From IMG/VR virus record IMGVR_UViG_3300020414_001760: a DNA stretch of 20,000 nucleotides. One strand, given 5' to 3'. This document shows, one piece after another, positions 1 through 20,000 of this stretch. Position 1 is the stretch's first letter. Each line of letters starts with the position of its first letter. Source of the stretch: an uncultured virus (IMG/VR IMGVR_UViG_3300020414_001760) (lineage: Duplodnaviria; Heunggongvirae; Uroviricota; Caudoviricetes). The position numbers and the translations under genes are program-made. The notes below the pieces were generated by a model. The model was not told where the DNA came from. It saw only the letters and a program-made list of their open reading frames with translations, and made no database searches.

Positions 1-1638
1 AGTATCTCTCCAGTTAATACCTTCGTTAAGTTTTTCCCAGTAAGTTGTGTTTGGTGGTCTGTTACCTGTTGTATCTGCAATAGCAAGATATGTGTAACCT
101 CCAACTCTTACAACATCACCTGTTCTGTATGCTGTGTTGAAAGATAACGCAACATCGTTACTTAAACTTTGTGCTGAACTTAATACTAAATTATTTTGAT
201 CTGTAACTGTTGTTACTGTAACTGTTCCTGAAATACCTGTTCCAGTTACAACCATGCCTTGAACAATAGTTCCAACATTGCCATCAACTACTAATGCAGT
301 TGTGCTTGAAGTTGCACCATTAACTGCCGCTGTTGCAGTTGCATAGTCACCTTTTAAACTAAATCCTGTTGTAAATAAATCCCAAGTTGCCGCGTTACCA
401 TATGGAACAACGTTACTGTGATTTGTTTTTGCAATATAAGAATAACCACCATATGTTACAAAGTCACCTGCTTGGTAAGTTGTTGCACTTGACCAAGAGT
501 CTTCAAACTCTAATCCTGGAACAAATTGTGACCAGTTAGTTGTTTGTGTTATTGTTGCAACATTGAAAGTTAAAGAAGCACCTGTGCCTCCAATAAATCC
601 GTTTGTTACTGTAATTACATCTGACGCAGAGTGACCTGAACCACCGAACGTTACTTCAACAGTCGCCGCTCCAGTGTTGTCAATTGTAATATTAAATCTT
701 TGTCCTGTACCTGATCCACCACTTGAACCTTGTACGTCTTTGTAAGTTCCTGCTGTTCTTGTTGCATCTGCGGCACTGATTGAATCTACTGTAGCAATGA
801 CTCCAGTTACTGCATTGTCACTTGCTAAATCTGTTCCACCGGAAGTGTGATGTCTTGTTGCAATCCATAGACCGCCACCATACTTAACAACGTCATTAAC
901 TTTATATCTTGTTGCTGTTGCGTGTACTGATTTGTATTCAATACCTTTGTGTGCATAATCCCATTTCTTTTGGTCAGCTTCAAGACCTTCTGCGGCCGTT
1001 GCCGCTGATAAGTGACCTTCGTTACAAATGTAAAGTTGTCCACCGTAACGTACTGTGTCGTTAACTCTGTATTTTGTTGACGCTGTCCAATCTGTTTTCC
1101 AGTCAATACCTTTTGAAAATACGTCCCACTTGGATTGATCTGCTTCTAATCCATCTGCGTCTGCGGCAAAAGTTCCGCTTGAAGTATGTGCAGTTGTACA
1201 AAGGTAAACTGTTCCACCATACTTAACTAAATCATTTACTTTATATTGTGTAGCTATTGTCCAAACGTTTTTCCAATCAAAGCCTTCTGCAAATAAATCC
1301 CATTTAGCTTGATCAGTTTCTAGTTTACCAGCACTTCCGCCATCAGCTTCTGCTGTGTGAGCCGTGTTGGCAATGTATATATAACCACCATACTTAACAA
1401 TATCGTTCTGTTTGTAATAAGTTCCTGCTACCCAGTCACCTTGGAATGCTTGACCATCAGTGAATAAGTTCCATTTTGTAGCTTCGTCTGTTGTGAATAA
1501 TGCTTGTGATGTATGACCAACGGCACAGTAGTAGGTTCTACCGCCGTGTCTTACGATATCGTCTTTGTAATAGTTAGTAGAAGCCGCCCAAGCGCCTTTC
1601 CATACAAATCTAATTCTACCTAGTTTAAACTCAGCCAT
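1..1638 (-). CDS. Large virion structural/tail-fibre-like protein with tandem Trp/Tyr-rich carbohydrate-binding-like (ChtBD3/CBM5-12-like) repeats; 3' end beyond the window; not in the ORF track
   Basis: ATG at 1638 with an AAGGA SD and an upstream TAAATA. Manual translation MAEFKLGRIRFVWKGAWAASTNYYKDDIVRHGGRTYYCAVGHTS... stays open to position 1 (546 codons). Repeats of the form W-x5-Y-K-x-x-D-x-V-K-Y-G-G...HTS...KWD. The N-terminus is paralogous to that of 1672..6993. Confidence 0.9.
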   Translation of the reverse strand, partial: MAEFKLGRIRFVWKGAWAASTNYYKDDIVRHGGRTYYCAVGHTSQALFTTDEATKWNLFTDGQAFQGDWVAGTYYKQNDIVKYGGYIYIANTAHTAEADGGSAGKLETDQAKWDLFAEGFDWKNVWTIATQYKVNDLVKYGGTVYLCTTAHTSSGTFAADADGLEADQSKWDVFSKGIDWKTDWTASTKYRVNDTVRYGGQLYICNEGHLSAATAAEGLEADQKKWDYAHKGIEYKSVHATATRYKVNDVVKYGGGLWIATRHHTSGGTDLASDNAVTGVIATVDSISAADATRTAGTYKDVQGSSGGSGTGQRFNITIDNTGAATVEVTFGGSGHSASDVITVTNGFIGGTGASLTFNVATITQTTNWSQFVPGLEFEDSWSSATTYQAGDFVTYGGYSYIAKTNHSNVVPYGNAATWDLFTTGFSLKGDYATATAAVNGATSSTTALVVDGNVGTIVQGMVVTGTGISGTVTVTTVTDQNNLVLSSAQSLSNDVALSFNTAYRTGDVVRVGGYTYLAIADTTGNRPPNTTYWEKLNEGINWRDT

Positions 1639-1662
1639 TGTGTTTTAAATCCTTATTACTGT

Positions 1663-1668
1663 TATTTA
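1663..1668 (-). promoter_or_regulatory. T4-type late promoter core (GATAAATA)
   Basis: TAAATA in the short intergenic gap upstream of the 1..1638 CDS; the same motif recurs before other genes. Confidence 0.65.
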
Positions 1669-1671
1669 TCA

Positions 1672-4600
1672 TTACTGCGTTCCTCCGTATCCGTTGCCGC
1701 CATCGTTATAGTATCCATCTGACCCTTCAAAGTCATCTGCAAATTCCATTAACATGGCATTATCCGCATTCATGTTATTAAATGCTGTTGCAACCATAGT
1801 TCCTCCTGGAATATGTGAACTGTTTACAGCTACTGGAATATTAATTGGTAAATCACCAGTGTTTGATAAGTGGTTAATTTGGCTAAACTTACAAGTTCCT
1901 GCCGTTAGTGCGTTAGCTGAAACGTTTGCTCCACCACCGCTTATTCTTGATTGAATGTATGCCGCAATAGCTTTCTGTGTTGGAACAATGCTGTTACTGT
2001 TAGCAACGAAAGTTTGTTCCTTTGAGAACTCTTTAATAACTGCGTTTGTACCACCAAGTATAAATGCACCTAATCTTAATTCATCTAATCCTGATAAATC
2101 AAACTGTGAAGCATTAATTGTAACAATACCTGTTGACTGTTCAACTTTAAATAGTTCACCAACTCTAAAGTTACCATCTTGGTCTGTACTTGCATAGAAC
2201 ACTCTACCACCATTGTACTCTTGTGTTTCCCAAGGTTGCTCTGGTGGATTAACTGATCCATATCCTTCTGTGTAAAGTTGTGGATAGTTAGTTGTTATTG
2301 TATTACCTGTACCAACATCTAGGAAGTCATGTCCTGTTAATCTAACCTGACTGTAATTTTGTCTAATAGTTATTGCTTCGTTATGTTCAGGAGATTCTTG
2401 AATACCCATTGTTGGAGCAATACTTAATTTTGCTCTAATGTTCGGAGCACTACCTGATATAATTGTTGCTGTTCCAATCTTATAAATGATATCTGTGATA
2501 CTTGGGAACCTTAAGTTATCACCTGGACTTGGTAATAGTGTTAAGTTGTCAACAACTACTTCACCACCAGTTTGGTACTTGTCAATATATCCGTTACCTG
2601 TAATTGTTACAGCATTAAATTTAGTATATAATGCACCTCTGTTTTTAAATGCAGGTTGTCCTAATACTCTATCTCTAAGTCTAACTTGTTTTGTAGCTTC
2701 TAAAGTTTTTTGTGTACAAACAATTTCTACGTTTGGTGGATTATTTGAATCATATCCACTTCCTGTTTCGTGCATAACAAATTGTGTAATTCTACCTGTG
2801 TCAGTAGTTACCCTCATTTGAGCTCTTCTACCATACTTGATTGAATTAACAGTTGCAGTTGAACCTGTGTCGATTACTAAGAATCTAGGTCCATCACCAC
2901 CTGTCATTGGATTTACTTTAGCTCTGAATGTTCCTACTGGTGGAGTAATTTGTGTATGTGTTACCCAAACATCGCCTCCATCTGAACTTCTAATATTACC
3001 TGCGGTGTCTACTGCCATAAACAATCCATCACTGTAGTCTAAGCCCCATGCTAGTTCGTTTACGATACCAGAACTTGTAACTGCTCTCCATGTAGCATTG
3101 TTGATACCTTCTGAATAATTTGTAAAGCTAACAAAGAACGTACTTGGTAAACCAAATGTTGCTGTTGTTGCCGAACTTCCATCGCTAATCATTGTCGATG
3201 GGTTTGCTGGGTTGAATGGAAATGTTGCTGTGCCGTTAGGTTGACAAGCCGCTACAAATACACCGTTACCATATGCAAAGTCTGTTACATTATAAGTTGT
3301 AGGACAAACTCTAGTTGTTGATTGCCAGTTTTGTCCGTTATCAGTACTTTCATAAGTTGAACCATCTGCCTTAACAGCCATCCACTTACCATTACCGTAT
3401 CTAATATGTTTTAATCCTGTTCCCATACCTGAAGCTGTGTAAGTCCAAGTTGTTCCATTTGATGTACTTACTGCAAGTTCATCTGAATCATCTGCTATTG
3501 CAATTACTGTATGTGTTGTGTCACTGAAAGGACCTTCTGCTATGTCTACCCAGTTACGTTGTGTAATTGGATATGGTTGTGATCCCCAGGCTGTACCTGC
3601 TGTTGACAAGTTAGCTCTGTCGCCATTACCTAATGCAATAAAGTATTTTAAGTTACCTTTACATTTTACCATACAAGTTGGTCTTACAAATCCTGCATCA
3701 ACTGTTGCCGCTGTCCATTGGTCGCCTGGACCATTTGAATACAATGCAACATCTGTTCCACTACCTGGAAAAGCTACCATTGTAGTTCCAACACCACCTG
3801 CAACTGGTTGCCAAACATTTGTATTGTTTGTGTTATTTGCCTGTGCCACATAAGCTGGATCATCAACTATAACTCTTGGCTCAATTCTATAAGTTGTTGA
3901 ACCATCTAAACTTGTTTCAATTGGCCAACCTGGAACAACATGGTCCCAACCACGTTTTCCATCTGACGCTCTAATAACATTTAATCTTTTTGTTCCTGGG
4001 AAATATTCATCTATAATTGCATATTGTCCAACACCTTTACCTTCTTCAATAAAGATTTGCATTGATTTACTAATAGAAGCAACATCAAATGTTAATGGTG
4101 CTCCACCAAAGTTACCAATGTCTACGTCAGCAACTGTAATTGTGTCACCAACTCTAAAACTGTCTCCACCGTTAGTTACTGTAACTGTACAAGAACCACC
4201 AGCATCAACAACAATAGTAAATCTCATAAGTGTAACATTTGAGAAAGGATTGTTTGATGTGCCTGGAACGTTTGTATAAGTGTAAGGTGCATCTAAGGCA
4301 TTACCAACTCTACTTGCATCGGCTCCTGAAATATTATTTACTGTAAGTACACCTCTACCTACATATTTTGCCGCACTTGTTTCTGCATCTGAGTTTGCAA
4401 TAGTAATATCTAAGTTTGTTCCGCTTTGTGCAGAGTTTCTTACACCTGTTAAGTGTCCTCTACCACCTGGTAAACTTGAATCACCTGGATCAAGTAATCT
4501 TATTTCAGAAATACTTGCGTTACGTTGTTCAATAAAATCATTATCAACACTAACACCACTACCTGAACCTGTAATTGTGTAAGTTGCATCATCGTAGGCC

Positions 4601-6993
4601 TCACCTGCGTGTGTAAATCCTAAACCAAAAATTTGGTTTGCGTTGTTATAAACAACTGGTGCTTCTGCATCGTAGTATCTGTTATTCAATGTTGCAGTAA
4701 TAGGAGTTTCACTTGCAAATTCTCCTTCTGCAAATGATCCATATTTTCCATATGAGTTGTTACCGTTAGTAGCACGTATCTTACCACCTGCTGTACAATA
4801 GTAACCGATGTGTGCAAAATATGTAAACACAGATACAAGCTCTGCCTTACCATCTGCATTACACCACATACCAATACCATCACTTATAACCTGTGTAAAG
4901 TCGTTAGCAACAATAGATTTGTTACCACCATTGTGTAACGCACCATCAATTTTCATTCCGATACAAGCTGTACCTATTGTAGTACAGTTTTGTACGTATG
5001 TTGATTTGTTTGTTACCCAAACACTAGTATCTGCCGGACCTGCCCCTGGATCAAGTGCCACGTAAGCACCTGTGTTAGGAACCTGTGCACCATAGTTGTC
5101 TACACTTCCAAGTACACCACTCATGCCTTGCATGGTTAAGTTTCTAATACCACAACCGTTTCTAACTCTAAACATATCGTTAGTTTCGTAACCTACTTGA
5201 GGTTTAACAGTTGTACTTCTTAATTCATCTCCAACAATAGCAACGCCTGCCGGTACACTGATAGGTGTAATTTCTTCGTAAAGTCCTGTGCTTACAAAAA
5301 TTGTAGCAGGAGCTCTGTTGGCTTCGTCTTGTAAAATATATTGTGTTGCATATTTGATACTTGCAAATGGAGCCGATATAGTTAAACCAAATCCTGTGTC
5401 GTCTTTACCGTTAGTTGCAACATAGTAAACCTTGTTTACTTCTCCAAGTCTTTCCCAAGTACCTGTTCCGCTAACAACTTTTAATGCTTGTCCTGGACTT
5501 CCAATAGCTAATCTATCATGTGCTGATCCAGTGTGTGTTCTTAGATCACCTCTGTATTGCATTACGTTATTTGGATTACCATCTATCAATGTTATCCAGT
5601 AACTATTTGTTGTATCTTGATCTGGAGTAACAAGTGTTGAATCATCACCTGCGTGTGCTTGTATACATTTGTAAGCAGTTGATTTGTGTACAACAATATC
5701 TCCAAGCACGTATGCCTGTGCCGCAAACCATTCGCCTCTGTAATAAGTTCCTGTAATAAGAAGTTGCCAGTACATACTAACTGCACCTTCTGTAGATCTA
5801 GTTGAACCTGGATCGTAATAACCTCTTGACTCTGGATCTAATGCATCTGGTTGTTGGTTAGTGCTATCTTGTACAGCAATATATACGAAACCTCTGTTTC
5901 TTACAACGTCACCTGTTTTATAAGTTGTTCCTGAATCCCACTCACCTTTCATTTGGTAACCGGTTATCATTAGCTCCCAGTCATATAAACCTTGTAAACT
6001 TTCGCCTTCGTAGAATACACCAGTAACACTTGGAGGACTTCCTGTGTTATTAGTCATAGATACATAAGTGTATCCTCCGTATATTACAATGTCTCCTGGT
6101 TGGTAAACTGCCGCATTATTCCAAACAGCTTCATAACCTAATCCAGGCATCCATATATCAAATTTTGCTTCGTCGAAACTTGCTAATGAACTGTGATATG
6201 TTTTACATTTCCATAATGTAGGACCATACTTAACAATATCACCTATCTTATATCTAATACCAGATGAATCTAAATTACTTTGCCACTCACCTTTGTAAAC
6301 AATACCTTCCCAAATGACATCCCACTTGGCTACGTCTTGTTCTAATCCTAATATAGTTGTTGCGGCAGATGTGTGTCCTGTGTTACATCTGTACATAAGT
6401 CCACCGTAACGTACAATATCATCTTTCTTGTATCTTGTAGATACTGACCAGTCTAATTTCCAATCATCACTTCTTGAAACTATATCCCACTTGTCGCTGT
6501 CTTGCTCTAGTCCTGCAACTGCTGTTGAAGAAGTGTGCTGTGCTAAACATTGATATAAAAATCCACCATACTTAACAACGTCATCTATTTTGTAAAGTGT
6601 TAAAGGTGTCCAGTCAATTCTCCAGTTAGGTGTTTTAGCATAACTTTGTAATTTTCCTAGGTCGTTGCTAATACCGTTAGCTTGTAATTGATCTGAAACG
6701 TGTTCTTCTAAAACTCTATATATTACACCATTGTATTTGAATAAGTCATTAACTTTAAATCTTGTGTTTACATTCCAGTCGCCTCTCCAAGCATAACCTT
6801 CTGCATTTTTTAACCACTTACCTGGACTTGCATTTAAATCTGTAGAAAAACTTGTTTGATCGGAAACGTGTCCAACCATACAAATATAAACATTACCACC
6901 TTCACGTACAATGTCATCTTTGATATATGTTGCACCTGGCAACCAAACATTTTTCCAGTTATATCTTATTCGTGCTAGATTAAATTGTGCCAT
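1672..6993 (-). CDS. 1773-aa multidomain virion protein (putative tail fibre/adhesin): CBM-like repeats, beta-helix-like region, Asp-box/BNR beta-propeller
   Basis: The first ~470 aa are W..Y..GD.V.YGG repeats. YYVATNGKD...PFASIKYA...IFVSTGLYEE...VAIVGDELRST resembles a pectin-lyase-like beta-helix cap. Asp-box-like motifs STSNGTTW, STDNGQNW and SSDGGDVW follow. Confidence 0.8.
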   Translation of the reverse strand: MAQFNLARIRYNWKNVWLPGATYIKDDIVREGGNVYICMVGHVSDQTSFSTDLNASPGKWLKNAEGYAWRGDWNVNTRFKVNDLFKYNGVIYRVLEEHVSDQLQANGISNDLGKLQSYAKTPNWRIDWTPLTLYKIDDVVKYGGFLYQCLAQHTSSTAVAGLEQDSDKWDIVSRSDDWKLDWSVSTRYKKDDIVRYGGLMYRCNTGHTSAATTILGLEQDVAKWDVIWEGIVYKGEWQSNLDSSGIRYKIGDIVKYGPTLWKCKTYHSSLASFDEAKFDIWMPGLGYEAVWNNAAVYQPGDIVIYGGYTYVSMTNNTGSPPSVTGVFYEGESLQGLYDWELMITGYQMKGEWDSGTTYKTGDVVRNRGFVYIAVQDSTNQQPDALDPESRGYYDPGSTRSTEGAVSMYWQLLITGTYYRGEWFAAQAYVLGDIVVHKSTAYKCIQAHAGDDSTLVTPDQDTTNSYWITLIDGNPNNVMQYRGDLRTHTGSAHDRLAIGSPGQALKVVSGTGTWERLGEVNKVYYVATNGKDDTGFGLTISAPFASIKYATQYILQDEANRAPATIFVSTGLYEEITPISVPAGVAIVGDELRSTTVKPQVGYETNDMFRVRNGCGIRNLTMQGMSGVLGSVDNYGAQVPNTGAYVALDPGAGPADTSVWVTNKSTYVQNCTTIGTACIGMKIDGALHNGGNKSIVANDFTQVISDGIGMWCNADGKAELVSVFTYFAHIGYYCTAGGKIRATNGNNSYGKYGSFAEGEFASETPITATLNNRYYDAEAPVVYNNANQIFGLGFTHAGEAYDDATYTITGSGSGVSVDNDFIEQRNASISEIRLLDPGDSSLPGGRGHLTGVRNSAQSGTNLDITIANSDAETSAAKYVGRGVLTVNNISGADASRVGNALDAPYTYTNVPGTSNNPFSNVTLMRFTIVVDAGGSCTVTVTNGGDSFRVGDTITVADVDIGNFGGAPLTFDVASISKSMQIFIEEGKGVGQYAIIDEYFPGTKRLNVIRASDGKRGWDHVVPGWPIETSLDGSTTYRIEPRVIVDDPAYVAQANNTNNTNVWQPVAGGVGTTMVAFPGSGTDVALYSNGPGDQWTAATVDAGFVRPTCMVKCKGNLKYFIALGNGDRANLSTAGTAWGSQPYPITQRNWVDIAEGPFSDTTHTVIAIADDSDELAVSTSNGTTWTYTASGMGTGLKHIRYGNGKWMAVKADGSTYESTDNGQNWQSTTRVCPTTYNVTDFAYGNGVFVAACQPNGTATFPFNPANPSTMISDGSSATTATFGLPSTFFVSFTNYSEGINNATWRAVTSSGIVNELAWGLDYSDGLFMAVDTAGNIRSSDGGDVWVTHTQITPPVGTFRAKVNPMTGGDGPRFLVIDTGSTATVNSIKYGRRAQMRVTTDTGRITQFVMHETGSGYDSNNPPNVEIVCTQKTLEATKQVRLRDRVLGQPAFKNRGALYTKFNAVTITGNGYIDKYQTGGEVVVDNLTLLPSPGDNLRFPSITDIIYKIGTATIISGSAPNIRAKLSIAPTMGIQESPEHNEAITIRQNYSQVRLTGHDFLDVGTGNTITTNYPQLYTEGYGSVNPPEQPWETQEYNGGRVFYASTDQDGNFRVGELFKVEQSTGIVTINASQFDLSGLDELRLGAFILGGTNAVIKEFSKEQTFVANSNSIVPTQKAIAAYIQSRISGGGANVSANALTAGTCKFSQINHLSNTGDLPINIPVAVNSSHIPGGTMVATAFNNMNADNAMLMEFADDFEGSDGYYNDGGNGYGGTQ

Positions 6994-7394
6994 TACCCGT
7001 TATACCCTGTTGCATTTTGTCCAAATACTAAATGGTCACTTGATATACCATTGTCATATTCATATTTTGTATTAATTCTTAAAACAACTTCACCTTCTGC
7101 ATTTACATAATAGTAAATGTTTTTATCGTCCCAACGCATTTGTTCGTAAAGTAAGTTATCGTATACAAGTACGTGGTTTGGATTTCTACCTTCAAAGAAA
7201 TCTTCACCTGCTTGGAACTCAGTGTAGTTACCATCAGTACCACCTGGTCTGTTAATTTGTGCTTCGTCTGTTGGAGATGCAATATCTACTTTTTGAATAA
7301 ACAGTTGTCCATCATCATCTCTACGTAATGCGTAAAAATAACGTTCGCCTGTATCGCCTGCCAGTGGCGCCGCTCCTACATAGTTAAAACTCAT
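6993..7394 (-). CDS. Hypothetical phage protein (133 aa), probably virion-associated
   Basis: Intact ORF with TAATG stop/start overlaps with both neighbours, suggesting translational coupling. Confidence 0.8.
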   Translation of the reverse strand: MSFNYVGAAPLAGDTGERYFYALRRDDDGQLFIQKVDIASPTDEAQINRPGGTDGNYTEFQAGEDFFEGRNPNHVLVYDNLLYEQMRWDDKNIYYYVNAEGEVVLRINTKYEYDNGISSDHLVFGQNATGYNG

Positions 7395-7723
7395 TATACA
7401 ATCTCCACATAACTTAAGATTACATCAACAGCATCATTTTGATCAGCTGTAACATAAACTATATTTGCCGATGGTAAAACTAATTTCTCACCACCGTTGA
7501 TCGCACGTAAACTGGCATTCGGAGCAATCATAACATCTTTAACATAATATCCAGTAACTGATGTATCGTCTTTTATTGTAATACTAACTCTTGTATTACC
7601 ATCTAATAAATTTGCTACAGATAACCCAATAGCAGTTACCTTAGAACCTGCAGGTACCTCAAGTATTTCTACTGGTACTTGTCCTACGTTTTTAACTACT
7701 TTATTTTTAAAAAATGTTGCCAT
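7394..7723 (-). CDS. Small beta-rich virion protein (109 aa), paralog of 11559..11891
   Basis: Shares the pattern VPA....A......N...VK.V.....KLVL/KVIL...SY.EI/V with 11559..11891. Confidence 0.8.
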   Translation of the reverse strand: MATFFKNKVVKNVGQVPVEILEVPAGSKVTAIGLSVANLLDGNTRVSITIKDDTSVTGYYVKDVMIAPNASLRAINGGEKLVLPSANIVYVTADQNDAVDVILSYVEIV

Positions 7724-7726
7724 TGC

Positions 7727-9202
7727 TTATCCTAAACTCAATACTAATTCTAGTGCGATGTTTTGTGCGTCTGTTTGAGAAACTGCTCCAGAACTACCTG
7801 CAACTGTGTCCCATACTGTTCCATCGAATATTTCTAATCTTCCATCTGTAGTATTCCAACGTGTCATTCCTAAAACAGGACTTGCGTGACGTTGTGAACC
7901 TGTACCAGCTGGAACAATAAATGCGTCTGTACCTTCAATTTTAAAGTATCCAGTACCTGGATCTAACACACTAATAGCACCGCTACTAGTGTTATTTATA
8001 GTACTTCCGCTGATATTAAAATTGTCTATTTGTACACCACCTGTTCCATTTGGCGTTAAATTAAGGTCTGTATTAGCAGTAGTTGTACTAATTGTGTTTC
8101 CGTCAATCTGTATGCTATCTACGTTTAATTTAGATACATTAAATTCTGTTTCTGTAATACTAGCGATTTGATTACCATTTGAGTAAAATCTAATAGTATT
8201 GTCATTTGCACCAGGTGTTAATTCTGCTGTAATATATGTGTCAGCATCTAAGTCATACACACCTGTTAATACAATCCAGTTACCGTCATAACCTTCAAAC
8301 TTTGATGTAGTGGTATTGTAACGTATCATACCTACTGCTGGTACACTTGGTCTTTGAGCTGTTGTACCTGCTGGTATTCTAACCGATCCTGTTGCATTGA
8401 CGTTAACAATACCACTACCAGGATTAAACACCATGTCCGAGGTCGCGGTCTCTATCCTATTGGCTTTTAATAAAAAGTCGTCTACAATAATATATCCTGA
8501 CCCGTTTGTTCTTAATTCTAAGTCAGCATTTGAAACTGTGTTTTGTATTACGTTTGTATCTATTTGTAAATCATCAATGTAGGCCGCTGATGCGTGTATG
8601 CTGTTCCATTTTTTAGTTGGTGTACCTAAATTATATGTTGCACTTGCATCAGGTTTTAGATCTGAAGTAATACCTGCTGTGATACTGATTGTATCTGTTG
8701 CTTCGTCACCTATTTGTACATTACCTGAAATAGTAATGTCACCGTCAGCAACTAAATTTCCTGTTATATCTATGTTACCTGTAACTGCTAAATCGCTTTG
8801 TATGTCTACTTTACCTGAACCATGTGGTATAATATCAATGTCTGCGTTTGAAACTGTGCTTGAAATGACGTTTGTGTCAAATCGTAAATCGTCTACTTCA
8901 AATGTTTTTAATGCTACAACTTTGTCTGATCCAACAGTTGATAAGTTTAAATCACCTGATACTGAATCAATAGTGTTTCCGCTTATACGTACATCGCCTA
9001 CGTATGCAGTTCCTGTTGTAATTAAATCTGTTGATCTTGTTGTTCCGTTGACGTCTAAATCGTATTGAGGAGTTGCAGTCTTAACACCGATTCTACTGTT
9101 ATTAACATCCAGATAAAGTAAATCCGTTTGAAAGGCCAAATCCACGCCATTACGCAGAAGGTTGGACTTCAAAAGCGGACCTGATATACGACCTACAGCC
9201 AC
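7727..9202 (-). CDS. Tail-fibre-like structural protein (491 aa, GTG start), paralog of 9345..10808
   Basis: GTG at 9202 with an AGGAGA SD. About 27-aa repeats (I.GNTIST..N.DL.L...G.G.V.I) and two PAGT..QR....G..R(Y/W)NTT...E motifs. Confidence 0.8.
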   Translation of the reverse strand: MAVGRISGPLLKSNLLRNGVDLAFQTDLLYLDVNNSRIGVKTATPQYDLDVNGTTRSTDLITTGTAYVGDVRISGNTIDSVSGDLNLSTVGSDKVVALKTFEVDDLRFDTNVISSTVSNADIDIIPHGSGKVDIQSDLAVTGNIDITGNLVADGDITISGNVQIGDEATDTISITAGITSDLKPDASATYNLGTPTKKWNSIHASAAYIDDLQIDTNVIQNTVSNADLELRTNGSGYIIVDDFLLKANRIETATSDMVFNPGSGIVNVNATGSVRIPAGTTAQRPSVPAVGMIRYNTTTSKFEGYDGNWIVLTGVYDLDADTYITAELTPGANDNTIRFYSNGNQIASITETEFNVSKLNVDSIQIDGNTISTTTANTDLNLTPNGTGGVQIDNFNISGSTINNTSSGAISVLDPGTGYFKIEGTDAFIVPAGTGSQRHASPVLGMTRWNTTDGRLEIFDGTVWDTVAGSSGAVSQTDAQNIALELVLSLG

Positions 9203-9320
9203 TTGTTTCTCCTAATACGGGGATCCTGTCCCTCTAACCTGATTGCATTGCCGGTTAACCACAGTTTGTTATATAAAACGTCTTTGGGTATCTCTCCCTC
9301 AGATGGTCATGTCTTATATT
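9203..9320 (-). ncRNA. Putative structured 5' leader (cis-regulatory RNA candidate)
   Basis: 118-nt UTR from the predicted +1. Stem ATATAAGAC/GTTTTATAT encloses TCT..GGG/CCC..AGA; further hairpins TAACC/GGTTA and GGGA/TCCC; possible pseudoknot TGACCA/TGGTTA. Confidence 0.5.
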
Positions 9321-9325
9321 ACAAG

Positions 9326-9331
9326 TATTTA
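9326..9331 (-). promoter_or_regulatory. T4-type late promoter core
   Basis: GATAAATACTTGT, a 13-mer identical to the promoter at 13451..13463. Confidence 0.75.
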
Positions 9332-9344
9332 TCGTTTTTGGATA

Positions 9345-10808
9345 TTAACCTAATGCTATGGTATAGATATTAACTAATTCACTCATGTATTCTTCAGTAA
9401 CAGAATCACCTGCACCTGATACGTTAGCCCATTGAGTTCCGTCCCACGTTTCTAGGTATCTTAGTGTGGTATTATAACGTGTCATTCCAAGCTGTCCAAT
9501 GGGTCTGTCAGCAACACCACCTGCTGGTATAACAAATCCACCAGTTCCGCCGAATTGTACAACACCTAAATCACCATTACCAAATGTGGTCATAGTAAAA
9601 TCACCCGATCCTGTGTTTTGAATCAAGTTTCCGTTAATTTTTAAGTCACCTACATTAACAGTTCCTGTACCGTTAGCTGTAAACACAATGTCTTGGTTAG
9701 CCGCCGAACTTGATATGTTTGCATTATCAATGGTAATGTTACCTTGTGAAACTAGTTTGTTTGTTACTAATCCTTGGTCTGTAAGTGTAGTATTTGTTGC
9801 AGAATTTGTAACAAAGCTAAAGCTGTTATCATTGTTTGCTAATACGTAAGTGTTTCTATCTTCACTCCATATACCTCTTAAAGGAGTATATGCAGTTGAA
9901 AATAATTCAAAGAAATTTGTAGTTGTATTATAACGTGCATCTCTATATGAACTAGGTCTTTGTGCTTCTGTACCAGCTGGAACTTTCAAAGCACCTGTGG
10001 CAGTTATACCTACGTCTTCACCTCCTGGTTTTATTTCTAAATCATTTGATCCTGTGGTACTTAAAACGTTTGCACTGAAACGCATATCTTCAATAACAAT
10101 AGCACCAGTACCTGAAGGTCTAATGTACATATTAGCATTGAAAGATTTTGTAGTTATAACGTTAGTATCAATGTTTATATCACCGATATCTGCCATACCA
10201 GAATTAATATCATTCCAACGTTTTGTAGCACTACCTAAATTTAATAAATCTTCTGTTCTGTTTGGAACCAAGTCTTGTGAAAATCTTACAAAGTCAAAAT
10301 CAACTGTGTCGGTTGCTTGATTACCTATGTCAAAGTTACCGCCCACTGTTACGTTACCTGGAATGGTTACGTTTCCTGTTGTGTTAACGTTACCTGTAAC
10401 TTTTGTATTTTTTAAGAAATGTACTTTACCACTTTGGTTAGGATCAAATACAATATCATCATTGTTTTCTCTAGTAGAAATAACGTTTGTGTTAAACCTT
10501 AAGTTTTCTGTGTGTAAAGTTTCTGCATGAATTATTCCAGGAGAATTTAAAATAATATCTCCTACAATAGATCTTACTCCATCGGTGTTAACTTCTAAGT
10601 TACCACCTGTTAAGCGATCGTTATAAATGTTTGGAGTATATATTTGACCAGCAACGTTTAATTCAGCACTAGGACTAGAAGTCTTAATACCAATGCGATC
10701 ATTTAAATGTCCTATGTATAGAAGGTCAGTTTCAACCGCAAGGTTTGCCTGTGTTCTTACTAAATTGGCCGCTAATAATGGACCTGATATACGTGCTACT
10801 TGAGCCAT
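9345..10808 (-). CDS. Tail-fibre-like structural protein (487 aa), paralog of 7727..9202
   Basis: N-terminus MAQVARISGPLLAANL vs MAVGRISGPLLKSNL; same repeat architecture and C-terminal GMTRYNTT..LE.WDGTQW motif; GGAGG SD. Confidence 0.8.
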   Translation of the reverse strand: MAQVARISGPLLAANLVRTQANLAVETDLLYIGHLNDRIGIKTSSPSAELNVAGQIYTPNIYNDRLTGGNLEVNTDGVRSIVGDIILNSPGIIHAETLHTENLRFNTNVISTRENNDDIVFDPNQSGKVHFLKNTKVTGNVNTTGNVTIPGNVTVGGNFDIGNQATDTVDFDFVRFSQDLVPNRTEDLLNLGSATKRWNDINSGMADIGDINIDTNVITTKSFNANMYIRPSGTGAIVIEDMRFSANVLSTTGSNDLEIKPGGEDVGITATGALKVPAGTEAQRPSSYRDARYNTTTNFFELFSTAYTPLRGIWSEDRNTYVLANNDNSFSFVTNSATNTTLTDQGLVTNKLVSQGNITIDNANISSSAANQDIVFTANGTGTVNVGDLKINGNLIQNTGSGDFTMTTFGNGDLGVVQFGGTGGFVIPAGGVADRPIGQLGMTRYNTTLRYLETWDGTQWANVSGAGDSVTEEYMSELVNIYTIALG

Positions 10809-10826
10809 ATGACCCTCCTATAATTA

Positions 10827-10832
10827 TATTTA
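10827..10832 (-). promoter_or_regulatory. T4-type late promoter core
   Basis: GATAAATA in the gap upstream of 9345..10808. Confidence 0.65.
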
Positions 10833-10840
10833 TCGGAAAA

Positions 10841-11053
10841 TTATGTCCAAGGACGACCAGCTTTTAACGTACCTGTTGTAATTTGTTTTAAATTACCTGA
10901 GTCGTTATTACTTGGTGTATATAGTGTAGGCATATTACCTTTTTTAAGTGTAGATCTTTTGCCTGTTGCCGCACGTTTTTCAGCCGCAAGTTTTAACTTT
11001 GCTTCTTGTCTTTGTCTTTTATATTGTTTGTGTGATATACCGTTAGCGGACAT
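10841..11053 (-). CDS. Small basic hypothetical protein (70 aa)
   Basis: K/R-rich ORF with a TAATG overlap with the upstream gene; fills the gap exactly. Confidence 0.75.
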   Translation of the reverse strand: MSANGISHKQYKRQRQEAKLKLAAEKRAATGKRSTLKKGNMPTLYTPSNNDSGNLKQITTGTLKAGRPWT

Positions 11054-11556
11054 TACTTGTCAAAGTTGTGTAGAACTGTAACTGGTTTTCCTGTAGGTAC
11101 TGCTGTACCAAATACTACATACCAACCTGCCGCATAACCACCTGGGTTTTGTTCTAGAGTATAGTTTGTTGTTGGAAGTTGAAATACGTTTTCAACAAGT
11201 ACGATTAAATTTTGTGCCGCCGCCGGAGCAGGGTTATAAGTGTCGCCATTGTTTAATGGACCAAATTTAGTTTCAACGTCATTACCGTTACCTAAACTTT
11301 GCATAACAATAGTTGCTGGTTCAAATCTTCTAATAGGTGCCCAGCTACCAGCTTGATAATTTTCAAACACATTTGTATCTGTGTTATATCTCATATGACC
11401 ATTAGCGGGTGTAGTAATCTTGTCAGCATTTGTTCCTTTAGGAACCATCATCATGTCCCTGCTGTCAAGTACAATCTGTCCGTTAATATCTCTACGGATA
11501 TCATCTTGTCCGTAAAGACCACGAGCATTTGTTGATTGTCTACGTAGGAATCTCAT
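11053..11556 (-). CDS. Virion structural protein (167 aa) carrying the VPKGT...GHMRYNTD...FE.Y..G.W motif
   Basis: Motif shared with the two fibre-like paralogs; GAGG SD upstream. Confidence 0.75.
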   Translation of the reverse strand: MRFLRRQSTNARGLYGQDDIRRDINGQIVLDSRDMMMVPKGTNADKITTPANGHMRYNTDTNVFENYQAGSWAPIRRFEPATIVMQSLGNGNDVETKFGPLNNGDTYNPAPAAAQNLIVLVENVFQLPTTNYTLEQNPGGYAAGWYVVFGTAVPTGKPVTVLHNFDK

Positions 11557-11558
11557 AA

Positions 11559-11891
11559 TTATACCTCTAAATAACTAACAGTTATGCTTAGATTCAACGG
11601 TGCTTGACTTAATACAGTTACTTTGTCTCCAGCTTCTAAGATAACTTTTTCAGTATCAAATGTAAATGTTTCTCCACCTGGTACTGGCATTTCCTTTACA
11701 ACCATGTTAGTGTTGGACTTTGCTTGTCCACTCTTTACAAAGTGTAAATCAAATGACGTATCGTTAGTTCCGGCGCTGTTGTATCCTGCATGGTTACAAA
11801 CCATAACAGTAGTAATTGCATAAGACGTACTAGCCGGTACTGTTAGTACCACTGTGTCCGTATTTCCTATTGCCGCTTGTGCTATTGCCAT
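11559..11891 (-). CDS. Small beta-rich virion protein (110 aa), paralog of 7394..7723
   Basis: Intact ORF with AAGGA SD; same sequence pattern as 7394..7723. Confidence 0.8.
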   Translation of the reverse strand: MAIAQAAIGNTDTVVLTVPASTSYAITTVMVCNHAGYNSAGTNDTSFDLHFVKSGQAKSNTNMVVKEMPVPGGETFTFDTEKVILEAGDKVTVLSQAPLNLSITVSYLEV

Positions 11892-11900
11892 TTTCTATCC

Positions 11901-12872
11901 TTAAAAAATCATGCTTAAAAGCAATGATCTGTTTTTACTAATTAATTCGTCTCTTACATTATTACTATTTACATAATATAAGCCTGTTTTACCTACTCCT
12001 TGAGTTTTGCTGTAAATCTTTAAACCGTCTGTTGGTTGTGCTGGATCTACTGCATTGTCGTCTGGACTAGGTGTTGATAAAATCTGTAATTGATCGTCAA
12101 CAACTACTGATCCTGTGCCTGGTGCTGATAATACTAAATCACTTCCAGAAGTTGTTGTACTAATAGTAGTGCCATCAATTCTTATGTCGTGTAGTTCTGT
12201 TCTGTTGTTGTAAAAGTTTACAGTATTATTACCTTCAACTGTAATTGCCGCAACACTTTGTTGTCCTGAAACTTCAAAGTCACTAACAACTACCTGTGTA
12301 AAACTTACAGTACCTTCTCTAATCTTTTGAAAGTCTGCACCCGCAACCTGAGCCGCGATAGCAACGTCAACATATTTCTTGTTTGGAATATGATCGTCAT
12401 CTGTAATTTGATTTTCGTATTGGTTAGTTCCACTTACACTAATAACACCTGTTCCAGCATTAATTAAGTATAAGTCTCCGCCACCTGTTGCAATACTTCT
12501 AACTTCTAATCCAATGTTTCCGCCGTTAGTATCTCTTAACTTAAACGCACCTGTTTTTATTGTTTGTGTAACTGGATCATTCCAACTTACACTTTCATCA
12601 AAAACAAATTGTGTATCTACTAAACTACCTCTGTCAACTTGAATACCAGCAGTACCAAGTGTAACACCTGCACCCTGTTCTCCTGAGTTAACTTGAATAA
12701 TATTATCTTTTAGATTTAAGTCTGTTGCATCAACTTGCGTTGTAGTACCTTTGACAACAAGGTTACCGGTCATATAAACTTGACCAATCTGATTACCTGT
12801 GTCCAGATAAATTGTACCTGAATCTGCTGTCTTTATTCTATAATCGCCGTCTGTTACTACATTCTTTGCCAT
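11901..12872 (-). CDS. Virion structural/fibre-like protein (323 aa)
   Basis: G/T/V-rich. Contains GNLVVKGTTTQVD...DNIIQVN, IPNKKYVD and one copy of the IDGTTISTT..SDLVLSAPGTGSV repeat seen in the fibre-like paralogs. Confidence 0.75.
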   Translation of the reverse strand: MAKNVVTDGDYRIKTADSGTIYLDTGNQIGQVYMTGNLVVKGTTTQVDATDLNLKDNIIQVNSGEQGAGVTLGTAGIQVDRGSLVDTQFVFDESVSWNDPVTQTIKTGAFKLRDTNGGNIGLEVRSIATGGGDLYLINAGTGVISVSGTNQYENQITDDDHIPNKKYVDVAIAAQVAGADFQKIREGTVSFTQVVVSDFEVSGQQSVAAITVEGNNTVNFYNNRTELHDIRIDGTTISTTTSGSDLVLSAPGTGSVVVDDQLQILSTPSPDDNAVDPAQPTDGLKIYSKTQGVGKTGLYYVNSNNVRDELISKNRSLLLSMIF

Positions 12873-12890
12873 CTAAATTTCCTTAAACTG

Positions 12891-12914
12891 TTGTGGGGAC
12901 CAAAGCCCCCACAA
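12891..12914 (-). terminator. Strong intergenic hairpin (weak terminator or mRNA-stability/processing element)
   Basis: TTGTGGGGGC-TTTG-GTCCCCACAA just after the 12924..13370 stop; poor U-tract (CAGTTT). Confidence 0.5.
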
Positions 12915-12923
12915 ACAAATTAA

Positions 12924-13370
12924 TTACGCATTCGCGAAATCGTCGTCGTCAGTACCTGATAATGTGTTATCATCACCTGCTTCTTCAATCTGCGCCGCAC
13001 CATCTGAACCAGATGCTGTAAATGTCCAAGACAATGATGTTCCTGATAGTGCATTTGAACCTGTACCATCTGGTGCAATCACTGTAGCTTTTCTACCTGC
13101 GATTTTAGAAATCTGATAAGTTTCGTTATCGTCACCTTTTACTGTAATGGCCATTTCACCTGCCGCTAAAGCACTTGCAAGTTTACCTGTTGTTAGTGTA
13201 CAAGTAAATTCACCTGCTGTTCCGATTTCTTCACAAACGAATTTTTTTGAACCCTTTTGCTTTACGATATAACCTTCTTTAACTGCTGTGCCGTTATGAA
13301 AGTCTACTTTGATTTCATTTCCACCTGCTGTAGGTGTACCGAAAAATCTCTTATTAATTGGTCTTCCCAT
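12924..13370 (-). CDS. Hypothetical late protein (148 aa), probably structural
   Basis: AAGGAGA SD, its own late promoter and leader, a downstream hairpin and an acidic C-terminus. Confidence 0.8.
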   Translation of the reverse strand: MGRPINKRFFGTPTAGGNEIKVDFHNGTAVKEGYIVKQKGSKKFVCEEIGTAGEFTCTLTTGKLASALAAGEMAITVKGDDNETYQISKIAGRKATVIAPDGTGSNALSGTSLSWTFTASGSDGAAQIEEAGDDNTLSGTDDDDFANA

Positions 13371-13394
13371 TTGTTTTCTCCTTTGACGTTCTAG

Positions 13395-13450
13395 GTCTAC
13401 GGGGTTGTTGTCCCCATAAGTCCGCCGTAAATGCGGCTCGCTTTATAGAC
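13395..13450 (-). ncRNA. Putative structured 5' leader of 12924..13370
   Basis: GTCTA.../...TAGAC closing stem, AAG-CGA-GCCG(CATTTA)CGGC-GGA-CTT arm and ATGGGG(ACAACAA)CCCCGT hairpin; begins at the predicted late +1. Confidence 0.55.
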
Positions 13451-13455
13451 ACAAG

Positions 13456-13461
13456 TATTTA
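13456..13461 (-). promoter_or_regulatory. T4-type late promoter core
   Basis: GATAAATACTTGT. Confidence 0.75.
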
Positions 13462-13490
13462 TCAAAGTTTAGGGAATGGGTAAAGGAAAG

Positions 13491-13708
13491 TATAAGCAAA
13501 ATAGGTAGGACTTGGTTACACCTACAAGCACGTACCGGAATACCATTCTAATACGTACAACCTAACCCCGCTAGTGACTGCGATGTGAACCTGCGGATTT
13601 CTCCTACAAGCCCTGGGTACCACCCCTGGTTAGTCAAGTTCGCCCCTTCTGGTAAAGAGCTCTTCCTTGCACTATAATAAGAAGTTAATTACTCTCCTTA
13701 TGCTTATA
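13491..13708 (-). ncRNA. Large structured ncRNA, manA-motif-like
   Basis: GC-richer non-coding stretch closed by TATAAGCA/TGCTTATA, with at least six hairpins including a GAAA tetraloop and complementary ACCA/TGGT loops. GGGGTGGTACCC and a 3' GTAGGT..ACCAA.TCCTACCT hairpin recall the manA motif (from memory). Confidence 0.65.
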
Positions 13709-13713
13709 ATACT

Positions 13714-13742
13714 AATATAGCACCACTAGTTACAAAAAGCAA
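13714..13742 (-). promoter_or_regulatory. sigma70-type promoter for the ncRNA
   Basis: -35 TTGCTT (13742-13737), 17-bp spacer, extended TGn plus -10 TATATT (13719-13714). The predicted +1 (~13707) coincides with the start of the RNA closing stem. Confidence 0.6.
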
Positions 13743-13773
13743 CCAGAAAATGCAAAAAGGTTTACCAAAATAG

Positions 13774-13971
13774 TTAAATTTTACTATTTTGATGATTAAC
13801 CGATATATGTCCGGCAACAATGCCCGTATTTGGACCTTGTTTGAAACGATATCCAGAAGTCCCGCCACCATTAGTATCAATGGTATTTCTAGATGAAGCT
13901 AAAAGACGCTCTTTGCGTTCTTTCATTTTCTTCTCACGGTACTGTTTATGTAAATGATCGAATCTGTTCAT
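13774..13971 (-). CDS. Small basic protein (65 aa) under glutamine-riboswitch control
   Basis: ATG preceded by a GGGGAGG SD; lies 26 nt downstream of the aptamer. Confidence 0.75.
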   Translation of the reverse strand: MNRFDHLHKQYREKKMKERKERLLASSRNTIDTNGGGTSGYRFKQGPNTGIVAGHISVNHQNSKI

Positions 13972-13997
13972 AACACCCTCCCCTGTTAAAGTTTGAG

Positions 13998-14045
13998 TGC
14001 GTTCCTTCGCATTATGCTACTTCCGTCCTAGATAGGATGAACGAT
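13998..14045 (-). promoter_or_regulatory. Glutamine-I riboswitch (glnA RNA motif) aptamer
   Basis: ATCGTTCATCCTATCTAGGACGGAAGTAGCATAATGCGAAGGAACGCA: P1 CGTTC/GAACG, short P2 TCCT/AGGA, and a GGAAGTA...GAAG E-loop arm capped by GCA(TAA)TGC, matching the glnA three-way junction as I know it. Confidence 0.85.
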
Positions 14046-14055
14046 TGTGTAATAA

Positions 14056-14061
14056 TATTTA
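14056..14061 (-). promoter_or_regulatory. T4-type late promoter core upstream of the riboswitch
   Basis: CTAAATA immediately after the gp23 terminator, about 10 nt before the aptamer. Confidence 0.6.
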
Positions 14062-14064
14062 GTC

Positions 14065-14092
14065 AAAAAGAAAGGCCCCGAAGGGCCTTTCT
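14065..14092 (-). terminator. Rho-independent terminator after the major capsid gene
   Basis: AGAAAGGCCC-TTCG-GGGCCTTTCT followed by TTTT; the cUUCGg tetraloop is typical of T4-like terminators. Confidence 0.9.
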
Positions 14093-14131
14093 AGTACTTC
14101 TTTAGTTACATTAAGTAACTAATCCTATGGA

Positions 14132-15298
14132 TTAGCTAAATGTTACGTTCGAGATAGTAACTGTACCTAAGTAGTCTGCCGCATTACCAAGAGATGATGC
14201 TGTGTTGTTTAACTCAACATAACCGTATCTTGTCATAAAGCTAACTACTGGCTCAAAGCTAGACGGATCTAGTACTACGCCACTTGACATTAAAGGAATG
14301 TAAGGGCAGTAGAACGCAGGTGCGTCTGATTCACTTGAACCTTTGTAACCTACTAATACTGCTGTTGCATCAGTGGCATATGAATCTACATATACTTTCA
14401 TAGCTGAATTCAATGTTCCAACCATTTTAGTATTTGTAGGAGCCTCAAATGCACCTTCAGTTGTTCTTGCGAACGCTGAAGTTGTTGCAGATTGTAGGAT
14501 AGTTAATGCGTGTGGTGATACCACAGCATAGTTACCAGCACCACGTCTAGTTCTCTGTGCGATGTTGTTAGCAACACGGTTGATCATCACAGCCAAAGCC
14601 GCGTGTTCATCACCTACGAATGTTGCAGTACCGCTTACAGCGTTCTGGTCGTATGCTTGTTGGTTTTGCGTTCCAGCTAAAGCTCTTAAAGAAGCTAATA
14701 CTTCTTGATCGATCTCAGCAGTAATTTCTTGGGCTAATGCCGCCATAATTTCTGCTTCAATATCGATGCCTTGCTGTGCTTGAGCATCTTGAGCCGCTTC
14801 AAAAGTCCATCTAGCTGATAGCTTTCTAGTTTTTGCTTCGACTGTTTGCTTTAAGATCTGGATAGATAATCTCTTACCTGCTTGACCTTCAAGTGCCGCT
14901 GTTGCTGAACCTTTCGGTGTAGCGTCAGTGGCGTTACCTGAATATGCCGCCGCGATCTTAAATGGTGATAATGCTTCTTCACCAACTTCGTTACCATCTG
15001 ACGAATCAGCGTAACGTACTCTTAATGTGTGGATTTGACCCACAGGACCTGTCATCGGCTGTACACCAACTAATTCGTTGGCTATTACAGTCGGCATAAC
15101 ACGTCTGATTACTGGTAGGATAACTCTGTTTAGAGTCGCAACATTACCGGCGCTTGTAGAACCAGCTGTAGCAGTCTCATTCAACCACTTGCGTGTGTTT
15201 TCTAGAGTACTTGCCATTACAGCCTTTTTGTTACCATTTAGGCCTTCTAAAAGTGCAGTTTTGGTATCCTGCCAGCGACTTTCTAGTAGTTCTGACAT
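14132..15298 (-). CDS. gp23: Major capsid protein (T4 gp23 family)
   Basis: PVIRRVMPTVIANELVGVQPMTGPVGQIHTLR, VEAKTRKLSARWTFEAAQD, LAQEITAEIDQE, AFYCPYIPL, SFEPVVSFMTRYG; follows gp21 and gp22. Confidence 0.97.
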   Translation of the reverse strand: MSELLESRWQDTKTALLEGLNGNKKAVMASTLENTRKWLNETATAGSTSAGNVATLNRVILPVIRRVMPTVIANELVGVQPMTGPVGQIHTLRVRYADSSDGNEVGEEALSPFKIAAAYSGNATDATPKGSATAALEGQAGKRLSIQILKQTVEAKTRKLSARWTFEAAQDAQAQQGIDIEAEIMAALAQEITAEIDQEVLASLRALAGTQNQQAYDQNAVSGTATFVGDEHAALAVMINRVANNIAQRTRRGAGNYAVVSPHALTILQSATTSAFARTTEGAFEAPTNTKMVGTLNSAMKVYVDSYATDATAVLVGYKGSSESDAPAFYCPYIPLMSSGVVLDPSSFEPVVSFMTRYGYVELNNTASSLGNAADYLGTVTISNVTFS

Positions 15299-15308
15299 TG
15301 TTTTCTCC

Positions 15309-16412
15309 TTATTTCAATCCAGCAAGTTTTTGAATATGAATAATATTATTATTCTCTTCTTGACTTACTCTACTAACGTTAGATTCTTTATTGCCTGTTA
15401 TTTCTTTTGCCTCGGACTCTGTAAGAGTAGCCTTCTTCTTCGCTGGAGTTTTACCGTCAATTACTGCCGGAATATACTTATCAAATGCTTTTCTCAAACC
15501 ATCTGTCTGTACATTTTCCAGTAAGTCTACCATAATCTCACGCTGGTCCTTGCTCAAAGGTCCAGTTAATTCGTGCATTACTTCTTTGCGTTTAGCCGCA
15601 TCAGAAATTTTATTAATTTCTGCGTCTTTACTCTCAACAATTTTCTTAACTTCTTCAACTTCAGCTTTCGCTTCAGCAACTGCTTTGTCTTTAACATCTA
15701 CAACTTTTAACAGTTTAGCTGTCTCAGACTTTTCGTTCAAGTAACTATTTGCATACTCACCTGCGAATGTTTCGAAAATTTTGCGACCAAAATCGTTTCT
15801 ACGTGCTGAATCAATATCTTCTTTAAGTTGAGTAATTTCACTTGTAAGTTTCTTACTAACTCCTTCAGATACAATTTTTGCACTTTTCTCAACAAAAGAC
15901 TTACGTACTTTTGTCAAGTGTTCTTTGGCTTCACGTACTAATCTTACTTTAGTTTCAGCCAAGTCTTTTTTGTCTTCGTGGAACTCTGCAATTTCTTTAG
16001 CAAGAGCTTCTACAACAAAGTCCTCAAGTTTGCCAAATTTCTCTGACATTACTTTTTGGTCTTCATGTAGTTCACCCACTTCCTTTTTCAACTGTTCAAA
16101 TACAAAACCTTTAAGCAGACCTGCGTTTTCACGCATAGCTACAGCATACTTGGCTCTAGCTTCTGCTAAATTTTTTCTGTCTTCAGCGAATTCGGAAATT
16201 TCTTCGTTAAGTTTTTCAGTAACCATAGAGTCAATTGCTTCAACCATAGTTGCTTTATCGTGTTCGTATTTCTTAGCGAACTCTTCACGAAGTTCAGCGG
16301 TTACAGCCAGTTTGTTTTCACTAACTTGCTTGTCCCATGCTTCTTGGATGTCTGCTCTGATTTCTTCTGAAATTGCGTTGTTTTCAAAAAGTGATTTCAG
16401 TGCTTCCAACAT
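15309..16412 (-). CDS. gp22: Prohead core scaffolding protein (gp22-like)
   Basis: E/K-rich coiled-coil protein between the protease and the major capsid gene; AAGGAGA SD. Confidence 0.85.
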   Translation of the reverse strand: MLEALKSLFENNAISEEIRADIQEAWDKQVSENKLAVTAELREEFAKKYEHDKATMVEAIDSMVTEKLNEEISEFAEDRKNLAEARAKYAVAMRENAGLLKGFVFEQLKKEVGELHEDQKVMSEKFGKLEDFVVEALAKEIAEFHEDKKDLAETKVRLVREAKEHLTKVRKSFVEKSAKIVSEGVSKKLTSEITQLKEDIDSARRNDFGRKIFETFAGEYANSYLNEKSETAKLLKVVDVKDKAVAEAKAEVEEVKKIVESKDAEINKISDAAKRKEVMHELTGPLSKDQREIMVDLLENVQTDGLRKAFDKYIPAVIDGKTPAKKKATLTESEAKEITGNKESNVSRVSQEENNNIIHIQKLAGLK

Positions 16413-16425
16413 ATTTTTCTCCTTA

Positions 16426-17058
16426 TTACTGGAGGCCTTTGATGATATTCACCAAAGATTCCTTCAAATACTTTTGTGCCTTATTATCGCCTCGAACTTC
16501 TCGTGCTAATTCTAGTGCCTTGTACCCCCCACGGGCATTTAACAAATGCTCGTATATTGGTGTCGGGTAGGCACCTGGAGCACTGGGTTGAGCGACAACA
16601 TCGACTGTTATAATCTCGTAATCGCTTACTTGACCGGAACCATCTTCCATGACGTTTCCGCTACCACGCGATGAAACACCTAGTTTAACTCCGCTTTCCA
16701 GCATTGTTTTAACTAGTTGCCCCATCGGCGTAGGTAATACCTTAAGTTTCCCGTAACCGTTTGGTCCGTCCATCCACATTTCTGTGATCATGTGCGAAAC
16801 ACGGTCTAAGTTTATGTTAAGTCCTTCTGGATGATCAACTTCGCCGAGAACTGAATATCCTCCCGTAATCTGATCGTTAAGAGTGTTGACAGCCCTACTG
16901 ATCTCAGTAACAGGGTAAACTCGCTGGTTAGCGTTTTTTACGCCGCCTTGGATGCAAATTCCCTTCATGTAAAGGTCTTTTCCACCCTTGTCGTTTTCAG
17001 TAGTCTCAAGGACCAATTTAGCTTGGTCGAATGTCAAATTCTCTCTTAAGTTTATCAC
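16426..17058 (-). CDS. gp21: Prohead core protease (T4 gp21 family), GTG start
   Basis: NANQRVYP, LGEVDHP, GVSSRGSG and TVDVVAQPSAPGAYP motifs. Confidence 0.95.
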   Translation of the reverse strand: MINLRENLTFDQAKLVLETTENDKGGKDLYMKGICIQGGVKNANQRVYPVTEISRAVNTLNDQITGGYSVLGEVDHPEGLNINLDRVSHMITEMWMDGPNGYGKLKVLPTPMGQLVKTMLESGVKLGVSSRGSGNVMEDGSGQVSDYEIITVDVVAQPSAPGAYPTPIYEHLLNARGGYKALELAREVRGDNKAQKYLKESLVNIIKGLQ

Positions 17059-17081
17059 CTAGTTCTCCTTAACAACAACTA

Positions 17082-18113
17082 TTAGGAACCGATAGTTGAT
17101 TTACTATCAGTACCTTTTTCGCCTGCGCCTTTTTTCTCAGCGCCATGGCCTTTTGAGTCTTTCGACATACTCTTACTTGCTTTTCCACCTGGAACGTTTA
17201 CGTTACCAGCTGAATCTTCTTTAGGAGCATCAGCTTTGCCGCCAGTTTCTTCGCCACCTTGTGCGATGTTCTTAGCGTCTCCACCCATGTCGTTTTTACC
17301 AGCTACTGGAGATTTAGTACCGTCTGTTCCAGTATCACCCATTTTAGGTGTTACTTTTGAAACGTACTCTCTCATTAGCTCTGCACTTGATTGAACTGGT
17401 TTTTCAGCGTTCTCAAATGCTGGTTGCTCAAGATCGGCTTCCGGAGCAATTTCCACTGCTTCGTCTTCCTTCTCTTCATCACCTTCGTCGTCGCCAGCGT
17501 CCATGTCCATTTCCATGTCATCATCGCCTTTGTCGTCATCACCTTTTTCGTCACTCATCATAGTGTCGAATTCAGCTTTAAGATCATCAAGAGCATCTTC
17601 TAGGTCAACAACTCTGTCTTCTAAGTCTTCGTCGTCGCCTTTATCTTCTTCACCTTCACCGTCTTCGATGTCAGCAATCATGTCATCAGCGGCATCGCCA
17701 CCCATGTCATCTTCGCCTTCTGGTGTAATTTGGTCTGCAAAGTTTTCTTCAACGTTTTCGTCTTTTTCTTCAGTAGCTTCGTCAGTTTTTTCGTCTTCAT
17801 CAGTAGCTTCTTTAACGTCTTCGTCTTTATCAGCATCTGCTTTTTCTTCAACTTTGTCTTCTGCATCGTCTTCTTTTGATGCTTCTTCAACTTTGTCTTC
17901 GTCTTTAGCGTCAGCTTTTTCTTCTACTTTGTCATCAGCATCTTCTTTAGCTGTTTCGTCTACTTCAACTTCAGCTGTGTCGTCTGCTAATAGATTTTCG
18001 TATATATCGCGTGATTTCTCAACAACTATTTCGTGAAATAGCTCTTCAGCACCCGCTTTGTCTTCAGCGATTAACTTTTCAAGCATCGCTTCAAATTTAG
18101 ATTGGTTTGCCAT
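17082..18113 (-). CDS. Highly acidic prohead core/internal-protein-like protein (343 aa; start revised to ATG 18113)
   Basis: An AGGAGA SD precedes ATG 18113 (MANQSKF...). D/E-rich body with a K/G-rich C-terminal tail; lies between portal and protease like T4 gp67/gp68. Confidence 0.75.
   Translation of the reverse strand: MANQSKFEAMLEKLIAEDKAGAEELFHEIVVEKSRDIYENLLADDTAEVEVDETAKEDADDKVEEKADAKDEDKVEEASKEDDAEDKVEEKADADKDEDVKEATDEDEKTDEATEEKDENVEENFADQITPEGEDDMGGDAADDMIADIEDGEGEEDKGDDEDLEDRVVDLEDALDDLKAEFDTMMSDEKGDDDKGDDDMEMDMDAGDDEGDEEKEDEAVEIAPEADLEQPAFENAEKPVQSSAELMREYVSKVTPKMGDTGTDGTKSPVAGKNDMGGDAKNIAQGGEETGGKADAPKEDSAGNVNVPGGKASKSMSKDSKGHGAEKKGAGEKGTDSKSTIGS
17844..17936. repeat. Degenerate in-frame tandem repeat (DKVEE units)
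   Basis: ttcttcaactttgtcttc at 17844-17861 and 17883-17900, and variant ttcttctactttgtcatc at 17919-17936 (spacing 39 and 36 nt). Confidence 0.8.
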
Positions 18114-18155
18114 TTTTTCTCTCCTATTGTTTAGATATGGTAAGGCTGTCACTTG

Positions 18156-18161
18156 TATTTA
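18156..18161 (-). promoter_or_regulatory. T4-type late promoter core
   Basis: TTAAATAC upstream of the acidic protein-gp21-gp22-gp23 operon. Confidence 0.6.
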
Positions 18162-18213
18162 ACAATTTTGAAGAAAAGTGCGTAGATATAGGCGAAAATA
18201 CGCCGGTTTTACA

Positions 18214-18852
18214 TTAAGATTGTAAAATCTTAAAGTTATACATGAATTCTGCTACTGTAACGTGTTTAAAGTTGGTTAATTGCGTTAAGTTATTTGGGCA
18301 GTAATCCTCTTTACTCTGTACTACTCTTATATATCTCTTTTGAGGATTTTTCTGACAAACTATTCCTGTCTGCCTGGCCCAATTACCGTGGTATGTAGCA
18401 GGGTCATTGGATTTTTTATAATTTTCTGTATCTGCATATATGTTATTAATAAGTCCACCCTCTCCATTATGCTCATCTGCTTCTGTGCCCTTGAAGTCAA
18501 ATCCTAAAATATATATGGTATCATGTTGGTGTGCAGTAGGGTTTTTAGGATCACCGTACGTTGCTAACCACAATGCTGTAGGTCCGCTACTCCAACCCAA
18601 TGGTTCGTCAAAGAAATGTAACTTATGATAGCTGTCGTACATTTTGTTAGGATTAGTCCATACTTCGTGATTCCACTGCCACTTCTTTTTGTTTATCTCA
18701 GTAACCATCTTGGTATCTACTGCAACTAGATAATCAGGCTCAAAGTGTCTATAAACCGCATTACAGGCATATATCTTGCCGTGTGGCTTGAGTTCTTCTA
18801 ATGGTATTGGTGTTCTTGAAGTTCCGTTACCTATGACAAAGGCTATGGACAT
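18214..18852 (-). CDS. DUF115/Maf-like, sialyltransferase-like fold protein
   Basis: AFVIGNGTSR, IYACNAVYR..PDYLVAVD, WSSGPTALWLA and IYILGFDF motifs; GAGGA SD. Confidence 0.6.
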   Translation of the reverse strand: MSIAFVIGNGTSRTPIPLEELKPHGKIYACNAVYRHFEPDYLVAVDTKMVTEINKKKWQWNHEVWTNPNKMYDSYHKLHFFDEPLGWSSGPTALWLATYGDPKNPTAHQHDTIYILGFDFKGTEADEHNGEGGLINNIYADTENYKKSNDPATYHGNWARQTGIVCQKNPQKRYIRVVQSKEDYCPNNLTQLTNFKHVTVAEFMYNFKILQS

Positions 18853-18868
18853 TTAATTCCTCGTAAAG

Positions 18869-19117
18869 TTAAACAGCGGCCTCTTCTGCGTTAGCGGCCA
18901 AGCCGTACATTTGTCTTACAAAATGCAACTCTTTCTGTTGCTCTTCCTTATGTAGTTCACTTGCTTTACGAATTTTATTAATCTGACGTAGTGTTAATCT
19001 TGTTTTGCGTGTATCATCTTTTGAGACAATAGAATCGTCATAACTTGGATCGTAGTCCTTCTTTTCTACAGGCTCCAATGTTTCTTTGTCAAAATAAAAT
19101 AGTTCACGTAGTATCAT
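18869..19117 (-). CDS. Hypothetical protein (82 aa) downstream of portal
   Basis: Intact ORF filling the gap; ATG 5 nt after TAAATA; no SD. Confidence 0.75.
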   Translation of the reverse strand: MILRELFYFDKETLEPVEKKDYDPSYDDSIVSKDDTRKTRLTLRQINKIRKASELHKEEQQKELHFVRQMYGLAANAEEAAV

Positions 19118-19122
19118 GTTAG

Positions 19123-19128
19123 TATTTA
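19123..19128 (-). promoter_or_regulatory. Late promoter core overlapping the portal stop codon
   Basis: GCA-TAA-ATA-CTAAC-ATG. Confidence 0.6.
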
Positions 19129-20000
19129 TGCTGGAGGCGTCTGACCTGTACCGCCTGGTGCTCCTCCGCCTGTTGCTGTGCTTGGTGGTGCGCCTGTTCC
19201 ACCGTCTACTGGTGCTGGTTCTTCTCCGTCTGTTGCAACGTCTTCACCTGCTCCTGTTCCATCCAAGTCTGCGGCAATGCCGGCACTTGAAACTCCTGCG
19301 CCTCTTAATTCACCTGCGGCATCAGTTGGTGGAGGAGTAATATTTTCATCATTCTCTTCTCTCCACAGTCTTTCGTTTTCAGCAAGTTCCTCTTCAGTCA
19401 TACCTAAGAAACGTTTCAATGCAAATCTGTTTGAGATATAAGGTATAGCACTCATCTGTGTATACGTTGGTACTCTTGCATTATCAATTTCACTTTGTCT
19501 ATATGATGCAAAGTTTTGTGGTGGTTGGAATCTAAGATCAAACATAGCTGTATCTATGTTGATACCTTTTTCTAAAAGATAACGTTTAAATTCTTGATTA
19601 AATTCCTCTACTACTAAATTTTGTAGTCTTTCACAATATGTGTTAAATCTTAATTCTTGTATGTACGCAGTACCCACTCGCCCATCTTGGAATTGAGTAG
19701 CACCATCGTCAGGCCCTGTAGGAAGATAAGAACTAGGAATACGCAAACCACGTACCAACTTATTAGTAAAATATTTAAGATCATCAATCTCTCCTAGATT
19801 AGTACCGCCTGGTAATGTTTCAACCTTAGATCCTCTACCCTCTGCTGTTTGTGGAAAGAAGTAATCTTCGTTAATAGATAGTGGATTATATGCACTATCA
19901 ATAACGTTTTGTCCACCACCTGTTGCACTAGGTATACGTCTTTGGTGTATGTCTGTTTTTACACGTTCTACAAATTGCATTGCCAAGTGTGATGGCATAT
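19126..20000 (-). CDS. gp20: Portal vertex protein (T4 gp20 family), 5' part outside the window
   Basis: EDYFFPQTAEGRGSKVETLPGGTNLGEIDDLKYF..KL.RGLRIPSSYL and IQELRF..YCERLQ match the gp20 C-terminal half; acidic G/P-rich tail. Confidence 0.93.
   Translation of the reverse strand, partial: MPSHLAMQFVERVKTDIHQRRIPSATGGGQNVIDSAYNPLSINEDYFFPQTAEGRGSKVETLPGGTNLGEIDDLKYFTNKLVRGLRIPSSYLPTGPDDGATQFQDGRVGTAYIQELRFNTYCERLQNLVVEEFNQEFKRYLLEKGINIDTAMFDLRFQPPQNFASYRQSEIDNARVPTYTQMSAIPYISNRFALKRFLGMTEEELAENERLWREENDENITPPPTDAAGELRGAGVSSAGIAADLDGTGAGEDVATDGEEPAPVDGGTGAPPSTATGGGAPGGTGQTPPA

What the first reader, a model, noticed from the sequence alone, without database searches (positions are those of the whole stretch)
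13491..13742. Stand-alone ~218-nt manA-like ncRNA with its own host-type promoter and complementary ACCA/UGGU loops
Seen: closing stem TATAAGCA/TGCTTATA; hairpins ATAAGGAG/CTTCTTAT, GCTCTTT(ACCAG)AAGGGGC, GGG(GTGGTA)CCC, a GAAA-capped arm (13587..13613), CGC(AGTCACTA)GCG, a GTACGTA/TACGTGC arm ending in ATGGTA (13528..13558) and GTAGG(TGTAACCAAGT)CCTAC (13505..13525). ACCA occurs three times and TGGTA twice, mostly in loops, suggesting kissing pseudoknots. Established: manA is an orphan motif of marine bacteria and phages with no known function, proposed as possibly cis-regulatory. Inference: here it has paired ends and the next gene has a separate late promoter, favouring a trans-acting early/middle RNA. 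Speculatively, the UGGU loops could also read tRNA CCA ends.
Basis: partly seen in the sequence, partly recalled or inferred. Interest (0 to 1): 0.7.

Follow-up and report, generated by a model that had tools for sequence, protein, structure and literature searches.

The report
Divergent phage manA RNA gene
A roughly 217-base folded RNA of the known 'manA' family sits just after the capsid gene of a marine phage behind its own promoter, and its loops co-evolve as expected if copies of the RNA clip together into the cage-like particles recently seen for this family by cryo-EM.

Summary
Window 13708-13491 (minus strand) is a full-length but divergent manA RNA (RF01745). It scores 46.4 bits, below Rfam's cut-off of 55.2, with E=1e-10. 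Its homolog in Pelagibacter phage Mosig scores 64 bits.

A sigma-70-type promoter sits at a fixed distance in 52 of 52 relatives, placing the start at P0.

Loop pairs L5-L7 and L8-L9 show partner-specific complementarity (0 of 1000 permutations each). These are the intermolecular kissing contacts reported in a 2026 cryo-EM preprint on manA pentamers, decamers and a 60-mer cage. Loop L1 carries a 6-nt palindrome in 42 of 53, which suggests a symmetric self-contact.

An intrinsic terminator follows directly in 25 of 53 relatives, so there manA is a stand-alone gene. This window's copy has no terminator. A conserved late-promoter-like GATAAATAC and a freshwater-2 leader follow it, and one RNA-library contig bridges manA to the next gene.

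Best reading: a self-contained, early-transcribed, self-associating RNA module, not a switch for the next gene. The tRNA-CCA idea is not supported. It is a new variant of a known family.

The parts
13737..13742 (-). -35 hexamer TTGCTT of the manA promoter
   Evidence: Part of the only TTG-N17-TGnTATAWT match in the window. The aligned position is TTGAC(A/T/C) in 45 of 52 relatives and TTGC(T/A)(T/C) in 7 of 52.
13714..13719 (-). -10 hexamer TATATT with an extended TGc
   Evidence: Its distance to the conserved AGUG is 39-42 nt in 48 of 52 relatives. The inferred start is about 13707, the second base of P0; this is not measured.
13491..13708 (-). manA-class RNA domain closed by stem P0 (13708-13701 with 13498-13491)
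   Evidence: RF01745 match at 13700-13495, 46.4 bits. P0 has changes on both sides in 7 of 8 pairs. RNAalifold predicts the P0 core. MFE fold.
13678..13700 (-). P1 hairpin. Loop L1 is AGUAAUUAA (13693-13685) and holds the palindrome UAAUUA (13691-13686)
   Evidence: A palindrome of 6 nt or more is present in 42 of 53 L1 loops (UAAUUA 30, UAGCUA 7, UUAUAA 5). Mean longest palindrome is 5.21 against 3.35+-0.20 in shuffles, 0 of 500.
13642..13660 (-). P3 hairpin with loop L3 ACCAG (13653-13649)
   Evidence: Helix 99.1% paired. UACCA in L3 is complementary to UGGUA in L8, 5 bp.
13615..13626 (-). P5 hairpin with loop L5 GUGGUA (13623-13618)
   Evidence: L5-L7 complementarity of 4 bp or more in 48 of 53. 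Cognate mean 3.98 against permuted 3.22+-0.11, 0 of 1000.
13587..13613 (-). P6 arm with a bulged A and a GAAA tetraloop (13601-13598)
   Evidence: The Rfam consensus also has gaaa here.
13568..13583 (-). P7 hairpin with loop L7 AGUCACUA (13579-13572). ACUA at 13575-13572 pairs with L5 UGGU
   Evidence: Relative L118 has L5 GUAGUA with the same L7, giving 4 Watson-Crick pairs. L010 and L025 are 92.8% identical and differ by a paired A-U/G-C change in L5 and L7.
13528..13558 (-). P8 arm with loop L8 UGGUA (13545-13541)
   Evidence: Helix covaries in 7 of 7 pairs. L8-L9 cognate mean 4.23 against permuted 3.76+-0.09, 0 of 1000.
13505..13525 (-). P9 hairpin with loop L9 UGUAACCAAGU (13520-13510). 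ACCA at 13516-13513 pairs with L8 UGGU
13456..13463 (-). Late-promoter-like GATAAATA between manA and the next gene
   Evidence: ATAAATA occurs 6 times in the window, all on the coding strand, and 5 of 6 lie just upstream of gene starts. GATAAATAC is conserved upstream of the freshwater-2 leader in relatives.
13368..13437 (-). freshwater-2 RNA (RF02980), the 5' leader of the 148-aa ORF 13370-12924. It is a neighbour, not part of manA
   Evidence: 51.9 bits against a gathering score of 49.9.

Best explanation
This is a divergent member of the manA RNA family, built as a self-contained module.

A strong host-type (sigma-70-like, so presumably early) promoter starts transcription at about 13707. 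That is the 5' strand of a closing stem, P0, which pairs the first bases with bases 13498-13491 and encloses a nine-helix fold.

The exposed loops are complementary to each other: L5 to L7, L8 to L9, and L3 to L8. L1 is self-complementary. By analogy with the cryo-EM structures of other manA RNAs, these loops most likely join copies of the RNA into closed homo-oligomers built from pentamers. The palindromic L1 is a candidate for the symmetric contact between pentamers.

The RNA therefore most likely acts as a particle or scaffold in trans. Its cargo or target is unknown. It most likely does not act as a ligand-sensing switch for the next gene.

Shown here: family membership, the fold, the conserved promoter, the loop covariation, and terminators in about half of the relatives.
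Inferred: early timing, the start site, that the loop pairing is between molecules in this RNA, and action in trans.

In this particular phage the module has no terminator of its own. Its 3' end is either made by processing, or the module is the 5' domain of a longer early transcript.
For: Family membership:
- Full-length RF01745 match, E=1.2e-10.
- The Mosig homolog scores 64 bits, above the cut-off.
- 20 of 20 relatives scanned give full-length matches of 34.7-61.1 bits.

Fold:
- 89.4% of cells paired against 37-49% for slid controls. 51 of 67 pairs change on both sides.
- P0 is also predicted by RNAalifold and by MFE folding.

Promoter:
- TTGnnn-16/17-TAnnnT is present in 52 of 52 relatives that have upstream sequence. 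It sits at a fixed distance in 48 of 52.
- The hexamers are conserved between the window and Mosig although the flanking genes differ.
- The pattern is unique in the window.
- Canonical manA in phage P-SSM2 also has TTGACA-16-TGcTATAAT 7 nt before P1.

Independence from the next gene:
- A terminator starts within 30 nt of the end of the fold in 25 of 53 relatives, against 7 of 310 control windows.
- A TATAAATA-type motif overlaps the 3' arm of P0 in 18 of 53.
- Downstream genes are unrelated to each other: rubrerythrin, peroxiredoxin-like, gp32-like, cold-shock, and an 'MGRP...' protein.

Self-association:
- Of 21 loop-loop combinations, L5-L7 and L8-L9 have the strongest partner-specific complementarity, 0 of 1000 permutations each.
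- Compensatory states occur at three L5 positions, including between relatives that are 92.8% identical.
- These are the pairs described as intermolecular kissing loops in manA pentamers (preprint 10.64898/2026.07.01.735769, sections 7-8 read).
- L1 holds a palindrome in 42 of 53, and no other loop is enriched to this degree.
Against: - This copy has no terminator between 13491 and the next gene.
- In an RNA library, a 235-nt contig with 0 mismatches spans 13327-13561. It joins the 3' third of manA to the freshwater-2 leader and the ORF start.
- Another contig (15 mismatches, so a relative) joins the upstream 65-aa ORF to the manA 5' part. Contigs cannot show transcript ends, and DNA carry-over is possible.
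- In Mosig and P-SSM2 the fold ends 15-28 nt before a start codon, the classic place for a cis-regulator.
- manA is on the same strand as its neighbours wherever this could be judged: the downstream ORF in 27 of 31 loci and the upstream ORF in 38 of 38, by a mechanical ORF call.
- Covariation cannot tell pairing within a molecule from pairing between molecules.
- My mapping of loop numbers onto the preprint's rests on three matches (GNRA at L6, L5-L7 and L8-L9 complementarity). I did not see its figures or supplements.
The permutation tests ignore relatedness.
Confidence: 0.55

Rival explanations
1. It is a cis-regulatory 5' leader, either a riboswitch or a protein-binding element. The fold senses a signal and tunes expression of the gene downstream: here the freshwater-2-led 148-aa ORF, elsewhere gp32, rubrerythrin or purL. 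In this reading the terminators seen in relatives are its expression platforms.
For: - This is the original proposal for the family (Weinberg 2010, PMC2864571, passages read).
- The fold ends 15-28 nt before a start codon in Mosig and P-SSM2.
- It is always on the same strand as the next gene where this could be judged.
- This copy has no terminator, and an RNA-library contig bridges it to the next gene.
Against: - The downstream genes have no common function.
- The 25 terminators have many different stem sequences. By eye they start after the P0 3' arm and show no conserved alternative pairing with the fold.
- In 18 of 53 relatives a late-promoter-like motif overlaps the end of the fold, so late transcripts of the gene would lack it.
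- Here a second leader RNA (freshwater-2) with its own conserved promoter-like motif lies between manA and the gene.
- The most strongly co-evolving single-stranded parts are loop-loop partners, not a pocket.
Confidence: 0.3
2. It is a 5'-terminal protective or insulating structure. P0 buries the 5' end of an early transcript and the compact fold shields it from 5'-end-dependent decay. The fold has no function of its own.
For: - The predicted start lies inside P0.
- This copy probably reads through into the next gene.
Against: - It does not explain the copies that carry their own terminator (25 of 53).
- It does not explain partner-specific loop covariation or the L1 palindrome.
- It does not explain conservation of a 200-nt nine-helix fold where a simple hairpin would do.
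Confidence: 0.08
3. The UGGU loops read the 3' CCA ends of tRNAs, as T-box leaders do.
For: UGGU(A) stands in L5 and L8 of this copy.
Against: - L5 is GUUGUN, GUUGCA, GUUAUA, GUAGUA or GUAGUG in 24 of 53 relatives, and it changes together with L7.
- The UGG of L8 is matched by CCA in L3 and L9 of the same RNA.
- There is no tRNA gene in the window.
- The T-box comparison is recalled, not tested.
Confidence: 0.02

Closest known systems
manA RNA motif (Rfam RF01745; Weinberg et al. 2010, PMC2864571), for example the copy in Prochlorococcus phage P-SSM2 at 142837-143034 (181.6 bits)
   Same: - Same order of helices P1-P9, with a full-length model match.
- The AGUG junction, the GUGGU loop L5 and a GNRA at L6.
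- Complementary L5/L7 and L8/L9 loops. In P-SSM2 these read GUGGUG/UUACCA and CUGUA/UACAG by eye.
- Marine phage setting.
- A consensus sigma-70-type promoter directly upstream.
   Different: - It scores below Rfam's cut-off, as do 18 of 20 relatives scanned.
- It has an 8-bp closing stem P0 outside the Rfam match, which is supported by covariation.
- L1 is a 9-nt loop with a 6-nt palindrome.
- L3 is UACCAG, complementary to L8.
- L8/L9 use UGGU/ACCA instead of CUGU/ACAG.
- About half of the subgroup carry their own terminator.
- The hosts are not cyanophages only. Examples are Pelagibacter phage Mosig and a phage whose capsid protein is closest to jumbo myophages.
Cryo-EM assemblies of manA RNAs: pentamer-based decamers and a 60-mer icosahedral cage (bioRxiv 10.64898/2026.07.01.735769; passages and sections 7-8 read, supplements closed)
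   Same: - The loop pairs that covary here (L5-L7, L8-L9, L3-L8) are those named there as intermolecular kissing loops.
- A GNRA L6, as in the variant that uses an L6-P6' contact.
   Different: - Those are in-vitro assemblies of other family members. No assembly was tested for this RNA.
- The preprint calls manA a putative cis-regulatory element.
- Its main text does not mention a palindromic loop or how pentamers join. Searches for 'palindrom', 'L1-L1', 'two-fold' and 'self-complementary' found 0 occurrences.
ROOL, GOLLD and OLE RNAs, large bacterial and phage RNAs that form RNA-only homo-oligomers (Nature 2025, PMC12286853; search listing and start of abstract seen)
   Same: Natural non-coding RNAs that build closed homo-oligomers through RNA-RNA contacts and have unknown function.
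   Different: Those RNAs are several times longer. They are unrelated in sequence and fold. No family link was tested or is claimed.
Palindromic dimerisation loops such as the HIV-1 DIS kissing loop (recalled, not checked in any call)
   Same: A 6-nt self-complementary sequence in a hairpin loop. It keeps its symmetry through paired changes: UAAUUA, UAGCUA, UUAUAA.
   Different: The context is entirely different. Here the inferred role is a symmetric contact within a multimer, and it has not been demonstrated.

Membership tests
manA RNA (RF01745) | Score at or above Rfam's curated gathering score (55.2 bits) | tested here: not met
   46.4 bits, not listed at gathering threshold. This is a curated cut-off, not a biological feature. 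E=1.2e-10. 18 of 20 relatives also fall below it, while Mosig (64), L106 (61.1) and L101 (57.0) pass.
manA RNA (RF01745) | Match over the whole model with all helices in order | tested here: met
   Model positions 1-192 of 192 are aligned, not truncated.
manA RNA (RF01745) | Consensus helices supported by compensatory changes among homologs | tested here: met
   53 sequences. 89.4% of cells paired, 51 of 67 pairs changed on both sides, covariation score 0.50 against about 0.1 for slid controls. RNAalifold finds 29 of 39 pairs with compensatory changes.
manA RNA (RF01745) | Sequence continuity with accepted members | tested here: met
   blastn gives 69.8% identity over 238 nt to the Mosig element, which passes the cut-off. 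The aligned core is shared.
manA RNA (RF01745) | Marine phage or bacterial setting | tested here: met
   The phage structural module surrounds it. Relatives lie on IMG/VR contigs. Marine metatranscriptome runs hold it.
manA homo-oligomers (cryo-EM preprint) | Formation of pentamer-based closed assemblies | not testable with these tools
   Only indirect support: partner-specific complementarity of L5-L7 and L8-L9 and a palindromic L1.
Riboswitch or cis-regulatory leader | Expression platform that competes with the sensor fold | tested here: inconclusive
   By eye, the terminators of the 25 relatives begin after P0 and differ in sequence. No systematic search for alternative pairings was run. 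This copy has no terminator.
Riboswitch or cis-regulatory leader | Coherent set of regulated genes | tested here: not met
   Downstream genes are rubrerythrin, peroxiredoxin-like, gp32-like, cold-shock protein, the MGRP protein and others. In P-SSM2 they are purL and hsp20.
Stand-alone small RNA gene | Own promoter | tested here: met
   13742-13714, unique in the window. Conserved in 52 of 52 relatives. Sequence evidence only.
Stand-alone small RNA gene | Own terminator or a defined 3' end | tested here: not met
   No terminator-like site lies between 13491 and 13370. A terminator is present in 25 of 53 relatives.
Stand-alone small RNA gene | Discrete transcript of the expected size | tested here: inconclusive
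   Only assembled contigs of RNA libraries were available. Two short contigs lie wholly inside manA, and two bridge it to neighbouring genes.

The most novel reading that the evidence does not exclude
manA RNAs are not riboswitches. They are phage RNA genes, running from promoter to terminator, whose products assemble in the infected cell into closed, capsid-like RNA shells. The quaternary contacts are written in the loops: L5-L7, L8-L9 and L3-L8 around the five-fold axis, and a palindromic L1 across the two-fold axis. Natural selection keeps these contacts through compensatory change. That would be the first comparative evidence that an RNA-only cage is a selected biological object and not an in-vitro curiosity.
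Probability: 0.35. Interest if true: 0.85.

Novelty: new variant of a known kind. Interest (0 to 1): 0.6.

Why it matters
manA has been an orphan 'riboswitch candidate' since 2010. In 2026 it became the first natural short RNA seen to build a 60-subunit cage, but only in the test tube.

This locus and its 52 relatives add three things:
- The family reaches well beyond cyanophages, in a form that Rfam's threshold misses.
- It comes with its own strong promoter, and in about half of the relatives its own terminator. That fits an RNA gene better than a leader.
- The loops that hold the cryo-EM assemblies together co-evolve in nature, together with a palindromic loop that could supply the symmetric contact a closed shell needs.

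These points make the question 'do RNA cages exist and matter in infected cells?' directly testable. Cultivable phage-host pairs are available: Mosig with Pelagibacter HTCC1062, and P-SSM2 with Prochlorococcus.

Tried and rejected
- The window's own assembly is not held.
- The nearest record, G001 (9114 bases), gave no manA candidate in the genome search, and the controls did not ring either. Locus L041, from a contig of the same length, holds a manA identical to the window's. I therefore treat as a filter miss, not as absence.
- blastn of a divergent relative (L084) against isolate phages found nothing.
- The pattern scan of bacterial genomes gave 9 loci. Only 2 are real, and those two are identical copies on 153-kb and 335-kb contigs of one MAG. 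The other 7 are chance matches.
- My first promoter pattern had the wrong spacing and found nothing. It was corrected.
- No tRNA genes were found.
- Strand of neighbouring ORFs does not discriminate, because the whole region is unidirectional.
- RNA libraries: only Logan contigs were available, so no transcript start, end, strand or level could be read. Parts of the stretch without cover in single runs mean nothing.
- A literature search for 'freshwater-2' with 'RNA motif' returned 0 papers.
- The Melnitz paper (PMC9004378) has 0 occurrences of manA.
- The pelagimyophage survey (PMC7029224) reports finding no riboswitches with Riboswitch Scanner.
- I did not build a covariance model of the subgroup, and no phylogeny-aware covariation test was run.
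- A single-register test of the kissing pairs with the count of structure pairs was not possible. The L7 loops of different types sit one column apart in the MAFFT alignment. Per-sequence scripts were used instead.

Full report
**Setting.** All genes of the window lie on the minus strand and form a phage head and tail module: portal, protease, major head protein at 15298-14132, and a 1773-aa fibre. The head protein is closest, at 67-71% amino-acid identity, to jumbo myophages of Sinorhizobium, Vibrio, Serratia and Erwinia. It is not closest to pelagimyophages.

After the head gene comes a strong hairpin terminator at 14092-14069, and then three structured RNAs in a row:
- A glutamine riboswitch at 14045-13996 (59.5 bits) in front of a 65-aa ORF.
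- The element in question.
- A freshwater-2 RNA at 13437-13368 (51.9 bits), which includes the ribosome site and start codon of a 148-aa ORF.

Two long-range helices, P2 and P4, were missed.
- At Rfam's curated threshold nothing is reported here.
- A permissive scan aligns 13700-13495 to all 192 positions of the manA model: 46.4 bits against a cut-off of 55.2, E=1.2e-10.
- The single sequence folds into the same helices, including the 8-bp closing stem: -68 kcal/mol, z=-2.17.

**Relatives.**
- blastn finds one isolate phage with similar DNA, Pelagibacter phage Mosig: 69.8% identity over 238 nt, in an unannotated 256-nt gap before a rubrerythrin gene. That element passes the Rfam cut-off at 64 bits. 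It is the only copy in Mosig, and Melnitz has none.
- A 14-base core shared by the window and Mosig was used to scan viral contigs.
- With Mosig and the window, 63 places held a real homolog. After removing 4 truncated copies and collapsing duplicates, 53 unique sequences were aligned.
- The context counts use a slightly different set of 53, de-duplicated on the core.
- Of 20 relatives scanned with Rfam, all 20 gave full-length manA matches of 34.7-61.1 bits, but only 2 reached the cut-off.
- Two further copies, at 49.9 bits, lie on 153-kb and 335-kb contigs of one marine MAG.
- This subgroup is therefore largely invisible to standard annotation.

**Structure.**
- On the 53 sequences, 89.4% of cells form standard pairs, against 37-49% when the 3' partners are slid by 1-3 columns.
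- 51 of 67 pairs change on both sides. The covariation score is 0.50 against about 0.1.
- P0 lies outside the Rfam match. It changes on both sides in 7 of 8 pairs, for example A-U 26 against U-A 20 at one position.
- RNAalifold, which knew nothing of my structure, also predicts the P0 core.

**Promoter.**
- All 52 relatives with upstream sequence have TTGnnn, a 16-17-nt spacer and TAnnnT.
- The -35 hexamer is TTGACA in 28, TTGAC(T/C) in 17, and TTGC(T/A)(T/C) in 7, the window among them.
- The -10 hexamer ends 39-42 nt before the conserved AGUG in 48 of 52.
- In the window this is TTGCTT-17-TGcTATATT at 13742-13714, the only such pattern in 20 kb (expected 0.07).
- That places the likely start at about 13707, inside the 5' arm of P0. 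This is inferred, not measured.
- The hexamers are conserved between the window and Mosig although the flanking genes differ.
- The canonical manA of P-SSM2 (181.6 bits) has TTGACA-16-TGcTATAAT 7 nt before P1.

**What follows the fold.**
- In 25 of 53 relatives a GC-rich hairpin with a U-tract starts within 30 nt of the end of the fold. The same test hits 7 of 310 random control windows from the same loci. The stems differ widely in sequence. In these relatives manA is a promoter-to-terminator gene.
- In 18 of 53 a TATAAATA-type motif overlaps the 3' arm of P0 and is followed by an A/C-rich leader and a gp32-like gene.
- Ten relatives have neither feature. Among them are Mosig, where the start codon follows after 28 nt, and the window.
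- In the window, 27 unstructured bases lead to GATAAATAC and then the freshwater-2 leader. The same motif precedes freshwater-2 leaders in relatives, which carry a terminator in between.
- ATAAATA occurs 6 times in the window, all on the coding strand. Five of the six lie in short gaps just upstream of gene starts, although the total count is no higher than chance.
The claim 'stand-alone' is true for the family but is not shown for this copy.

**Loops.** A 2026 preprint reports that manA RNAs form pentamer-based decamers and a 60-mer cage. These are held by intermolecular kissing loops L5-L7' and L8-L9', or in another variant by L5-L7', L3-L8' and a GNRA L6-P6' contact.

Numbering helices in order of appearance reproduces its labels: L6 is the GNRA loop, and L5/L7 and L8/L9 are complementary in the Rfam consensus.

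I compared each loop with each other loop of the same RNA and with loops of other relatives.
- Among 21 combinations, L5-L7 (3.98 against 3.22+-0.11) and L8-L9 (4.23 against 3.76+-0.09) stand out, each with 0 of 1000 permutations reaching the observed value.
- L5-L7 has 4 or more contiguous pairs in 48 of 53 sequences.
- Its compensated states are UGGUA/UACCG, UUGU/ACAG, UUGC/GCAG, UUAU/AUAG and UAGU/ACUA.
- L010 and L025 are 92.8% identical. They differ by a paired A-U to G-C change between L5 and L7.
- L8-L9 uses UGGU/ACCA here, AUGGAAU/AUUCCAU in another branch, CAGA/UCUG and CGAGA/UCUCG in divergent members, and CUGUA/UACAG in P-SSM2, read by eye.
- L3 is almost invariant (UACCAG) and matches L8 (UGGUA, 5 bp here). 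One relative has the compensated ACCU/AGGU.
- The permutation tests ignore relatedness, and covariation cannot say whether the pairing is within or between molecules. The intermolecular reading rests on the preprint.

**A new point.** The 9-nt loop L1 contains a perfect 6-nt palindrome in 42 of 53 sequences: UAAUUA in 30, UAGCUA in 7, UUAUAA in 5.
- The mean longest palindrome is 5.21 against 3.35+-0.20 in shuffled loops (0 of 500).
- No other loop shows comparable enrichment.
- The three palindromes differ by symmetric double changes.
- A self-complementary loop is what a two-fold (isologous) contact between pentamers would need.
- The preprint's main text does not mention such a contact. Its supplements were closed.
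- Eleven sequences lack the palindrome.

**Expression.** Sixteen marine RNA-library runs hold 36-48% of the sampled words of 12900-15300. All are kept as assembled contigs. In the four runs laid, from four studies:
- A 198-nt contig (13493-13674) and a 158-nt contig (13511-13668) lie wholly within manA.
- A 235-nt contig with 0 mismatches spans 13327-13561, joining manA to the next leader.
- A 368-nt contig from a relative spans 13646-13992.

These show presence in RNA libraries and are compatible with read-through. They cannot show transcript ends, and DNA carry-over is possible.

**Verdict.**
- Membership in the manA family is near certain.
- The best mechanism is a self-contained, strongly transcribed, self-associating RNA module (0.55).
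- The classical cis-regulatory reading remains a serious rival (0.30), mainly because this copy and some others run directly into the next gene.
- The tRNA-CCA idea is not supported.
- In print, I found manA described only as a putative cis-regulator. I found no mention of it in the pelagimyophage or Melnitz papers searched.

Noticed in passing
window 14045-13996 (-) and ORF 13971-13774 (-): A glutamine riboswitch (RF01739, 59.5 bits) directly precedes a 65-aa ORF of unknown function (weak phrog_32989 hit, no Pfam). The same riboswitch lies upstream of manA in relatives L073, L083, L084 and L100, so the pairing is conserved.
   Followed up: partly
window 13437-13368 (-) and ORF 13370-12924 (-): A freshwater-2 RNA (RF02980) forms the leader of a 148-aa 'MGRP...' protein with no PHROG or Pfam family. 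The order manA, then GATAAATAC, then freshwater-2, then the MGRP gene recurs in several relatives and in a MAG contig. A literature search found no paper on the motif.
   Followed up: partly
L126 and L130 (genome contigs; handle G002): Identical copies of the locus (promoter, manA, terminator, late motif, freshwater-2, MGRP start) lie on 153-kb and 335-kb contigs of a MAG labelled Candidatus Neomarinimicrobiota. Given the jumbo-phage-like capsid protein, this may be a large phage genome binned with the MAG, or it may hint at the host.
   Followed up: no
window 1663, 7993, 9326, 10827, 13456 and 19123 (all on the - strand): All six ATAAATA motifs are on the coding strand. Five sit in short gaps just upstream of gene starts, which is consistent with T4-type late promoters. 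The total count is no higher than chance.
   Followed up: partly
window about 13770-13758 (-); relatives L007, L043, L048, L055, L059, L065, L070, L098, L106: A conserved ATTTTGGTAAA motif lies some 20-30 nt upstream of the manA -35 hexamer in many relatives. It is unexplained: it could be an UP-element-like sequence or the end of a small ORF.
   Followed up: no
L001 3000-3255 (Mosig MT647606, 108142-108397): The Mosig manA RNA (64 bits) lies in a gap with no annotated feature, between Mosig_00142 and a putative rubrerythrin gene. I found no mention of it in the papers searched.
   Followed up: partly
L008, L009, L025, L039, L046, L051, L076, L081 and others: In one branch, manA is followed by TATAAATA, a 60-70-nt A/C-rich leader and a roughly 300-aa gp32-like gene starting MNTSIAALKRS. 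From memory, this recalls the unstructured autoregulatory leader of T4 gene 32; that comparison was not tested.
   Followed up: no
L064 54-394 (-): Downstream of manA in this relative lies a sub-threshold match to the cspA thermoregulator (41.3 bits, cut-off 78), ahead of a cold-shock protein gene.
   Followed up: no
window 13742-13737 (-) and relatives L007, L043, L048, L064, L065, L073: In the capsid-adjacent lineage the -35 hexamer is TTGCTT, TTGCTC or TTGCAT instead of TTGACA. From memory, TGCTT resembles the core of the T4 MotA box of middle promoters, but the spacing does not fit well and no MotA gene was looked for.
   Followed up: no

Follow-up and report, generated by a model that had tools for sequence, protein, structure and literature searches.

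The window considered here is a 20,000-nucleotide stretch of an uncultured virus genome, and the features described from it lie on its minus strand. The gp23 major capsid gene (14132..15298, 388 aa; PF07068, E 1e-99) stands upstream of a riboswitch cassette and is 66–71% identical to its closest cultured relatives (tblastn, 50,697 phage records), which are jumbo phages of 285–469 kb. We take this group to be the RaK2/GAP32-like jumbo phages. A relative with 81% capsid identity measures 182 kb at 50% completeness. By its sequence, the source genome is that of an uncultured, marine, T4-like jumbo phage. The gp23 transcript is predicted to close with a terminator-like hairpin (14069..14092), which starts 40 nt past the gp23 stop and has 10 pairs, 6 of them G-C, and a T tail; the initial annotation had placed a terminator between gp23 and the aptamer, and this hairpin bears it out. 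Next comes a candidate promoter, the late-promoter core TAAATA (14056..14061), recognized by position and conservation. It was also part of the initial annotation and is kept in all 44 homologous phage loci (45 were found, and L045 was excluded as a chance match), where it lies 6–15 nt ahead of the first aptamer in several gene contexts. The cassette directly follows gp23 in 21 of these loci and has other locations in 23; since TAAATA is present at all 44 despite this varied placement, the promoter moves with the cassette. An earlier suggestion that the phage senses glutamine during virion assembly is therefore retained for late timing only, because the 23 cassettes just mentioned lie away from gp23. 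Six of the 11 minus-strand TAAATA occurrences in the window are intergenic, although just 933 nt of the 18.3 kb spanned by the genes are intergenic DNA. T4-type late promoters are recognized by a TATAAATA-like core near late units, of which the window shows the TAAATA core only, and a sigma-70 promoter scan of the locus gave no match above chance.

The aptamer is followed by a small open reading frame (13774..13971), referred to below as the gated gene, and then by two further structured RNAs; the initial annotation mentions none of the three. A manA-like RNA (13495..13700) scores 46.4 bits with RF01745, below the 55.2-bit cut-off (E 3e-9), and this model exceeds its cut-off in 3 of 20 homologous loci. 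A freshwater-2 RNA (13368..13437; RF02980, 51.9 bits, cut-off 49.9) forms the leader of the next gene and is preceded by its own TAAATA at 13461. Three structured RNAs thus occur inside 700 nt of the window, and their order is repeated in loci L022, L026 and L031. Elsewhere in the window (6993–1672), a 1773-aa protein with eight CBM_5_12-like repeats is probably a tail or fibre protein.

The glutamine-I aptamer and its expression platform

The element at 13996..14045 aligns with positions 1–53 of the glutamine-I (glnA motif) model RF01739 at 59.5 bits (E 4e-11), well clear of the 35-bit gathering cut-off. The Glutamine-II (Downstream-peptide) model RF01704 reaches 22.2 bits against a cut-off of 33 (E 0.11), and the proposed glutamine-I aptamer is upheld by this covariance check with both models. 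In the Rfam model alignment, P1 pairs 14043–14039 with 14004–14000, P2 pairs 14037–14034 with 14029–14026, the E-loop strand spans 14025–14018 and P3 pairs 14017–14015 with 14011–14009. The three stems meet in a three-way junction with the conserved junction and E-loop bases of the class; all model pairs are canonical, and deviations from the consensus are confined to the P2 and P3 arms. The first base past P1, at 13999, is the C60 equivalent. Position 14023 is presumably the G23 equivalent. A minimal aptamer of 48 nt with P1, P2 and an E-loop arm had been described; these elements are present, and the length is approximate because the core measures 45 nt (14043–13999) and the Rfam match 50 nt. 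All 20 homologous loci that were tested also score above the RF01739 cut-off. By every sequence test, the element is a member of the glutamine-I family. Tandem glnA aptamers occur ahead of the gated gene in some phages (L008, L009, L013, L018–L020), including 2 of the 20 tested loci.

The expression platform occupies the 27 nt between the end of P1 and the ATG and overlaps the ribosome site, as is characteristic of the class. Its OFF-state hairpin (13973..14000) pairs 13999–13995 with 13974–13978 and overlaps the Shine-Dalgarno sequence GGGGAGG (13983–13977). The initial annotation had preferred a different platform, in which CATCCT of the aptamer pairs with AGGGTG (13979–13974), and had named a GCACTC/GGGTGT (13978–13973) hairpin as the alternative. 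Comparative evidence reverses this ranking. A start was called in 83 unique phage leaders; the C60 hairpin is fully paired over 5 bases in 66 of them, with compensatory changes, and the CATCC helix pairs 5/5 in 28. Of 141 leaders, 128 could be anchored (70 from phages, 58 from cells), and mutual information was calculated for these, with shuffles that ignore relatedness: three hairpin columns covary at a level that none of 500 shuffles reached, and a fourth is equalled in 4 of 500, as against 500, 14, 175 and 50 of 500 for the CATCC columns. In predicted folds of 85 leaders, the C60 hairpin has a probability >0.5 in 72, compared with 2 for the CATCCT helix. The CATCCT complementarity exists, with one G-U pair, and does not hold as the platform; the hairpin first listed as the alternative turns out to be the covarying OFF helix.

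A relative of the CATCCT idea holds for the window sequence alone, where folding predicts that the start codon is paired with the aptamer 5′ strand, at a probability of 0.88. This pairing exceeds 0.5 in 8 of 18 leaders of the window ORF clade and in 13 of 85 overall, and in the window clade it can be modelled as a second OFF fold. That fold also bears on the very improbable reading that the RNA switches through the CATCCT/AGGGTG helix, is an OFF switch or responds to another ligand: in the window's minimum-energy fold, the start region is matched with the 5′ side of the aptamer, and P1 is predicted at >0.5 in only 3 of 85 leaders. Nearest-neighbour energies leave out the E-loop and ligand contacts, however, and neither the missing covariation of the CATCCT helix nor the agreement with the glutamine-I consensus over its full length, where the P2 and P3 arms alone differ, sits well with such a reading.

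The leader is best read as a translational ON switch of an already known design. In Synechocystis sp. PCC 6803, expression of gifB, which encodes IF17, is turned on by glutamine, and a helix from C60 to the ribosome-binding site that is melted by the G23-C60 pair has been postulated (PMC6212724). The ON-switch reading of the initial annotation is supported by the covarying hairpin over the Shine-Dalgarno sequence, and by analogy with gifB the phage leader is very likely switched on by glutamine. Conservation of TAAATA suggests that a short, separate mRNA would be made from this promoter late in infection. At low glutamine, the bases past P1 would fold onto the ribosome-binding site and silence the gene, and in the window clade the aptamer 5′ strand may also cover the start codon. 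With glutamine bound, C60 would be drawn into the G23-C60 pair, the hairpin would melt and the ribosome site would become free.

The gated protein family in SAR11 and its phages

The gated ORF, directly behind the glutamine aptamer, encodes 65 aa with a pI of 10.5 and belongs to a family common to SAR11 chromosomes and pelagiphages. AlphaFold predicts an N-terminal helix (residues 5–27) and a short strand pair (pLDDT 77.5), and a glycine-rich conserved motif follows the helix. Across 16 phage sequences, 22 residues are invariant, and 357 relatives occur in the protein collection. The ORF has no Pfam or NCBIfam family, nor is there one among those listed for 42 family members; it matches phrog_32989, a group of unknown function, at E 8e-4. 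A fold search with the AlphaFold model found no Z ≥5 among 48,161 chains and no Foldseek hit at E 0.001, and a search of solved structures returned designed repeat proteins and weak rows only. Serine palmitoyltransferase, matched partially by 3 of 4 distant members tested (best E 4e-5 over 33 residues, far below the cut-off), was set aside as a short glycine-rich motif. Comparison with 13 IF17/DUF4278-type sequences gave an hhalign probability of 0.05, which places the protein outside DUF4278, a domain with Tyr-Arg-Gly repeats, and comparison with a small set of 6 cyanobacterial proteins encoded behind glnA aptamers gave 0.1. We label this set IF7-like, presumably correctly, from its motif. 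Two of 4 metatranscriptome runs (X1, X3) contain contigs from close relatives that span the greater part of the ORF; no contig among those listed includes a start, and contigs give neither strand nor level. A literature search, with most subscription journals outside its coverage, found no description of the gated family or of a glutamine synthetase (GS) inhibitor in SAR11 or phages.

The family is frequent in SAR11 chromosomes. In one Pelagibacteraceae genome (L231), the same aptamer and hairpin precede a family homolog amid housekeeping genes, and the cluster of this homolog includes a protein of Pelagibacter IMCC9063. Of 301 Pelagibacteraceae genomes, many of them incomplete, 239 contain the family according to a profile built solely from phage proteins, with one match each and two in one genome; one unpublished genome (G228) enters this count only. 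Wider profiles match 2 of 401 Alphaproteobacteria, both SAR11, and none of the 201 genomes from the SAR86 order or the 401 sampled phylum-wide. By these profiles, the family occurs in no other Proteobacteria among those sampled, the sampling being of Proteobacteria. SAR11 are the most abundant ocean bacteria, and the small gene is present in about four-fifths of the sampled SAR11 genomes and in 22 cultured phages.

These phages emerged from the 50,697 phage records, in which 26 matches reach E ≤0.4; 25 of them are records of Pelagibacter phages, representing 22 phages, and the other is an uncultured marine phage. The remaining 10 phage rows have E ≥1. Carriers include HTVC011P, HTVC019P, HTVC027P, Kolga and HTVC008M, and all three pelagiphage proteins that were translated match the window-family profile. 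With the window protein as query no cultured phage was found; the host homolog as query found them. In HTVC008M (L376:901–978), the family match falls in an unannotated gap between two structural genes, where no clean ORF was recovered. The gene would be an overlooked auxiliary gene common to unrelated pelagiphages, as judged from these matches. Since the gated product appears to be a phage copy of a small SAR11 protein, the host of the window phage is probably a SAR11 bacterium, which hints at the host of an uncultured group of jumbo phages. An alpha-type tmRNA was not found in 5 partial relatives of the window phage. In a tree of 61 rows and 65 columns, whose bootstrap had not settled, 13 phage rows group with 5 unplaced rows at 83/93. 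The tree gives neither a donor nor a direction of transfer, and the cassette occupies many different positions in related phages, as might be expected of a mobile passenger from the host with no role in infection. That explanation is distinctly improbable given the phage late promoter at all 44 loci, the 22 residues held invariant in 16 phage sequences and the retention of the gene by unrelated phage types.

Many host copies of the gene have a different RNA before them. The glnA aptamer occurs in 1 of 151 genomes of the host order, and none of the 4 cultured pelagiphages examined has it at the gene. In a non-random set of 74 host loci, 2 have the glnA aptamer, 41 another leader and 31 neither pattern, and two of these 31 show the other leader by eye. 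It occurs in SAR11 host loci L290–L318, L326–L343 and L367–L369 (e.g., L300:1684–1762, minus strand) and, together with the late-promoter core, before the same gene in three viral contigs (L322–L324). It is built of a tandem pair of similar stem-loops, each with a loop that base-pairs further downstream, and resembles a tandem pseudoknot. Over 25 sequences, pairing holds in 94.5% of cells, and double changes affect 41 cells against 14.6 in shuffled alignments (0/500), with the structure derived from those same 25 sequences, which favours the fit; slid controls were all lower. No Rfam family matches it, and the available portions of PMC2704228 and PMC6429828 describe no motif that could be matched to it. 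RNAs that substitute for one another upstream of a given gene often respond to a shared signal. Because the glnA aptamer and the other leader interchange in this way, the latter is a candidate nitrogen riboswitch, and its sequence suggests an uncatalogued candidate riboswitch class. This provides a ligand hypothesis for an uncatalogued leader RNA. Upstream of the host gene, a GCA(N)9TGC-like palindrome is seen repeatedly (L333–L337 and L353–L365 upstream; also L322–L324). We presume that it is possibly a site for a nitrogen response regulator, a candidate being NtrX.

Nitrogen assimilation as a candidate target

An even sample of 61 genomes contained the gene in 45, and GS I could also be placed in 38 of them. 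Read from coordinates, the gene and glnA lie tail to tail in 19 of these 38, within 0.4–2.9 kb in 4 and elsewhere in 15; adjacency to glnA is one inherited synteny block, which is missing in the last 15. In that block the gene also trails the suf/hesB cluster on the same strand, sometimes 9–12 nt past its stop. With suf and glnA neighbours in one block, synteny alone cannot choose between GS and iron-sulphur assembly, and nitrogen is favoured because of the glutamine switch.

Control of nitrogen assimilation in SAR11 without the PII system has been considered an open question, and Candidatus Pelagibacter ubique lacks GlnB, GlnD, GlnK and NtrB/C according to the available part of the same source (PMC3870248). 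GlnE was not found in 5 of 5 SAR11 genomes and was detected in 3 control genomes. Cyanobacteria with small GS inhibitors are likewise described as having no GS adenylylation, and in the accessible portion of that study a GS inhibitor is the only characterized target class of this ON switch (PMC6212724). The lack of PII in P. ubique, together with the GlnE result, matches the setting in which cyanobacteria use small inhibitors. The product would be a small basic protein that is made at high glutamine, binds GS and turns it down. In late infection, its putative purpose would be to avoid spending ATP and glutamate on surplus glutamine. The best reading by analogy is that the protein is a small regulator, induced by glutamine, through which SAR11 would control nitrogen assimilation; it would parallel IF7 and IF17 without being homologous to them. 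IF7 (gifA) and IF17 (gifB) are likewise small and basic, and are made at high glutamine, as is predicted for the window protein, in organisms reported to be without GS adenylylation (PMC6212724), just as GlnE was not found in the five SAR11 genomes; in contrast, the window family has no detectable homology with them, and inhibition is proposed by analogy only. The whole chain, from a glutamine ON switch through a SAR11 host to a GS target with inhibition, is plausible, if somewhat less than probable.

Several observations weigh on the GS brake. There is no IF7/DUF4278 homology, the glnA aptamer is rare in hosts (2 of 74 host loci), adjacency to glnA fails in the 15 genomes noted above, and an inhibitor is not an obvious need of a nitrogen-hungry phage. 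On HTCC1062 arrays, probe set C134_0746, presumed to match the ORF from its position between hesB and glnA, reads low at 1.4–2.6 in all 12; its upstream neighbours read 6–7 and it has no nitrogen response. Complex prediction for two GS copies and the family protein of one SAR11 genome (G002) scored 0.25 relative to a mark of 0.32, with controls not folded, and speaks neither for nor against the brake. Rather unlikely is the same ON switch and SAR11 origin with another target: the ammonium transporter, which the protein would plug as a substitute for GlnK; the SUF iron-sulphur machinery or glutamate synthase; or RNA or the ribosome, bound by the protein as a basic translational regulator. The pI of 10.5, the absence of similarity to IF7 or IF17 types, the co-directionality with suf/hesB in the main Pelagibacter clades, and the lack of GlnK in SAR11, together with regulation of Amt proteins after transcription, would fit such targets. 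Against them, no amt neighbourhood appears in the loci read, the shared suf/glnA block does not separate the candidates, and a glutamine switch indicates nitrogen over iron-sulphur.

Host glnA, gltBD and amt transcripts rise during infection by HTVC027P (PMC12753301), which carries the gene. This rise, along with the carriage of the gene by 22 cultured pelagiphages, with no glnA aptamer in the 4 of 4 examined, could also be explained if the family binds GS and the phage copy, acting as a decoy or activator, ousts the host regulator so that glutamine synthesis continues. Such a role is improbable: a switch that is ON at high glutamine suits a brake more than an accelerator, and the conserved motif is retained in phage proteins.

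For the GS brake, the tie of the gene to a glutamine switch and to glnA synteny makes it a testable candidate for a SAR11 nitrogen regulator, and the question of SAR11 nitrogen control becomes testable by a single enzyme assay. A wider proposal is unlikely as a whole: that the family is the missing post-translational GS brake in SAR11, which is without PII and GlnE, that SAR11 phages of the podo-, sipho-, myo- and jumbo types all use it to direct nitrogen in the host, and that the tandem-pseudoknot leader represents a new class of riboswitch, responding to glutamine or to a nitrogen signal related to it. Viral NblA offers a parallel, as a small regulatory gene of host origin that several phage families infecting a single host group have taken up (PMC12695635); the window family differs in host and pathway, and its function is putative.

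Glutamine riboswitches in other phages and cells

A phage riboswitch is by itself ordinary, and phage glutamine riboswitches have already been published. They are reported in Methylophilales phage Melnitz, Pelagibacter phage Mosig and Prochlorococcus phage AG-345-P14 (PMC9004378), and glnA RNAs are reported in cyanophages such as S-CREM1 (PMC9964418); an earlier pelagimyophage survey found none, as far as its available text goes (PMC7029224). The novelty in phages implied by the initial annotation is therefore outdated, with the Melnitz, Mosig and cyanophage aptamers in print, as is its statement that these RNAs are known mainly from cyanobacteria: aptamers are common in SAR11-like and SAR86 genomes. 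What is new here is the gated gene, its distribution in cultured pelagiphages, the platform comparison, the alternative leader and the re-reading of Melnitz. The Melnitz, Mosig, AG-345-P14 and S-CREM1 elements share the RF01739 aptamer and marine T4-like phage setting of the window, but the available parts of those reports tie the aptamer to tmRNA, lysis or no gene (PMC9004378, PMC9964418), whereas in the window it precedes a conserved protein with chromosomal homologs, in a jumbo group. Synechocystis gifB has the same aptamer and C60 platform with a small basic gene directly behind (PMC6212724); the window copy differs in being phage-encoded, under a late promoter and probably from a phage of SAR11, and in its protein, which is neither DUF4278/IF17 nor IF7-like.

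The aptamer pattern gave at least 120 viral contig matches, of which 80 loci were read. Among the matches listed at these 80 loci, all 71 unique ORFs callable behind phage aptamers have ≤81 aa and a pI >9, as compared with 14 of 33 control small ORFs that are as small and basic; 13 of the 71 belong to the window family and 11 have Tyr-Arg-Gly motifs. At least six unrelated-looking families of basic proteins of 26–81 aa lie behind phage glnA aptamers (L046–L125), including DUF4278-like proteins and single-helix peptides of 28–35 aa. Cellular matches number at least 123, of which 80 were read. Among those listed, they come from cyanobacteria, SAR11-like Alphaproteobacteria and SAR86, with long leaders before amt, glnA and glt genes and the C60 hairpin before small genes. 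SAR86 and other marine Gammaproteobacteria (L172, L180, L186, L194, L213, L245) have ON-type hairpin aptamers before small basic proteins; two of these proteins are of the Tyr-Arg-Gly type and are possible IF17-like regulators outside cyanobacteria.

The Melnitz copy is 84% identical to the window leader over 72% of the latter. In the Melnitz record (MZ577097.1, L375:899–1068), the aptamer at 899–947 lies past the tmRNA model match at 474–891 and is followed by a C60 hairpin, a Shine-Dalgarno sequence and an unannotated basic ORF of 32 codons from 970. The published reading that the Melnitz riboswitch controls ssrA is doubtful, and we suggest that it gates this unannotated small gene and not the tmRNA. 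The ORF that the record annotates is on the opposite strand.
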